A DNA stretch of 63,180 nucleotides, filler included. It is 5 parts of 5 records of this genome, joined end to end, with 100 filler letters (N's around TTAATTAATTAA, not from the genome) between each part and the next. Parts side by side here need not be neighbours in the genome. Positions count along the whole stretch, not along the records: positions 1 to 17,606 come from SRR2962707_2579; 4 more parts are not named here. One strand, given 5' to 3'. This document shows, in pieces, positions 1 through 63,180 of the stretch. A model generated the notes under the pieces. That model made no database searches. It saw nothing but the letters and a program-made list of their open reading frames with translations, and was not told the origin of the DNA. Position 1 is the stretch's first letter; every line of letters starts with the position of its first letter. The translations under genes and the position numbers were made by a program.

Positions 1-160
1 ACGGGCTCATGGTGCCCGGATCGACGTTGAGATAAGGATCCAGTTTGCGGAGCCTGACTTTGAACCCGCGCGCTTGAAGAAGCGCACCGAGAGCTGCGGA
101 GGCTAGACCTTTACCGAGAGAGGAGACCACGCCGCCTGTGATAAAAATGAATCGCGTCAT
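1..160 (-). CDS. pyrG: CTP synthase, N-terminal part (truncated by window edge)
   Basis: Manual translation [53 protein letters not shown], the canonical PyrG N-terminus; lies downstream of secG. Confidence 0.97.
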
Positions 161-269
161 GGGCGGACACCATACATCAACAGATCGTTCTGCCAACCGT
201 GCAAATTACGCACACGCGGAGGCACCTCCGGCCAGATCGGGCCGGAGGGTCTGAGGCTTTGATTTTTCA

Positions 270-614
270 TCAGTTTTGCGGTGTCGGGGTGGTCGGCTGC
301 GGCACCGTCGGGGTGCTCGACGGGGCGCTCGGTGTCGATGACGGCGCCGGCGTCTGATCCAAAATCGATCCCGATTCGCGGCCCTGGCTCGCCATGATCG
401 CCAGAACGATGCTGGTAATGATGAAACAGGTCGCGAGGATGGCGGTCGTACGCGTCAAAACATCGGCTGCTGCACGGCCGGACATGAAACCGCCGCCGCC
501 GCCCCCGCCGCTGCCGCCCATGCCGAGTGCACCGCCTTCGGAGCGTTGCATGAGGATCACCGCCACCAGGGCGATGGCGAGAATCAGATGAATGACGAGG
601 ACAACCGTTTCCAT
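270..614 (-). CDS. secG: Preprotein translocase subunit SecG
   Basis: Two TM segments, LMQRSEGGALG motif, LTRTTAILA; tpiA-secG-pyrG synteny. Confidence 0.95.
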   Translation of the reverse strand: METVVLVIHLILAIALVAVILMQRSEGGALGMGGSGGGGGGGFMSGRAAADVLTRTTAILATCFIITSIVLAIMASQGRESGSILDQTPAPSSTPSAPSSTPTVPQPTTPTPQN

Positions 615-812
615 AGTGCGTTCGTCTCCTGGACCTTTGAACGGGGCGTGTTCTAACGGCTTAAGCGGGTTTTGGCCAGCCCGGATTTCATATGGGCCCT
701 TTCCAGCGTGTGCGCAACATTATCGCGGCACGGTCCGGGACGTGCGGAAATGGCTAGTGTGCACGAATTGGTCACCTTGACTCTCGGATAGGTTTAATTT
801 AATAAGATACTT

Positions 813-852
813 AAGTCCCGGGGAGCAGTGCGCCTGCATCCCGGGACTTTTT
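813..852 (+). terminator. GC-rich hairpin followed by a T-run, upstream of the putative toxin gene
   Basis: AAGTCCCGGG (813-822) pairs with CCCGGGACTT (840-849), inner GCAG/CTGC pairing, T-run to 852. Confidence 0.5.
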
Positions 853-879
853 CTTGTCCTGGCCCTCAGCCGGGATACT

Positions 880-905
880 GCCGCCCCTTCCGGGCGGCTT
901 TTTTT
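880..905 (+). terminator. Intrinsic terminator-like hairpin ~30 nt before the putative toxin start
   Basis: GCCGCCC-CTTCC-GGGCGGC-TTTTTTT. Confidence 0.65.
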
Positions 906-937
906 ATTTCAGCAACATGGATCAGAGGAGTTTCCAG

Positions 938-3037
938 ATGGGAACCACCGACAATACCGCTGTGCAGGCAGCGACGCAGAACCTGCAATCGCGTTCAACG
1001 GCTAAATCCGGCACCAAGTCCGCCTCATCCGGTCTCTCCGGTTCTGTCGGCATGGGCGCCGAAAACGCGCCGGAAGACGTCATGAAGGTCTCGGGGGCGC
1101 TCGCCGCCAACGGCCTGATGGACGCACCGCAAAGCCACGCTGACGCCACCCTCTTTAAGGGGATCATCGGCGCGCAGGAACGAATGGACGGCACCCTCAA
1201 GCGCGACGGGCTGGTTAATACCGGCGGACCGACGGAGCAGACGTTCTCGCGTCTTGCCGGTCAGGGTTTCGTGAAGCCCGCACCGGCGCAGCCCGCGACG
1301 CCAGCGCAACCGGCTACCGGAGACGCGGTCCTGAACGCCGAACGCCGTGTCGGCAATAAACAGAATGCCGTCGCCGCCGCCGAGGCCCGCGTGAAAGCAA
1401 ACCTGAGCGACGACAACCGCTCCGACTATCGCAAGGCACAGGACCGCCACCGGCTGGACAAGGCCCGTGACGACGCCGAACGTGCCCAGGGCCGCGCCCG
1501 GCACGAGCAAGCCGAGCAGCGCCGCCGCCTGGAACAGCAAGCCGCGGCCCAGCAAAAAGCCAACGCCGCTGCGCAGCAACAGGCGGTTCAGGCCAGAAAG
1601 GCCGTGAATGCCGGTCTGACGAAACTCGTCGGTCAGGCGGGCAAATCCATCGGCAACGCTCTTAGTGATGCGCAACAAGGCGTTGCGCGTACAAATCCCG
1701 TAACGCTCTCCGACGCGGCCATCGGCGCCAACCGGCGCACGGCGGATGCGCTGAAACGCCGCACCACGGTCGGCGACCTACCCCGCTTCACCGTTGATGC
1801 CATCAATAGCGATGGTGAGAAAGCGGTGCACGAGGTCGCGGACATGATCGAACAGGTGCACGCGAGCGATCCAGCGCAGGCGCAAGAGCTGTTCGCGCGC
1901 ACCGCTCGGGGCATCGGGGCCGCGGACCGCACCCGCCTCGAAGAACTGCTCCGGGGCGGCGGTGTGATCGATGAGCGCCTGCATGGCCGCCTGCCCGGTC
2001 AGCCGATGGACGGGGCCCTCCCCGACCATCGCACGAAAGTGTTGCGGCTTGAAGACCTGGGCAATCCCGACGACGCACGGCGGGACATGCTGCACCGTCC
2101 CGGTCAGGACAAGCCGGAGATGATGCCACTAAAGGCGAAAGCCGAAGCCGCTACCGGTGCACACCCGGCGGAAGCCGATGGCGCAACCAGACCGGCCGAG
2201 GCGAAGACTGGTTCGGATGATCTCAAATCGCCGGATGACCTGATGCTGGAGCCGGGTGCCAAGTACCGCGATCCGGATGAATGGACGGGTAAGCTCGGCG
2301 AGACGGCGGGTGACATCCGCGGCGCCGCTGCCGACGTTGCCAAGTCGGCATGGATCAATCCCACCGGCAGCCCGCAGGAGGTGAAGGACAACCTGTCCGA
2401 CCTCTCGAAGGAATACCGGGCCAAGGGTTACACCAAGTCTGCCGATAACCTGGATCATTTCCTGAACGGCAAAGGAAAGTCTGTAACGGTTTCCCGAGAC
2501 GATGCCCGAAAGGACCCGTTCATCCGGGACGCCGAGATAGAGAACCGGGAACGGTTCGAGAAACGGACATTCGTCGGGGACACTCAGAATAATACGGATG
2601 TCAACGAGGGCCTTCGTAAACTCAAGGACGGAGAGACGGTAAGACTGAAAGACGATTGGTCTGTCGAGCGAAAAGCTGGCGGAGCAATCGACGATCTTGT
2701 TTCCCTCGACCGTGCGAAGCGGGACGATGCGTTGTCGGAGGGCCGCAAGGATTTTGAATCCATTGCCGACTTTTCCGCGACCCGGCGTGGTGACAAGATC
2801 CATATCAAGGGCCGTGTGGATCATGACGGAAGCGAGCGTTACGACTTTGAGGCTGGCGATCTCGGCGATGTCATGGGTGCTAAGGGATTGGCCGATGCCG
2901 GTCTTGCCCATGAATTCGACACAATTCGCAAGTGGGGTCAGTCCTTCGAAGGGACGGTCGACATATCGCCGGGCAAGAACGGCAACGTTCTTTCCAACCC
3001 ACAGTTCAGTTGGTCGGATGAACTGTCAGATAACTGA
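938..3037 (+). CDS. Large modular protein, putative polymorphic toxin (PG-binding-like N-domain, coiled-coil/low-complexity linker, colicin-M-like C-domain)
   Basis: Long ORF; GAGGAG RBS just before ATG 938; N-terminal LSGSVGxGxxNxxEDV...KRDGLVNTGGPT; C-terminal DNLDHFLNGKG...GRVDHDGSERYDF...GLAHEF; paralogous tip fragment downstream. Confidence 0.6.
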   Translation: MGTTDNTAVQAATQNLQSRSTAKSGTKSASSGLSGSVGMGAENAPEDVMKVSGALAANGLMDAPQSHADATLFKGIIGAQERMDGTLKRDGLVNTGGPTEQTFSRLAGQGFVKPAPAQPATPAQPATGDAVLNAERRVGNKQNAVAAAEARVKANLSDDNRSDYRKAQDRHRLDKARDDAERAQGRARHEQAEQRRRLEQQAAAQQKANAAAQQQAVQARKAVNAGLTKLVGQAGKSIGNALSDAQQGVARTNPVTLSDAAIGANRRTADALKRRTTVGDLPRFTVDAINSDGEKAVHEVADMIEQVHASDPAQAQELFARTARGIGAADRTRLEELLRGGGVIDERLHGRLPGQPMDGALPDHRTKVLRLEDLGNPDDARRDMLHRPGQDKPEMMPLKAKAEAATGAHPAEADGATRPAEAKTGSDDLKSPDDLMLEPGAKYRDPDEWTGKLGETAGDIRGAAADVAKSAWINPTGSPQEVKDNLSDLSKEYRAKGYTKSADNLDHFLNGKGKSVTVSRDDARKDPFIRDAEIENRERFEKRTFVGDTQNNTDVNEGLRKLKDGETVRLKDDWSVERKAGGAIDDLVSLDRAKRDDALSEGRKDFESIADFSATRRGDKIHIKGRVDHDGSERYDFEAGDLGDVMGAKGLADAGLAHEFDTIRKWGQSFEGTVDISPGKNGNVLSNPQFSWSDELSDN

Positions 3038-3056
3038 ACGATATTAATGTTGGTAT

Positions 3057-3090
3057 CACTCCGCCGTCTTCGGGCGGCGGAGTGAAAAAA
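3057..3090. terminator. Hairpin between the toxin-like gene and the first immunity-like gene
   Basis: CACTCCGCCGTC-TTCG-GGCGGCGGAGTG followed by A6. Confidence 0.5.
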
Positions 3091-3118
3091 GGATGCCGGT
3101 CCTTGTATAGGATGTTTG

Positions 3119-3721
3119 ATGAGCAGCGAAACAGACAGGACCAATGATATGAAGCAAGACCGAGAACCAGAGCACAATACGCGGGAAGCGGAGCATAATT
3201 CCATGTCTAGGCTCAAGCGCCGCGCTTGGCTTGTTGTGGTCATGGTTTTGGTAGGTACCGCGACATGGATCATGTACTTGCCGGCAAAATTTTATGATCC
3301 CCATTGCCACCCGAAGTACAGACATGTCGTCGGCGAATATTACGGCCCGCATCTTTCGGCACATTATCGCAACGCATTGAAAGATAATTTGTCAGCGAGA
3401 GGTGTCGCTCACATCGAAATCGGCGACCGTGTACTGGTCCCATTTGTCGATCCGGGGTATCTGGACGAGCACAAGATTGGTCTCGAAAGATTGATAGATT
3501 ACTTTCTCGGCTACGGTGAGAAATCTTGGAGATTGACGCACTGGAAAGTGACAAACAGCGCGGTTATTAGATACCGGGCCAAATATCCGGATTCTGAGAT
3601 CGCTCGTTTGTATAATCTCCCCCACGACAAGATGTTTTCTGAGGATGAATTAACGGTGGGCGAAAAGCAGGCAATCTGGTGCGACCTGACCAAACGTATC
3701 GTTGATCCGAATTTAAAATAG
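3119..3721 (+). CDS. Single-TM membrane-anchored protein, putative immunity protein 1
   Basis: Basic stretch RLKRR, then a hydrophobic helix and a soluble domain with PxC...PxLSxxY...DRV...WC; paralogous to 4184-4729. Confidence 0.6.
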   Translation: MSSETDRTNDMKQDREPEHNTREAEHNSMSRLKRRAWLVVVMVLVGTATWIMYLPAKFYDPHCHPKYRHVVGEYYGPHLSAHYRNALKDNLSARGVAHIEIGDRVLVPFVDPGYLDEHKIGLERLIDYFLGYGEKSWRLTHWKVTNSAVIRYRAKYPDSEIARLYNLPHDKMFSEDELTVGEKQAIWCDLTKRIVDPNLK

Positions 3722-3793
3722 CTCTGCGTATCGAAAAGCTCCCCATCAAGGCCGTGGTCGGCCCGAACTTGAAATAGTTCCCGCCACTACGAC

Positions 3794-4049
3794 GACAAAA
3801 ACCCTATCAGAGGAACTGTTTCCCATGATGGCGGAGACACCCACGATTTCAACGACAGTGACGCCTCTCTCGGTGCATACGACCTCTCTCGGTGCATACG
3901 AATTGCAACAGTCAGGGCGCGGGAAACCTTTTAAGGTTGTTCGCAACTGGCAGCAGAATGTCGAGGGAACGGTGGACATTGTCGGCACCGACGACAATGG
4001 ACGGCTGATTCTGGGCAACCCGAAATTCCAGTGGCAAGACCGGAACTAA
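3794..4049 (+). pseudogene. Orphan toxin C-terminal fragment, frameshifted
   Basis: GAYELQQSGRGKPFKVVRNWQQNVEGTVDI...LGNPKFQWQD aligns with GAKGLADAGLAHEFDTIRKWGQSFEGTVDI...LSNPQFSWSD; removing a 19-bp duplication extends homology upstream (DKNPIRGTVSHDGGDTHDF vs DKIHIKGRVDHDGSERYDF). Confidence 0.85.
3864..3901 (+). repeat. Perfect 19-bp tandem duplication
   Basis: CCTCTCTCGGTGCATACGA at 3864-3882 and 3883-3901. Confidence 0.97.
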
Positions 4050-4060
4050 CATTTGAGCAA

Positions 4061-4092
4061 CGCCCAGAAGTTCGTTCAACGGCTTCTGGGCG
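4061..4092. terminator. Hairpin between the orphan tip and the second immunity-like gene
   Basis: CGCCCAGAAG...CTTCTGGGCG inverted repeat. Confidence 0.45.
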
Positions 4093-4183
4093 TCGCTACT
4101 GAAATATAAATGCCCTAATCCGTATATAGAAAAGAAATATACCTAATTTTTGCAAAAGACAGTTACGAGATAGGAATTTGCCA

Positions 4184-4729
4184 ATGAGTTCGAATGCACC
4201 CCTTCGTTCCTGGATCGTTGATCTGATCAGGTGGCTACGCGCCCGCATCTTGCCTGAGACCGTCTTGACCGCGATCTTGGTGTTGGGGGTGGCATATCTT
4301 GGCTTGCGGGTGCTCCTCTATCCTTACCCGGTCCATCTTCACTATCCGTCATGCAACGAGCATCGAGTCACCTTTTCCCCCGATCTGTCGCCACGTTACC
4401 AGGAACAGATAAGAGGACATTTCGCCAACTTCGATGTGCCCTACGCCATCATTGAAGACCGGGTTTATGCGTCAGGTGAAGGCGTTCATTTTGACAACAT
4501 CAACAAGCAAATCTGGCTTTTGGCGAACCCTGATCGTCAAGGACTGAGAACTTTGACCGACCGAGACAATATGACGCACGAATTGTTTCGTCGCTGGGAG
4601 GAGATGGAGAGCGGCCGTGAAAAAAGGCACGCGTGGTGCTTGGTCGTTGAGGCTGTTGTTACACAAACAGGAATCGATGTTGAGACCAGGCGTGAACATC
4701 CGGACATTTGGGTGCCCGACAAATGGTAA
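4184..4729 (+). CDS. Single-TM membrane-anchored protein, putative immunity protein 2
   Basis: TM VLTAILVLGVAYLGLRVLLY, then YPSC...PDLSPRY...EDRVY...AWC; same motif order as 3119-3721. Confidence 0.6.
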   Translation: MSSNAPLRSWIVDLIRWLRARILPETVLTAILVLGVAYLGLRVLLYPYPVHLHYPSCNEHRVTFSPDLSPRYQEQIRGHFANFDVPYAIIEDRVYASGEGVHFDNINKQIWLLANPDRQGLRTLTDRDNMTHELFRRWEEMESGREKRHAWCLVVEAVVTQTGIDVETRREHPDIWVPDKW

Positions 4730-4752
4730 GTGTTCGCTGAGTGATCGGCGAT

Positions 4753-4775
4753 CCTGAATCAAGTTCAGGGCAGGC
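4753..4775. repeat. Short REP-like palindromic insertion
   Basis: CCTGAA-TCAAG-TTCAGG palindrome interrupting a patch homologous to toxin codons GD|LPRFTV. Confidence 0.5.
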
Positions 4776-4882
4776 CTCCCCCGCTTCACCGTGAAGGCAA
4801 ATGGTGAAAACGAACGCTGGGACGCCTTGCGGCCATAGCGGATTTCAGGGTGGTACACGAATAGGTCTAAACGTGTGCCGCC

Positions 4883-5507
4883 CTACTTCCGCAATCTGAA
4901 TGGGACAGGGTCCCGGATGTAGTCCGCCATGTGAAAATCGCCGTATATATACCAACCGTTGGGACCTGAACGTAACAGAAAGCTTTGAAGCGGGCGCACT
5001 GCCGGTCGCAGGTCGCACTCGCCAGCAATAGGTTCACCATCAACAGTCTGCTTCGCGCCCCCCCAACGCACCATGAATGCTACATCGCCCGGTTTTAGAA
5101 ACTTCTTGGTTTCGTAAATGCGGTCTTCTTGCTGGTACACCCAGTAGCCGGTGATTTGGTAACAAGAAAAATAAGGATTATAGGGGGGGCGGCGTGATAA
5201 GTTTTTTTATAAGCGGTCGTTCGCCGTATGCGATTTCGCGAAGTTTATCTTTTTTGTAAAAACTGCCGGCGATATATGTATCGACGGCGCACAGCGGCGT
5301 AATCGGATTGCCGATGCACTTGCTTGTCGTCGCTGCCGGGTCGCCCTCCTTGATGAACCTTGTTTCGAACAGCGGCGGCGGCACATTTTCTGGTCCGCCC
5401 ATGGAAACCTCATCGGCATGCACCGGTGCTGCTGCGCTCATCAGAAGCGCGATGCACAATGCCGTTCGTGTCATCCATCCGGTCATGATTGCCAGTTTAA
5501 CGCGCAT
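4883..5507 (-). pseudogene. Secreted hypothetical protein split by a 1-nt frameshift in a homopolymer
   Basis: ORF 5507-5178 (signal peptide, TSKCIGNPITPLCAVDT) overlaps an open frame 5206-4883; deleting one C of the C7 run (plus-strand G 5183-5189) fuses them: ...ITPPPYNPYFSCYQITGYWVYQQED... Confidence 0.65.
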
Positions 5508-5511
5508 GCCC

Positions 5512-5544
5512 CTGCCCTCCAATCGTTCGTTCATCGAAGGCTAT
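5512..5544 (-). promoter_or_regulatory. 33-nt shared leader with RBS, copy 1
   Basis: 31/33 identical to 6542-6574; contains GGAGG; ends 4 nt before ATG 5507. Confidence 0.75.
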
Positions 5545-5564
5545 TGTGTTGGCGCGATTTTTGG

Positions 5565-5828
5565 CTATTCAGCGTCGTCCCCGAATGAAACGTCGCGCCC
5601 GATATATTTTCGGGCGGCGTCGCGGGCGGACTGTTCGTCGGGAAACGGGCCTTCGGCCCCGCAACACCCAGGGCCGCAAAAGGGCAGCAGATAATAACCC
5701 GTTTCCTTCGGCGGCCCGCCGCGCCACTCACTAGAACCGAATTTCAGCTTCAATGGGTCTTCCCCTGTTTCGCCTTTGCGGCGGAACACGATCTCAGGGT
5801 CCTCATAATATTTATCGCTGTCACTCAT
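5565..5828 (-). CDS. Hypothetical protein, 87 aa, with a CGPGCCG motif
   Basis: ATG start with GAGG upstream; co-oriented with neighbours; no family recognised. Confidence 0.5.
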   Translation of the reverse strand: MSDSDKYYEDPEIVFRRKGETGEDPLKLKFGSSEWRGGPPKETGYYLLPFCGPGCCGAEGPFPDEQSARDAARKYIGRDVSFGDDAE

Positions 5829-6042
5829 TTGGCTGCCTCAGTGGCGTCAGAAACAACAGTCGGGTTGGATGGTGTGAACCGGCGTTATGCCTGCGAACAA
5901 CATACGCACACTGGTATCTCCTCGTTGCTCCAGTGAGGGAGCCGATCCAATCTTATCATACTACTAATGGGCGATTTTTCAACGGACCGGTTCGGGAAGA
6001 AGTCCGGGCCGGTCCGGTTGAATCTAGCGGCGGGCAGAATGT

Positions 6043-6537
6043 CTACCGCTTGTATTCCTTGCGTTGGTCGATGACATTGCGAAGAATATCTTCATACGCA
6101 TGAGCTAGAAAGCCGTTGTGCGCAGGATGAAAGAACGTACCACACGACGGAAAGGGGCAGCCTTTGTGTTCGTTATAAAGGCTCCAATAAAAGCCGCCCA
6201 AGGCAAAACGTATTTCTTTCATTTTCGCCGCGATCTGCTCGCGCGTTAGCGAGTCCGGCTCAATAAAATCTGCCGCATTGTCGATGATCGCCTTTTCCAG
6301 GCAAAGCGCGCTGTCCAAATTACCTGCCCTCATATCTTCTGCATTCTGTGAGGATCGAAGTTCTTCGGATATATCCCACCACCCCTTAATAATCGTGTCT
6401 GCATCTAGGATGACAATCGGTTCGTTGCCACCGGCGTTCGCGTATGCGGGCATAAGCTGAGCAGCGATAACAATCCCGATTGCAACAACCTGCGCATGAA
6501 TATTGATCCGTTTCATGAATTGAATTCTATGCATCAT
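6043..6537 (-). CDS. Secreted hypothetical protein
   Basis: Signal-peptide-like N-terminus ending AYA/ANA; Cys pair in GCPFPSCG; RBS supplied by the shared leader. Confidence 0.65.
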   Translation of the reverse strand: MMHRIQFMKRINIHAQVVAIGIVIAAQLMPAYANAGGNEPIVILDADTIIKGWWDISEELRSSQNAEDMRAGNLDSALCLEKAIIDNAADFIEPDSLTREQIAAKMKEIRFALGGFYWSLYNEHKGCPFPSCGTFFHPAHNGFLAHAYEDILRNVIDQRKEYKR

Positions 6538-6541
6538 CGTA

Positions 6542-6574
6542 CTGCCCTCCAACGGTTCGTTCATCGAAGGCTAT
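6542..6574 (-). promoter_or_regulatory. 33-nt shared leader with RBS, copy 2
   Basis: ATAGCCTTCGATGAACGAACCGTTGGAGGGCAG on the minus strand, ending 4 nt before ATG 6537. Confidence 0.75.
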
Positions 6575-6637
6575 GCAAGGATGGGAGGGATTAATTGCTT
6601 AACCCGGTCTTGCTCGTTGAGAGGGACTGGCGCGGAG

Positions 6638-7390
6638 TCAGGGCGCGGCGTCGGCAATCGCCGTGAAGTCTTCGGCCTTGAGACTGGCGCCACCGATCAG
6701 GCCACCGTCAACATCCGCGAGCGCAAGCAGTTCAGCCGCGTTGGACGGCTTCATGGAGCCGCCATACAGCAAACGTACGCCGTACGCCGTGGCATCGCCG
6801 AAACGTGACGCGAGCGCGGCACGGATGGCAGCGTGCACTTCCTGCACTTCGTCCGAAGTCGGTGTCCTGCCGGTGCCGATCGCCCAGACAGGCTCATACG
6901 CGACAACTAGGTTTTCCGCTGTGCAGCCGTCCGGCAATGAACCGGCCAGTTGCGATCCAACGACGTCCAGGGTTTTGCCGGCATCGCGCTCGGCTTCTGT
7001 TTCGCCGACGCAGACAATGGCCGCGAGACCGGCGCGGTGGGCGGCAACCGCCTGGGCGCAGACAGTGGCGTCGGTTTCACCGTGATCGGCCCGGCGCTCG
7101 GAATGGCCGACAATGACATAGCTGCAGCCGAGATCGGCAAGCATTTCCGCCGCCACATCCCCGGTGTGGGCACCGGAAGCGTTCGGATGGCAAGTCTGCG
7201 CGCCCAGCATGATATCGCTTTCCGAGATCATGGCGCCAACGGGACCCAAGTACGGAAATGGCGGGCAGATCAGCATTTCGACATTACCACCACCCTGCCA
7301 GGCAACCAGACCGTCGGTCAGCGTTTCCGCCATTTCACCGCTGGCGTTCATTTTCCAGTTTCCGGCAATCAATGTGGTGCGAGCAGCCAT
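6638..7390 (-). CDS. tpiA: Triosephosphate isomerase
   Basis: [37 protein letters not shown]. Confidence 0.98.
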
Positions 7391-7620
7391 ATTCGTATGT
7401 CCCCTGAAATGATGAAAAGCGATAGCTAATTACCACGGCGATCCAATGGCTTCAATTCGCCAACGCGCTATTGCCGCCCCCTTCCCCGTTCCCTAATATG
7501 CCGCCGCCATTGGGATGTGCCAATTCAATGTATTTGGGTGGCAATGGGGTGGCGGTCCGGCATTTTGCCGACCACTTTGATGTAAACGCAGACACAACGA
7601 AGATACTGGGAATTTTAGGC

Positions 7621-9528
7621 ATGCTCCAAGCGATCCGCAGCAAAACGGCATCCATCGTCGTCAAGGCCCTGGCCGGGCTTCTGATCATCAGCTTTGCCGC
7701 ATGGGGCATTCAGGACATCCTCGTCACCAGGGCGTCTGAACTGAGCGTAGCCAGTGTTGGCGATCATGACATTGATCCGGTTGAATTCGATTATGAACTG
7801 AGCCGTGAAACCCAGCGTCTGCGCCAGAGCTTCGGCGGCAGTCTGACGGAGGAACAGCTTGTCGGTCTCGGGATCGGCAATGCCGTCCTGCAGCGTATGA
7901 TCAACGATGCCGCACTTGCCGAAAAGGCCGAGAGCCTCGGCATTCTGGTGTCGGACGAACAGGTGACACGCGCCATTCACAATGACGCCGCATTCCACGG
8001 GTTCGACGGCAAGTTCAGCCGCAACCGGTTCAATGAAGTGATGCGGGCGAACGGATTTCCCGAGCAGGTCTATATCGAACGTGTGCGGGCGGATATCGCC
8101 TTGCGCCAACTGGTGGGTGCCGTTGATCATTCCCCTGCCGCACCGAAGAAAATGACCGAGATGCTGCGCTCCTTCCGTTTTGAAAAACGAACCGCCGAGA
8201 CACTGTTGATCTCGGCCAGCGACCAGGCCGATCCCGGTACGCCGACGGAAGAGCAGATAAAGGAAGTCTATGACGAACAGTCGCAGCGCTTCACGGCACC
8301 GGAATACCGGAAGATCACGTATGTGCACCTTGATCCGAAACTGCTGATGGATGACGTCGCTGCCACGCCCGAGGAATTGCAGGCAGCCTATGACGCCAAT
8401 GCGCAATCGTTCATCAAGCCGGAACAGCGGACCATCCAGCAGATCGTCTTGACGGATGAAGCGAAAGCAACGGAAGCCGCGCAGATGTTGCTTCAGGGCC
8501 AGGACTTCATGAAGGTGGCGACCGACTTTGCGGAAATGGAACCGGCGGCTGTCAACCTGGGGTCGGTGACCCGTGAAGGCCTGCTGCCCGATCTGGCAGC
8601 GGCAGCCTTTGAACTGGATAGCGGCTCCATTGCCGGTCCGATCAAGTCCCCGCTCGGCTGGCATATTCTCAAAGTCACCGAAATTGACAAGGGCTTTACC
8701 AAGGCCCTGGACGAGGTGCGCGATCAATTGGCGGAAATCGTTAAACGCGAGCACGCGATTGATGGTCTTTATGACCTGTCGACCCGCTTCGAAGATCAGA
8801 TCGGCGGCGGCGCCACGCTCGAGGAAGCCGGCGCCAGTGTCGGTTCGCCCGCGGTTACCATCGAGGCCGTAGATCGTGAAGGTAAAGCACCCAGTGGCGC
8901 AGCCGCTGCCGGACTGCCCGAGCTTGCAAGCCTCCTGCCGGTGGCCTTTGCCGCTGAACAGGGGATCGAGAGCGAGCTGACTGAAGCCGGCGACAAAGGC
9001 TTCTTCATGGTTCGTGTCGACAACGTTATCGCCCCTGCCCTGAGACCACTCGCCGATGTGCGTGACGAGGTTGTTGCCGCGTGGAAAGAACAGCAGCGGA
9101 TCAAGAGCGCCGAAGCACAGGCAAAGGAATTGGCGCAACTTGTTAACGGCGGGACGGATTTCAAAACACTGGCAGGTATCGTCCCGGCATCGATTGAAGC
9201 CGTTGGCCCGATCACCAGGGCTGATCGGGAAAAAGCATCAAGCTCCGTGATCGCCAAGGTATTCGAATTGCAGCCGAATAAGGCCGACATTGCCCGAATT
9301 GGTGATGATTATGTGGTTGTTCATCTGCTTGAAGTCATTTCTCCGACTTCCGGTGAGGAAACCATGAGCCTCAGTGAAATGGATGGCTTGCTGGATCAGG
9401 ATGTCGGACGTGATCTTTCTGCCCAGTTGATCGAGGCGATGCGAAGCGAACTTGGCGTCGAAATCAACCAGCGTGTTTTCAATGCAGTGATCAAACCTGG
9501 CCGATTTGATCCGAACCAGCCGCTCTGA
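7621..9528 (+). CDS. ppiD: PpiD/SurA-type periplasmic chaperone with parvulin domain
   Basis: N-terminal anchor LLIISFAAWGI, SurA-N region, parvulin motif PIKSPLGWHILKV; tpiA-ppiD-trpE synteny. Confidence 0.88.
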   Translation: MLQAIRSKTASIVVKALAGLLIISFAAWGIQDILVTRASELSVASVGDHDIDPVEFDYELSRETQRLRQSFGGSLTEEQLVGLGIGNAVLQRMINDAALAEKAESLGILVSDEQVTRAIHNDAAFHGFDGKFSRNRFNEVMRANGFPEQVYIERVRADIALRQLVGAVDHSPAAPKKMTEMLRSFRFEKRTAETLLISASDQADPGTPTEEQIKEVYDEQSQRFTAPEYRKITYVHLDPKLLMDDVAATPEELQAAYDANAQSFIKPEQRTIQQIVLTDEAKATEAAQMLLQGQDFMKVATDFAEMEPAAVNLGSVTREGLLPDLAAAAFELDSGSIAGPIKSPLGWHILKVTEIDKGFTKALDEVRDQLAEIVKREHAIDGLYDLSTRFEDQIGGGATLEEAGASVGSPAVTIEAVDREGKAPSGAAAAGLPELASLLPVAFAAEQGIESELTEAGDKGFFMVRVDNVIAPALRPLADVRDEVVAAWKEQQRIKSAEAQAKELAQLVNGGTDFKTLAGIVPASIEAVGPITRADREKASSSVIAKVFELQPNKADIARIGDDYVVVHLLEVISPTSGEETMSLSEMDGLLDQDVGRDLSAQLIEAMRSELGVEINQRVFNAVIKPGRFDPNQPL

Positions 9529-9541
9529 CAGGGACGGCACA

Positions 9542-11053
9542 ATGAAAATTCAGCCCGATTATGATGGCTTCCGCGAGCTTTATGAGAGCGGTAAGACGCA
9601 GGTTCTATGGTCCGAGATCGTCGCCGATCTGGAGACGCCGGTATCAGCCATGCTCAAGCTGGCAGCAGAACGGCCCAACAGTTTCCTTCTGGAGTCCGTA
9701 GAAGGCGGCGCCATGCGGGGCCGCTATTCGATCATCGGGTTTGATCCGGATCTGATCTGGCGCTGTTTTCCGGATGGGGCCGAGATCAACCGCAACGCCC
9801 TCAGCGATCCCGAGAGCTTTTCACCCTGCCCGGTAGCTGAAAAGGACGGTGCGCTGGCGTCACTTCGTTCTCTCGTCAATGAGTGCCGGTTTGATGTCCC
9901 CGACCATCTGCCGCCGATGGCATCTGGACTGGTCGGGTATATGTCCTATGACATGGTACGGCTGGCCGAGCGCTTGCCGGATGACAACCCGGACACCATC
10001 GGCGTTCCAGACAGTATCTTCCTGCGCCCAACGGTTATGGCGATCTTTGATTCATTGAAGGATTCCGTCTTTATCATCACGCCGGTCTGGCCGGCCGATG
10101 GTGTCGATGCCGCGACGGCTTATGCCGCTGGCGAGGCCCGAATTGCAACGACGGTGGATAATCTGGCCCGTGATGTTTCCCTGCCCCGTGCCAGCAATGA
10201 AACCGAAGTCGTGCCGTTGGAACCGACGTCGAACATGACGCGTGAGGCTTTTCACGACGCCGTGCGAAAATGTGTTGAGTATATCAACGCGGGTGATGCT
10301 TTTCAGGTGGTGCCGTCACAGCGTTTCAGCGTGCCGTTCAAGCTGCCGCCGTTTGCGTTTTATCGCTCGTTGCGGCGCCTGAACCCCTCGCCGTATCTGT
10401 ATTTCCTGAATTTCGGTGATTTCCAGGTGGTCGGTTCCAGCCCGGAAATTCTGGTGCGTGTGCGTGACGGGCGGATTACGCTGCGTCCCCTTGCCGGAAC
10501 GCGAAAACGTGGCACGACAGCGGAAGAAGACAAGGCACTGGCAGAAGATCTGCTCAGCGATCCGAAGGAACTTGCCGAACATCTGATGCTTCTTGATCTC
10601 GGACGGAATGATGTCGGACGTGTCGCCAAGATCGGCACGGTCGCGCCGACGGAAAAATTCACCATCGAGTACTATTCGCACGTGATGCATATCTCGTCGA
10701 ACGTCGAAGGTGATCTGGCCGACGGCAAGGATGCCCTGGATGCCTTGTTTGCGGGGTTCCCGGCCGGGACCGTTTCCGGCGCACCGAAAATCCGGGCCAT
10801 GGAAATCATCGATGAGGTCGAACCCGCACGCCGGGGTGTCTATGCCGGATGCATCGGCTATTTCGGAGCCAATGGGGACATGGATTCCGCCATTGCGCTC
10901 AGAACCGGGGTTATCAAGGACGGAACACTGTATATTCAGGCCGGTGGCGGCGTCGTTGCCGACAGTGATCCCGAATTCGAGTTTCAGGAGTCCGTCAATA
11001 AAGCCCGTGCCCTTGTGCGGGCCGCCGAGGATTCGGTGAAGTTCTCGGGCTGA
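9542..11053 (+). CDS. trpE: Anthranilate synthase component I
   Basis: FLLESVEGG, NPSPY, GSSPE, EHLMLLDLGRND, FPAGTVSGAPKIRAMEII. Confidence 0.97.
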   Translation: MKIQPDYDGFRELYESGKTQVLWSEIVADLETPVSAMLKLAAERPNSFLLESVEGGAMRGRYSIIGFDPDLIWRCFPDGAEINRNALSDPESFSPCPVAEKDGALASLRSLVNECRFDVPDHLPPMASGLVGYMSYDMVRLAERLPDDNPDTIGVPDSIFLRPTVMAIFDSLKDSVFIITPVWPADGVDAATAYAAGEARIATTVDNLARDVSLPRASNETEVVPLEPTSNMTREAFHDAVRKCVEYINAGDAFQVVPSQRFSVPFKLPPFAFYRSLRRLNPSPYLYFLNFGDFQVVGSSPEILVRVRDGRITLRPLAGTRKRGTTAEEDKALAEDLLSDPKELAEHLMLLDLGRNDVGRVAKIGTVAPTEKFTIEYYSHVMHISSNVEGDLADGKDALDALFAGFPAGTVSGAPKIRAMEIIDEVEPARRGVYAGCIGYFGANGDMDSAIALRTGVIKDGTLYIQAGGGVVADSDPEFEFQESVNKARALVRAAEDSVKFSG

Positions 11054-11056
11054 ACC

Positions 11057-12409
11057 TTATTTCTCGGCAATCCTGACTGCTGCTGAAATCGGCACAAGCT
11101 GGAATCCCTTGTCTTTCAGACTAGGTAACCAGTCCTTGAGCGCAGCGATGGTGTTGTCGCGCGGATGCCCGATGGCGATTGCGAGGCCTGTTTTGCGGGC
11201 AATCTGCTCGGTATGGCGCAGTTGCCGCTGGATTGCGTTCAGATCGTCTTCATGATCGAGAAAGACATTCCGTACGGCAAACGGAATGCCGCCGTCGCGG
11301 GCTTCGTCATGAGCCACGGATCGGCCTGACGTCACCGAGTCGAGAAAAAGATATCCCCTCGCCTTCAAAGCCGCGATGACGACTCTCATGCTTTCCGTAT
11401 CGGCGGTAAAGCGGCTGCCCATGTGGTTGTTGATACCCACGTAACCGCTCATCTGATCAAGATTCCAGTCGATGTTCTTTTGAAGCTCATCCTTGGGCAT
11501 GCCGCTGAGCAACACATTGGGCCCCGGGTTGATGGACGAAGAACTGGGTTCCATCGGTACGTGGAGCATCAGTTCATGGCCGGACTTGCGGGCCTTTTCA
11601 GCCTGTTTCGGCAAATCTTCAGCATAGGCCATGAATGACAGGGTCAATGGCCCCGGCAGCTCGATGGTGCGCCGAGCACGGCGTTTGTCGAGACCGAGGT
11701 CGTCAATCACGATCACAATTTCAGGTTTGCCGCTATGCTGGACCGGCAAGGCATAGCGTTGCCAGGCTGGCAGCTGATCGCCGAGGGTCTTTTGTAGTTC
11801 GGCAAGGTTTTTCGGCATTGCCGGAATTGGACGAGGATCCGGCAACCTGGCTGTTTCAACCGGTTTGCTGGTCTTATCGTCAGTACTGTCCAGGTTTGGC
11901 TCGGCGGGTGTGTTGAGATCCTTGTTGGTATCTTCCTTTCCAGCCGATTCCTGATTCTTTTCCGTTAAGTCCGTAATGGTTTCCGGCGTTGCAGGCGCTT
12001 CTTCCTTCTTGGTGGACGATGCTTCCTTGGCATGTGAACCGTTGCCAAGATCGATTTCCGCCTCGGGTTCAGGCAAGGCAATTCGTTTCAGGACACCGCC
12101 GCTTTCGATAATGATATCGCGCGGCAGAGATTCCTCGTATACTCCGCTGTGAGCGTCGGGGGGACGCTGTGCCTTGGAGGCTTTTTCCGGGGCTTCGGTC
12201 TTTTTCGGGGCGGGTGCAACCTCCTTGCCGAGGTAGTAACCACCGAAAATACCACCCAACGCCATAACGATCAGGATTGCCATGCGAATCGGAGTGAGAC
12301 CGATACTTTTGGCAATCGAGCTTTGCGGACGCGGCCAGCCCGAGAGCTTCCCGTGTCTGGATGACGGATTTTTTGTGGGTTCTGCGGCCACGCGGCGTTT
12401 CCGTTGCAT
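11057..12409 (-). CDS. Divergent polysaccharide deacetylase family protein (YibQ-like); start uncertain
   Basis: IVIDDLG, LMLHVPMEP, GINNHMGSRFT, FLDS, AIGHP; N-terminal TM plus acidic linker. Confidence 0.9.
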   Translation of the reverse strand: MQRKRRVAAEPTKNPSSRHGKLSGWPRPQSSIAKSIGLTPIRMAILIVMALGGIFGGYYLGKEVAPAPKKTEAPEKASKAQRPPDAHSGVYEESLPRDIIIESGGVLKRIALPEPEAEIDLGNGSHAKEASSTKKEEAPATPETITDLTEKNQESAGKEDTNKDLNTPAEPNLDSTDDKTSKPVETARLPDPRPIPAMPKNLAELQKTLGDQLPAWQRYALPVQHSGKPEIVIVIDDLGLDKRRARRTIELPGPLTLSFMAYAEDLPKQAEKARKSGHELMLHVPMEPSSSSINPGPNVLLSGMPKDELQKNIDWNLDQMSGYVGINNHMGSRFTADTESMRVVIAALKARGYLFLDSVTSGRSVAHDEARDGGIPFAVRNVFLDHEDDLNAIQRQLRHTEQIARKTGLAIAIGHPRDNTIAALKDWLPSLKDKGFQLVPISAAVRIAEK

Positions 12410-12570
12410 TGGGAAAAGTAACGCAGTTGCCTAAAGCACTGCTGGCAGTGGGTCAATCGTCTGAATGGTTAAAAAAACGCTATAAGTCAGTATAATCATT
12501 CACACTGTCAGGTTTCGTTCAGGCCTGGTGCGTATATGGAAGACAGTTGAGCTCTACGAGGGAAGAGAAG

Positions 12571-13059
12571 ATGAAGTCCTACGATCTTAGCAAGCTGAAT
12601 ATTCTGGTACTTGAGAAGCATTTGCTTGTTCGCAAGATTCTCACGGATGTTTTCACTGAGTTTGGCGTTGCCACCGTTTTCTCTACGCCCGACCCTCGGG
12701 AAGCCTACAAATATTTTTGTGATAATGCGCCGGACATCGTGCTGTGCGACTGGACGCCGGATCTCGACGGTATGGCTTTTCTGCGTCAGATCCGTCAGGC
12801 GATGGATACGCCGAATCCCTATGCACCGATCGTTGTCGTCACTGCGAACACGGAATTACGCCATGTCTGTTTTGCCCGTGATAACGGCATGACTGAATTT
12901 CTTGCCAAGCCGATCTCGGCAAAGACCATTTATTCGCGTCTCTGCAGTGTGATCGAGAACCCGCGGCCGTTCATTCGCGTTGGCGATTTCTTTGGCCCCG
13001 ACCGCCGCCGCCGCGCATCTCACAATCATGGTCACGTAGAGCGCCGCCGCGCCGTCTAG
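12571..13059 (+). CDS. Single-domain response regulator with GPDRRR tail
   Basis: Receiver fold (DIVLCDW, DG, FLAKP) with C-terminal RPF...FGPDRRRR, common in alphaproteobacteria. Confidence 0.85.
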   Translation: MKSYDLSKLNILVLEKHLLVRKILTDVFTEFGVATVFSTPDPREAYKYFCDNAPDIVLCDWTPDLDGMAFLRQIRQAMDTPNPYAPIVVVTANTELRHVCFARDNGMTEFLAKPISAKTIYSRLCSVIENPRPFIRVGDFFGPDRRRRASHNHGHVERRRAV

Positions 13060-13174
13060 GTTTATTCTTGATGACCTAACGCTTTGAGATAACTTGGCCC
13101 TTTCAGGGCCGGTTGTCTTGACCCCTGTGGGTTTGCGATGCAATCTGCGCCTTCGTTTTGGGTGGGGTCGGACC

Positions 13175-13762
13175 ATGTTTCTGCTGATCGATAATTACGA
13201 CAGTTTTACCTACAACCTGCTGCATTATCTGGGCGAGTTGGGAGCGGAAGTCGTTGTGCGCCGGAATGACGAGATTACCGTCGATCAGGCCATGACATCC
13301 GGTGCTGAAGGCTTCGTCATTTCACCGGGGCCGTGCGATCCGGACAAGGCAGGTATCTGTCTTGATCTTGTCGCCGCCGCCGCCGAGCGTCAGGTGCCTG
13401 TATTCGGTGTCTGCCTTGGGTTTCAGGCCATTGGTCAGGCTTTTGGCGGTAAGATCGTCCGGGCCCCGAAACCGATGCACGGCAAGATGTCATCGATTAC
13501 CCATGATGGGACCGGCGTTTTCCGCGGTCTGCCCTCGCCGATCGAGGCAACGCGTTACCATTCGCTGGCCATCGATCCAGAAACGCTGCCCAACAGCCTG
13601 ATTGCCATCGCGCACAGCGAAGACGGTGCGATTCAGGGTATACGCCACGCCGCACTGCCGATCCATGGCGTGCAGTTCCACCCGGAAAGCATCGCCTCCG
13701 AACACGGGCACGATATTCTCAGGAACTTCATCGACATGACTCGCGATAAGGCGGCTGCCTGA
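13175..13762 (+). CDS. trpG: Anthranilate synthase component II (glutamine amidotransferase)
   Basis: [34 protein letters not shown]. Confidence 0.96.
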
Positions 13763-14778
13763 TGAGCGATGCCATGAAACCAGTCCTTAACAAGGTCGCT
13801 GCCGGCGAGAGCCTTGATGCCGGTGAAGCGGAAGCCGCTTTTGGAATTATCATGTCCGGTGAAGCAACGCCGGCGCAGATCGCCGGGTTGCTGATGGCGC
13901 TACGTGTACGTGGTGAAACCGTCGATGAAATCACCGGTGCTGTGCGCACCATGCGTGCCAAGATGACCACGATCCAGGCCCCGGAAAATGCCATGGACGT
14001 GGTCGGAACCGGTGGTGACGCTTCAGGAACTTACAATATATCGACCGGTGCGGCGTTCGTGGTCGCCGGTGCAGGGATCCCCGTTGCCAAGCATGGCAAC
14101 CGCGCACTGTCTTCGAAATCCGGTGCTGCCGATGTTTTGTCGTCGCTGGGTGTCAATCTGGACGCCGAATTCCCGGTCATTGAAAAAGCCATTGCCGAAG
14201 CCGGTATCGGTTTTCTGATGGCCCCACGCCACCACAGCGCCATGCGTTTCGTTGGTCCTGTTCGTGTCGAGATGGGGGTGCGGACGATATTCAATGTGCT
14301 CGGCCCGCTGTCCAACCCGGCGAACGTCAAACGCCAGTTTACCGGCGTTTTTTCCAAAGATTGGCTGCGGCCGATGACGGAAACGCTGGCCAATCTGGGC
14401 TGTGAAGCCGCATGGGTCGTTCACGGTGCCGATGGTCTGGATGAACTTTCGACGACCGGTCCGAGCTATGTCTGCCAGCTTGCAGACGGTAAAATCACCC
14501 AATTCGAGGTTTCGCCCGCAGATGCCGGATTGCCGACGGTATCGCCCGAAGACCTGAAAGGTGGCGATCCCGAAGCGAACGCAGAAGCCATCCGCGAGCT
14601 TCTGGCCGGTGTGTCCGGCCCCTATCGCGACATCGTGCTGTATAATGCCGCCGCATCGCTGATCGTGGCCGGTGCGGCCCGTGATCTGAAGGACGGTGTG
14701 GCAATGGCGGCGAAGTCCATTGATGATGGTGCGGCGCGTGCCGCGCTGGACAAGCTTGTTGCGATCACGAATTCCTGA
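13762..14778 (+). CDS. trpD: Anthranilate phosphoribosyltransferase
   Basis: [28 protein letters not shown]. Confidence 0.97.
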
Positions 14779-14801
14779 CGCGTTGAATTTTGGGACCCGA
14801 T

Positions 14802-15605
14802 ATGAGTGACGTTCTGTCAAAAATCTGTGCCGAAAAACGCGAGCATGTGGCCGCAAGCACGGCTGCGCGCAGCCTTTCAGATGTCGAAGCGGCTGCCCGT
14901 AAACAGGCACCGGCGCGTGGTTTTATCAATGCCCTGCGCACGAAAATGGATGCGGGCGGGTATGGGCTGATTGCGGAACTCAAGAAAGCATCCCCGTCCA
15001 AGGGACTTATTCGCGCGGATTTCGACCCCCCGTCCCTGGCCCGTGCATATGAAGCCGGTGGCGCGGCGTGCCTGAGTGTCCTGACAGACAAACCTTATTT
15101 TCAGGGTGATGATGCGTTTCTGATTGCCGCCAGGGATGCCGTGACACTGCCGGTCCTGCGCAAGGATTTCATGGTCGATACGTATCAGATACCGGAATCC
15201 CGCGCCCTCGGGGCAGATTGTATTTTGCTGATCATGGCCGCCCTATCCGATTCGGAAGCCGCTGAACTAGAAGCCTGCGCTGTCGAATACGGAATGGATG
15301 TTCTCGTCGAAGTGCACAATGCCGAAGAGCTTGAGCGTGCCTTGAAGCTGAAAACGCCCCTGCTCGGGATCAATAACCGGAACCTTAAGACTCTGGAAGT
15401 CGACATCGCCACGACCGAGGCCTTGTCGGCACTTGTTCCAGATGACCGTATCATGGTCTGCGAGAGTGGCCTGTTCACACGTGCCGATCTGGACCGTATG
15501 TCCCGTGTCGGCGCCCGGTGTTTCCTGATCGGCGAAAGCCTGATGCGGGAAAACGATGTGACGGCGGCGACCCGCGCCCTCCTCGATCCGGAAATGGCTG
15601 CTTAA
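14802..15605 (+). CDS. trpC: Indole-3-glycerol phosphate synthase
   Basis: [36 protein letters not shown]. Confidence 0.97.
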
Positions 15606-16082
15606 ATGGCGGATTTCACCCATATCGACGCCGACGGGAACGCGGTCATGGTCGATGTATCCGACAAAGCGGATACGGAACGGATGGCTACCGCCAGAGG
15701 CAGCATCTATATGCAGGCGGAAACGCTCTCCAAAATCATGCAGGGCGGCGTCAAAAAAGGTGATGTGCTGTCGGTGGCACAGTTGGCCGGTATCATGGGG
15801 GCCAAGAAAACCCCGGACCTGATCCCGTTGTGTCATCCGCTGGCCTTGACGTCGGTTAGGGTCGACCTGGTTTGTGATCCGGAACGTAACGCTGTCGATA
15901 TAGAGGCAACCTGCAAACTCAAGGGGCAGACCGGCGTTGAAATGGAAGCGCTGACGGCCTGCTCTGTCGCTGCGCTGACGGTGTATGACATGTGCAAGGC
16001 CGTCGACCGGGGCATGCGTATTTCGGATATCCGCCTGACCCATAAATCCGGCGGCAAGTCCGGCACATTCGAGGCGCAATAG
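15606..16082 (+). CDS. moaC: Cyclic pyranopterin monophosphate synthase
   Basis: [37 protein letters not shown]. Confidence 0.97.
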
Positions 16083-17294
16083 ATGCTCAGCATCGAAGAT
16101 GCACTCGACAAAATCCGCAGTGGCATTACACCGCTCGCCACCGAGGAAATTTTCATAACCGATGCACTCGGCCGGGTGCTGGCCGAAGACGTCATCGCCA
16201 CCGTCAGCCATCCACCACAAGCGGTTTCCGCCATGGACGGCTATGCCGTGCGTGCCGAAGACGCGTCATCGGTGCCTGTCACCCTGACGCAGATTGGGGA
16301 AGCGGCAGCCGGGCACATTTTCGACGGACAAATCGGTCCCGGTGAGTGCACGCGCATCTTTACCGGCGGTGCCTTACCGAATGGTGCGGACAGCATAGTC
16401 ATTCAAGAAGACACCACCGCAGATGGAGACCAGATCACGATCAACGAAGCAGCATCCCCCGGAGAATGGGTGCGGCCCGAAGGTCTCGATTTCGCGGCCG
16501 GCAGGACATTGCTGGGGGCTGGGCGTGTCCTGAGCGCACGGGATATCGGCCTTGCCGCCGCTGCCGGTGCAACCTGGGTCCGGGTGCGCCGTAAGCCGCG
16601 CATCGCCGTACTGTCGACCGGTGACGAGATCGTCATGCCGGGCGCGCCCCGCCGACCTGATCAGATCGTCAGTTCCAATTCCGTCGCTCTTGTTGCGTAT
16701 GCCGAGGTCATGGGCGCCATCGGCACATCCATCGGCATTGCCGAGGATAAACCCGAAAGTCTGCGTGAGCGCCTCAAAGATGCCGCAGGTTTTGACATTC
16801 TGGTCACGTCCGGGGGTGCCAGTGTCGGCGATCACGACCTGGTGCAGTCGGTTTTCGGTGACGAAGGATTGGAACTCGGGTTCTACAAGATTGCCATGCG
16901 GCCCGGGAAACCTCTGATATTTGGCCGTATCGGCGAAACCTATCTGCTCGGTCTGCCCGGAAACCCCGTTTCTACCGGTGTGACTGCGGCCATTTTCCTG
17001 AAAGCAGCGATTGAGAGCATGCTGGGTTTTGCTTCAGCACCGCTGTATCAGGCAGCCCGGCTTGGCCGTGATCTGAAAGCCAACGGCAAACGGCTCGATT
17101 TCATGCGCGCAAGCCTGACACCGAGCGAGGACGATTTGCCGACGGCTACCCCCTTTGAACGTCAGGACAGTTCCATGATGGCTCTGTTTGCTGATGCGGA
17201 CTGTCTTATCATGCGTGAGATCGGCGCACCGGAAGCCAAGGCCGGGGATGTCGTCAAGATCGTGCCGCTCGGCATTTCATTGTCGAAATTCTAG
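16083..17294 (+). CDS. moeA: Molybdopterin molybdotransferase
   Basis: SAMDGYA, RIFTG, STGDE, SGGASVG, MRPGKP, GLPGNPVS. Confidence 0.96.
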   Translation: MLSIEDALDKIRSGITPLATEEIFITDALGRVLAEDVIATVSHPPQAVSAMDGYAVRAEDASSVPVTLTQIGEAAAGHIFDGQIGPGECTRIFTGGALPNGADSIVIQEDTTADGDQITINEAASPGEWVRPEGLDFAAGRTLLGAGRVLSARDIGLAAAAGATWVRVRRKPRIAVLSTGDEIVMPGAPRRPDQIVSSNSVALVAYAEVMGAIGTSIGIAEDKPESLRERLKDAAGFDILVTSGGASVGDHDLVQSVFGDEGLELGFYKIAMRPGKPLIFGRIGETYLLGLPGNPVSTGVTAAIFLKAAIESMLGFASAPLYQAARLGRDLKANGKRLDFMRASLTPSEDDLPTATPFERQDSSMMALFADADCLIMREIGAPEAKAGDVVKIVPLGISLSKF

Positions 17295-17324
17295 GCTTAA
17301 TCGCAATTTCGGGCGTTTAACCTG

Positions 17325-17379
17325 TTGACAGAAAATGAGAACCTAAGTAGAACAATTACCAATTGTTTTTCTTTTGTTC
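17325..17379 (+). promoter_or_regulatory. lexA promoter with alphaproteobacterial SOS boxes
   Basis: TTGACA (17325)-N17-TAGAAC (17348); GAAC-N7-GAAC at 17339-17353; degenerate GTTT-N7-GTTC at 17365-17379. Confidence 0.85.
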
Positions 17380-17438
17380 CACTTCTGATCCCTGGATGAT
17401 CTCTAAATCTTGGGTGTCGGCTGGCCGGGAGCCGCTAA

Positions 17439-17606
17439 ATGCTCACACGAAAACAGTACGAGCTGTTGATGTTTATCGATGAGTCACTGAAGAACAACGG
17501 TGTCTCCCCCTCATTCGATGAAATGAAGGCTGCACTCGGGCTGAAATCGAAGTCGGGCATTCACCGCCTGATCACCGGGCTTGAGGAACGCGGGTTTATC
17601 CGCCGC
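17439..17606 (+). CDS. lexA: LexA repressor, N-terminal part (contig end)
   Basis: [10 protein letters not shown]...[32 protein letters not shown]. Confidence 0.96.
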
Positions 17607-17706
17607 NNNNNNNNNNNNNNNNNNNNNNNNNNNNNNNNNNNNNNNNNNNNTTAATTAATTAANNNNNNNNNNNNNNNNNNNNNNNNNNNNNNNNNNNNNN
17701 NNNNNN
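17607..17706. other. Artificial contig linker
   Basis: N44-TTAATTAATTAA-N44; the core gives stops in all six frames. Confidence 0.98.
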
Positions 17707-18709
17707 GTCCAAGTCCCTGGGCAACGTGATCGCGCCCCAGGAAGTGATGAACGAGCTGGGTGCCGATATCCTGCGTCTATGGGTGTCCGCGACCGACTAC
17801 AGCGGTGAAATGACGGTTTCCAAGGACATCCTCAAGCAGACTGCGGACGGTTATCGTCGTATCCGGAATACCGCTCGCTTCCTGCTCAGCAACCTCACCG
17901 GTTTCGATCCGGAGCAGCATGCCGTTGCGCCAGAGGATATGATCGCGCTGGACCGCTGGATGGTCGACAAGGCCCTGCAGCTGCAGACGGAGCTGCATGA
18001 GGATTACCAGAATTACGCGTTCCTGCGCATCTACCAGAAGGTGTACAACTTCTGCGAGGCCACCCTGGGCGGGTTCTATCTGGATATTATCAAGGACCGG
18101 CAATACACCACTCAGGCCGACAGCCGCGAGCGTCGCTCCTGTCAGACGGCCCTGTTCCATGTGGCAGAAGCGCTGGTGCGTTGGATTGCGCCGATCCTGA
18201 GTTTCACGGCCGATGAAATCTGGCAGCACCTGCCCGGTAAGCGTGGCGATACCGTGTTCTACGAAACCTGGTACGAAGGCCTGACAGCACTGCCGGGCGA
18301 CGCCGAACTGGGCCGTGATTACTGGAGCCGTATTTACAGCGTTAAAGAAGCGGTGAATAAGTGCCTGGAAGAGGTTCGTGGCAGGGGAGAAATCAAAGGT
18401 TCCCTCAGTGCGGAAGTGACTCTCTACTGCGAAGGCGACCTTGCCAAGGATCTGCAGTACCTTGGTGAAGAGTTACGCTTTGTGCTGATTACTTCGGAAG
18501 CCACGGTAGCACCGGTGTCTGACGCCGGCGACGCGGAGCCGACGTCCCACGAGGGATTGCTTGTAAAAGTAAACCCCGCCGGACACGCCAAGTGTGAACG
18601 CTGCTGGCATCATCGGGCCGATGTCGGTCAGAGTGAGCAGTATGGCGACCTGTGTGGTCGTTGTGTGACCAACGTGGAAGGGCAGGGCGAGTCCCGCTCG
18701 TTCGCCTGA
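17707..18709 (+). CDS. ileS: Isoleucyl-tRNA synthetase, C-terminal part
   Basis: Starts within (KM)[29 protein letters not shown], zinc finger KCERCW...CGRC. Confidence 0.97.
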
Positions 18710-18734
18710 TGGACGTCGCCTTGTGGAAAGCGTA

Positions 18735-19253
18735 ATGACCAATACGGAAGAAACCGGCTCCAAGCTCCGCTGGCTCTGGCTGGCGGTGCTCGTTATCGTG
18801 CTGGACCTTGGGAGCAAGGCCATGGCTACGGCCATGCTGACCTATGGCAACCCGGTACCGGTAATGCCACTGTTCAATCTGACCTTGCTGCACAACACCG
18901 GTGCGGCGTTTAGCTTTCTGGCCGGTGCCGCAGGTTGGCAACGCTGGTTTTTTGTCTCCTTGGCACTGGTGGTCAGCGTAGTTCTGGTTGTATGGCTGAA
19001 ATCCCTGCGGCGCCATGAAACCTGGTCGGCGATTGCCATCGTATTAATCCTTGGCGGCGCGCTGGGTAACGTTTACGACCGCGTTGTTCATGGCTACGTG
19101 GTCGACTTCCTGCATTTTTACTGGAACGGCTACCATTTTCCCGCTTTTAACATCGCCGATACGGCCATCACTATTGGTGCCGGTATGATGATTCTGGATA
19201 TATTCCGCAAGCCCCGGGAACCGGATGCGGACAACAGGAGCGACAATCGCTGA
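18735..19253 (+). CDS. lspA: Lipoprotein signal peptidase
   Basis: [26 protein letters not shown]. Confidence 0.97.
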
Positions 19254-19705
19254 TGAAAGAACTTCCCGTAGATCAGGGCACTCGCGTTACGCTTCATTTT
19301 GCGTTGAAGTTCAGTGACGGTGAGATCATTGATTCCACTTTCGAGAAAGAGCCGGCAACACTGGAGATTGGTGACGAGAACCTGCCGGAAAATTTTGAGG
19401 CCTACCTGATGGGTATGACGGCGGGCGACCGCAATAGCTTCGAAGTACCTCCTGAAAAGGCCTTTGGGCAGCATAATCCGAGTAACGTGCAAACGTTCAA
19501 GCGGAGTGAGTTCAGCGCGGACATGGTGCTTGAAAAGGGGGTTATGATCTCATTCGCGGATGCGCGTCAGAGTGAGTTGCCGGGCGTCGTTAGCCGTGTG
19601 GAAGGGGATCAGGTCGAGGTGGACTTTAATCACCCTCTGGCGGGGCGTACACTGACATTCGAAGTGGAAGTTATTGATGTGGAGCCTGTTGGTCGGGCCC
19701 ACTAA
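19253..19705 (+). CDS. fkpB: FKBP-type PPIase (SlpA/FkpB)
   Basis: [15 protein letters not shown]; ileS-lspA-fkpB-ispH order. Confidence 0.93.
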
Positions 19706-19764
19706 GCGCATTTTGGTCCTCCCTCAGGCTTCTGCAAACTTGTTTGATATCTCAGGGCAATTCT

Positions 19765-20715
19765 ATGCAAATCCGACTCGCTAATCCTCGTGGTTTCTGT
19801 GCCGGTGTCGACCGCGCTATCGAAATAGTGAACCGTGCCCTGGATGTCTTTGGTGCGCCCATTTACGTGCGCCATGAAGTGGTGCATAACAAATTTGTGG
19901 TGGACAATCTGCGCAACCGCGGCGCTATCTTTGTGGATGAGCTGGAAGAGGTGCCGGACGACAAGCTGGTGATCTTCAGTGCCCACGGTGTGTCCCAGGC
20001 GGTGCAGAATGAAGCCGCGCGCCGGGGGTTGAAGGTGTTCGACGCAACCTGTCCTCTGGTAACCAAGGTTCACCTCGAGGTGATGAAGTACAGTCGCGAT
20101 GGGCGTGAATGCATCCTCATTGGCCATCATGGTCATCCAGAGGTGGAAGGCACCATGGGGCAGTATGACCATGGCAACGGTGGCGATATCTATCTTGTGG
20201 AAGACGAGAAAGACGTTGCCGAACTGGTCGTGAAAGATCCGTCCAGGCTGTCTTATGTAACTCAAACCACGCTTTCCATGGACGACACCGCCCGAGTCAT
20301 CGATGCCTTGCGTGAAAAGTTCCCGGACATTCAGGGCCCTCGCAAAAACGATATCTGCTACGCCACGCAGAACCGTCAGGATGCTGTGAAGCAGTTGGCC
20401 GGTGACTGTGACCTAATGCTGGTAGTGGGTTCGCCGAACAGTTCCAATTCCAATCGATTGCGGGAGCTGGCCGAGCGCATGGGAACGCCTGCCTATCTAA
20501 TAGACCAATCAAATCAAATAGATCCGACGTGGCTCGAGGGCAAGCAATCCATTGGCGTGACTGCTGGCGCGTCTGCCCCGGAAATACTGGTCAATGAGGT
20601 AATTGCGCGTTTAAGGGAACTTGGCGGCGAGGTGCCCGAAGAGATTGAGGGCAGGGAGGAGAATATCGTTTTCTCGATGCCTAAAGAATTGCGAATCGAT
20701 GCCATCGAAGTCTGA
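19765..20715 (+). CDS. ispH: 4-hydroxy-3-methylbut-2-enyl diphosphate reductase
   Basis: [42 protein letters not shown]. Confidence 0.98.
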
Positions 20716-20745
20716 TTGTGATGGCATCGTTCGTGTCATATTCGT

Positions 20746-21189
20746 TTACCAGCACCCTGCTGCCTGGTCTGCGCCGCGATTACCCTGTTCATCCAGCGTA
20801 AGAGTTCCACAATCATCGTCTGTCTGAGGTCCGGTTGGAACTGCCTGCAAGGTAAACGCATTCCGGGCTACGTTCCCCACAAAGCTGATATCGTAGAACG
20901 CGTCTCCGTTCTGCGGCGACTGATCGAATGGCAAAACAGGATTATTACCCCCATCGCGATAATCAAAACCGTTGGAGTATCGACGCTCCATCCATTGGGT
21001 GAGTTCTAGCAGGTCTGCCTGCGCAGTCGTTCGTCGGGTTTGCTCCATCTGGCTCTGATAAAGAGGAAGCGCTATTGCTGCGATGATGGCAATGATCGCG
21101 ACCGCAATCATCATCTCGATCAACGTAAAACCTGAGTTCGAGTGAGTCTTCAAAATCGTTATCCCTCTTAGTTTACTAGTGGTCGCCAT
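20746..21189 (-). CDS. pilE: Type IV minor pilin PilE
   Basis: GFTLIEMMIAVAIIAIIAAIALPLY; C-terminal C...CW. Confidence 0.9.
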   Translation of the reverse strand: MATTSKLRGITILKTHSNSGFTLIEMMIAVAIIAIIAAIALPLYQSQMEQTRRTTAQADLLELTQWMERRYSNGFDYRDGGNNPVLPFDQSPQNGDAFYDISFVGNVARNAFTLQAVPTGPQTDDDCGTLTLDEQGNRGADQAAGCW

Positions 21190-21199
21190 TCCCGCATGG

Positions 21200-21574
21200 T
21201 CAGTTCAGAACTTCAATTTTTTGCACCAGTCGAGCGCCAGATCTCTGGTCCGCTATCCCTCCGAGTTCCAGCTTAAGACGATCACCCTGTGCGAGCCGCT
21301 GGACGACCTGTTCCCGTGACCAGGTGCCACCGTTGAACGTGATGACGCGCTCAAGTACGAAAGAATAGTCGTCAATGACCAGCATGAACGAATCGGGGTG
21401 GACAAAGTTCACGGTTCCCTCAAAAACAACGTTCTCGAGGGATATCGGATTGCCCTCCATGACTTCATCGTCCGCCTGGGCGAATGCCATGCCGCTTGTC
21501 ATTGTTGCCGCCAATGCGATTAGGGCTACGGCAAGAGCTCTGCGTGGTTGATTCAGTAGTAAGCGAGTAATCAT
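21200..21574 (-). CDS. Small secreted protein in the PilY2 position
   Basis: Signal peptide (AFA-Q); lies between pilY1 and pilE. Confidence 0.6.
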   Translation of the reverse strand: MITRLLLNQPRRALAVALIALAATMTSGMAFAQADDEVMEGNPISLENVVFEGTVNFVHPDSFMLVIDDYSFVLERVITFNGGTWSREQVVQRLAQGDRLKLELGGIADQRSGARLVQKIEVLN

Positions 21575-21633
21575 AGTATTTTCCTGCTACTCAAATAAAA
21601 GATAGTTAGCTCGTGATCGGCCAAGGCAGCTTC

Positions 21634-24600
21634 TTAGCGAAGCTGCTCCCACGTTTGTCGGCCGATGCTTGAGTCCAGGGAACGGGCACAGAGTCCATCC
21701 TCGCATGGATCTCCCGGTGACAACTGGTTGGGATCCAGGCCCGGTATCACTACTTCTGCGTCGCCGTCTTCGGTCGCAATCGTACGGTTTTCACCGCCGT
21801 AACCCACCTGGATGCCGCTTGGCGCATAGCCGCCTACGATATCACCCGCGTTGAAGGTGCCATCGCTGTTAAGGTCGAACACGGGGGTCTCAGAAGGAAC
21901 GCCGGTTGTCAGTTTAAGATCCATAATAAACCCGGTACGCCCGCTTCCGCAGGGGTCATCATCAGGGATGACGGTAGTGAATCGAACCCGATCCGGGTTT
22001 ACACCAAACGGGAAGGTTGCCCGGCTGATAACGCGCTCTCCCTGTTTGTTTGAGTTGTAGACAAGGTCCAGGTACCAGCCTTGCTGATTCGTAGACTGGT
22101 TGCTGGAGGTTTCCCGGACCGTAAAGCTGTTGGTACCGTTCCCTGACGCCTTGTTTACAGTGACCTCTTCCTGTCTGGTGATGGTCTGTTGCACCAGATC
22201 ATCTCGTTCGAGCCCTGACGCAGTCAGGTCGTCTTTTACGGCGTACAGTGTCTGGACATCGTAGTCACCTTCGTCGCCGTTTCGCAGGAAGCTACCGGTA
22301 CCGAACGCTGCTACGAGTTCGTCACTGTTATTGGGGTTGAGCGCGACCCGGGGAGCCACAGTGATCGGTTGACTATTACCGGCAGGGCTTTCGGCGGTGA
22401 ATACTTTGGTTGCGTCCCACTTGTTAGTGTTTCCAGTAAGGTCGAATCGCCAAAAATTGCCTAACAGATCGCCAGCGTAGGCATAACGGGTGATGGCATC
22501 TGTTTCCGGAAAACTGGTGATGGTAGCGGAGGCAAGGCCGTTTGAGTTCGCAGCGTTACCGGCTCCGGTTTGGAGTTCTTTGACGAGATTGCCGGTTTCC
22601 AGGTCAACAACAAACAGACTGGATTGACCGCTGGCCCCGTTGTAGCCATTTCCAAAAATGGCTACCCAGGTTCCATCGTCGAGGCGGGAAATCTGCGGAT
22701 CGGTAACGCCGTATCCGAGATTCGGATGTTGGAATTCCCACAGCACATCATCTGCTGGAGAGAATGATCCTGGCTCGGTTATATCAAGCGCAAATACTGT
22801 TTTGCCGCCTTTGCCCATAGTTCCCAGAAGCACAGTTCGCCACTCGGAACCGTTTCCGTCTTTATCAATATAGGCATCCTGTACTCGTGGTGTGCCATCC
22901 ATGAAGTATCGGTGGGTGTAGTTGGGCTTCATCAGCTCTGAAATGCGGGCATATGTATTTGAGCCCGAGGGGAGCAGCAGTTCTGATGGAATGTAGCCAA
23001 AGAGCTCTTTGCCGGTTTCGCCATCGAAGGCGTGCAGTATGCCGTCGTTGGCAGGCACATACAGTGCATCGATCCGGGTTTGGTAAGTATTAGTAGATCG
23101 GAATGAACCGTATTCGCTCCCTTCGGTACCACCCAGGCGTGCAAACCCATAGTTGGTTTTACCGACGAACTGCGGGTTCGCGTTGATGACATCACCCAGA
23201 AGCCTAAGCACAGTATTACCTCCAGCGTCAGTGCCCTGCCGGCTTCGGAGAGTTGCGTGAGCGTCATTGTCGCCATGAAGCCAGGCCAGTCGATTATGGC
23301 CAAGGTTATCTTGAGTGGCGTTCAGTGTTGGGTCGGCATTCAGCGCATCCCGTTGAGCAGCCGAGAGGTTAGAAAGAGAGCTGGCCGATGCGAATTCCAG
23401 GTCAACGCCGCTACTTCCATTGTGGGTGATCAATTTCCGGTCTGTCGGGAGCGTCTGTCGCAGAATTTCTTCGGCATCCCAGAGCTGTTTGCCCTGGTCG
23501 AAGCTGAACCCTGACAAAGTGCCGGACCAGTCTTCACTGCGGAAGCCCGCAAAGAAACCCAGGGAGTCAGCGCGCAAGACTGCCGAACTGACAGCTGCGG
23601 ATGAGGCAGATGTCTGTGAGCGAGCAATTACATCACCAAGGAAACTCTTGATTTCGTCGGCGAACTCCTTCGGGTTCTGCGCGCTGGCATAGCCACCGCG
23701 ACCGTTGATCGCCGCATGGAGCAGGTCATCAATGTTGGCAGGGCTTCGGTTCGAGCCAGGTTCGGGCCAGTTGATGGTGATGTTGTTGTCCGGGTCGAGT
23801 GCAGCAAGTGCATCGGCTTCCTTGATGTCGCCTGTGACGCCTAGCCCGATCGTGAAGGTTGTCATGTGCTGCCAGAATGCCGGGTCGGTCGATGTGACGG
23901 GGACCTTGTTACCGAGGTCTGTGCGCAGATCGTTTTTCCAGTACTGCATCGCAACATCCGCCAGAGTGTTGGAATGCCCGTCGGTAAATGGCGACACGGC
24001 TGTGTAGTTGAAATCGGAGCCATCGGGGTCCGGATTGGTGTAGGACGGTCCCGGCGTATTGTCGACATTTCCGACAGAGGGGCTGCTTCCGTTCCAGATA
24101 CCATCGGTCATAATAAGGGAGAAACTTTGGCGGCATTCAATATGTGCGGTACTGTCATTGGTGCCAGGAATTTCTCCCCACGGGCCCCGATTGTCAGTAC
24201 GGGAATAGTACTTGCCGACATCCCTGAGTGCCGTTCTCAGTGGGGTGCCGCCGTTTACACTCTTGTTGTGAAGCCAGGTTAGAAATTGCTGGCGTCGAGC
24301 AGCTGTGTATGGGCGCACTCCACTGACAAGGGTATCTGTGTCGTTTACGCCATCAATGGTGTTGTTGTTGACGTTAATGGCGCCATAGCCAACCCGGATA
24401 TTGTCTGGAAGATCAAAGAAGGCTTCCGTGATCCCCGATTTGGCCGCCAGGGTCCGCGTACTGTAATAGGAAAACCAGTTCGCATAGTTTTGTTTGATGT
24501 CGGCGGAGGCATTATTGAGCAAAATCGGTGTATAGCAGTCGTCTTGTCGGGGATTATTATCGCAACTCGTGGACGAGTTGAACTGCATGTAAAAGCCTTC

Positions 24601-25038
24601 CTCAATGCTACCGATGCTGTCGAAGCGAATGTATTCACTCAGATCATCTGTCCCATCGGATTGATCAAATCCGTTTACCCAGGCGTTGGTGTAACTCGAA
24701 TTCGGATAGCGAGAGCTACCATCCGGTTTGAAGGGCGGCTGATACGTTATTGTTGGGTCGTAGTAGACCTTGTTCACACGGCTGGAGTAGTAATACCGGT
24801 TGCCGCCATGCCCATCAAGGTCATCGGGCATGTAACGCCACGCCATTGAGCCCGAATCGTCATAGACAAACACCAGGTTTGAATCGACAGACTCCTTCAG
24901 GAACAGGGGCACCTGAGCCAGGTTGACCTGTGCCATGGCGGATTGCATTGTACAGATCGAGAACACAAGGCTGGCGCTGAAGATGCCCAGCTTTGAGTAA
25001 CCCGAGGGCTTTGGCGATGCTTTCTTGAACGTTTTCAT
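21634..25038 (-). CDS. pilY1: Type IV pilus tip adhesin PilY1/PilC
   Basis: Signal peptide, vWA-like DDSGSM and GGTPL, beta-propeller motifs ANDGILHAF, FMDGTP, AIFGNGY, YAGDLLGNFWRFD; C-terminal GRQTWEQL. Confidence 0.93.
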   Translation of the reverse strand: MKTFKKASPKPSGYSKLGIFSASLVFSICTMQSAMAQVNLAQVPLFLKESVDSNLVFVYDDSGSMAWRYMPDDLDGHGGNRYYYSSRVNKVYYDPTITYQPPFKPDGSSRYPNSSYTNAWVNGFDQSDGTDDLSEYIRFDSIGSIEEGFYMQFNSSTSCDNNPRQDDCYTPILLNNASADIKQNYANWFSYYSTRTLAAKSGITEAFFDLPDNIRVGYGAINVNNNTIDGVNDTDTLVSGVRPYTAARRQQFLTWLHNKSVNGGTPLRTALRDVGKYYSRTDNRGPWGEIPGTNDSTAHIECRQSFSLIMTDGIWNGSSPSVGNVDNTPGPSYTNPDPDGSDFNYTAVSPFTDGHSNTLADVAMQYWKNDLRTDLGNKVPVTSTDPAFWQHMTTFTIGLGVTGDIKEADALAALDPDNNITINWPEPGSNRSPANIDDLLHAAINGRGGYASAQNPKEFADEIKSFLGDVIARSQTSASSAAVSSAVLRADSLGFFAGFRSEDWSGTLSGFSFDQGKQLWDAEEILRQTLPTDRKLITHNGSSGVDLEFASASSLSNLSAAQRDALNADPTLNATQDNLGHNRLAWLHGDNDAHATLRSRQGTDAGGNTVLRLLGDVINANPQFVGKTNYGFARLGGTEGSEYGSFRSTNTYQTRIDALYVPANDGILHAFDGETGKELFGYIPSELLLPSGSNTYARISELMKPNYTHRYFMDGTPRVQDAYIDKDGNGSEWRTVLLGTMGKGGKTVFALDITEPGSFSPADDVLWEFQHPNLGYGVTDPQISRLDDGTWVAIFGNGYNGASGQSSLFVVDLETGNLVKELQTGAGNAANSNGLASATITSFPETDAITRYAYAGDLLGNFWRFDLTGNTNKWDATKVFTAESPAGNSQPITVAPRVALNPNNSDELVAAFGTGSFLRNGDEGDYDVQTLYAVKDDLTASGLERDDLVQQTITRQEEVTVNKASGNGTNSFTVRETSSNQSTNQQGWYLDLVYNSNKQGERVISRATFPFGVNPDRVRFTTVIPDDDPCGSGRTGFIMDLKLTTGVPSETPVFDLNSDGTFNAGDIVGGYAPSGIQVGYGGENRTIATEDGDAEVVIPGLDPNQLSPGDPCEDGLCARSLDSSIGRQTWEQLR

Positions 25039-25112
25039 GGCAAACTCTCCAGTTGGAGTCAGCAATTCATTATGGTGTTTGTCAGACGGCGGTTTTCAAC
25101 ACAAGCCGCCGT

Positions 25113-25628
25113 TTACTCTGGTGGTAACAAAACCGTTGATTGTAGGACGGTAACCGCCTCGTCACTTCCCCCCTGGGCCCTTGAAGTCGCCAGGTAGCGC
25201 TCGAAGCAGGGCTGTCCGGGTTCGATCGGGCACACATCCGCAAGACGCGCGAGATGGTAGGCAGGTTGTGCGCTTACATCCGGACCAGCGACCCCGGTGC
25301 CAGATCGGGCAGGGTTGTTGCCATCCCAATCCCACGGGCTGTCGAGCATTGCCTCGCTAAAGGCTGTGACACGGGTACCTGGGGTGTTCAGAATATCGTT
25401 TTCACTCTGTCGTAACGTCGCTTCTGAAGCCTGAAACGAAATCGCACTGTCGTGAGCGTTGCTCGCCATGCGTTCCTGCATCACGGATCCCTGCATGCCG
25501 CCGATGGCTAGCAGAGAAATGATCAGCAGCATGACAAGGGCCACGATCAAGGTCGCTCCGCGCTGGTGTTTAGTATGAGGGCTAACGTCTACCATAGGCG
25601 GCTTCACTCGATTCCGGGTCGCTTTCAT
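25113..25628 (-). CDS. pilX: Type IV minor pilin PilX
   Basis: QRGATLIVALVMLLIISLL (no Glu5), ERMASN, SFQASEA. Confidence 0.9.
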   Translation of the reverse strand: MKATRNRVKPPMVDVSPHTKHQRGATLIVALVMLLIISLLAIGGMQGSVMQERMASNAHDSAISFQASEATLRQSENDILNTPGTRVTAFSEAMLDSPWDWDGNNPARSGTGVAGPDVSAQPAYHLARLADVCPIEPGQPCFERYLATSRAQGGSDEAVTVLQSTVLLPPE

Positions 25629-26761
25629 TACATTCTCCCCCTGAGTGCAGTGGTGCTGACGGAGATAAGCCGAACACGTCGGTCCCCGTTGTTTGCCTGG
25701 GAGACTTCACTGCCAAGCATGTCAAAGTTGCGATTATTTTCTTCTTCCAGCACTTCGTCCTGGCTGCGGGTCATGACCGAGAATCGAACACTCACGATGG
25801 TGTTCCAGTCGACTACCTCGTCGGCGGGGACATAATCATCCGCAGCGCTGGTTCCACCGGTATCTTCGCCATAGAGGATCTGCAGTGTTTCAACGCCGGA
25901 GACCAGTTCCTGGGGGGGCTGGAGCGGTGTCATCATGCGCCGGAATAAGGCAGGCTCTCCGTTGGTGCCCTGGCCGATGTAATAGGCCATTGACGTAAAC
26001 TGATAGACTCTGGTTTGAGTGTCGTAATTCAGGTTGAAGTTGTTACCGTTATTGCCCGGATTGACGTTGCCACCGGCCATCGTAATGGAGCTGGCATTGG
26101 CATTGTTGCTCTTCTGAAACATTTCGCCTTCGGAGCAATCGCCACGGGTGGCAAGAACGACGGATCCGGCGTCCACTCCCGAGCTGGCGTCAAGGTTAAT
26201 GCTATTACTATTCGGGGCGGTGGCGGCAGTTACAGACACGCCGAGGGAAGTCAGGGCATTGACAATGATGACATCGGAGTTGGTGATCACAGAACCCGCA
26301 AGATCAGCGGGAAGGTTCGCACCAGCGGTTCCTGAGGCCCAGTTACCGGCGCCGGGCGTTGCCACGGCGTTTGCCAGCGTGACGCTATCTCCCGGGCCGG
26401 TTCCCGTGTACTCCCAGCCCTGGAGTGCCTGGTCCAGTGGTACCGCCAGGCCGCCATTCAGGCGGTTGTCGACAACCTGGTCAAGTGGTCTGCCCATTTC
26501 TGCAAGGCAGCCAAAACTGCCGGCAGAACGGAAATCCGGTGTCAGGACGGCGGAAACAAATCGGGTGCTTTCCTGCGCGTGGGCAAGGCCCTGCGTCTGA
26601 CGATAGGTCTCATTACCGCTCAGATAAATTTGGATTACTCCAAGTGTAAGAATGAGGCCGAGAGCTGTTGCAATCAGTAGCTCAACCAGCGACAGGCCTG
26701 ATTGGCTGGCCCCAGGACGAGTATTGGGGGCAGGGGGAGCGCGGAACTTTGACATGATCAA
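25628..26761 (-). CDS. pilW: Type IV minor pilin PilW
   Basis: GLSLVELLIA, AGSFGC, ELVSGVETLQILYG. Confidence 0.9.
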   Translation of the reverse strand: MIMSKFRAPPAPNTRPGASQSGLSLVELLIATALGLILTLGVIQIYLSGNETYRQTQGLAHAQESTRFVSAVLTPDFRSAGSFGCLAEMGRPLDQVVDNRLNGGLAVPLDQALQGWEYTGTGPGDSVTLANAVATPGAGNWASGTAGANLPADLAGSVITNSDVIIVNALTSLGVSVTAATAPNSNSINLDASSGVDAGSVVLATRGDCSEGEMFQKSNNANASSITMAGGNVNPGNNGNNFNLNYDTQTRVYQFTSMAYYIGQGTNGEPALFRRMMTPLQPPQELVSGVETLQILYGEDTGGTSAADDYVPADEVVDWNTIVSVRFSVMTRSQDEVLEEENNRNFDMLGSEVSQANNGDRRVRLISVSTTALRGRM

Positions 26762-27258
26762 ATCTGAGTCCTCACTACTACAGGGTTCATGGCCTGGTCG
26801 TTCTGGTTCCAGTCTATGGTGACTGTAACCACGTTGGTTAAGGGATCGACTGCAACGGTACGCTCAGCCTCTGGAAGAAGGCAGGCGAGGCTGTTCTCCC
26901 AGGCCGCAATGTCGTTGGCTGCAACGGTTGCATTTGCCGGTACGAAAGATGTGGCGCAATCACCACCATCAGCGCCCTGCGCGTCGTCCTGAGCCAGGGC
27001 ATAGTCACCGGGATTGTCGGAATTCGCACGAATTCGGTCCAGCAGGTCTTCCGCGAGCAGGACCGCCTGGCTCCGGCTCTGGGACTGAGAGTTCATTTGC
27101 AGGGAAACGACCTGTGTTGAAGCAACGCCCAGTATGCCGATGGCAAGGACCAAGACAGTAATGAGGATCTCAATCATTCCAAGACCGGACTGGTGTCTCG
27201 GGGAAGCCAGGCCGGAGCGGTGCTTAGATGTCTGAGTCATAGTTGGAGTCACGGGCAT
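26758..27258 (-). CDS. pilV: Type IV minor pilin PilV
   Basis: GLGMIEILITVLVLAIGILG, RSQAVLLAEDLLDRIRAN, VTIDW. Confidence 0.9.
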   Translation of the reverse strand: MPVTPTMTQTSKHRSGLASPRHQSGLGMIEILITVLVLAIGILGVASTQVVSLQMNSQSQSRSQAVLLAEDLLDRIRANSDNPGDYALAQDDAQGADGGDCATSFVPANATVAANDIAAWENSLACLLPEAERTVAVDPLTNVVTVTIDWNQNDQAMNPVVVRTQI

Positions 27259-27734
27259 ACTTCTCCGTCATCTACTTCGGTTCGTCCAACCGGGCTTACC
27301 CGGATCCTTCGGAAGGATATGTCACCACTGGCACAGCCGACCGGAGCGACGGTAAAGGTTTGAGCAGCTTGTGGAACAAGAAACCCGCGCCGGTCAAACA
27401 CCAGATCGCCTACGCTTTCAGTAAAGGTAAGATTACCAGGTGACTCGAACCCGCGAATCTGGTCATTGGCGCAGTCCCCGGCGTCATCGCCTTCGTGCAC
27501 ACACCAACCGCCCCCCAGGCCACCATCGGTACTGAACGTGACGTTTGTGCCGCGTTTGATGGCTTCTGTTCTTGCAAGTTTAATGGATGACACCAGCAAG
27601 TTCGTGCCGGTTACCAGCCGATTGCTTTCTATCAGCCTGCCAAAGCCGGGGAGCGCAACAGTCGCAATGATCGCGAGAATGACCATCGTGATGAGTAGTT
27701 CTATGAGCGTGAAACCTGCGGTTCTCTTCAACAT
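27249..27734 (-). CDS. fimU: GspH/FimT/FimU-family minor pilin
   Basis: GFTLIELLIT, LARTEAIKRG; directly upstream of pilV. Confidence 0.8.
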   Translation of the reverse strand: MLKRTAGFTLIELLITMVILAIIATVALPGFGRLIESNRLVTGTNLLVSSIKLARTEAIKRGTNVTFSTDGGLGGGWCVHEGDDAGDCANDQIRGFESPGNLTFTESVGDLVFDRRGFLVPQAAQTFTVAPVGCASGDISFRRIRVSPVGRTEVDDGEVCP

Positions 27735-27890
27735 GCCAAATTCCGTTGGTAAGCCTCAGGTTAGTAAACCAAAGGCGCCATAGATATGCATCGCCTATTC
27801 GATGAACGGTCGAACATCCGGTATGGGCGGTATTCGGCGGCTGAAGATGAGGTTTCGGTCACACTCTGGGGGCGACCATCGGGCCTTTGT

Positions 27891-28472
27891 TCATGGGCCA
27901 GGGCAGGTGATGGTCGTTCCCCAGGGAAGTCTGATTTTCCCATCCCCGTCTTCGTCATGGAGTGTCCGAATGCGGCCGCCAATATTGAGGGCCAGGTAAC
28001 TCATGTCAAATCTTCCGTTGGTTGATGCAGAACACGCGACAAGGCTTCCCATGGTGCCGTGACTCATACCTTTGGCAGATAGCTGGAAGTAGCCTCTTCC
28101 GGCTGTTCGGGAATAGAGGCTGGACTGCCCCCTCGTGAGCGTGAACACCCGGTGGACTTTTCCCGCATCCGGTCGCTTGTCGTTGTTTCTGTCTGGAAAG
28201 ACGGAGACGGCGTTATTCCAGTCATCGGTACACCTCAGCGCGGGAGACAGCGGGCACACGGTGGTCAGGGTTTTCTGGTGGACGGCGTAGGATCGTGCGA
28301 CGGCAAACATCCGGCGAGTGTCGTTGATCACATCGGTGTGGCGCGTTGAGGAGATAAGCCGAGTCCAGGAGGTGCTGGCAATTCCGGCGAGCATTGCGAC
28401 CAGCGCGAGCGTGAGAATAAGTTCAACCAGGGTGAAGCCCCTGGTTCGGGCAGGGTATCGCATAGTCAACAT
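27891..28472 (-). CDS. fimT: GspH/FimT-family minor pilin
   Basis: GFTLVELIL, ARSYAV...TVCP...C, GRIR. Confidence 0.75.
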   Translation of the reverse strand: MLTMRYPARTRGFTLVELILTLALVAMLAGIASTSWTRLISSTRHTDVINDTRRMFAVARSYAVHQKTLTTVCPLSPALRCTDDWNNAVSVFPDRNNDKRPDAGKVHRVFTLTRGQSSLYSRTAGRGYFQLSAKGMSHGTMGSLVACSASTNGRFDMSYLALNIGGRIRTLHDEDGDGKIRLPWGTTITCPGP

Positions 28473-28584
28473 CCATGTTGGTGGTTTGGTCTGGGCGCTT
28501 TTTTACATCCTGTAGAAAAGCGACATGAATTCTACCGTATATCAATGAACGGTGGTTACCGGCGAGAGAATTCTGAGATACCGT

Positions 28585-29973
28585 TCACTCCATTCCCAGC
28601 TTCTTGAGGCGGTACCGAAGCGCTCGAAAGCTGATTCCCAGACGCTTAGCGGCCGCCGTTTTATTCCATCGGGTGGCTTCCAGAGCCTTCTCGATGGCTT
28701 GTCTCTCTATGTTCTCCAGGTAGTTTTCCAGGTCAATCTCGCCATCGGGCACCGGGGCAGTCCCGTCATCGTTGGCCTCGCCTTCCGCGATAACCTGGGT
28801 GGGAGACGACGCCGTCTGTACACCATTTCCCAGGTGCAGATCGCCGGCATCAATTTGATCGGCATCGCAAAGCGTAAAGGCGCGCTCCAGAACATTTTCG
28901 AGTTCCCTTACGTTGCCCGGGAAATCGTACTGTTTGAGCCGCCCGATGGCGCCCTGGGTTAGCGAGGCGGGTTCGCATTCATATTCTTTACCGATTCTTT
29001 CGAGAATGTGGCGAGCAAGCAAGGAAATGTCGTCTGGTCGTTCCCGCAGAGGAGGCACAGCCAGTTCAATGACGTTGATCCGGTAGAAAAGGTCTTGCCG
29101 AAAAATGCCTTCCTGAACCAGATCTGGAAGGTTCTTATGGGTCGCGCTGAGTACCCGGATATCCACCGGAACTTCCTTGGTATCGCCAACCGGGCGGACA
29201 GCCTTTTCCTGAATTGCCCTCAGGAGTTTTACCTGCATTGCCAGAGGCAGGTCAGCAACTTCGTCCAGAAACAAAGTGCCACCGTTGGCAGATCGAAACA
29301 GGCCGTCTTTGTTTTCAACGGCCCCGGTAAAGCTGCCCTTTTTGTGCCCAAAAAATTCACTCTCCATGAGTTCAGAGGGGATGGCTCCACAGTTGACAGC
29401 TATAAAGGGACCGTCGCGGCGAGGACCCTGCAAATGAATCATTCTTGCGACCAGTTCTTTACCGCTACCCGATTCCCCGCTGATGAAAACAGGTGCCTGG
29501 CTCCTGGCCAGTTTCCGAGTTTGGCTTCGGAGTTTTTGAATTTCTGTTGATTTGCCGAGTAACAGACCCGGTTCATCGTCAGTGTCCTGAGTGTTGGCTT
29601 CGGCCTCCGACAATCGGAGAGCACTGTTGACCAGCTCCCGAAGCCGCGGAAGCTCAACCGGCTTGGACACAAAATCGAAGGCACCGGCCTTCAGGGATTC
29701 AATGGCCGTATCCATGTTGCCGTAGGCCGTGATTACAGCCACAGGGGTACAGGGCGTATTCTGCTGTATCCACTGCACAAGCTCGATGCCGTTGCCATCG
29801 GGCAGGTTCATGTCTGTCAGGCAGAGTTGTGGTTTGTGTTCACCCAGAAGCTTCTTCGCGCAGGTGATGTCTGGCGCGGTCAGGGTTGTTATTCCCATAC
29901 GGCTGAGTGTGATTTCCAGAAGGTCCCGGATATCGGGTTCGTCGTCTACGATCAGGGCGGTATGAGTGGTCAT
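28585..29973 (-). CDS. pilR: Sigma-54-dependent response regulator PilR
   Basis: Receiver domain, GESGSGKE, GSFTGA, LFLDEVAD, C-terminal HTH GISFRALRYRL. Confidence 0.95.
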   Translation of the reverse strand: MTTHTALIVDDEPDIRDLLEITLSRMGITTLTAPDITCAKKLLGEHKPQLCLTDMNLPDGNGIELVQWIQQNTPCTPVAVITAYGNMDTAIESLKAGAFDFVSKPVELPRLRELVNSALRLSEAEANTQDTDDEPGLLLGKSTEIQKLRSQTRKLARSQAPVFISGESGSGKELVARMIHLQGPRRDGPFIAVNCGAIPSELMESEFFGHKKGSFTGAVENKDGLFRSANGGTLFLDEVADLPLAMQVKLLRAIQEKAVRPVGDTKEVPVDIRVLSATHKNLPDLVQEGIFRQDLFYRINVIELAVPPLRERPDDISLLARHILERIGKEYECEPASLTQGAIGRLKQYDFPGNVRELENVLERAFTLCDADQIDAGDLHLGNGVQTASSPTQVIAEGEANDDGTAPVPDGEIDLENYLENIERQAIEKALEATRWNKTAAAKRLGISFRALRYRLKKLGME

Positions 29974-30026
29974 TGGATTGTTATCGGTTCCATGTCGTTA
30001 TTCAGACTACCGGGCTTCCGGATTTG

Positions 30027-31673
30027 TTAGATCATCCGTCCATGGTGGGCGAATGTAATGCGGAAACAACAGCCGGGCTGGTTGTCATCTACCAGGGACA
30101 GGTGAGCCTGATTAGCCTCGCACAGTTCTCGAGCCAGATAAAGGCCGAGTCCCGTCCCACTCTTGTCGGTTGTGAAAAAAGGTTCAAAAACAGACACGCG
30201 GTGCTCCGGAGCGATGCCCGGGCCGAAATCGCGAACATCCACGTAGGCGCGCTCGCCATCGGCGGCCACACCTGCATACAGTTCTATGCGCCGTTCGCCG
30301 GTCGCCTGTTTACTATACCGGAGGCCATTGTCACAGAGGTTGACCATCACTTGTTCAATCTGGCTGACATCAAAGCGCGCCAGGGGTAGGTTGCGTTCGG
30401 TGCGAAGCAGAATCTCGTCGGATTTCTGGTGTTCGTTACTCTGGGTTTGCAGGTAATCGTCGCGGAACGCGGATAACCATTTGTCGACGTCAATGAGGTC
30501 GGTGTCGGCAGCGCGTCGTCTCGACAGGTCAAGCACATTTTCGATGATGCCGTTAACCCGTCGGGAATGCCGTTCGATGATGTCCAGCATTTTGCGATCC
30601 CCCTCATCCAGGTTGGGGGATTCGTTCATCAATTGGGACGCGTGGCTGATGGCCCCCAGCGGGTTCCGAATTTCATGGGCAATACCTGCGGTCAGCCGCC
30701 CCAGGGACGCCAGCTTCATTTGCTGGGCCTGTTGCGTCACCCTGCTCATGTCATCGATAAATACCAGGATCTGGTCGCCGCGCTGCTGATCGAGCTGAGT
30801 GAAATTGGCCTGTACCACGGGCGAGGTTTGTGTAGCCTGGAAAGGTTCTGTTCTGCGGGCAGGGTCTTTCAGCCAGGCATCGAGGCCTCTTCGGAGCGGC
30901 CGTGGCAGATTTCGTCCCCGGCTGGGTAATTTCGAGTCCTCGGTGGCAGTGCCAAACAGCAATTCTTCCGCAGCAGCATTAGCCAGGCGGATTCGCCCGA
31001 ACCGGTCGAGAACAAGTATGCCGGTTCTCATGCGCTGGATAATCTGGCGATTGATCTGCTCCAGTTCGGCAATGCTGCGGGCTCGGGAACTGGCAAGCGC
31101 TTCGCTTCGCAGCATGCGCCGCGATATGTATTGGAGGATGAACGCTGCGGCAAAATAGAGAATGCCCAGGGAGCCAGCGCGAACAATTTCATCGGCGGAG
31201 TCATCAAACACCAGCACGGACCAGGCCGAGATGCCCAGAGAACAGATAGCACCCAACGCCGCGTAGAAGGTGCCAATCCTGGTGGGGGTCAGGATATTAC
31301 CTGCAGCCACGGAAACGATAACCAGATTCGCCAGGCCATTGGTAATGCCGGTGCTGGCAATCAGGAGTCCATGCAGGAGCAGGATGTCCATCAATATGGA
31401 TACTGTGATATGGCGGCTTCTGGGCTGAAACCCTGCCAGCATTGTCAGGGCAATGAAGCCATTGATGGCGAGATAGCAGACCACCCCGGCCTGGTAATAA
31501 TCCATTGCCCGGAAGCGGGAGTCGAAGTTTATTGGGTCCACAAACAGCAACGCCACCAGTATAACGCTGACGACAACGCGGTAGTGGTTATAGATCCGAA
31601 ACAGCCGGCCCCGCTGGTTTGAGGGTGGTGTATCGGTAATGGGCTGCTGATCAGGAGTGGTTGGTTGCGCCAT
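30027..31673 (-). CDS. pilS: Sensor histidine kinase PilS
   Basis: Six TM segments, PAS-like region, AHEIRNPL, FEPFFTT, GTGLGL; upstream of pilR. Confidence 0.93.
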   Translation of the reverse strand: MAQPTTPDQQPITDTPPSNQRGRLFRIYNHYRVVVSVILVALLFVDPINFDSRFRAMDYYQAGVVCYLAINGFIALTMLAGFQPRSRHITVSILMDILLLHGLLIASTGITNGLANLVIVSVAAGNILTPTRIGTFYAALGAICSLGISAWSVLVFDDSADEIVRAGSLGILYFAAAFILQYISRRMLRSEALASSRARSIAELEQINRQIIQRMRTGILVLDRFGRIRLANAAAEELLFGTATEDSKLPSRGRNLPRPLRRGLDAWLKDPARRTEPFQATQTSPVVQANFTQLDQQRGDQILVFIDDMSRVTQQAQQMKLASLGRLTAGIAHEIRNPLGAISHASQLMNESPNLDEGDRKMLDIIERHSRRVNGIIENVLDLSRRRAADTDLIDVDKWLSAFRDDYLQTQSNEHQKSDEILLRTERNLPLARFDVSQIEQVMVNLCDNGLRYSKQATGERRIELYAGVAADGERAYVDVRDFGPGIAPEHRVSVFEPFFTTDKSGTGLGLYLARELCEANQAHLSLVDDNQPGCCFRITFAHHGRMI

Positions 31674-31758
31674 CGTCCAGTGGATATCCCGCGAGAATTC
31701 TGATGTCTTGCGGGGTTATAATAGCCTTTTAATGGCAATGAGTTACAGGAGCTGCGTT

Positions 31759-33411
31759 ATGTCCGTGCAAAAGGATGGTCAGGGGCCCGGAAAACTTCGG
31801 GTAGTGATGGCCCAACTCGATTTTCTGGTGGGCGATATCCCTGGCAATACCCAAAAGGTGATTGAGGCGACCCGACGCGCGGAACAGGAGCATCAGGCGG
31901 ATCTGGTTGTGTTCCCGGAATTGTGTCTTACCGGTTACCCACCGGAAGACCTTTTATTAAGACCCAGTATGGATGTGCGCGTTGCAGACGCGCTGGAAAC
32001 CTTGCGCGGGGAGCATCTGGGCCCCGCCATCATCGTGGGGGCTCCGATACGGGAGGGCGCTCTACTTTACAACGCTGCGGTCGCCATTGAGCAGGGAAAT
32101 ATAACCGGTCGCTACTTCAAGCGGTTTCCTCCCAATTATCAGGTTTTCGACGAGAAGCGCTATTTTGCCAATGGCGTGGATACTCTGGTCATGGATATCA
32201 AAGGGGTGCCAGTGGGCATTACCATCTGTGAGGACATTTGGAGCGAGGGGCCGGTGGAAGACGCTGCCGCGGCAGGCGCCAGACTGGTCGTCAACCTCAA
32301 TGCATCACCCTACGATATTGACAAGCAGGTGCGGCGAAAGGCTCTGGTAGAACGCAAGGCTTTTGAGAATCGGGTGAGTATTGTCTACGTCAATCTGATT
32401 GGCGGGCAGGACGAACTGGTCTTTGATGGTGGCTCTGTGGTTTACGACCATTCCGGGGTGCTTGCAGCCGAAGCACCACAGTTCAGCGAAGGGCTCTATC
32501 CGGTGGACTTCGTCTGTGAGCATCATTGCCAGCCAATCCCGCAGCCTGCCGTTGCCGAACCGTCGCTGGAGGAAAATGTCTACAAGGCCCTGGTCCTGGG
32601 AGTGCGGGACTACGTCAACAAGAATGGTTTTAAATCCGTTGTTCTGGGGCTCTCCGGCGGTATCGATTCAGCGGTGACTCTGGCTGTTGCGGCGGATGCC
32701 CTGGGGGCCGACCGGGTACGCGCGGTGATGATGCCTTTTCGCTATACCTCGGGTATGAGTATTGAAGACGCGGAAGCCGAGGCAGTGGCCCTGGGCGTTC
32801 AATACGACGTGTTCTCCATTGAGCCGATGTACGATGCCTTTATGAAAACATTGGCGACCCCGTTTGAGGGCACGCAACCTGACACCACCGAGGAGAATCT
32901 GCAGGCCCGGCTGCGGGGCGTTCTGTTGATGTCTCTGTCCAACAAGTTCGGTTCGCTGGTGCTGACGACTGGCAACAAAAGTGAAATGGCGGTGGGCTAC
33001 TCGACCCTGTACGGGGATATGGCCGGCGGCTTTGATGTGCTCAAGGACGTTCCCAAAACCCTGGTTTTTCGCCTCGCCTGGTATCGCAACAGTGTTTCGC
33101 AGGTGATTCCGGAACGGGTCATTACCCGTCCGCCGTCGGCAGAGCTGGCACCGGATCAGAAAGACGAGGATAGCCTGCCGGGATACGACGTTCTCGATCA
33201 GATCCTCAATCTCTACGTGGAGCGGGATCTCAGTGCCGATGCCATTGTGGCTCAGGGGTTCGACAGGGCGGATGTCGATCGCGTGGTGCGGCTGGTGGAT
33301 ATTAACGAATATAAGCGCAGGCAGGCGCCGATAGGCGTGAGAATTACCGAAAGGGGGTTTGGTAAGGATCGGCGTTACCCGATTACCAATGGCTGGAAAA
33401 GTGGAAAGTAG
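31759..33411 (+). CDS. nadE: Glutamine-dependent NAD+ synthetase
   Basis: Nitrilase domain FPEL/ICED, GLSGGIDS, ENLQAR, TGNKSE, PSAEL, EYKRRQ. Confidence 0.96.
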   Translation: MSVQKDGQGPGKLRVVMAQLDFLVGDIPGNTQKVIEATRRAEQEHQADLVVFPELCLTGYPPEDLLLRPSMDVRVADALETLRGEHLGPAIIVGAPIREGALLYNAAVAIEQGNITGRYFKRFPPNYQVFDEKRYFANGVDTLVMDIKGVPVGITICEDIWSEGPVEDAAAAGARLVVNLNASPYDIDKQVRRKALVERKAFENRVSIVYVNLIGGQDELVFDGGSVVYDHSGVLAAEAPQFSEGLYPVDFVCEHHCQPIPQPAVAEPSLEENVYKALVLGVRDYVNKNGFKSVVLGLSGGIDSAVTLAVAADALGADRVRAVMMPFRYTSGMSIEDAEAEAVALGVQYDVFSIEPMYDAFMKTLATPFEGTQPDTTEENLQARLRGVLLMSLSNKFGSLVLTTGNKSEMAVGYSTLYGDMAGGFDVLKDVPKTLVFRLAWYRNSVSQVIPERVITRPPSAELAPDQKDEDSLPGYDVLDQILNLYVERDLSADAIVAQGFDRADVDRVVRLVDINEYKRRQAPIGVRITERGFGKDRRYPITNGWKSGK

Positions 33412-33419
33412 ATTGCGGT

Positions 33420-33447
33420 AGGGCTGCCTGATTGCTCGGGCAGCCCT
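33420..33447. terminator. Hairpin between convergent nadE and bamD
   Basis: AGGGCTGCCTGA-TTGC-TCGGGCAGCCCT. Confidence 0.6.
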
Positions 33448-33455
33448 GCCAAATG

Positions 33456-34292
33456 TTATTCGTCGCCCATCAGGCCGAAGGTGACCACGCTAGACAGGGA
33501 GCGGTCCTCGCGTTTGAGGATGTCTGGCTGGAACTCTCCGTTCTCATTGAAGGCCGTGCTGTCCGGGAAGTTCTCTTTCAGCATTGCCACGGCATCCGTT
33601 GCTCCTTTTTTCAGATCCATGAAACGGAACGTTTCCGCCAGGATGATCAAGGCTTCTTCGACGGACGGCGTCGTTGAATAATTTTCGATAATGTATCGAG
33701 CTCGGTTGTTCGCCGCGATGTAGGCTTCACGGCTGATGTAATATCGTGCCGCGTAAAGTTCCAGTTCAGCCAGGCGGTTGCGGATCGCAATCATGCGCTG
33801 GCGGGCATCTGGGGCGTATTCGCTGGAGGGGTAGCGGTTCAGCAGCTCGGAAAAGTCCCGGAACGCCTGGCGCTGTTCGCCGGGGTCTCTTGCCGAAACG
33901 TCCACCGGGAAGTAGCGGGCAGCCAGGCCAATATCCAGATTATAGGATGCCAGGCCTCGCATATAGAGCGCATAGTCGGCGTGATCGCTCTGTGGATTCA
34001 GTCTGAGAAAACGGTCTGCCGCCGCGCGGGCCCCTTCCAGGTCAAGATTCTGGTAGCGGGCATAAATGAGGTCCAATTGGGCCTGTTCCGCATAGCGGCC
34101 AAATGGGTAGTAGGTTTCCAGATAGTCGAGGTTCTGCTCGGCTTCGTTGAAGTTGCCCGAGTTCATCGCATCGCGGGCATTTTCGTAATAGGTTTGTTCC
34201 GGCAGTACTTCTTCCTGCTTATCGTTCGATGCGCAGGCACTGATGAATAGCGCTGCGGTGGTGACTAGCAGTAATCGGACAACTGATCTCAT
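33456..34292 (-). CDS. bamD: Outer membrane protein assembly factor BamD (ComL)
   Basis: Lipobox ISAC, YPFGRYAEQAQLDLIYA, TPR repeats; divergent from rluD. Confidence 0.95.
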   Translation of the reverse strand: MRSVVRLLLVTTAALFISACASNDKQEEVLPEQTYYENARDAMNSGNFNEAEQNLDYLETYYPFGRYAEQAQLDLIYARYQNLDLEGARAAADRFLRLNPQSDHADYALYMRGLASYNLDIGLAARYFPVDVSARDPGEQRQAFRDFSELLNRYPSSEYAPDARQRMIAIRNRLAELELYAARYYISREAYIAANNRARYIIENYSTTPSVEEALIILAETFRFMDLKKGATDAVAMLKENFPDSTAFNENGEFQPDILKREDRSLSSVVTFGLMGDE

Positions 34293-34428
34293 GCCGGAAT
34301 CCCGTATAATGGCAAAATTCGAAACGACGGCCATTGTAACGGGGATCCGTTCACATGTGCAGTGGCACGCGCCGTGGATTCAGAAATTCTGACTCAAACG
34401 TAACACTCATACCGGCCCCGGGGGCTCA

Positions 34429-35406
34429 ATGTCATCTGAAAACCGTATTATCGCCAGCTTCTCCATTCCACCGGAGCACAGCGACCGCCGCCTGGATCAG
34501 GCTGCGGCCGAACTGATGCCGGAGCACTCGCGCTCCCGACTACAGGGCTGGATCAAAAGCGGCGCACTGACGGTCAATGGAAAAACCTGTAAGCCCCGGG
34601 ACAAGGTAATGCTGGGCGACCGGCTCGATCTGGACGCGGAGCCGGAAGCGCAAGTCAGTTGGGAAGCGGAATCGATAGACCTGGATATTGTGTATGAAGA
34701 CGAGCACCTGTTGGTCATTAACAAGCCTGCGGGCCTCGTGGTCCACCCGGCGGCAGGCCACGCTGACGGCACCCTGGTCAATGCCTTGCTCAACCATGCC
34801 CCGGAAGTGGAGAACCTGCCCAGAGCAGGGATTGTGCATCGTCTCGATAAAGATACGTCTGGCATCATGGTGGTAGCGCGCAGCCTGATTGCTCATACAT
34901 CGCTGGTCGACCAGTTGCAGACCCGGACCATGGGGCGGGAATACGAAGCCATTGTGGTTGGCACCCTTACTGGAGGCTCGACGGTGGATGCACCGATTGG
35001 TCGTCATCCCCGTGAACGCAAGAAAATGGCGGTTGTGCCCACCGGTAAGCCGGCGGTAACGCATTATCGCCTGGTGGAGCGCTTCGCAGCGCACACCCAC
35101 GTTCGCTGTAAGCTGGAGAGCGGCCGTACCCACCAGATACGGGTGCATATGGCCCACGTGAAACATCCATTGGTGGGCGACCCTCAGTATGGCGGTCGGC
35201 TACGTCTGCCGAAAGGCACAACAGACGAACTGAGGGACGTGCTTGCCAGTTTCCAGCGGCAGGCGCTCCATGCACGCCAGTTGACGTTGGAGCACCCGCA
35301 AACCGGTGAGATACTGACTTGGGAGGTACCACTGCCCGATGACATCGAGGGTCTGCTGGCCGCACTTCGAAAGCACGTTAAGGAGTTGGAGAACCATGAC
35401 GTCTGA
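34429..35406 (+). CDS. rluD: 23S rRNA pseudouridine synthase RluD
   Basis: S4 domain, NKPAGLVVHP, HRLDKDTSG, GRTHQIRVH, QALHA. Confidence 0.96.
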   Translation: MSSENRIIASFSIPPEHSDRRLDQAAAELMPEHSRSRLQGWIKSGALTVNGKTCKPRDKVMLGDRLDLDAEPEAQVSWEAESIDLDIVYEDEHLLVINKPAGLVVHPAAGHADGTLVNALLNHAPEVENLPRAGIVHRLDKDTSGIMVVARSLIAHTSLVDQLQTRTMGREYEAIVVGTLTGGSTVDAPIGRHPRERKKMAVVPTGKPAVTHYRLVERFAAHTHVRCKLESGRTHQIRVHMAHVKHPLVGDPQYGGRLRLPKGTTDELRDVLASFQRQALHARQLTLEHPQTGEILTWEVPLPDDIEGLLAALRKHVKELENHDV

Positions 35407-36139
35407 ACTGCCGGTGATTGTCCCTGACTGGCCCGCTCCGTCTTGGGTGCATGCCGCATGCACGACGAGAATGGGCGGGGTCAGCCAGGCGCCGTGGCAA
35501 TCCCTGAACCTCGGCACGCATGTGGGAGATCATCCCGATGATGTTGCGAAAAATCGGTCCCTGCTTGGGCAGTGGGCTGAGCCCGGCGCTCAGTCGTTCG
35601 GTTGGCTTAACCAGGTTCATGGTACTGACGTTGTTGAGTTGCCGCAGTCGGGTGCGGTCACCGCGGATGCCAGTGTGACCTCCCAGCCTGGGGTGGCATG
35701 TGTGGTGATGACAGCGGACTGTCTTCCGGTGCTTTTCTGTAACCCCGCCAGTGGCCAGGTGGCCGCTGCCCATGCTGGCTGGCGCGGCTTGTGTGGTGGT
35801 GTTCTGGAGCGAACGGTTGAGTATCTGGGTAATCCTGCTGCCGTCCTGGCGTGGTTGGGGCCGGCCATTGGTCCTGAGCAGTTTGAGGTTGGCCCCGAGG
35901 TCAGGGAGGCTTTCCTGATGAGCGATTCCCAATCGGGTGATGCATTCATTTCCAGCCCTCGAAATCCTACCCATTATCTTGCGGATATCTATGAGCTTGC
36001 CCGGCAGAGGCTGGCAATGGCAGGTGTGCTTCAGGTCTACGGTGGTGAATTCTGCACGGTGACCGATCGTGAGCGTTTTTTCTCCTATCGTCGAGACGGG
36101 CAAACCGGGAGAATGGCAAGCCTGATATTCATCTCATGA
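35396..36139 (+). CDS. pgeF: Peptidoglycan editing factor / purine nucleoside enzyme YfiH
   Basis: TTRMGGVS, LNLGTHVGD, NQVHG, TADCLPV, HAGWRG, FSYRR. Confidence 0.95.
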   Translation: MTSELPVIVPDWPAPSWVHAACTTRMGGVSQAPWQSLNLGTHVGDHPDDVAKNRSLLGQWAEPGAQSFGWLNQVHGTDVVELPQSGAVTADASVTSQPGVACVVMTADCLPVLFCNPASGQVAAAHAGWRGLCGGVLERTVEYLGNPAAVLAWLGPAIGPEQFEVGPEVREAFLMSDSQSGDAFISSPRNPTHYLADIYELARQRLAMAGVLQVYGGEFCTVTDRERFFSYRRDGQTGRMASLIFIS

Positions 36140-36176
36140 CATTCGTCAATTTTCTGACACTTTCCCGTCCGGTCTG

Positions 36177-36204
36177 CTTGAACTCCCACCAATCGCCCCT
36201 ACAT
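36177..36204 (+). promoter_or_regulatory. Putative sigma-32 heat-shock promoter of clpB
   Basis: CTTGAA-N13-CCCCTACAT resembles CTTGAA-N13/14-CCCCATAT. Confidence 0.6.
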
Positions 36205-36282
36205 TAACTGTCAAAGCAGACGCAATGTCGCCGATGGAATTCTCCCATCGGTTCAGTGACAGAGATTTGGGAAGACCGAATT

Positions 36283-38277
36283 ATGAGAATCGACAAACTG
36301 ACCAGCAAACTCCAGACAGCACTGGCCGACGCCCAGTCGCTAGCGGTAGGCAGGGATCACAACTTTATAGAACCCGTGCACCTGATGCAGGCGCTGATGG
36401 ACCAGGAAGGCAGCTCCATCAAGCCGCTGTTGAAACAATCGGGCGCTGAGCCTTCCCGGATACGCCAGGCTGTGGCCCGGGAGATTGAAAACCTGCCGGA
36501 AGTGCAGGGCTCTGCCGGCGATGTCTCTATGTCAAACGATATGGGCCGGCTCTTCAATATTGCCGACAAGCTGGCGCAGAAACGTGGTGACCAGTTCATT
36601 TCCAGCGAATTGCTGCTGCTGGCCGCACTAGAGGATCGGGGCAGCCTTGGGCGGGTTCTGCGGGAGCAGGGTGTCGACAAATCCGCATTGGAGCGTGCCA
36701 TCGATGAGGTCAGAGGCGGTGAGTCGGTTGACGATGCGTCTGCAGAAGAGCATCGACAGGCGCTTTCCAAATACACCATTGATCTGACCGAACGTGCCGA
36801 GGCTGGCAAATTGGACCCGGTGATTGGTCGCGATGATGAAATCCGTCGGACCATTCAGGTACTGCAGCGTCGTCGCAAGAACAATCCGGTGCTCATTGGT
36901 GAGCCCGGTGTGGGTAAAACCGCAATTGTAGAAGGACTTGCCCAGCGCATTGTCAACGGCGAGGTGCCAGAAGGGCTCAAGAACAAGCGCGTGCTGTCTT
37001 TGGATATGGGCTCGCTGATTGCGGGCGCCAAGTTCCGGGGTGAGTTTGAAGAGCGCCTCAAATCTGTGCTGAATGAGTTGTCCAAGCAGGAAGGGCAGAT
37101 CATCCTGTTCATCGACGAAATTCACACCATGGTCGGCGCCGGTAAAGCGGAAGGTTCCATGGACGCCGGCAATATGCTCAAGCCCGCCCTGTCGCGCGGG
37201 GAGTTACATTGCGTGGGCGCCACCACCCTTGACGAGTATCGCGAGAATATTGAGAAAGACGCGGCCCTTGAGCGTCGGTTCCAGAAGGTATTGGTCTCCG
37301 AGCCTACCGAGGAGGACACCATAGCGATCCTCCGCGGCCTGAAGGAGCGCTACGAAGTTCATCACGGCGTGGAAGTCACAGACGGTGCCATCATCGCAGC
37401 GGCCAAGTTGTCTCATCGTTACATCGCTGACCGTCAGTTGCCGGACAAGGCCATTGATCTGGTGGATGAGGCTGCAAGCCAGATCCGCATGGAGATGGAC
37501 TCCAAGCCAGAAGCGCTGGATCGCCTTGAGCGGCGTTTGATCCAATTGAAAATAGAGCGGGAGGCGTTGAAAAAGGAAACCGATGCCGCCTCCAAGAAGC
37601 GGCTTTCTGAGCTCTCGGATGTCATCTCCGGTATCGAGCGTGAGTACGCGGACCTGGAAGAGGTCTGGAATACCGAAAAAGCGGCACTGCATGGTTCCCA
37701 GAAGATCAAGAGCCAACTGGAACAAGCCCGGATCGACCTGGAAAATGCCCGCCGTGCCGGCGATCTCGGGCGCATGTCGGAGTTGCAATACGGCAGGATT
37801 CCGGAGCTGGAGCGCCAACTGGATATGGCGAGCCAGGCGGAAATGATGGAGATGAAGCTGCTGCGTAACCGCGTGACCGATGAGGAAATCGCCGAAGTGG
37901 TGTCCAAGTGGACGGGTATTCCGGTTTCGAAGATGCTCGAGGGCGAACGCGACAAGCTGATGCGAATGGAGGAAGCCCTCCATGGGCGTGTCATCGGTCA
38001 GGACGAAGCCGTTGAGGCCGTGTCCAACGCGGTTCGTCGGTCCCGTGCAGGACTGTCAGACCCTCACCGCCCTAATGGTTCTTTCCTGTTCCTGGGGCCG
38101 ACCGGTGTGGGTAAGACTGAGCTCTGCAAAGCCCTGGCGTCGTTCCTCTTTGATACCGAGGAGGCCATGGTTCGAATCGACATGTCTGAGTTCATGGAGA
38201 AGCATTCCGTCGCTCGGCTGATCGGTGCCCCTCCGGGATACGTTGGTTATGAAGAGGGTGGCTACCTGACCGAGGCC
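36283..38277 (+). CDS. clpB: Chaperone ClpB (truncated at contig end)
   Basis: [15 protein letters not shown]-domain coiled coil, [21 protein letters not shown]. Confidence 0.97.
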
Positions 38278-38377
38278 NNNNNNNNNNNNNNNNNNNNNNN
38301 NNNNNNNNNNNNNNNNNNNNNTTAATTAATTAANNNNNNNNNNNNNNNNNNNNNNNNNNNNNNNNNNNNNNNNNNNN
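38278..38377. other. Artificial contig linker
   Basis: N-run with TTAATTAATTAA core. Confidence 0.98.
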
Positions 38378-38405
38378 CACCACCACCACCACCACCACCA
38401 CCACC
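38378..38405 (+). repeat. (CAC/ACC)n microsatellite encoding poly-Thr
   Basis: In frame with the 38451-39254 ORF (TTTT...STTSTTKPLCKC). Confidence 0.8.
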
Positions 38406-41400
38406 TCTACGACTTCAACAACAAAGCCTCTTTGCAAATGCTCTTTTTGGGTGGGTGACATCGACGATGACGACGAAGAATTTTGCATGACGCCACTGCT
38501 GCCACTTCCGGGCATGTCGTCGTTGTTGACAGTCTGCACGCTGCCGGCCGGCCCAACTGCTTATGACGTGCCGACATGCTCCAAAATTTCAACGCGGTGT
38601 GTTAAAACGCGTCAACCTTCCGTAGCCCTCCCCGTCATTGCGGCAGACAACGCCGATCGTGTTCCAAGTGTATCGGATAGTACCGTAGGTGGTATATCAA
38701 ATCCGTCAGGCAAAGGAGGAGGCGCCGCCGCTGCAACTGCACTTGACCCTGTCGAAAGCGGCTTTGGAGTTGGATCACTGGCTCTCACATACAACTACAC
38801 CGACGACGAATGCATTGATGACCTTGTCATTACCACGCCTCACCCTTTCATTGAACCAGCATACTGCTGCGGTCGCAGGATATCGGAAACGCTGGTAGCG
38901 ACAGGACGCCACGGCGAGTCCTACAATGATCAAAAAATGCAGAATCCCAATCCTGGAATGCATTTCAAAGAAGTCAACAGCCATTCTGTTGTTGAGTACC
39001 AAGGCGGTGGTCCTGATGCTCGAGAAAAGCTTCTCGGCAAAAGAAAAAAAACAGCAAAAAAGCCTAAACCAAAACCTCCTCCGCCACCGCAGCCGCAATT
39101 CCCCCCGCCCCCGCCACCACTTCCAACGTTGCGAAAAGATTTCCCCCCCTTTCGTACACAATCAGAGCTGCCAAGGTTGGCACGCCCTTCCAGCTCTGAG
39201 ACTTGCAGAAAGCTCACTCACTCCGAGTGCACAAGCATGGCACAGGTTCTTTGATGCATGAAAATAGCACGACATGCATTTATTCGCTTGTACATCCCGG
39301 TTTCAGGCATTTTGGCCCCTAGGCACCTGCGTCACCCTGCGTTGCGCTTTGAACGCTGTAATTGTTTGTTGAACAGTCAGGGCGGTGTTGTTGGTTTACG
39401 CCTGCGGAAGAAGCGCTGCGAAGTGGTGAACAAGATGAGTGCCGAGCTGAAGGGCAATGTGCTGTTGACCCCATATCAATTGGAGTCGCTCCCACAGCGC
39501 TCGAACAAAGCCTTGAAGAAACGAGCCAGCCTCATGCAGTACTGCTCACAGGTGCAGGCGGGAGACTAGTGGCTCGCCCCGCAAAGCCCTCACCGCCAGG
39601 TACCGAGGTTGGTTGGCCCGAAGCCCTTTGCTCGCAGAACAGCACCATGGCTGCAATATGTAATCGGCCCGATGAGTTTGATTTCGATGGAGATGGAAGC
39701 GTAGGCGCTGAAGAAGCAACTGTGGCCTTTTTCGGTGTGAATGCCTGGTGTCAACGCGAAGGTGCTGCGCCTGAAAGTTCCACACCGAGTCAAATGGCCA
39801 TTGAAGCTTTTGGAGAGGCCACAATATGGGACCCAGAGCTTATGCAATTGATGTTTCGATACTGGGCCATGTTCCTCGTGCGCAACTCTACCGTTGCGAG
39901 CAGGGCTAGTATGCTTGTAACAGCATCCGAAGCTGTTGCTATCGTGAATTCTCAAATGATGCAAACGGATGGTGAGGAACCGTTGACTATAACATCAACC
40001 TTGCAACGCGAAACCACCACGGTCACGCCAACAACCCAGTCAATGAGTTTGCCACCGTCAGTCTTTCTCACTTTCGACGAGTGGATGGCAATGCTTCGTC
40101 GACCGCCCGTGCCCACTTCAGCGGAAGCAAGCCCGTGCAGTGAAGGATTGTGGATGAACGCGACGTTTTTGGACACCACCCTGCTGTCGTCGCTTCAGTT
40201 TCCATGGAGTGCGACAGTGACGGATTCGTCTACAACGAGCACTGCGCGTTGTCTTGGACTTGACGGTGGTGGTGAGTTCATCTCATTCCCGCCCTTGAAA
40301 GGGGCTGCAATAACAACAACTTCGATCGTCACACAGTGGGCCAAGGCGTTTCGCCACGGCGAAGAGTGTCCTGTGCCGGCATCGGTGATCGATAAGACGG
40401 CTCGTGCAATTCGCGAGCGCGATCGTGTGAGTGCTGTTCACTACTGTGCGTGCAATTTGCACGTTGTCGCCGCTGTGTCAAATTTCTGTGCGCTTAATGC
40501 GCAGCGCTCAGAAGACCGGCAAAGCCCCGCCGTTGGTGTGCTTCCGCCGCTTGGAATATTTCCAGAAAGATTGGCTTCATCGGGACGTGTGCATGTTCCT
40601 TTCCTCAATGATGCTGCCGGACTTTCACGCTGCTTGAAGGACGGACGAGTAGGGCAGCGGGATTTTGTTGAATGGTACGTGACACAACGCAAGAATCGTG
40701 TTGCTCGGGGACAGATTGTGGATCGATGGCAACAGATCGCACGCGACGTCCAGCGAGGCACAGCAAGTGCTGAACAACGAGCGTTAGTAGGAAGGGCAGT
40801 AACTCATCCAGCGTGGATTTACCTTCTTGCAAGTGATGTCTCCGCCGTCAACAGAAGCGAGGTCATTGCAGCGCAGGCTGCGAAACTCTTCGAGAGTATG
40901 CAACCGCAGCGAAACAGTTCAGCACCCGTTGAATCCATGGGTGCAATTGGTCTGGTAACTCGCGTACGTTGTTTGATCTTGCCAGGGTGGGTGGACCAAT
41001 GCTCAGTTTACATGCATCGTAGATCGAATGATTTGTCTTCTTGCTGCGTTTTTTTTGTGCGACCACTTGCGAAGCGGAACTTTTCTTCGCATCTTGTATA
41101 TGATCCAGTTCTTGACATCAATGGTGATGGAACCCTAACCGATGAGGAGCTTCTGGGTCTATTCGACGCCATGGACCGCGACGAAGACGGCCACATCTCT
41201 GCTGCTGACTTCGCTTCTGTGTATGCGGATCTTGCAGCCTCACCCATCGCCGATGGTGGGTCCGTGGACTCGGCGGTTCGTCGACGCATTGCGTCAAAAG
41301 TGTTCGCGAGTGTAAACACAATGTCCCCTCGGCGACGTGTTTCACTGCTGCTGCGTCGGCAAGCTTCAACCGCCCACACATCAGTTACATGCAGCCAAGG

Positions 41401-41899
41401 CAGAGTCACCCGGGCGGAACTGCGGCGCGTATGGCAAGAACCCGTTCTTGACTTGGACAGTAGCGGGTTGGTCGACTCAAAGGAGATCTCAGTTCTGTGG
41501 CGTGCATTGCTACGTGATCATCATGCTTTGAATCTGCCGAACATCACAAATGGCCCGCTATCCGTGTTCTTGGATCGAGTTGTGGCGCTTTATCAATTGT
41601 TGCAGTTAAATCCGGTTCTCAAGGCCACGTTTCTGAAAGGCAATCATACAGGCCTGCCATCGAGTCGTGGGAAGCGGAAAGAAGATGTCGAGCAACATAG
41701 TCTTGAGATTTCGAGCGACGACGGTGCCACCCAAAGCAATGGCACAACATCTGCCAGATCAGGAGAAATTGTTGACTCTTTCTTCTACACTGGCACCTCT
41801 GAATCGAAACCACTTTCGGTACGAAGCCGACCGCAAAATCGTGCCTGGGACTTTGTTGAAACGTGTTTGTTTATATTGGTTCCCATATTTTCCTGGTGA
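38379..41899 (+). CDS. Eukaryotic multi-exon gene: Thr/Pro/Cys-rich N-region plus multiple EF-hands (5' truncated, 3' end uncertain)
   Basis: EF-hand loops DFDGDGSVGAEE, DINGDGTLTDEE, DRDEDGHISAAD, DLDSSGLVDSKE; candidate GT-AG introns 39246-39376 and 40964-41074 keep the frame. Confidence 0.6.
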
Positions 41900-42660
41900 C
41901 TTCAGGACGACGCTCAGCTCGGTCTCTTTTGTGATGCAGCAGTGCGATCTGTTCTCGATGCAGGTGCGAGCAATACCTGTTCATAAATACCTGCTCAATG
42001 CCTGTTGCACGTGTGCAGTGCGCGCTATTTGGCAACCATGGCTCTCGGTGATAGTAAAAGGTGATCAGCGTGGCTTTGTTTCGCAATTGGCCGATCTTTC
42101 TGTTGATGACAGTGTCCAACCAACAATCAATGAACTCCGACTCTCCAATTGCCACAACTCCTGAGCCAGGTGTTAATCCTGCGCGAGACGTTGTTGCAGA
42201 TGCTTTGAACATCTCCGTTGACACCTCAACGGCTTCGCCAAATGACACCTCAGCCTCAACACTTGCACCTGGATTTCCCAAACGGGGGTCACCGCGGTGG
42301 ATGTCACTTCTTGCGGACGTGCGAACCGCCTGTGTATCAGTGAGCTGCGTCGCTGCAGTTGAATCTTGTTCTGTAACATTCGGCGGTGTGCCAACTAGGA
42401 ATTGACCGTTGTGCGATTCTTCGCTGCACCAACGCATCGTGAGCCCTATTTGGTTACTAACTTTATTTATTTTTATTTGCAATGACCCGAAAATGGCGCA
42501 TGTTGCCACGAGACGAACTTTTGCTCCGCTGCTCCTCCATAAATACAGGGGACGATGAATTCATACACGTCCACGTTTGCTGTCACACACTGCCAACTGT
42601 TGTGGTTTTCTAGCATCTCGACCATATCAACGCTGTGGCGAATGATCACTTGCAAATTTT

Positions 42661-43770
42661 CTACTTGATTTTGGTGACACGATTCTTGTTGACCTCTACA
42701 CGCTCATTCAGACGGTCCATATCTCCGGTGAGGTTTTCGATGATGCGCGTCTGGTCGTCCACTTCCGAACCCATCGTTCTTGCAATGCCATCCACGTTGT
42801 CCAGTTTATCAAGAATGGTGTCGAGCATCGCATCTTGTTTCGCGTTGCCAAAACCGACCCCTTTACGATTGACTGTTTTTCCAGACCCAACGTCATTTGG
42901 ACCGCGTGCTGCCTGTTCGGCAAGTCGGATTTGACGCTCAATTGACCCGATCCACGTTCTGTAGTCACTCGTGGCCTCGACGTGAATTGTGTCGCCAGTG
43001 GGCCTTCCGGCACGAATTATTTCGAAGCAGTTGTCCTTGTCCACGGCTACACCGTTAGAGTCGGTTTCTCCATAGCTTAGACGGACAAGCTGTGCGCCTT
43101 TCAGATCGATGGTCTTAATTTTGGAGGGAGGATCGTTCTTTTTGGGAGTGTACCTGCAGCAGCAGGAAAAGGGCCAACAACACAAGCGCAGCACAAAAAA
43201 ACAAACAGCACCACCGCGTGATGTGCCAAAAAACCAAACAGGCGCAAGTACAGTGAAGTATCAGGCACATGCACGAATGCCCACGCACTCGATCTTGCTC
43301 CCATCCTGCTTGAAGTACCGAGTCTGCCAAGCTTTCATTGTGCGTCCTCGCTTCAGAACCAAGCCCTCCATGTTGAACCCAGCTGCAACTCCGTCGCCAA
43401 AGTCGTCTGTTATGGCGCTCCGGTTGCCAGAGTGTTTGGTGATGCGGGTGCCCTTGAGCGCCCAAGGGCTCTCCATCTCCGAAATCACGCGGTCTGCGTC
43501 GTTCAACGAGTTATCCATTCTGTCCACGTTGTTTTTGATGTTCGCCAGCATCTCACGCTGGGCAGCCAGCATCGCTAGACCCTCCTCCCCCAGCTCCTCA
43601 GTCTCGATTAAATTGCGCACCGCGTCGCCCAGAAAGTCGTCGGTAGTTCGATCATCGTCCTGTTCTTGCACAGAGGCCGACCCGTAGCCACCGCCAGCAG
43701 ACGCGCTGCCTGCCCCGTAGTTGTCGTCGTACTCGTCCTCCTCCACGTACCCCCAGGCGTCTTCCTCCAT
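42661..43770 (-). CDS. SNAP-25-like Qbc-SNARE with a PH domain between the two SNARE helices; two exons (43770-43289, 43153-42661), 324 aa
   Basis: Qb helix (LAAQREML..I...VDRMDNSL..ADRVISEM), PH motifs (EGLVLKRGRTMKAWQTRYF...WIGSI), Qc helix (MGSEVDDQTRIIENL..DMDR); intron GTGCGT...TGCAG 43288-43154 joins GA+G = Glu in frame. Confidence 0.85.
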
Positions 43771-44048
43771 CCCTGCTCGACCGACCGATCTGTTTCTGCT
43801 TTCGTTGTCTCGACGACGATTGTGTGAGGCTTGCCGCGTTTCGGTTGCTTTCGAAAAGGTGCTCGCGGAGGCAAAGAGAGAGAGAGGGAGAGAGAGAAAG
43901 AAACAGCGGAAAGGCCCAGCCAGTCGCGGTGCGCAAGCGAACACACACACGTAAGAAAGACCCAAAAAAAATGGCGAAAGCTCGTGATTCGAAGCATTTG
44001 GGTAGGGACGCCGGCTGTGAAAAAGACCACAGAGCGTTGCGCTCACTC

Positions 44049-44066
44049 ACTCTCTCTCTCTCTCTC
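44049..44066 (+). repeat. (CT)n microsatellite at contig end; a GA-rich tract also lies near 43875-43897
   Basis: Direct observation. Confidence 0.85.
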
Positions 44067-44068
44067 GC

Positions 44069-44168
44069 NNNNNNNNNNNNNNNNNNNNNNNNNNNNNNNN
44101 NNNNNNNNNNNNTTAATTAATTAANNNNNNNNNNNNNNNNNNNNNNNNNNNNNNNNNNNNNNNNNNNN
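44069..44168. other. Artificial contig linker
   Basis: N-run with TTAATTAATTAA core. Confidence 0.98.
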
Positions 44169-44225
44169 ACTCGGCTATGGTTAATGCATCAATAAAAAAT
44201 TAAAAACGAGTTAATCTACAGGCTC

Positions 44226-44574
44226 GTTATGTGCCACTAGATAAATGAAATACCTGTTAATATTTTTAGCCAATTTTATAGCCTTAAGCGCATCGGTGAT
44301 GGGGCTGTTGTCAATTTGTATGTGGGGTTGTACTAATACCGGTGTGCAGTTGACGTTTAAAATATCCAGTGGCTTACTATTCACAAGCCAGATTCTTATT
44401 GCTGTATTGTGGTTTACTAGCAAAAAGAGAGTTGGAAGAAATACAGATGGTGAATAACCATTGCCCGGCACATAACAAGCCAATGTTGTACAGCCAGCTT
44501 GCTGGCTTGGGAAAATTAATCGCTGGTACTTAGTGCCAAAACACTCACAATTTCCCTAAATTGTAGAGTTATAC
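44226..44574 (+). mobile_element. Integron-type gene cassette 1 with attC-like site (44470-44574)
   Basis: GTTATGTGCC (44226-44235) is the exact reverse complement of GGCACATAAC (44467-44476); the site continues CAATGTTG...TAAATTG-TAGA-GTTATAC. Confidence 0.7.
44245..44457 (+). CDS. Small two-TM hypothetical protein (cassette gene)
   Basis: 70-aa ORF filling the cassette, two hydrophobic helices. Confidence 0.55.
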   Translation: MKYLLIFLANFIALSASVMGLLSICMWGCTNTGVQLTFKISSGLLFTSQILIAVLWFTSKKRVGRNTDGE

Positions 44575-44619
44575 CTACTTGCAAGTTCGGCTGTATTATA
44601 GATACCACGGAGAGATCAA

Positions 44620-45114
44620 ATTAATAAACTCATCACAAGAGAACACAAACTATTATTGGTTCTACTTATATCAATGCTTTTTGCAGTTTTTATTGTTAAG
44701 TGGGCAAAGGAAGATAGCCCTATTTATAGGCCGTTAATTCAAGATATGCGCTTGGTTGACTCTGTTAAAATCGCGGACGTTCTAGACCAAGAACGTATTT
44801 ATTACTATGCCGATGTAAAAAATCATATGCTTTACGTCAACCAGGAACAATCCGAGCTAGCTCGAGTTTCACTTGCTAAAATTGGCATTGTCATTGAATA
44901 CCCTGAAATTACTAAGCACAAAGATCTGAATAAGGCTTACGACGAATTCATCAAACAAAAAAAAGTGGATGAAGAAACGGGAAAAATATGGCAAAGACCA
45001 TGGTTTGTTAGACTAATTAAGTTAGTTATTGGGGCGTTGGTACTTATTATTTTAATTCTTGCGGTAGTTCGTCCAGTACTCGCTTCAATAATTTATGACG
45101 AAGGCGAAAAGTAG
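44620..45114 (+). CDS. Miniature FliF-like membrane protein (cassette gene); start uncertain (ATT 44620 or TTG 44656)
   Basis: TM1, then YRPL..DSVKIADVL...I.Y...V......ARVSLA..G (FliF/YscJ RBM1-like), then WQRPWF..LIKLVIGALVLIILILAVVRPVL (FliF TM2-like); GGAGAG RBS before ATT. Confidence 0.65.
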   Translation: MNKLITREHKLLLVLLISMLFAVFIVKWAKEDSPIYRPLIQDMRLVDSVKIADVLDQERIYYYADVKNHMLYVNQEQSELARVSLAKIGIVIEYPEITKHKDLNKAYDEFIKQKKVDEETGKIWQRPWFVRLIKLVIGALVLIILILAVVRPVLASIIYDEGEK

Positions 45115-45207
45115 TAATTATAAGTCGCTGAAACAGAATAAAAACAGATGACCATCGCTTAGCGATTATAGCCAACCTTTTTTATCTGCTTAGCATAGGC
45201 GTTGAGA
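45115..45207 (+). mobile_element. Degenerate attC-like site closing cassette 2
   Basis: Follows the stop codon; GCTGAAACAG...CTGCTTAGC inverted arms, ending GGCGTTGAGA. Confidence 0.55.
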
Positions 45208-45435
45208 CAGTAGAATTACTTTTTTTAGGAATTGACTCTATACCTTGATTTTTACCTTGAATCCGCTGTTTACTGTTATCTAATAGAAAGCCATCGCTAT
45301 CCTAAAGCGGTACTGCTGCACTGCCTGAAGTTAGACGGTTGTTATAAAGACCGTTTAATGGAATCATACAATTAACTCGACTACGATTGAACAATATAAA
45401 TCAGCCTCATACGCTTTACGCACAAAGGATTTTCT

Positions 45436-45936
45436 ATGTTGAATGATATTATCGATTTTTGGTTTACTGAGCTTGAGCCTAAGCAGTGGTGGCAAAAAGA
45501 CGATGCGTTAGATCGTCTAATTAAAACACGTTTTTGTGAACAGCATGACCAAGCAATTGCGTCTGAGTTGTCTCATTGGCGCGAAACCTCAATGGGCAGC
45601 CTTGGTGAAATTATTTTATTGGATCAGTTTTCACGTAACATTTATCGTAATAAGCCAGAATCATTTGCATATGACTCTATGGCATTAGCGCTTGCACAAT
45701 GTGCCATAGCAAAAGGGTTTGATACAGAGTTGCCGTGTGATCAGCGAGTGTTTTTGTACATGCCGTTTATGCACAGTGAGTCAAAATTAATACATAATCA
45801 AGCGGTTAAATTGTTTAGCGCTGCTGGTATTAAAAGCAATATTGATTTTGAGTTTAAACATAAAGTAATAATTGATGAGTTTGGTCGTTACCCTCATCGT
45901 AATGACATTCTCGGCCGCGAATCTACAAAAGAATAA
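45436..45936 (+). CDS. DUF924 family protein with an apparent premature stop
   Basis: IIDFWF, LLDQFSRNIYR, FLYMPFMHSE, FGRYPHRNDILGREST; read-through gives IEFLKQPNSGF* ending at 45972. Confidence 0.88.
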   Translation: MLNDIIDFWFTELEPKQWWQKDDALDRLIKTRFCEQHDQAIASELSHWRETSMGSLGEIILLDQFSRNIYRNKPESFAYDSMALALAQCAIAKGFDTELPCDQRVFLYMPFMHSESKLIHNQAVKLFSAAGIKSNIDFEFKHKVIIDEFGRYPHRNDILGRESTKE

Positions 45937-46045
45937 ATAGAATTTCTTAAGCAACCTAACTCAGGCTTTTAGCGGTGCCAAAGCACAAAGTTAGACTGGC
46001 TACTTAAAAATAAACACCAAAGCAGTTATGCCTTTGAACGTTAAA

Positions 46046-47197
46046 TTATTTATTTGGCGTTATCAGCAGTAACTTTGCCTCTTTGCCATCGGTTAACACT
46101 GCGATATTACCCTCTGCTGTCACAAATACATCCCGTAGTCGTCCAGTAACCTCTGGGAATATATGAGTCTGGGTAAGTTCACCATTCGCTAAATTAACGC
46201 TGTAGAGTTTTTTGTCGACTAAAGTGGTGAGTAGCACATGCTTTTGCAGTACAGGAAAGGCAGATTGCTCAGAGCCATAATACGCCATGCCTGATGGGGC
46301 GATAGAGGGCGTCCAATCTACGGTGGGCTTTTTCATACCGTCATATTCCCTAAAGGGCGAAATGCGGGCTTGAGAATAATCATTACCATAAGTTATCACC
46401 GGCCAGCCGTAGTTAGTGCCAGCAGTTAAGTAATTTAGCTCATCACCGCCAGCTGGGCCGTGCTCGTGGCTGATTATTTGCTGTGTGTCGTAATCATACA
46501 CTAGGCCTTGGGTGTTACGGTGGCCTAATGAAAAAACAGCCTGAGCGGCACTGTTTTCGTGCTCACTAAATGGGTTATCGCGGGGCGCACTGCCATCTAA
46601 ATTAATGCGTAATACTTTACCTAGTTGGCTGGTAATGACTTGCGCTTGCTCTCGATAATCAAAGCCATCACCACTTGAAAATAATAAGGTGTTATCGGGT
46701 AATACTAAGGCGCGGCCAGCATAATGCTGTGGTGTGTCTTTATCTGTTGCCACTTGGTAAATAATTTTAGGCTGAGAAAAATCAGTGCCATCAAAGGCGG
46801 CTTTGGCAATTACGAGTCGGTTAGCGTCTAAGTTACCCTGCGCGTAGGTAAAAACAATTTCATTGGACTCATTGTAGTCAGGAGATAACACGATATCGAG
46901 TAGACCGCCTTGGCCGGCAACATATAATCCTTCAAGAGGTAGTTTAACTCTTGATAGCTGGTTGTTTTTTACTACTACTACATGGCCGTCACGCTCGGTG
47001 ATTAACCAGCTGCCATTAGGTAATTCAACCATACTCCAAGGAGAATTAAGCTCAGTAGCAAGGGGAGTTATGGTGTATTGTTTGGTAGGTAATGTTGAGC
47101 CAGCGTGTACTGAAAACGCAAAAGAACAAATAAGCGTAATACAACAGATAGATTGTTTACAGCTTAAGCCTTTGCTAATGTGGATAAAGCGTTTCAT
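46046..47197 (-). CDS. PQQ-dependent (aldose) sugar dehydrogenase, GSDH family
   Basis: PWSM, GQGGLLDI, GHRNTQG, EHGPAGGDELN, NYGWP, WTPSIAPSG, RLRDV. Confidence 0.92.
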   Translation of the reverse strand: MKRFIHISKGLSCKQSICCITLICSFAFSVHAGSTLPTKQYTITPLATELNSPWSMVELPNGSWLITERDGHVVVVKNNQLSRVKLPLEGLYVAGQGGLLDIVLSPDYNESNEIVFTYAQGNLDANRLVIAKAAFDGTDFSQPKIIYQVATDKDTPQHYAGRALVLPDNTLLFSSGDGFDYREQAQVITSQLGKVLRINLDGSAPRDNPFSEHENSAAQAVFSLGHRNTQGLVYDYDTQQIISHEHGPAGGDELNYLTAGTNYGWPVITYGNDYSQARISPFREYDGMKKPTVDWTPSIAPSGMAYYGSEQSAFPVLQKHVLLTTLVDKKLYSVNLANGELTQTHIFPEVTGRLRDVFVTAEGNIAVLTDGKEAKLLLITPNK

Positions 47198-47214
47198 TTT
47201 AAGTTGAGATAACC

Positions 47215-47670
47215 ATGCCATTTTTAACACGTTTGTTGCCTTCATTTTTAGCTTCCTGGTTACTTACATTCACACTTGCTAGCTTGTTTCATAGTCAATA
47301 TGTTGTCAATCAATTAGTTAATGTGGGTATAGAGATTAGCTTTAGTGATCGTGTTAATTTAACGCTTGATGATTGGCTCGGGTTACTACCTACCTATGGC
47401 GCCATAATTGCCGTAGCACTTGCGATCGCATTTTTAGTTACAGGACTACTGTATAGAAAACGCCCTAAGTATGGCATTCAACTATTTGTTATAGCTGGAG
47501 TAACGGCGTTTGCAGTTGCTTTAGTGGCCATTGAGTCAATTATGAATATCACGATTATTGCAGGTGCCAGAGGATGGGGGTTCTATACACAACTGATTGC
47601 TGGTGCAGTAGGTGGGTTTGTTTTCGCTATGTTAGCTAAAAACTATATTAGTAAAGATGGCCGCTGCTAA
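47215..47670 (+). CDS. Four-TM hypothetical membrane protein
   Basis: Hydrophobic ORF with IAGAR motif, divergent from the dehydrogenase. Confidence 0.7.
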   Translation: MPFLTRLLPSFLASWLLTFTLASLFHSQYVVNQLVNVGIEISFSDRVNLTLDDWLGLLPTYGAIIAVALAIAFLVTGLLYRKRPKYGIQLFVIAGVTAFAVALVAIESIMNITIIAGARGWGFYTQLIAGAVGGFVFAMLAKNYISKDGRC

Positions 47671-47726
47671 TTTTAATATGAATAAAACTCGCCGCGGTAT
47701 ATTTTTCTTTGGCGACTATCAATCAA

Positions 47727-47757
47727 AAAGCCGCTGTTGCTAATAAGCAGCGGCTTT
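47727..47757. terminator. Bidirectional terminator
   Basis: AAAGCCGCTG...CAGCGGCTTT between convergent genes. Confidence 0.7.
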
Positions 47758-47774
47758 GGATTTTAAGAGGCAAG

Positions 47775-48974
47775 CTAAAAAATCAAGCTAATTAATTTAT
47801 AGCTACTTAGGCCGAAAATAAGTAATAGCACAGGCAAGATCAACAGATTAACAATAATTGAGTTGGTGTAGTTGCCCATTACAGACTTTTGATTGACTAG
47901 CCATACAAGGTAGGTGGTCACAATCGGCAGTAATATGCCATTGGCGGCTTGAGCAAAGATGATCACGGCAACAGGGTCTAAGCCAAGTGAGGCAACCGCA
48001 GCCCCAAATACTAAAATAACAATAGCGACAAGTTTAAAACGGTTATTGTTCATATCATTAGACCAACCAAGCATGCCACATACGGCGTATGCACCAGCAA
48101 GAGGCGCTGTGATAGCGCTGGTTAACCCTGCGGCAAATAAGCCAATCGCAAAAAAGTAATGTGCAGCATTGCCTAGTAATGGCTCTAACTGCATCGCCAT
48201 ATTTGCTGCGCTGACTTTGCCGACCTCAGAGCCATAAAAAGCGACCGACGCAGTGGATAAAATTGCAAGTGTTATAACCCCGCCCAGTGTGATTGAGATA
48301 CTGGTATCTAAATTAGTGTGTTTGATGAGCTTACGCTGATCAATTTGTTTGTCGTGTTTTGCGGCGAGTATACCTGAGTGTAAAAATAAGTTGTAAGGCA
48401 CAATGGTGGTACCCACTAAGGCTAATACCGTAGTTATAGAGCCTTCAGGTATACTTGGTATAAAGCCCGCAAATACTTCAGCCATAGGAGGAGCGGCCAT
48501 AACTAAAGTAGAGATAAACACTAAACTCATCAACAACACTAAAAAGATAAGTGCGGTTTCTACCACTTTATGTTTGCCGCTATAAAGCAATAGGGCGCTG
48601 AAAATAGCGATTAAGGGTGTCCAAAGTTGTGCTTGCACTTGAGGAAAAATTTCAATTAATCCCATCGTGGCGCCGCTTAAATTTCCGGCTTCATAAGCTG
48701 CGCTACCAACGCCAATGGCACTGATCACTAGAAAGGCGGCGAGGGGTTTAAATAATGGGTGCTGTATATGTGTGCGCAGTGCTTGGGCAAGATCTTGGCC
48801 TGTTACCACACCAAGGCGGGCAGCCATTGATTGCAATAATATGGTCGCTATCACTGAAAATAGTAATGTCCAAATCAATGTAAAGCCAAAATTGGCACCC
48901 GCTATACTGGCCGTGGTTATAGTCCCTGGGCCAATAAAGGCAGCAGTAACAAGTAGACCTGGTCCTAATCGCAT
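47775..48974 (-). CDS. Nramp-related divalent metal transporter
   Basis: GPGLLVTAAFIGPGTITT, GTTIVPYNLFLH, about 11 TM segments. Confidence 0.88.
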   Translation of the reverse strand: MRLGPGLLVTAAFIGPGTITTASIAGANFGFTLIWTLLFSVIATILLQSMAARLGVVTGQDLAQALRTHIQHPLFKPLAAFLVISAIGVGSAAYEAGNLSGATMGLIEIFPQVQAQLWTPLIAIFSALLLYSGKHKVVETALIFLVLLMSLVFISTLVMAAPPMAEVFAGFIPSIPEGSITTVLALVGTTIVPYNLFLHSGILAAKHDKQIDQRKLIKHTNLDTSISITLGGVITLAILSTASVAFYGSEVGKVSAANMAMQLEPLLGNAAHYFFAIGLFAAGLTSAITAPLAGAYAVCGMLGWSNDMNNNRFKLVAIVILVFGAAVASLGLDPVAVIIFAQAANGILLPIVTTYLVWLVNQKSVMGNYTNSIIVNLLILPVLLLIFGLSSYKLISLIF

Positions 48975-49372
48975 AAATAACCTTAGAGTTTATTTGATGT
49001 TTGTAACTGTGTTTAGTTACTTGGCTTGATATCAAGTTATCAATAAGTTACAGCATACAAGTTAATTTAAATTGTTAAAAGTACAATAGAAGTTAAACAA
49101 TACTGCTCACTCAGTAAAGGTGACGTGAGCTTGTGCATAATTAAAAGATATTAGCTTTTTGTTTAATATGTACAGTTAGTCGCAGTGATATAACGAAAAA
49201 CAATAAGAATTTAGACTTCTGTATAATGGCGTGTGGTATTTATTATGGTACTTTACGTCAACTTTTTGATAGCACTTTGTTAACAGAAAAACTAAAAATA
49301 AAAATCAATATTGACTACAGCGGTGGCAGCAATCAAAAACACAAAATTCAAAATTAAAACAGGACCTAGCGT

Positions 49373-50809
49373 GTGAAAAACTTACTACGAGGCTTTAATC
49401 TATTTAGTCTAGTACTGTTACTCTTTTGCTCCCCAGCATGGGCAGCTGATGGACAGTTAAATTTAACGACTTCAACAGTTGGCATAATTTGCATTGCGAT
49501 ATTTGTTTTAGCGTATGCAGTGGTTATGCTTGAAGAGAAACTGCATTTACGAAAATCAAAACCGGTGTTGGTTGCAGCAGGGCTTATTTGGATTTTAATT
49601 GGTGCATATTATGTAAACAATGATATGCCAGACATTACCGAAGCTGCATTTAGGCATAACTTGCTCGAATTTGCCGAGCTCATGTTGTTTTTATTAGTGG
49701 CGATGACCTATATCAATGCATTAGAAGAGCGCAGAGTTTTTGATGCGCTGCGTTCTTGGATGATCCGCAAAGGCTTTAATTATAAAAATTTATTTTGGAT
49801 CACTGGCTTTTTAGCATTTTTTATCTCCCCAATTGCAGACAACTTAACAACTGCACTGTTAATGTGCGCAGTGGTAATGAAAGTAGCAGAAGGTGATAAA
49901 CCGTTTATTAATCTTAGCTGTATCAATATTGTCATTGCTGCCAATGCCGGCGGAGCATTTAGCCCATTCGGTGATATTACCACCTTGATGGTTTGGCAGG
50001 CTGGTTTAGTCCACTTTAATGAGTTTTTAGTCTTGTTTTTACCGTCATTAGTAAACTACCTCGTACCAGCGGCAATTATGAGCTTTTACGTAGCTGATAA
50101 ACAACCGACAGCGCAATACGAAGATGTAGAACTTAAACGCGGTGCAATCAGAATTTTAGTGTTGTTTTTATTGACCATAGGCACAGCAGTCGCCAGCCAT
50201 AGTTTTTTACACTTACCACCGGTACTTGGCATGATGATGGGCTTAGGCTATCTACAATTTTTTGGCTACTTTTTAAGAATGACGTTACCAGGATCACTCG
50301 CTCGGAAAAGAGCACATGCAGAGCAACTAGGTGACAATGACCGCTTAGCAAAGCTTGGCAGTGTGGTGCCTTTTGATGTGTTTAGTAAAGTTTCTCGTGC
50401 CGAGTGGGATACCTTATTGTTCTTCTACGGGATTGTGATGTGTGTAGGCGGCCTTGGCTTTTTAGGTTACTTAAACTTAATGTCTGAGATGCTGTACGGT
50501 AATTGGTCAGCTACAACGGCTAACATATTCTTAGGGGTTATTTCTGCGGTTATCGATAACATCCCGGTGATGTTTGCGGTGTTGTCAATGCAACCGGATA
50601 TGTCCCACGGGCAATGGTTATTGATCACTTTAACTGCTGGGGTTGGTGGGAGTTTATTGTCGATTGGCTCTGCGGCGGGTGTTGCGCTTATGGGGCAAGC
50701 GCGCGGATATTATACCTTCTTTGGCCATTTAAAGTGGATGCCAGTTATAGCCCTTGGTTATGGTGCAAGTATCATGTTGCACTTATGGTTAAACGCTGAT
50801 CTTTTCTAA
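49373..50809 (+). CDS. nhaD: Na+/H+ antiporter NhaD
   Basis: LRKSKPV, SPIADNLTTA, ANAGGAFSPFGDITT, IDNIP, GGSLLSIGSAAG. Confidence 0.93.
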   Translation: MKNLLRGFNLFSLVLLLFCSPAWAADGQLNLTTSTVGIICIAIFVLAYAVVMLEEKLHLRKSKPVLVAAGLIWILIGAYYVNNDMPDITEAAFRHNLLEFAELMLFLLVAMTYINALEERRVFDALRSWMIRKGFNYKNLFWITGFLAFFISPIADNLTTALLMCAVVMKVAEGDKPFINLSCINIVIAANAGGAFSPFGDITTLMVWQAGLVHFNEFLVLFLPSLVNYLVPAAIMSFYVADKQPTAQYEDVELKRGAIRILVLFLLTIGTAVASHSFLHLPPVLGMMMGLGYLQFFGYFLRMTLPGSLARKRAHAEQLGDNDRLAKLGSVVPFDVFSKVSRAEWDTLLFFYGIVMCVGGLGFLGYLNLMSEMLYGNWSATTANIFLGVISAVIDNIPVMFAVLSMQPDMSHGQWLLITLTAGVGGSLLSIGSAAGVALMGQARGYYTFFGHLKWMPVIALGYGASIMLHLWLNADLF

Positions 50810-50837
50810 AAACGACAGAACACAGAACAATATAACT

Positions 50838-50870
50838 AAAAGCGAACAAGTTGATACTTGTTCGCTTTTT
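50838..50870. terminator. Bidirectional terminator
   Basis: AAAAGCGAACAAGT-TGAT-ACTTGTTCGCTTTT. Confidence 0.8.
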
Positions 50871-50923
50871 CTTTATACAAATATAGTTAAATTCTTTGAG
50901 CCAATTTAAGTCAACAATATTAT

Positions 50924-51580
50924 TTAAATCACCTGAATAACTTGCTCTTGACTCAAACGTGATTTTGGCAGTTTAACGTTATAGTCTGTTTGTGCTTCGT
51001 GATAACCGATCACCAGTGCGACTTCACAAATATAGCCATCTAACTCATCCGCAAAAAGTTCACTAATTAGCTCGCTATCCACGCCTTCCATAGGTGTTGA
51101 GTCAATCCCTAAGCGCGCAACAGCATGCATAGTATTACCCAGTGCTGAATAGGTTTGTGCTTTGGTCCATGCTCCATTGTTACCAGCATCATCGGTATTT
51201 AAATCAACAAATGCGTATGCGCCAAATGCTTGCTCACGATTTTCTGCCGGCGTACGGCCATTTGAGATATCAGCATCAATCACTTTTGCATAATCATCTC
51301 GGCTATATTTTGGGTTGTAAGCAAACAAAATAATATGCGATGCCGTTTTAATATGGGCCTGATTAAATTGAAACTTGTTAGCAAAAGTATCATGCATACG
51401 CTGTTTGGCTTGATCAGACTCAATAACAATAAATTTCCACGGCTGCGAGTTAATTGACGACGCAGATAAACGCATTGCTTGATAGATAACAGCTAAATCT
51501 TCTGCTGATACACGTTTTGTTGCATCGTATTTTTTGGTTGTGTAGCGTTTTTCTAAATCACTAATAATTGGATGTGTCAT
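50924..51580 (-). CDS. NfsB-like NAD(P)H nitroreductase / flavin reductase
   Basis: RYTTKKYD, SASSINSQPWKF, DSTPMEG, PKSR. Confidence 0.92.
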   Translation of the reverse strand: MTHPIISDLEKRYTTKKYDATKRVSAEDLAVIYQAMRLSASSINSQPWKFIVIESDQAKQRMHDTFANKFQFNQAHIKTASHIILFAYNPKYSRDDYAKVIDADISNGRTPAENREQAFGAYAFVDLNTDDAGNNGAWTKAQTYSALGNTMHAVARLGIDSTPMEGVDSELISELFADELDGYICEVALVIGYHEAQTDYNVKLPKSRLSQEQVIQVI

Positions 51581-51717
51581 GTTTGCTCCAGATAGCGTGG
51601 TCTTGACATAAGCATCTTGTGTTTACAAGAGAGCCTTTAATGCAGCGATATTAAACCTTGCTTTGCTTTTGATAAACCGCATAATCATTGAATCATTATC
51701 AAATAAAAATAGATAAT

Positions 51718-52656
51718 ATGCAGATTGAAGATTTAAAACTGATCATAAAAGTTGCTGAGTTTAAAAGTATCACGCTTGCAGCGGCTAAGCTTGATATGCG
51801 CACAGCCACTGCCAGTGCCGCTATCAAACGAGTAGAGACAACATTAGGTGTAGATTTATTTGTACGTACTACGCGCCACTTAAGGCTCTCAGCTGCCGGC
51901 GAGCGCTACATTCCACAGTGTGAGCAAGCGCTAGTGATACTTGAGCAAGCTCGGCAAAACCTCAAAGGTGAACATGATGAGATTGAAGGCGAGCTGCGGG
52001 TCGCATTATCATCTGATCTTGGCCGTAATTTAGTGATCCCCTGGATTGATGAAATTATGGATAATTACCCTAAAGTGAGTCTACGCACGCATATTAGCGA
52101 CAGTAACATTGATTTTTACCGCGATTCGGTAGACATAGCACTGCGTTATGGTTCGCCAAATGATGCCAATGTTTACGGATTTAAAATTTGTAACGTGCCC
52201 CGTTTATTGTGCGCCACTAAAGAATACGTGCAGCAATATGGTGAGCCTCAGCACCCTGATGATTTAGCCCTGCATCAAGGGTTATTTTATCAACTGCAAG
52301 ATATTATCAATAACGTGTGGGAATTCACCGATGGGGAAAACAAATACAAAGTAAAAATGCAGGGCAAGCGCGCCTCTAATGATGGTGATTTAGTCAGGCG
52401 TTGGTGTATTGCAGGCAAAGGGTTTGCAGTAAAGTCGGCGTTGGATATTGCTGATGATTTACTAAACGATAGAGTCGTTACAGTGATGAATGATTACCAG
52501 CATACCTGTGGTGAGCTGTGGTTAATTTGCCCAAGCCGGCAATCAATAACGCCAGCTGTGCGTTTATTACGTGATGTATGCAGAGAAAAAGCACATACGA
52601 TAATAAGCCAGCTAATTGATAAAGGTGTACTTGAACGCAGTGTTCTTGATGATTAA
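51718..52656 (+). CDS. LysR-family transcriptional regulator
   Basis: N-terminal HTH ending LFVRTTRHLRLS; substrate-binding domain; divergent from the nitroreductase. Confidence 0.93.
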   Translation: MQIEDLKLIIKVAEFKSITLAAAKLDMRTATASAAIKRVETTLGVDLFVRTTRHLRLSAAGERYIPQCEQALVILEQARQNLKGEHDEIEGELRVALSSDLGRNLVIPWIDEIMDNYPKVSLRTHISDSNIDFYRDSVDIALRYGSPNDANVYGFKICNVPRLLCATKEYVQQYGEPQHPDDLALHQGLFYQLQDIINNVWEFTDGENKYKVKMQGKRASNDGDLVRRWCIAGKGFAVKSALDIADDLLNDRVVTVMNDYQHTCGELWLICPSRQSITPAVRLLRDVCREKAHTIISQLIDKGVLERSVLDD

Positions 52657-52720
52657 TCACTTCATACACTCTGCGATTTCGTTTAAAGGTAATTCCTTAA
52701 TTATTCTGGTTCATTCAAAT

Positions 52721-52751
52721 AAAAAAGCCCGAGATGTTAACAGCTCGGGCT
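52721..52751 (-). terminator. Terminator of the RND operon
   Basis: AGCCCGAG...CTCGGGCT with A6 on the plus strand. Confidence 0.7.
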
Positions 52752-52773
52752 AGTTGGTTGGGATATCAAATTT

Positions 52774-55700
52774 TTACGAGTGAGTAGGGCTTACCTTTTT
52801 ATCTATCGCGTTATCATCAAACGGTTTACCATCTTGTAATGCTTCTTTGCCGCGCCATTTACGAATTAAACGTTTTGTATCTTCTAGTGCGACGTATTGA
52901 CATGGGATCAAAATCAATGTGATGACGGTGGCAAATAACACCCCAAAGGCCAGTGATACAGCCATCGGAATTACAATTTGTGCCTGTAAGCTGGTTTCCA
53001 TAATGATGGGTAATACACCAATAAAGGTGGTTACTGAGGTCAGTAATATTGCTCTAAAGCGACGAGCACCTGCTTGCATAACCGCTTCTTTTATTGCTAC
53101 GCCTTCAGCGCGGGCTTTATTTACAAAATCAACCATAACAAGTGAGTCATTAACAACAATACCTGCCACGGCAATGATGCCAAACATTGATAGGCCGCTC
53201 ATAGTCATGCCTAATACCATGTGGCCAAACATGGCACCTACAACACCAAATGGGATCACCGACATAATAATCAGTGGTTGCGAGTATGAACGAAGCGGTA
53301 TGGCTAATAAAGCAAAGATAATCATCAGTGAAATAGCAAAATCACGCAATTGTTCATCAGCACTTTCCATCTCTTCTTGTACTCGACCAGCAACGTTACT
53401 TTTAACGCCAGGGTAATTTTTAAGTAGCGAAGGTAAGTATTCGTCACGAATTTCTTGTGCGATAGCAAATGGCTCAACTTTGTCGGTATTGATAGCGGCC
53501 CATACATTGACCGTTCTGTTTGAGTTTTCACGGCGGATGCTGTTAACACCATCGACCAAGTTTATTTCTGCTACTTCGCTAAGCGGAACTTCAGCGCCTG
53601 ATGGCGTAATAATCCGCGTACTATGTATATTACTGATTGAGTTACGCTCGTCTTCTGGGTAACGAATCATCACTTTGATCTCTTCGCCTTCACGTAAAAT
53701 ACGTTGTGCTTCTAACCCGTAGTAGCTAAAACTAACCTGTGATGCAACATCAGCAAGCGTTAAGCCCATGCTGTAGGCAAGTGGTTTTAAATTAAGTTGC
53801 ACTTCGTCAGTAGCACTTTGCATTGAATCGTTCACATCGCCCACACCTTCCATGCTTTGTAGCTTCGCTTTTAGTACTGTAGCTACTTCTTTAAGTTCAT
53901 CGGCATTTTTACCTTCAAGCCTAAAGCTAATATCGCCGTCATCCCGGCCACCGCCGAACAGGTTATCTTGAATAGTAAGGGTTTTAACCCCCGGTAGTGG
54001 CGGCATTTTTTCACGCCATAAGGTACTGAGTGTAAAGGTATCAATAGGGCGTTTGTCAGGTTCAATAAGAACTGCCATTAATTGAGCTCTGGTTCGGCCT
54101 CGTAGACTTACCGAAAGGTCACGGATCATTTTTTGTCCGTACTGGGCTTCAAGCTCTTCATCGACACTAAGTAGTACCGCTTCAATTTTTTTAGCGGTTT
54201 CGAGTGTTGCTTGCTCAGACGATTCAAGGTTCATTTCTACAACAATACGGGGGAAGTCGTGTGGTATTTTAGGGTTTGGTACAAACTTAACCAAGCCACC
54301 AGCAAACATACCAGCACTGACAATTAAAATACATAAAAAACCAATAATCACAGTATAACGGTAATGAATACAGTTACCTATAAATGGTGTGTAATAATTA
54401 TCAACAAACGATTTTAGGCCATTATCAACAATCATGCGTAGTTTGTGTAATGGATTTTTAGGGTTAGGTTTACGTGGATTCATTGCTGCAATGTGAGCAG
54501 GCAAAATAAGTTTTGATTCAATCAACGAGAAAATTAAACATAATATGATAACGACACCAATGGCTTTAGAAAATGCAGCGCCGGGACCAGAGGCCATCGC
54601 TTGTGGCAAGAATGCGGCAATCGTCGTTAACACGCCAAATGTCGCAGGCATAGCAACGCGTTTTACACCACGGATAACATTATTGAGAGAGTGTCCGTGT
54701 TTTTCAATTTCTGCACTGGCTGATTCGCCCACTACAATGGCATCGTCCACCACAATACCCAGTACAATAATAAAGGCGAATAGCGACACCATATTAATGG
54801 TGATGTCTAAAAAGCCAATTGGCATAAACAAAAATGCACCTAAGAACGATACAGGTAAGCCCATCATTACCCAAAACGCTAATCTTAGTGGTAAGAATAG
54901 TGCCAATACAATCATGACCAAAATACCACCCCAAACCATGTTGTCGACCATCATATCGAGTCGACCTTGTAGGTAGTAAGTTAGATCAACCATAGGGGTG
55001 AGTTTGACACCTGCAGGCAGTTGGTCTGCTTTATCAGCTAAGTACTGTTTCAGCACTTTGGCAACGTCTGTTATATCCTGATCTTTAGATGCGCTAATTT
55101 CATAAATTAGCGAGTTTTTACCATTATATTTAGAGTAGAGTAGGCCCTCTTCAAAGCCATCGTTAATAGTGGCGACATCGCCCAAGTAGATTTGTGCGCC
55201 GTCAGCTAGGGTAATTAAAGGCAGCTTTTCAAACTCATTACCGCGGTAGGCTTGTTTTTCAACACGCATCGAAATATAGCCATTTTCTGAACGTATTTGA
55301 CCTGCTGACATATTGGTCGAAAAGCTTCTCACCGCGTTAGAGACATCTCTAAAAGTAAGGCCATATTCACGCAGTTTATCTGGGCTAATCTCAATACCTA
55401 TTTCGTAATTTAAGCCGCTGAAAAAATCGACTAAATTGACGCTAGGTAAAGCCAGTAATTCATCCTCTAAATTGGTACCTAGTTCCTTTAATTGTGCATA
55501 GGTCATATCGGCATAAAGCGCAAGTACCATCACTTCTTGTTGAAACTTTTCGCGCTGAATAATTGGCCGCTCCATACCTGCAGGGAACGAGTTAATTGAG
55601 TCTACTTGGGCTTTTATTTCGTCTAGGGCTTCTTGAAGGTCGTACTTTTCTTCAATTTCGATCCAAGCTTGAGAATAACCACGGTTAGAATAGGTGATCA

Positions 55701-55956
55701 GGCGTTTTATACCTTCAGTACCTTCGAGGTTTTCTTCAATTTTGATGGTTATGCCTTCTTCCACTTCTTGTGGAGCTGCACCTGGGTAGACTGCTTGTAC
55801 ACTTACCCAATTACTTTCAAATTGTGGAAACGCTTGCTTGCGAATGGTCAAGGCTGTTAGCAGGCCACCCACCAGTATAAAAATCATAATCAAGTTTGCC
55901 GCAACTGGGTTACGCGCAAACCAAGCAATTAAGCCTTTTTCATTCTCAATGCTCAT
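52774..55956 (-). CDS. RND efflux permease (AcrB/AcrD/AcrF family)
   Basis: 1060 aa; GIVVDDAIVVGE, GIVVNDSLV, RFRAILLTS. Confidence 0.95.
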   Translation of the reverse strand: MSIENEKGLIAWFARNPVAANLIMIFILVGGLLTALTIRKQAFPQFESNWVSVQAVYPGAAPQEVEEGITIKIEENLEGTEGIKRLITYSNRGYSQAWIEIEEKYDLQEALDEIKAQVDSINSFPAGMERPIIQREKFQQEVMVLALYADMTYAQLKELGTNLEDELLALPSVNLVDFFSGLNYEIGIEISPDKLREYGLTFRDVSNAVRSFSTNMSAGQIRSENGYISMRVEKQAYRGNEFEKLPLITLADGAQIYLGDVATINDGFEEGLLYSKYNGKNSLIYEISASKDQDITDVAKVLKQYLADKADQLPAGVKLTPMVDLTYYLQGRLDMMVDNMVWGGILVMIVLALFLPLRLAFWVMMGLPVSFLGAFLFMPIGFLDITINMVSLFAFIIVLGIVVDDAIVVGESASAEIEKHGHSLNNVIRGVKRVAMPATFGVLTTIAAFLPQAMASGPGAAFSKAIGVVIILCLIFSLIESKLILPAHIAAMNPRKPNPKNPLHKLRMIVDNGLKSFVDNYYTPFIGNCIHYRYTVIIGFLCILIVSAGMFAGGLVKFVPNPKIPHDFPRIVVEMNLESSEQATLETAKKIEAVLLSVDEELEAQYGQKMIRDLSVSLRGRTRAQLMAVLIEPDKRPIDTFTLSTLWREKMPPLPGVKTLTIQDNLFGGGRDDGDISFRLEGKNADELKEVATVLKAKLQSMEGVGDVNDSMQSATDEVQLNLKPLAYSMGLTLADVASQVSFSYYGLEAQRILREGEEIKVMIRYPEDERNSISNIHSTRIITPSGAEVPLSEVAEINLVDGVNSIRRENSNRTVNVWAAINTDKVEPFAIAQEIRDEYLPSLLKNYPGVKSNVAGRVQEEMESADEQLRDFAISLMIIFALLAIPLRSYSQPLIIMSVIPFGVVGAMFGHMVLGMTMSGLSMFGIIAVAGIVVNDSLVMVDFVNKARAEGVAIKEAVMQAGARRFRAILLTSVTTFIGVLPIIMETSLQAQIVIPMAVSLAFGVLFATVITLILIPCQYVALEDTKRLIRKWRGKEALQDGKPFDDNAIDKKVSPTHS

Positions 55957-55959
55957 GAT

Positions 55960-56086
55960 TTATTCCTCTTTTAGCGCAAGTTGCGTTGCACCAGTAGGTT
56001 TATCAGTGTTATTGAGTTTGACTTGCATGCCTTCGGTTGGAAAATCTAAAGCTGATGTGATCAATTGCTCACCATCATTTAAGCCT
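55960..56086 (-). CDS. RND periplasmic adaptor (MFP), C-terminal fragment
   Basis: Manual translation GLNDGEQLITSALDFPTEGMQVKL...; directly upstream of the RND permease. Confidence 0.8.
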
Positions 56087-56186
56087 NNNNNNNNNNNNNN
56101 NNNNNNNNNNNNNNNNNNNNNNNNNNNNNNTTAATTAATTAANNNNNNNNNNNNNNNNNNNNNNNNNNNNNNNNNNNNNNNNNNNN
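56087..56186. other. Artificial contig linker
   Basis: N-run with TTAATTAATTAA core. Confidence 0.98.
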
Positions 56187-57335
56187 CATGATCTGCGGCA
56201 GGTTGGCCGAATAGCCGAAGGTGTCGGGCAGCCAGACGGTCTTGGGGTCGACCCCGAAATTTTCCAGATGGAAGCGGCGACCACGCATGATCTGGCGGAC
56301 CAGGCTCTCGCCCGAGGCGATATTGACGTCCGGCTCCACCCACATGGCGCCTTCGATCTCGAACTGGCCGGACTTGATCCGCGCCATCATCCGATCCCAG
56401 ATTTCCGGGTAGTCCTTTTTGAGGAAATCGAAGAGCACCGACTGGTTGTACATGAAGACGAACTGCGGATATTCCTCCATCAGGTTGAGCACTGTGGCAA
56501 AGCTGCGGCCGGTCTTGTCGCGGGTATGCATGACCCGCCAGAGCCAACCCACATCGAGATGGGTCGAGCCGACAGCGGTGATCTGCGGCTGCACCTCGGT
56601 ATCGACGAGATCGTAGATTTCCTGGGCAATCTTCTCGGCGTCAGGCAGGCCGGCCTCGAAAGCGTCGGTATGCCCGTCGCGCCGGTCCAGTGCCCGCAAT
56701 GCGCGCTGCACGATATTGAGAATAGCGTGGCGGCGCGGATCGTTCTGCTGCAGCAAAATGGCGACGTCGACCGGCGTCTGCAGGTCGTAATAGAGCTTTT
56801 CAGCGCGCTCATTGCGAATGAAGAAGTCCACCTCGAACCCGACCAGAGGCCGGTCGAAGAAGGTGAAGGCGTTGACCAGCAGGATGTGCTTGTTGCCTGG
56901 CTTGGCATCGCGCTCGATCACCAGTTCGGTGTGGTTGCCGTCCAGGGCCTGGGCAATCTTGCCGTCGAGATAGGCAAGACATTGCGGGTCGGTCGAACCG
57001 GGGCGATCCTGCCACTGGCTGGTAAAATGGGCGACGAAGACCTTGCCACGCGCTTCTTCGGGCACGGTGATTTCGGCAGCAAACCAAGTATGTTCCTGGT
57101 GCTTTCCCCAGACCGAATGGCGACCGAACTGCTCCCAACCGCGCCAATCTGCAGCGAGAGCATCAGCGGAAGAGAAATTGTCGGAACGTTGCACATGCCA
57201 TTGGAATGGCACATTACTGAGGGGCGTCCGGATTTTCTTTTCCAGGTCTGCGCACAGACGCAGCAGCTTGCCCTCTTGCTTGAGATCATCGTCCAGCAAA
57301 CCCAGTTTGGACGAGAGGGGATTGGAATAGGTCAT
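56187..57335 (-). CDS. GH38 alpha-mannosidase, N-terminal part
   Basis: HLDVGWLW, WVEPDVN..SGESLVRQ, WLPDTFGYS. Confidence 0.93.
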
Positions 57336-58144
57336 CCTTTGACTCCGACACCGGCGAACCCTGTGTTCATGTTCCGCCGTAACAAGAAATACACGCCGAC
57401 CGCCGGCGCAGCGTAGATGATGGAAAAGGCCGTCAGGAACCCGTAATTGATGGCACCCTGCTGCCCGAAAGCAGCGTAGAGCCCCACCGACATGGGGAAG
57501 GCATCCTGCACGCGCGCAAAGATCAACGGCAGCAGGAATTCATTCCAGGCGCCGGTGAAGCTGAAGAACCAGACCACCGCAATCCCGGCCCGCGACATGG
57601 GCAACACGATTCTTGTGACAATCTGGAAAAGGCTGGCGCCCTCCACATAGGCTGCTTCCTCAAGCTCGATCGGCACGGTGTCGAAGAAATTCTTCAGCAG
57701 CAGCAGGGTGAAGGGCAGGTTGAGAATGGTCAGCGCGATGATGACACCGAGCTGGTTGAGCAGGCCGGTACGCTGCGCTGTGAAATAGAGCGGCACGAGC
57801 ACCCCCGCCGCCGGCAGCATGCGCAGCAGCACCAAGGCCCAGAGAAAGGCATTGCGGCCCGGAATCTTGAGCCGCGACAGCGGATAGGCAGCGGAAATGC
57901 CGACCACGACGCTGAGCGTGGCCGTGCCGGCTGCGATCAGCATGGAATTTATGAATTGCCGCCCCGCATTACCGCTGATCGCCTCGCCGAAATTGTCGAG
58001 CCCGACAACGCTGGGGATTTCAAGCTGGCCCGTCGAGAGTGGGTTGAAGGCGTTGAGGATGAGCCAGGAAAACGGGCTGACCCAGATCACCGCCATGAAG
58101 GTCAGCGCAATGGCGGTGAGGCGGGAAGGTTGGGTGGATTCCAT
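57332..58144 (-). CDS. Carbohydrate ABC permease (MalG-like)
   Basis: EAA loop VPIELEEAAYVEGAS, WNEF. Confidence 0.93.
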   Translation of the reverse strand: MESTQPSRLTAIALTFMAVIWVSPFSWLILNAFNPLSTGQLEIPSVVGLDNFGEAISGNAGRQFINSMLIAAGTATLSVVVGISAAYPLSRLKIPGRNAFLWALVLLRMLPAAGVLVPLYFTAQRTGLLNQLGVIIALTILNLPFTLLLLKNFFDTVPIELEEAAYVEGASLFQIVTRIVLPMSRAGIAVVWFFSFTGAWNEFLLPLIFARVQDAFPMSVGLYAAFGQQGAINYGFLTAFSIIYAAPAVGVYFLLRRNMNTGFAGVGVKG

Positions 58145-59035
58145 TTATTTGGGCTCCCGCAGCAGGCGCAGATAGAACAGGGACAGAAAGCCCACAATGG
58201 CGAGCATGGCGACCGAAATGGCCGAGCCGAAGCCCAGATTGCCGCGCGCAAAACTCTGATTGTAGAGGAACACGGCCAGCGTCTCGGTCTGCCGCCCCGG
58301 CCCGCCGCCTGTCATGGCGAAAATCAGCGGGAAATAGGTGAAGGTCCAGATCGTGATGAACAGCATATTGGTGGCGATATGCGGCCGGATGATCGGCAAT
58401 TGCACCAGCCAGATCCGCTGCAATGGCGTCGCGCCATCAACCTTGGCCGCTTCCACCACCTCACGGCTGACCGAATCCAGCGCCGCCGAGAACAGCAGAT
58501 AGGACCAGGCGGTGCCCTTCCAGATATTGGCAATGGTGACGACGGGCAGCGCATAATCATTGATAAAATTGACCGGTGGCAGCCCCAGCGGCGTGATGAT
58601 GAGCTGATTGATCAGCCCGGTCTGCGCCGTGGTCGCCGACCACAGGAAGGCTGCGACGATATCGGGCAAGAGCCAGCCCAGCATGATGCAGACTTCCACC
58701 ACGCTGCGCAGCATCGAGCGCGAACCACGCAAGGCCGCCGCGAGCAGGAAGCCCAGCACCGACTGGCCGACAATGGCCGAGAAAAAGACGAAAATGACGG
58801 TGGTCCACAGGGACTCAAGAAAGCCCCGGCGCGTAAACAGGCGTTCGAAGTTTTCAAGGCCCACCCAGCTCCACTCAACGCTCTTGCGGCCCACCAGGGC
58901 CAGATCGGTGAAGCTGAAGGCGAAGGCCCAGGCGGTGAAATAAAGCAGAATGCCGATCAGCAGGATTGCGGGCAGCATGCCCAGACCCAGGACCCAGAGA
59001 TTGCTGGTGAGCCAAGGATTGGCCTGGTTCTTCAT
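58145..59035 (-). CDS. Carbohydrate ABC permease (MalF-like)
   Basis: WVGLENF, EAAKVDGA, MTGGGP. Confidence 0.93.
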   Translation of the reverse strand: MKNQANPWLTSNLWVLGLGMLPAILLIGILLYFTAWAFAFSFTDLALVGRKSVEWSWVGLENFERLFTRRGFLESLWTTVIFVFFSAIVGQSVLGFLLAAALRGSRSMLRSVVEVCIMLGWLLPDIVAAFLWSATTAQTGLINQLIITPLGLPPVNFINDYALPVVTIANIWKGTAWSYLLFSAALDSVSREVVEAAKVDGATPLQRIWLVQLPIIRPHIATNMLFITIWTFTYFPLIFAMTGGGPGRQTETLAVFLYNQSFARGNLGFGSAISVAMLAIVGFLSLFYLRLLREPK

Positions 59036-59155
59036 CGACGCCTCTTGGTTGGGCTGCTTGCAATTTCGGCGATCCGGACCGGGTGCGCCGTTCGACATGT
59101 GAAGAAAAAGCCGGCGACGTCAGGAGGACATTGACGCCGCCGGCAGTTGGTCAGG

Positions 59156-60472
59156 TTATTCGTAGGTGATGACGTTTTCTTCGCCGAACTCGTCGACCAG
59201 CGCGTCGTGATATTCCTGGACCACTTCGTCAGGCGGCACGCCATCTAGAATGTCGGCAGTCGCCTGCTGGATCAGGGCCGAGACCGTCTGGTAGCCAGGG
59301 ACCGTGTCACGACCCGTGGTATCGGCCGCCAGTTTGGTGGCCTCTGCCAAGAATGGGTCGGCCGTATATTCGGGGGATTCCGAAATATCGGTCCGTACTG
59401 CCATGCGGTGATTGGCCAGCGTCCATTCCTTGAAGTTGCCCTCGTCGAAGATCGAGGTAATCAGCTTGAAGGCCATGTCCTTGTCAGCCGCATTGGCATT
59501 GATGCCGATCGTCCACCCGCCCGAGATATTGGTGGTGGTCTTGGCGCCTTCGACGCCGGAGCCGGGCCATGGCGTCCAGGCAACTGTGGCGTCGCGCTCT
59601 TCGCGGCTGGGTGGGTTGTTGCAGTCCCAAAGGCATGCGTCTTCCCATGAGCCGGAGGCCAGAATGCCCAGTTCATCGGCCGCCAGGGCCGCACGCACCG
59701 CCGCGCCGATATCGGTGGCGTAGTTCAACTCGGCCGTGTTCAGCTCGCGCTCGACATAGACCTGGTGGAACATGTCGAACGTGCGGCGCAGGGCAGGGCT
59801 GTCGCCAATCCACTGACCCGTTTCGCGGTTCAGCAGGCGATTGCGGTCGCCCTCGGGAACATCGGCGCCGAGCAACGCCATATAGACGCCCTGCATGGTG
59901 GCCGCTTCTGCCTGCTTGGTGCCTGCGGGAAGCTGGAATGGATAACGGACGCCTGCATCCTTGAGCTTCTGTGCGGCGTCGAGCACGTCATCCCATGTCT
60001 TGGGTTCCCAAGGGGTGGGTATGCCGGCCTTTTCAAAATTCGACAGATCATACCAGAGCATGCGCACATCGGTGTCGGTGGGCAGGGCATAGACCTGGCC
60101 CTGATAAGACGCGACTTCGAGCAGGCCCGGCATGTAGTATTGGAACTGGTCCCAACCGGCGAGCAACTCGTCGAGCGGGTGCAGATAGCCGGCCGAGGCC
60201 AGCTCGGACACCATGAAGCTGTCCATCAGGTTGACGTCGGCAGCAGTGCCCGCCGACAGGTCCAGCGCAATGCGCTGGTCATAGCCCTGTCCGGGCAGCT
60301 TGATGGCATTGACCGTTTCGCCGGTCTCGGCTTCAAAGGCCTCAATGCCGGGCTCTACCAATGCGGCAATCCATTCGGCATACATGAATGAGACTTCGGC
60401 CCGTGCCGGCGCCGCAAGGGCACTCGTCATGGCCAGGGCAGCAACGCTCCCCAGCAGAACTTTCCTAAGCAT
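59156..60472 (-). CDS. Carbohydrate ABC substrate-binding protein
   Basis: Signal peptide (ARA-E), GQVYALP, PKTWDD, GGW. Confidence 0.92.
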   Translation of the reverse strand: MLRKVLLGSVAALAMTSALAAPARAEVSFMYAEWIAALVEPGIEAFEAETGETVNAIKLPGQGYDQRIALDLSAGTAADVNLMDSFMVSELASAGYLHPLDELLAGWDQFQYYMPGLLEVASYQGQVYALPTDTDVRMLWYDLSNFEKAGIPTPWEPKTWDDVLDAAQKLKDAGVRYPFQLPAGTKQAEAATMQGVYMALLGADVPEGDRNRLLNRETGQWIGDSPALRRTFDMFHQVYVERELNTAELNYATDIGAAVRAALAADELGILASGSWEDACLWDCNNPPSREERDATVAWTPWPGSGVEGAKTTTNISGGWTIGINANAADKDMAFKLITSIFDEGNFKEWTLANHRMAVRTDISESPEYTADPFLAEATKLAADTTGRDTVPGYQTVSALIQQATADILDGVPPDEVVQEYHDALVDEFGEENVITYE

Positions 60473-60558
60473 ACACACCTCCCTGTGATGTTGCCCGCCG
60501 CGGCTGCGGCAGGCGCCGGTTCCTCTTCCGGCGTATGCACATAGCTAAGCATATCATC

Positions 60559-60570
60559 TGCAACGTTGCA
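60559..60570. promoter_or_regulatory. LacI-type operator (perfect palindrome); second near-copy at 60680-60691
   Basis: TGCAACGTTGCA and TGCATCGTTGCA between the divergent SBP and LacI genes. Confidence 0.7.
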
Positions 60571-60753
60571 ATTTATCATCGTGCAGAATCCTGTGTTGGC
60601 ACATAAAAATCCCTATAATCCAGTTAAGTCAGTTGGTTATGATAGATTCATGCTGTGAGTTTTTCGAACTTGTAACGATTGCATCGTTGCATCAAAGTTC
60701 GGTACACTCAGGCGTCTGGCTCTGCTATGTAGGCTGTCAGGGGACTTTGCCGC

Positions 60754-61779
60754 ATGCACAAGAACAGGCCCGGGCCATCGGCCAAGGGGCGCGTCACACT
60801 GAAAACCATTGCTGAGGCCACCGGGCTGAGCCTGTCCACGGTCTCGCTCTCGCTGCGGGGCGGTACCACGCTTAAGCAGGAGACTCGCGACAAGGTGGCC
60901 GCGGCCGCCAAGGCACTAGGCTATGTGCCCGACCGGGCGGGAGTGCGTCTGCGCACCGGCAAGACCAATGTGCTGGCCCTGGTGCTGGATGGCGCCGAAG
61001 ATTCAATCGACTTTGCCCGCCAGATGATCCAGGGCATCGGTCAGGCGCTGCAGGGGACGCCCTATCATCTCAATGTGACGCCGGAGTTCGACCGGCATTC
61101 CACCGACACCATTCGCTACATTCTGGAAAATCGCACGGCGGACGGGGTGATTATCACCCATACCGGTCCGCGCGACCCCAGGGTGCAGATGATGGTGGAT
61201 GCCGACTTCCCCTTCGTCAGTCACGGGCGGACCGAATTCTTCACCCCCCACCCCTACCACGACTTTCATGCCGAGGACTTCGCGACCCTCGCAGTGGAAC
61301 GGCTCGCAGGGAAGGGGTGCCACCGGGTGCTGCTGGTGATCGGCGATGACAGCACCACCAACTATCACAACATCGTCACGGCATTTCACAAGGCGGCGGC
61401 GCGCAACGGGATCGAAACGACGTTGCTCGAGCGCACGGCTGGCCTGACGCCGGCCGAAATGCGGGCCAAGGGTATTGAGCTCTCGCGGTCGGCGGATCGC
61501 CCCGACGGCGTCATCTGTGACAGCGAAATGCGGGCCCTGGCTCTGCTGGGCGGCCTGATGGAAGCCGGCGTCGGGATCGGTGAGGACGTGCATCTGGTCT
61601 ACAAGCAAACCTCGGGCATTCTGCCCACCATGTTCCCGCGCCTCGATAGCGTGCGTGAGGATATTCTGGGCGCGGGCGTTGAACTGACCAGGCTTTTGCG
61701 CCTGCGCATCGATGGTGCGCCCATCGAGGATCTGCAAACCCTGGCAGAGCCCCAGCCGCAATGGCGCAGCGGCGACTGA
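60754..61779 (+). CDS. LacI-family transcriptional regulator
   Basis: VTLKTIAEATGLSLSTVSLSL...LGYVPD...LRTGKT. Confidence 0.93.
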   Translation: MHKNRPGPSAKGRVTLKTIAEATGLSLSTVSLSLRGGTTLKQETRDKVAAAAKALGYVPDRAGVRLRTGKTNVLALVLDGAEDSIDFARQMIQGIGQALQGTPYHLNVTPEFDRHSTDTIRYILENRTADGVIITHTGPRDPRVQMMVDADFPFVSHGRTEFFTPHPYHDFHAEDFATLAVERLAGKGCHRVLLVIGDDSTTNYHNIVTAFHKAAARNGIETTLLERTAGLTPAEMRAKGIELSRSADRPDGVICDSEMRALALLGGLMEAGVGIGEDVHLVYKQTSGILPTMFPRLDSVREDILGAGVELTRLLRLRIDGAPIEDLQTLAEPQPQWRSGD

Positions 61780-61782
61780 GTG

Positions 61783-62805
61783 TCAGCCCGGCGGACGCGA
61801 GACTGAATTGCGCAGGATCAGTTCGGCGCGCAGCAGCACTTCGCGCGATTTTGGCTTCTCGCCCGCCAGCAGCGTCAGCAGCAATTCCATCGCCGCTTCC
61901 CCCATGCGATGACGCGGCTGCTTCATCGTGGTCAGCGAGGGGGTGATGAAGCTGGCAAAGGAAATGTCGTCAAACCCCATGACGGAGAATTGCCGGGGCA
62001 GGTCATAGCGGCGCGCATTGAGGGCAATGATCACGCCCATGGCTGTCGCGTCATTGACGCAGAGAAAGGCGGTGGGCAGGGCATCGCGCACAAACATCAG
62101 CTCGGCCGCCGCCCGCCCGCTCTCGGTCGTGCCGTCCCCGTCGATGATCAGGCGCGGATCGATGCTGATTCCGGCCCCGCCAAGCGCGGCTCGATAGCCA
62201 TCCTCGCGCAGCCGGTTGATCTCGCGATTGGGCGCCCGCCCGACAAAGGCAATGCGCCGGTGCCCCTGCGAGATCAGGTGCTCGGCCGCAATGCGCGCGC
62301 CCTCGAAGTTATCGACCCCGACAAAGGGAATGTCCTGACCCAGGACCGGTTCATTGACCGCCACCATGGGCGGCAGGCGCGCGTCGGCCGGTGACTGGCC
62401 AAGCCCGAACGGCAGGTGGCCGGTGAACAGGATCAGCCCGTCAGCCTGGTTGGAGCTGATGAAGCGCAGATAGTCGGTTTCCCGGCTGGGGTCGTTCTGG
62501 GTATTGCCGATCAAAAGGCCATAGCCGCGTTTGCTGGCTTCGGTCTCAAGGCCCACCAGAATATTGGAAAAGTTTGGGTCGCCGACATCGGGGGCGAGAA
62601 TCAGAATCATGTTGCTGCGCCGCATGCGCAGCGAGCGGGCCATGGCATTGGTGGTGTAGCCGGTACGCGCTACGGCGTCGGTGACCTTGCGACGCGTCGC
62701 ATCGGCCACCTTGGTTGGCTCGTTGATCGCGCGGCTGACCGTGGCGATGGACACGCCGGCCATCGCAGCAACATCTTCGATTGTGGCCAGCTTTTGCTGC
62801 AGCAC
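61783..62805 (-). CDS. LacI-family transcriptional regulator
   Basis: ATIEDVAAMAGVSIATVSRAI, SVMGFDD, PSLTT; GTG start inferred from RBS. Confidence 0.93.
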   Translation of the reverse strand: MLQQKLATIEDVAAMAGVSIATVSRAINEPTKVADATRRKVTDAVARTGYTTNAMARSLRMRRSNMILILAPDVGDPNFSNILVGLETEASKRGYGLLIGNTQNDPSRETDYLRFISSNQADGLILFTGHLPFGLGQSPADARLPPMVAVNEPVLGQDIPFVGVDNFEGARIAAEHLISQGHRRIAFVGRAPNREINRLREDGYRAALGGAGISIDPRLIIDGDGTTESGRAAAELMFVRDALPTAFLCVNDATAMGVIIALNARRYDLPRQFSVMGFDDISFASFITPSLTTMKQPRHRMGEAAMELLLTLLAGEKPKSREVLLRAELILRNSVSRPPG

Positions 62806-62916
62806 TTGGCTCTCCGCCCTCCGCCCCGGGCCAGACAGCCCCACGCACCATCGCCTTTAGCAGAAGCCGCAGCTTTAGCTACGGCGTCTCCACAGCGATA
62901 AACCGAATTCGGTCAC

Positions 62917-62951
62917 TGTAAACCTTTACATGATCCATGAAAACCTTTACA
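62917..62951. promoter_or_regulatory. Tandem LacI-type operators
   Basis: TGTAAACCTTTACA (62917-62930) and TGAAAACCTTTACA (62938-62951), 21 bp apart. Confidence 0.7.
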
Positions 62952-63015
62952 TCAGCGTTCATAGCCAAATGAGCGTTGCATCAAGCAGTGCCGGGTTCAG
63001 GGGAGGAGACGCGAC

Positions 63016-63180
63016 ATGGCCGATGCGCCAGACGCAAATGTGCCGTCGATTCTTTCGGCCAGCCGCATCTCTAAGTCCTTCGGTGAAATCCCGGTGCTTT
63101 TCAGCATCGACTTCGATGTTCGCCCCGGTGAAGTTCACGCCATTATCGGTGAGAACGGCGCCGGCAAATCCACCCTGATC
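63016..63180 (+). CDS. Sugar ABC ATP-binding protein, N-terminal part (window edge)
   Basis: GGAGG RBS; MADAPDANVPSILSASRISKSFG...GEVHAIIGENGAGKSTL (Walker A). Confidence 0.92.
   Translation, partial: MADAPDANVPSILSASRISKSFGEIPVLFSIDFDVRPGEVHAIIGENGAGKSTLI

Follow-up and report, generated by a model that had tools for sequence, protein, structure and literature searches.

The question raised by this locus is what the genes between secG (270-614, minus strand) and tpiA (6638-7390, minus strand) are for. The window, by which is meant the whole 63,180-nucleotide stretch of DNA that was analysed (filler included), holds between these flanks a variable island placed at approximately 692..6636 from a metagenome contig and from the alleles of three homologous loci (L008, L020 and L030). 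The contig links nucleotide 691 to 6637, with 14 other letters in between, and represents an empty site; the three alleles carry short or truncated versions of the large gene's family. GC content is 0.60-0.69 in the flanks and in the N-terminal part of the large gene and 0.49-0.55 from about nucleotide 2400 to 6400, the drop falling at the tip boundary. A search of 41 relatives of the nearest genome did not turn up the family. Judged by the GC drop, the empty or truncated alleles and the absence from these relatives, the island is accessory and mobile.

We read it as a polymorphic toxin-immunity island in which a constant carrier bears an exchangeable colicin M (ColM)-like tip and is followed by the cognate immunity gene; its mechanism is one that we infer, and the reading is given a probability of about 0.65. 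A sequence-only reading had proposed a toxin-immunity locus inserted here which follows the logic of CdiA, Rhs and MafB loci without their domains. This interpretation is supported, and every element that it named was recovered: both flanking genes, a modular gene of ~700 amino acids (aa) with a PG-binding-like N-terminal motif and without signal peptide or Rhs/YD, FHA, PAAR, VgrG or LXG domain, a first single-transmembrane (TM) gene, a fragment of the large gene's last ~85 aa, a second single-TM gene, a short match to the central motif further downstream and a hairpin after each toxin-like stop. Its views of the second TM gene's kinship and of that match as a relic are amended below.

The large gene and its exchangeable tips

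The putative polymorphic toxin gene (938..3037, plus strand) specifies P0001, a protein of 699 aa. Its ATG is common to all homologues and has AGGAG 8 nt upstream. Just upstream of this ribosome binding site lies a 5' leader (813..908, plus strand) with two terminator-like hairpins (stems 813-849 and 880-898), the second followed by a T run. The leader accompanies the family gene in other loci, and in an alignment of 12 loci both stems are kept, with base changes on both sides. P0001 has five parts: a conserved N-terminal peptide (MGTTDNTA), a PG_binding_1-like domain (aa 31-112; nt 1028-1273), an Ala/Gln/Arg/Glu-rich region (about aa 128-250), a conserved central domain containing GDLPRFT (about aa 253-346; nt 1694-1975), and a variable linker leading to an exchangeable tip that starts at aa 427 (nt 2216). 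No match to P0001 was found in Pfam, NCBIfam, PHROG or PADLOC. By profile alignment its divergent N-terminus and PG_binding_1-type N-termini are remotely homologous (hhalign probability 99.1%, E 1e-18). The protein lacks a signal peptide and any hydrophobic stretch (the 19-residue Kyte-Doolittle mean peaks at 0.53), and Pfam searches of P0001 and 10 homologues gave no Rhs/YD, FHA, PAAR, VgrG, LXG or MuF domain above cut-off.

The homologue search with the N-terminal part, which the sequence-only reading had suggested, returned proteins whose C-termini vary and which have variable small genes and tip-only orphans behind them. The 16 homologues (384-850 aa) cover only 15-64% of the query; they have their first ~200-450 aa in common, beyond which the C-termini are unrelated. 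Similarity to homologues with other tips stops at nt 1534-2275, depending on the homologue, and proteins that carry the same tip are similar from aa 427 onwards. One C-terminus on the P0001 scaffold is a PBECR1 nuclease tip (P0018; 30.1 bits, cut-off 27.6), a domain also present in L002, L015 and L016, and an orphan in L005 contains Abhydrolase_1 (29.9 bits, cut-off 25.8). Tip-only orphans, which begin within the central domain or within the tip, lie 3' of the full gene in seven loci (the window, L001, L002, L003, L004, L005 and L013). Downstream of every tip type lies a membrane or secreted protein particular to it: the ColM-like tip pairs with the imm1 family (window, L001, L005), the P0007-type tip with a 272-aa protein on the opposite strand (L001, L002, L005), and the P0013-type tip with a single-TM protein of ~231 aa, also on the opposite strand (twice each in L003 and L013, once in L004).

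A constant N-terminal part, variable C-terminal tips each adjoined by a putative immunity gene, displaced tip-only orphans downstream with such genes of their own and a conserved pre-tip region as probable recombination arm are all features that this family has in common with CdiA, Rhs and MafB loci. P0001 differs from these in having no TPS/FHA repeats, YD repeats, MafB N-terminal domain or signal peptide, and two tip types of its family have their immunity candidates on the opposite strand. The front part of P0001 is an undescribed scaffold and corresponds to no known type of delivery.

Phage genes beside the family gene

The same toxin logic could be served by a phage-derived carrier, packaged or ejected as in MuF toxins, in or on a T7-like particle or its remnant, the window copy being a detached descendant. 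In three lineages (L003/L033, L012/L013 and L016/L036) the family gene is adjoined by a full-length T7-type portal gene (phrog_332, E 1e-109) and by a scaffold-like Phage_T7_Capsid gene (46.7 bits, cut-off 27.1), and in L003 a pair of genes for tail proteins (phrog_1640, E ~1e-25) follows 6-9 kb 3' of it. Modular endolysins of phages that infect Gram-negative bacteria are likewise built with PG_binding_1 at the N-terminus and no signal peptide. The Pfam name of PBECR1 is itself 'phage-Barnase-EndoU-ColicinE5/D-RelE like nuclease', and MuF toxins, as outlined in PMC5576092, are a described family of polymorphic toxins borne by temperate phages. The P0001 family resembles them in its PBECR-type tip, in the portal gene adjoining it in three lineages and in having no classical secretion signal. 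It differs in that P0001 has neither a MuF domain nor a PHROG match, and in that most family loci, the window included, lie outside a phage context.

Several results render a phage carrier unlikely. No phage gene adjoins the family gene in the window, L001, L002, L005, L008 or L020; like P0001, the family proteins P0013, P0004, P0005, P0011 and P0012 have no PHROG match; a tblastn search of 50,697 phage records with the first 426 aa returned nothing; and a scan for viral contigs gave the L016 contig alone. The portal occurs in just three of five carrier genomes, two of these matches being N-terminal fragments elsewhere in the genome, and no capsid or tail-tube gene was noticed among the ORFs inspected at these loci. 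The portal and scaffold genes beside the family gene in three lineages are nevertheless a lead on delivery.

The present tip and its immunity candidates

Under the toxin-immunity reading the C-terminus of P0001 would be the killing domain. The tip core (aa ~481-694; 2381..3034, plus strand) was delimited with phmmer, AF2, Foldseek, VIA-align and motif counts. With phmmer, 305 representatives were collected at E<=1e-3; in almost every one the match sits at the very C-terminus of the protein, and on this distribution the tip is a widespread unannotated C-terminal domain. Among 89 longer carriers 36 contain PG_binding_1, the only other Pfam domain is a single PG_binding_2, and none (0/89) has a signal-like or TM stretch. 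A sample of 401 genomes of the class, scanned with a tip profile but without positive control, gave no match.

The AF2 model of the tip is confident (pLDDT 91.7). PaeM (E 9.4e-4, probability 0.99, TMq 0.33) is the one Foldseek match that reaches E<=1e-3, and through rank 15 every match is a colicin-M-type bacteriocin or the C-terminal domain of BtpeA. The same proteins occupy ranks 2-5 of a wide VIA-align search (Z 6.4-7.0, 140-170 residues, rmsd 4.2-6.7), in which the unrelated chain GspK ties at Z 7.0, and ranks 1-12 of a second look (Z 5.3-7.3). TM-scores of these matches are low (0.25-0.36) at an rmsd of 4-7 Å, and Z values below 8 may, by the tool's own warning, reflect no more than a common arrangement. 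The tip carries an R..H..DxYDF signature (R616, G625, H629, D/E633, Y635, D636, F637), conserved in 57 sequences as R616 in 56, H629 in 49, D/E633 in 50, Y/F635 in 56, D/N636 in 54 and F637 in 53; P0001 keeps this enzyme-like signature apart from D633E and W631G. The ColM signature given in PMC5821083 is DxYDx5HR. Its HR pair is not at the usual place in the tip sequences, and the Pfam Colicin_M model does not match the P0001 tip. Taken together, the models make a colicin-M-like fold most likely.

The best structural match is to the bacteriocins colicin M, PaeM, syringacin M and pectocins M1/M2, with which the tip shares the D-x-Y-D core of the PMC5821083 signature. They are likewise modular, with a C-terminal killing domain and no signal peptide, and immunity is exerted on the periplasmic side; that source describes the colicin M immunity protein Cmi as membrane-anchored with a periplasmic module, and places the ColM domain itself within a polymorphic toxin set. 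The present system differs in the missing Pfam match, in a conserved R and H upstream of DxYD instead of HR at +5, in an unrelated N-terminal part (PG_binding_1-like plus GDLPRFT domain), in its arrays of orphan tips and in its host, a marine Rhodospirillales-type bacterium. BtpeA of Bacteroides fragilis (PDB 9jdi) matches the fold as well as the bacteriocins do, at Z 6.4 over 166 residues and with an rmsd of 4.2 that is the lowest of all, at 10-16% sequence identity; it is T6SS-delivered, whereas a T6SS sheath gene was found in none of five P0001-family carrier genomes. [quoted passage not shown]

The first immunity candidate, P0002 (3119..3721, plus strand; start TTG 3116 or ATG 3119), has a single TM segment (aa ~37-55; hydrophobic peak 2.07 at residue 37) preceded by positive charges, with the N-terminus predicted inside and a periplasmic domain beyond. 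C64 and C189, both in that domain, are invariant in eight sequences of its family, and in L001 and L005 its homologues likewise come after this type of tip. The model of the periplasmic domain is moderate (pLDDT 71.6) and gave no solved-fold match, Cmi and BtpiA included; unlike Cmi, P0002 has no detectable Cmi/YebF-like fold. The second candidate, P0003 (4184..4729, plus strand; start TTG 4178 or ATG 4184), also has a single TM segment (aa ~29-47; peak 2.33 at residue 29) and has no homologue in any homologous locus examined. The sequence-only reading called it a paralogue of the first. The gene stood, and for the kinship BLASTP gave 21% identity (E 0.024) and profile comparison 43% probability (E 2.5e-4, 49 columns), with both invariant cysteines of the P0002 family aligned; this weakly suggests that P0003 is a distant homologue.

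These topologies would also suit an endogenous cell-wall or lysis module, in which an endolysin-like protein is released or controlled by a downstream TM protein acting as holin, spanin or regulator. The PG_binding_1-like N-terminus without signal peptide, the phage-remnant contexts of some relatives and a downstream protein of one TM segment plus a large periplasmic domain would fit; the T4 holin T has that very architecture. Such a module is quite improbable, given that the same scaffold carries a PBECR1 nuclease tip and an alpha/beta-hydrolase tip and that tip-only orphans each retain their own downstream gene. Strict co-variation of tip and neighbour is a prediction of immunity, not of a generic holin, and neither TM protein of the window has a PHROG match. 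Under the toxin-immunity reading, the tip would probably act on a lipid-linked precursor of the cell wall, in the periplasm of the target, and P0002 would protect the producer with its membrane-anchored, cysteine-bearing domain facing the periplasm.

Tip remnants and the proposed course of the island

Downstream of P0002 lies a frameshifted orphan from a diverged tip of the present family (3776..4049, plus strand). It matches solely residues 613-694 of P0001, in two frames with 38% identity over 3776-3889 and 42% over 3888-4040 (tblastn E for both together 1.3e-7), lacks a start and an N-terminal part, and is 60% identical to the end of P0039. The frame change is due to a perfect 19-nt tandem duplication within the orphan (3864..3901, plus strand; 3864-3882/3883-3901); a related metagenome contig covering 3459-4014 is 19 nt shorter. 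Beyond P0003, a relic of the central motif had been proposed. The segment 4775-4792 matches 1777-1794 at 17 of 18 nt ('LPRFTV'), the similarity ending there. Nucleotides 4782-4835, followed by a stop (4836-4838), encode 18 aa identical at 18/18 positions to the extreme C-terminus of P0004 and P0019, and 4758..4838 (plus strand) is more simply read from this match as the tail of a displaced tip of that other type.

Hairpins, all on the plus strand, follow each of the three toxin-like stops: a 13-bp GC-rich one between the P0001 stop and P0002 (3056..3085; dG -29.4, z -4.5), one 3' of the orphan stop (4056..4097; dG -28.0, z -5.9) and one 3' of the tail-remnant stop (4847..4884; dG -25.2, z -4.5). 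None of 200 shuffles of each folded as well, and no significant hairpin follows the stops of P0002 and P0003 (z -0.05 and -1.4). None of the three is among the listed T-tailed terminators; hairpins like 3056-3085 occur at the same position in L001, L005 and L002.

New tip-plus-immunity cassettes would arrive by recombination, with the conserved central domain as upstream homology arm, and each entry would displace the former tip, leaving its 3' remnant and immunity gene behind. The window would then record at least two such displacement events, one represented by the ~85-aa orphan with P0003 and another by a tail of 18 codons from a third type of tip. A decaying remnant without present function, left as debris by past insertions and with its large ORF open by chance or by recent acquisition, is very improbable. 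It would fit the frameshifted orphan, the truncated products at secG-tpiA of close relatives (287 aa in L008, 190 aa in L020, 176 aa in L030) and the family genes split into ORFs of 165 or 236 aa plus 146 aa (L006, L009-L011, L014, L019, L021, L022). The 699-aa frame is nonetheless unbroken and can be aligned with homologues over its whole length, its N-terminal part being 76% identical to P0004 and its tip 73-76% identical to P0006 and P0027; the tip signature is kept; and the P0002 gene is intact, with 74-99% identity to four database proteins.

As to how the putative toxin leaves the cell, no export or import device for P0001 was identified. A role as effector cargo of some known secretion system (T6SS, T4SS or another of this kind) with an adaptor motif not yet recognised deserves hardly any credence: the T6SS effector BtpeA uses a ColM-like C-terminal domain (PDB 9jdi), and PG-binding domains are among the accessory domains of polymorphic toxins in PMC3482391, but TssC (PF05943) and VirB4 (PF03135) were each found in 0/5 carrier genomes (two recorded as 'chromosome: 1' assemblies), in searches that each gave signal in one control genome, and no PAAR, VgrG, Hcp, MIX or LXG domain scored above cut-off in P0001, its homologues or the tip carriers. 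The missing TssC and VirB4 in these five genomes are compatible with the proposal that the P0001 scaffold represents a distinct delivery class, a carrier of N-terminal peptide, PG_binding_1-like domain, charged Ala-rich stretch and central GDLPRFT domain with the putative toxin at its C-terminus.

The rest of the low-GC island holds four minus-strand ORFs (4883-5140, 5178-5534, 5565-5828 and 6043-6564; span 4883..6564) without family match, which may be immunity genes of lost tips. Two of them (5178-5534 and 6043-6564) begin with a hydrophobic, signal-like stretch and have a 33-nt start region in common. Opposite-strand partners of other tip types are known in L001-L005 and L013.

Organization and variation of the secG-tpiA island

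About 5.9 kb of non-housekeeping DNA separates secG (270–614, minus strand) from tpiA (6638–7390, minus strand), and, judged from its sequence, it appears to be a polymorphic toxin-immunity island built on a scaffold (constant front part) for which no description was found in the literature searched. The first gene (938–3037, plus strand) specifies P0001, a large toxin-like protein of 699 aa, and is followed 3' of its stop by a GC-rich hairpin of 13 bp (3056–3085; z −4.5). Next come the gene of a single-pass membrane protein (immunity candidate 1; 3119–3721, plus strand), a fragment of ~85 aa which matches residues 613–694 of P0001 only, in two frames (3776–4049, plus strand), and a second hairpin (4056–4097; z −5.9). 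The gene of another single-pass membrane protein (immunity candidate 2; 4184–4729, plus strand), a short tail stretch with its stop at 4836–4838 (plus strand) and a third hairpin (4847–4884; z −4.5) complete the series. A hairpin is accordingly present after each toxin-like stop, as the sequence-only reading had it, and all three beat shuffled sequences by far (0 of 200 shuffles as good for each). In the spacers 3' of both membrane-protein genes no comparable folding was found. The GC content is 0.65–0.69 over the N-terminal two thirds of the P0001 gene, 0.55 in its last third and 0.49–0.53 downstream, and climbs again at tpiA.

Hairpins after toxin stops were also observed at other contig loci carrying the family, namely L001 (13075–13215; z −3.7), L002 (11726–11830; z −4.3) and L005 (17834–17960; z −6.1), the stem of the last resembling that of the window; at L003 and L015 a strong hairpin after the toxin stop was absent. 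The leader of the toxin gene (813–908) contains two terminator-like hairpins (813–849 and 880–898, the latter followed by a T run) just upstream of the ribosome-binding site; the gene upstream of them, secG, is oriented the other way. Where the family gene occupies a different chromosomal site, both hairpins are conserved in front of it, and base changes affect the two sides of their stems; this suggests a leader or insulator moving together with the family gene. The sole Rfam match near the locus, anti-hemB at 839–907, was below threshold (27.2 against 49.5 bits) and is read instead as a likeness to a terminator hairpin.

The secG-tpiA site is a hot spot. An empty site is found in a metagenome contig (run X4) joining 691 to 6637 with 14 other letters between, and so passing from the region upstream of secG to the end of tpiA. 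Contigs of a second run (X3) join 1775 to 6637, breaking at the GDLPRFT motif and continuing with tpiA. Stumps of 176–287 aa lie between secG and tpiA at L008, L020 and L030, and L005 carries a long array at this site. The 1-kb segment between the copies of a 33-nt repeat is variable as well, since 5532 is joined directly to 6568 in L008 and in contigs from two metagenomes. These copies (5512–5544 and 6542–6574; direct, 94% identical) cover the starts of two minus-strand ORFs (5178–5534 and 6043–6564), both with signal-like N-termini. Among 41 relatives of the nearest available genome the family was found in none. Alleles of this one site may be empty, truncated or expanded, and the locus as a whole serves as a compact natural archive of how one tip followed another, a tip being the exchangeable C-terminal domain.

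Exchangeable tips, orphans and paired neighbours

The P0001 gene begins with an ATG, and the first residues of its product, MG.TDN.A, are common to all full-length homologues. P0001 matched nothing in Pfam (no family at E≤1), NCBIfam, PHROGs or PADLOC, the last two giving zero matches for any window protein. It has no hydrophobic segment, and its N-terminus is not hydrophobic. A search of 5.8 billion proteins returned 16 homologues covering 15–64% of the query, whose alignment revealed a common N-terminal part that gives way to at least seven C-terminal types unrelated to one another. Similarity to homologues with other tips stops at nt 1534–2275; similarity to P0006, P0008 and P0010, which possess the same tip behind another N-terminus, starts at residue 427 (nt 2216), a boundary that coincides with the drop in GC content. 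The tip of P0018 is a PBECR1 nuclease (above the Pfam cut-off), and L002, L015 and L016 carry this tip too. An LXG assignment to the central domain of two homologues (E 0.08–0.09) lay under the cut-off and was dismissed; a muramidase- or transglycosylase-like nature of the P0004- and P0011-type tips, guessed by eye, found no support in Pfam or PHROGs and was dropped.

Contig scans yielded seven loci from genomes and 25 from metagenomes. Copies lacking the N-terminal part (orphans) lie 3' of a full-length gene in the window and in L001, L002, L003, L004, L005 and L013, and begin either inside the central domain (residues ~221–326) or inside the tip. One metagenome contig runs from the tip through the immunity gene and then goes back to nt 1691, where the central domain starts. 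Each of three tip types is accompanied by a neighbour family of its own in three of three loci: the tip of the window with the first membrane-protein family (window, L001, L005), the P0007-type tip with a 272-aa protein having a hydrophobic N-terminus and encoded on the opposite strand (L001, L002, L005), and the P0013-type tip with a single-TM protein of ~231 aa, also on the opposite strand (L003 and L013, twice each, and L004). The P0013-type orphan of L003 and L013 has a separate copy of the neighbour gene.

Modular tips, orphans and paired neighbours form, at the level of sequence, the defining pattern of polymorphic toxin-immunity loci. The interpretation offered by the sequence-only reading was largely right and the finding is real: its homologues were examined for variable tips and linked small genes and both were found (16 homologues, at least seven C-terminal types), the opposite of the full-length conservation that this reading had given as its refutation. 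The logic of the island is classical; its carrier domain, tip family and immunity family are new or unannotated.

The ~85-aa fragment changes frame through a perfect 19-nt tandem duplication (3864–3901), which looks recent because a related metagenome contig is 19 nt shorter there. The short tail stretch had been taken for a relic of the central motif of the large gene. A match of 17 of 18 nt between 4775–4792 and 1777–1794 does exist but is isolated, and, when the DNA is translated in frame to the stop, 18 of 18 residues equal the extreme C-terminus of P0004 and P0019, which carry another tip type. The simplest reading is a different origin, the stretch being the putative 3' tail of a displaced P0004/P0019-type tip. 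The window would then record two earlier occupants, their order deduced: one would have left the ~85-aa orphan and the accompanying membrane-protein gene, the other the P0004/P0019-type tail.

Four proteins among the 150 tip matches listed (P0036, P0060, P0128 and P0130) are ORFs of 68–94 aa matching only the last ~70–80 residues of the tip. They begin at about residue 615, the same break point as in the orphan of the window and the fragment in L001, which is either a recurrent break point or the border of a separable sub-domain. In L005 an orphan module (12671–14034) has an alpha/beta-hydrolase tip (Abhydrolase_1; 29.9 bits, above cut-off); the 131-aa ORF after it contains a hydrophobic segment, and the two are a candidate for a further toxin-immunity pair. 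At eight loci (L006, L009, L010, L011, L014, L019, L021 and L022), which come from several independent assemblies of a single marine lineage, the same split divides the family gene into one ORF of 165 or 236 aa and another of 146 aa. A pseudogene common to these loci, programmed frameshifting or an assembly problem due to low complexity could account for it.

A probable colicin-M-like tip and its predicted membrane-anchored neighbour

A HMMER scan of 1.84 billion representatives detected 305 relatives of the tip of the window at E≤1e-3, nearly always as the extreme C-terminus of carriers of 200–575 aa. Among 89 longer carriers, PG_binding_1 was present in 36 and PG_binding_2 in one, with no further Pfam domain, and a simple hydropathy test showed a signal-like or TM stretch in none. 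A word-index search with the tip region retrieved four proteins only, tblastn of the tip against plasmids returned nothing, and the tip profile gave 0 of 401 genomes of the class sample in a run without a positive control.

The AlphaFold2 model of the tip (57 sequences; pLDDT 91.7, pTM 0.86) was compared with known structures in two ways. Using Foldseek, the colicin-M-type bacteriocin PaeM was the sole match at E≤1e-3 (E 9.4e-4, probability 0.99, TMq 0.33), and every rank through 15 went to a colicin-M-type bacteriocin or to the type VI secretion (T6SS) effector BtpeA, represented by its C-terminal domain. VIA-align, which is independent of Foldseek, placed the same proteins at ranks 2–5 (Z 6.4–7.0, 140–170 residues aligned), an unrelated pseudopilin tying with them over only 96 aligned residues; in a second look colicin-M-type proteins took ranks 1–12. 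Over both runs their Z was 5.3–7.3 with 141–171 residues aligned, all tip matches falling below the caution line of Z 8, under which a score can reflect a common arrangement. The tip sequence profile found five PDB sequences at E≤10, with PaeM among them at E 1.7. On these moderate scores the fold of the tip is likely to be colicin-M-like. Whereas PBECR1 and Abhydrolase_1 tips are placed in recognised toxin families by Pfam, the link of the window's tip to such a family is through its fold alone.

In 57 sequences R616 is conserved in 56, H629 in 49, D/E633 in 50, Y/F635 in 56, D/N636 in 54 and F637 in 53, which reads as an enzyme-like signature. PMC5821083 gives the colicin M signature as DxYDx5HR. 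The tip family shares the DxYD core (D/E-x-Y-D) with colicin M and differs in lacking the full motif, since P and G predominate at positions +6 and +7 in the 57 sequences; the conserved R616 and H629 lie upstream of the core, and the HR pair is absent downstream. P0001 also differs from the colicin M family in having no match to Colicin_M (PF14859) at E≤1 in Pfam. The phylum sample gave 0 of 401 for PF14859, which is uninformative, the control genomes being silent too. For the present tip a colicin-M-like nature and a periplasmic site of action are predicted; the C-terminal domain that it represents is widespread and unannotated, with a predicted colicin-M-like fold and rearranged conserved R/H/D/Y/D residues. 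If the tip cleaves lipid II, a small set of enzymes of antibacterial interest would gain a new sequence family.

Immunity candidate 1 has seven database relatives (36–99% identity), a new family of membrane-anchored immunity candidates. Its TM segment comes after positive charges, and the C-terminal domain has two invariant cysteines, features that fit a periplasmic, disulfide-bonded domain. In its membrane anchor and predicted periplasmic part it is like the colicin M immunity protein Cmi, for which PMC5821083 describes a membrane-anchored periplasmic module acting in the periplasm. The proposed paralogy of the two single-TM genes of the island is weakly supported: both cysteines align, but the resemblance is otherwise faint. 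The model of immunity candidate 1 was of moderate quality (pLDDT 71.6), and neither Foldseek (best E 0.56) nor VIA-align (best Z 3.5) found a known fold or permitted a family to be assigned; the ESM Atlas returned unnamed clusters at 0.77, under the level that counts. Co-folding of the tip (aa 489–699) with the periplasmic part of immunity candidate 1 gave a score of 0.00 and a mark of 0.34, which, with an uncertain partner fold and no controls, is evidence neither way.

The constant part, its neighbours and delivery

Polymorphic toxins are classed by the N-terminal part, which sets how they travel. By hhalign (probability 99.1%, E 1e-18), residues 31–112 of P0001 align with the domains at the N-termini of other proteins bearing the tip, a comparison set in which P0006 and P0010 have Pfam-verified PG_binding_1 and the rest come from the group with PG_binding_1 in 36 of 89. 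Pfam gave no direct match of P0001 to PG_binding_1 (PF01471), and the ESM Atlas placed the N-terminal 420 aa near PG_binding_1 clusters at 0.76–0.77, under the level that counts. Past residue 112 lie a charged Ala-rich stretch and then the conserved GDLPRFT domain, in which orphans begin.

In P0001, its homologues and the longer tip carriers examined, Pfam and NCBIfam revealed none of the known trafficking domains. The earlier claim that P0001 lacks the described domains is borne out: unlike CdiA, Rhs and MafB proteins it has no TPS domain or FHA repeats, no YD repeats, no MafB N-terminal domain with signal peptide and no hydrophobic N-terminus, and unlike MuF toxins it has no N-terminal MuF (Phage_Mu_F) domain in Pfam or PHROG searches. 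As regards T6SS cargo effectors, the sheath gene TssC (PF05943) was found in none of five genomes carrying the family, the E. coli control being positive; VirB4 was likewise found in 0 of 5, with a positive control genome. Two of these five are 'chromosome: 1' assemblies. Since the scaffold fits no described class and neither T6SS sheath nor T4SS ATPase genes were found in carriers, it points to a still-unknown delivery route in Gram-negative marine bacteria. A published description of a signal-less polymorphic toxin class with an N-terminal PG-binding domain was not found in the literature searched, on which the supplements of PMC5821083 and of the Lipocone preprint, not covered, may bear.

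The PG_binding_1-like N-terminus, charged stretch and GDLPRFT domain might together define a new trafficking class independent of T5SS, T6SS, T7SS and T4SS, with an ancestral home beside T7-type portal and scaffold genes, and delivered either by a device or particle derived from a phage portal or by colicin-like release and uptake, with the invariant MGTTDNTA as recognition signal. This proposal is tentative, and we would give it roughly three chances in ten. Such a class would reach well beyond the Rhodospirillales, since the same type of N-terminal domain heads hundreds of signal-less proteins with colicin-M-like tips.

The phage neighbours are a lead to a phage origin of the family gene or to phage-related delivery. 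In three lineages (L003/L033, L012/L013 and L016/L036) the family gene is directly adjoined by two phage-type genes, one for an intact T7-type portal (phrog_332, E 1e-109) and one that is T7 scaffold-like (46.7 bits), and two tail-protein genes lie farther downstream in L003. The stretches concerned include L003 7207–9871 and 17470–20691 and L016 2767–5572. Most loci, however, have no phage neighbours, the portal and scaffold genes being confined to L003/L033, L012/L013 and L016/L036; P0001 has no PHROG match, phage and viral-contig collections contain essentially no relatives (the N-terminal part returned nothing against phages by tblastn), and inspection of the ORFs at portal-bearing loci revealed no capsid or tail-tube gene.

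Next to tldD, in L034 (1462–2589) and also in L035, a 375-aa ORF combines an N-terminal portal fragment, 68–71% identical to the portal of L016, with a C-terminal part that by eye is like a terminase nuclease domain. The family gene occupies this site in L003 and L015, and the ORF may be what is left of a T7-like prophage that collapsed there.
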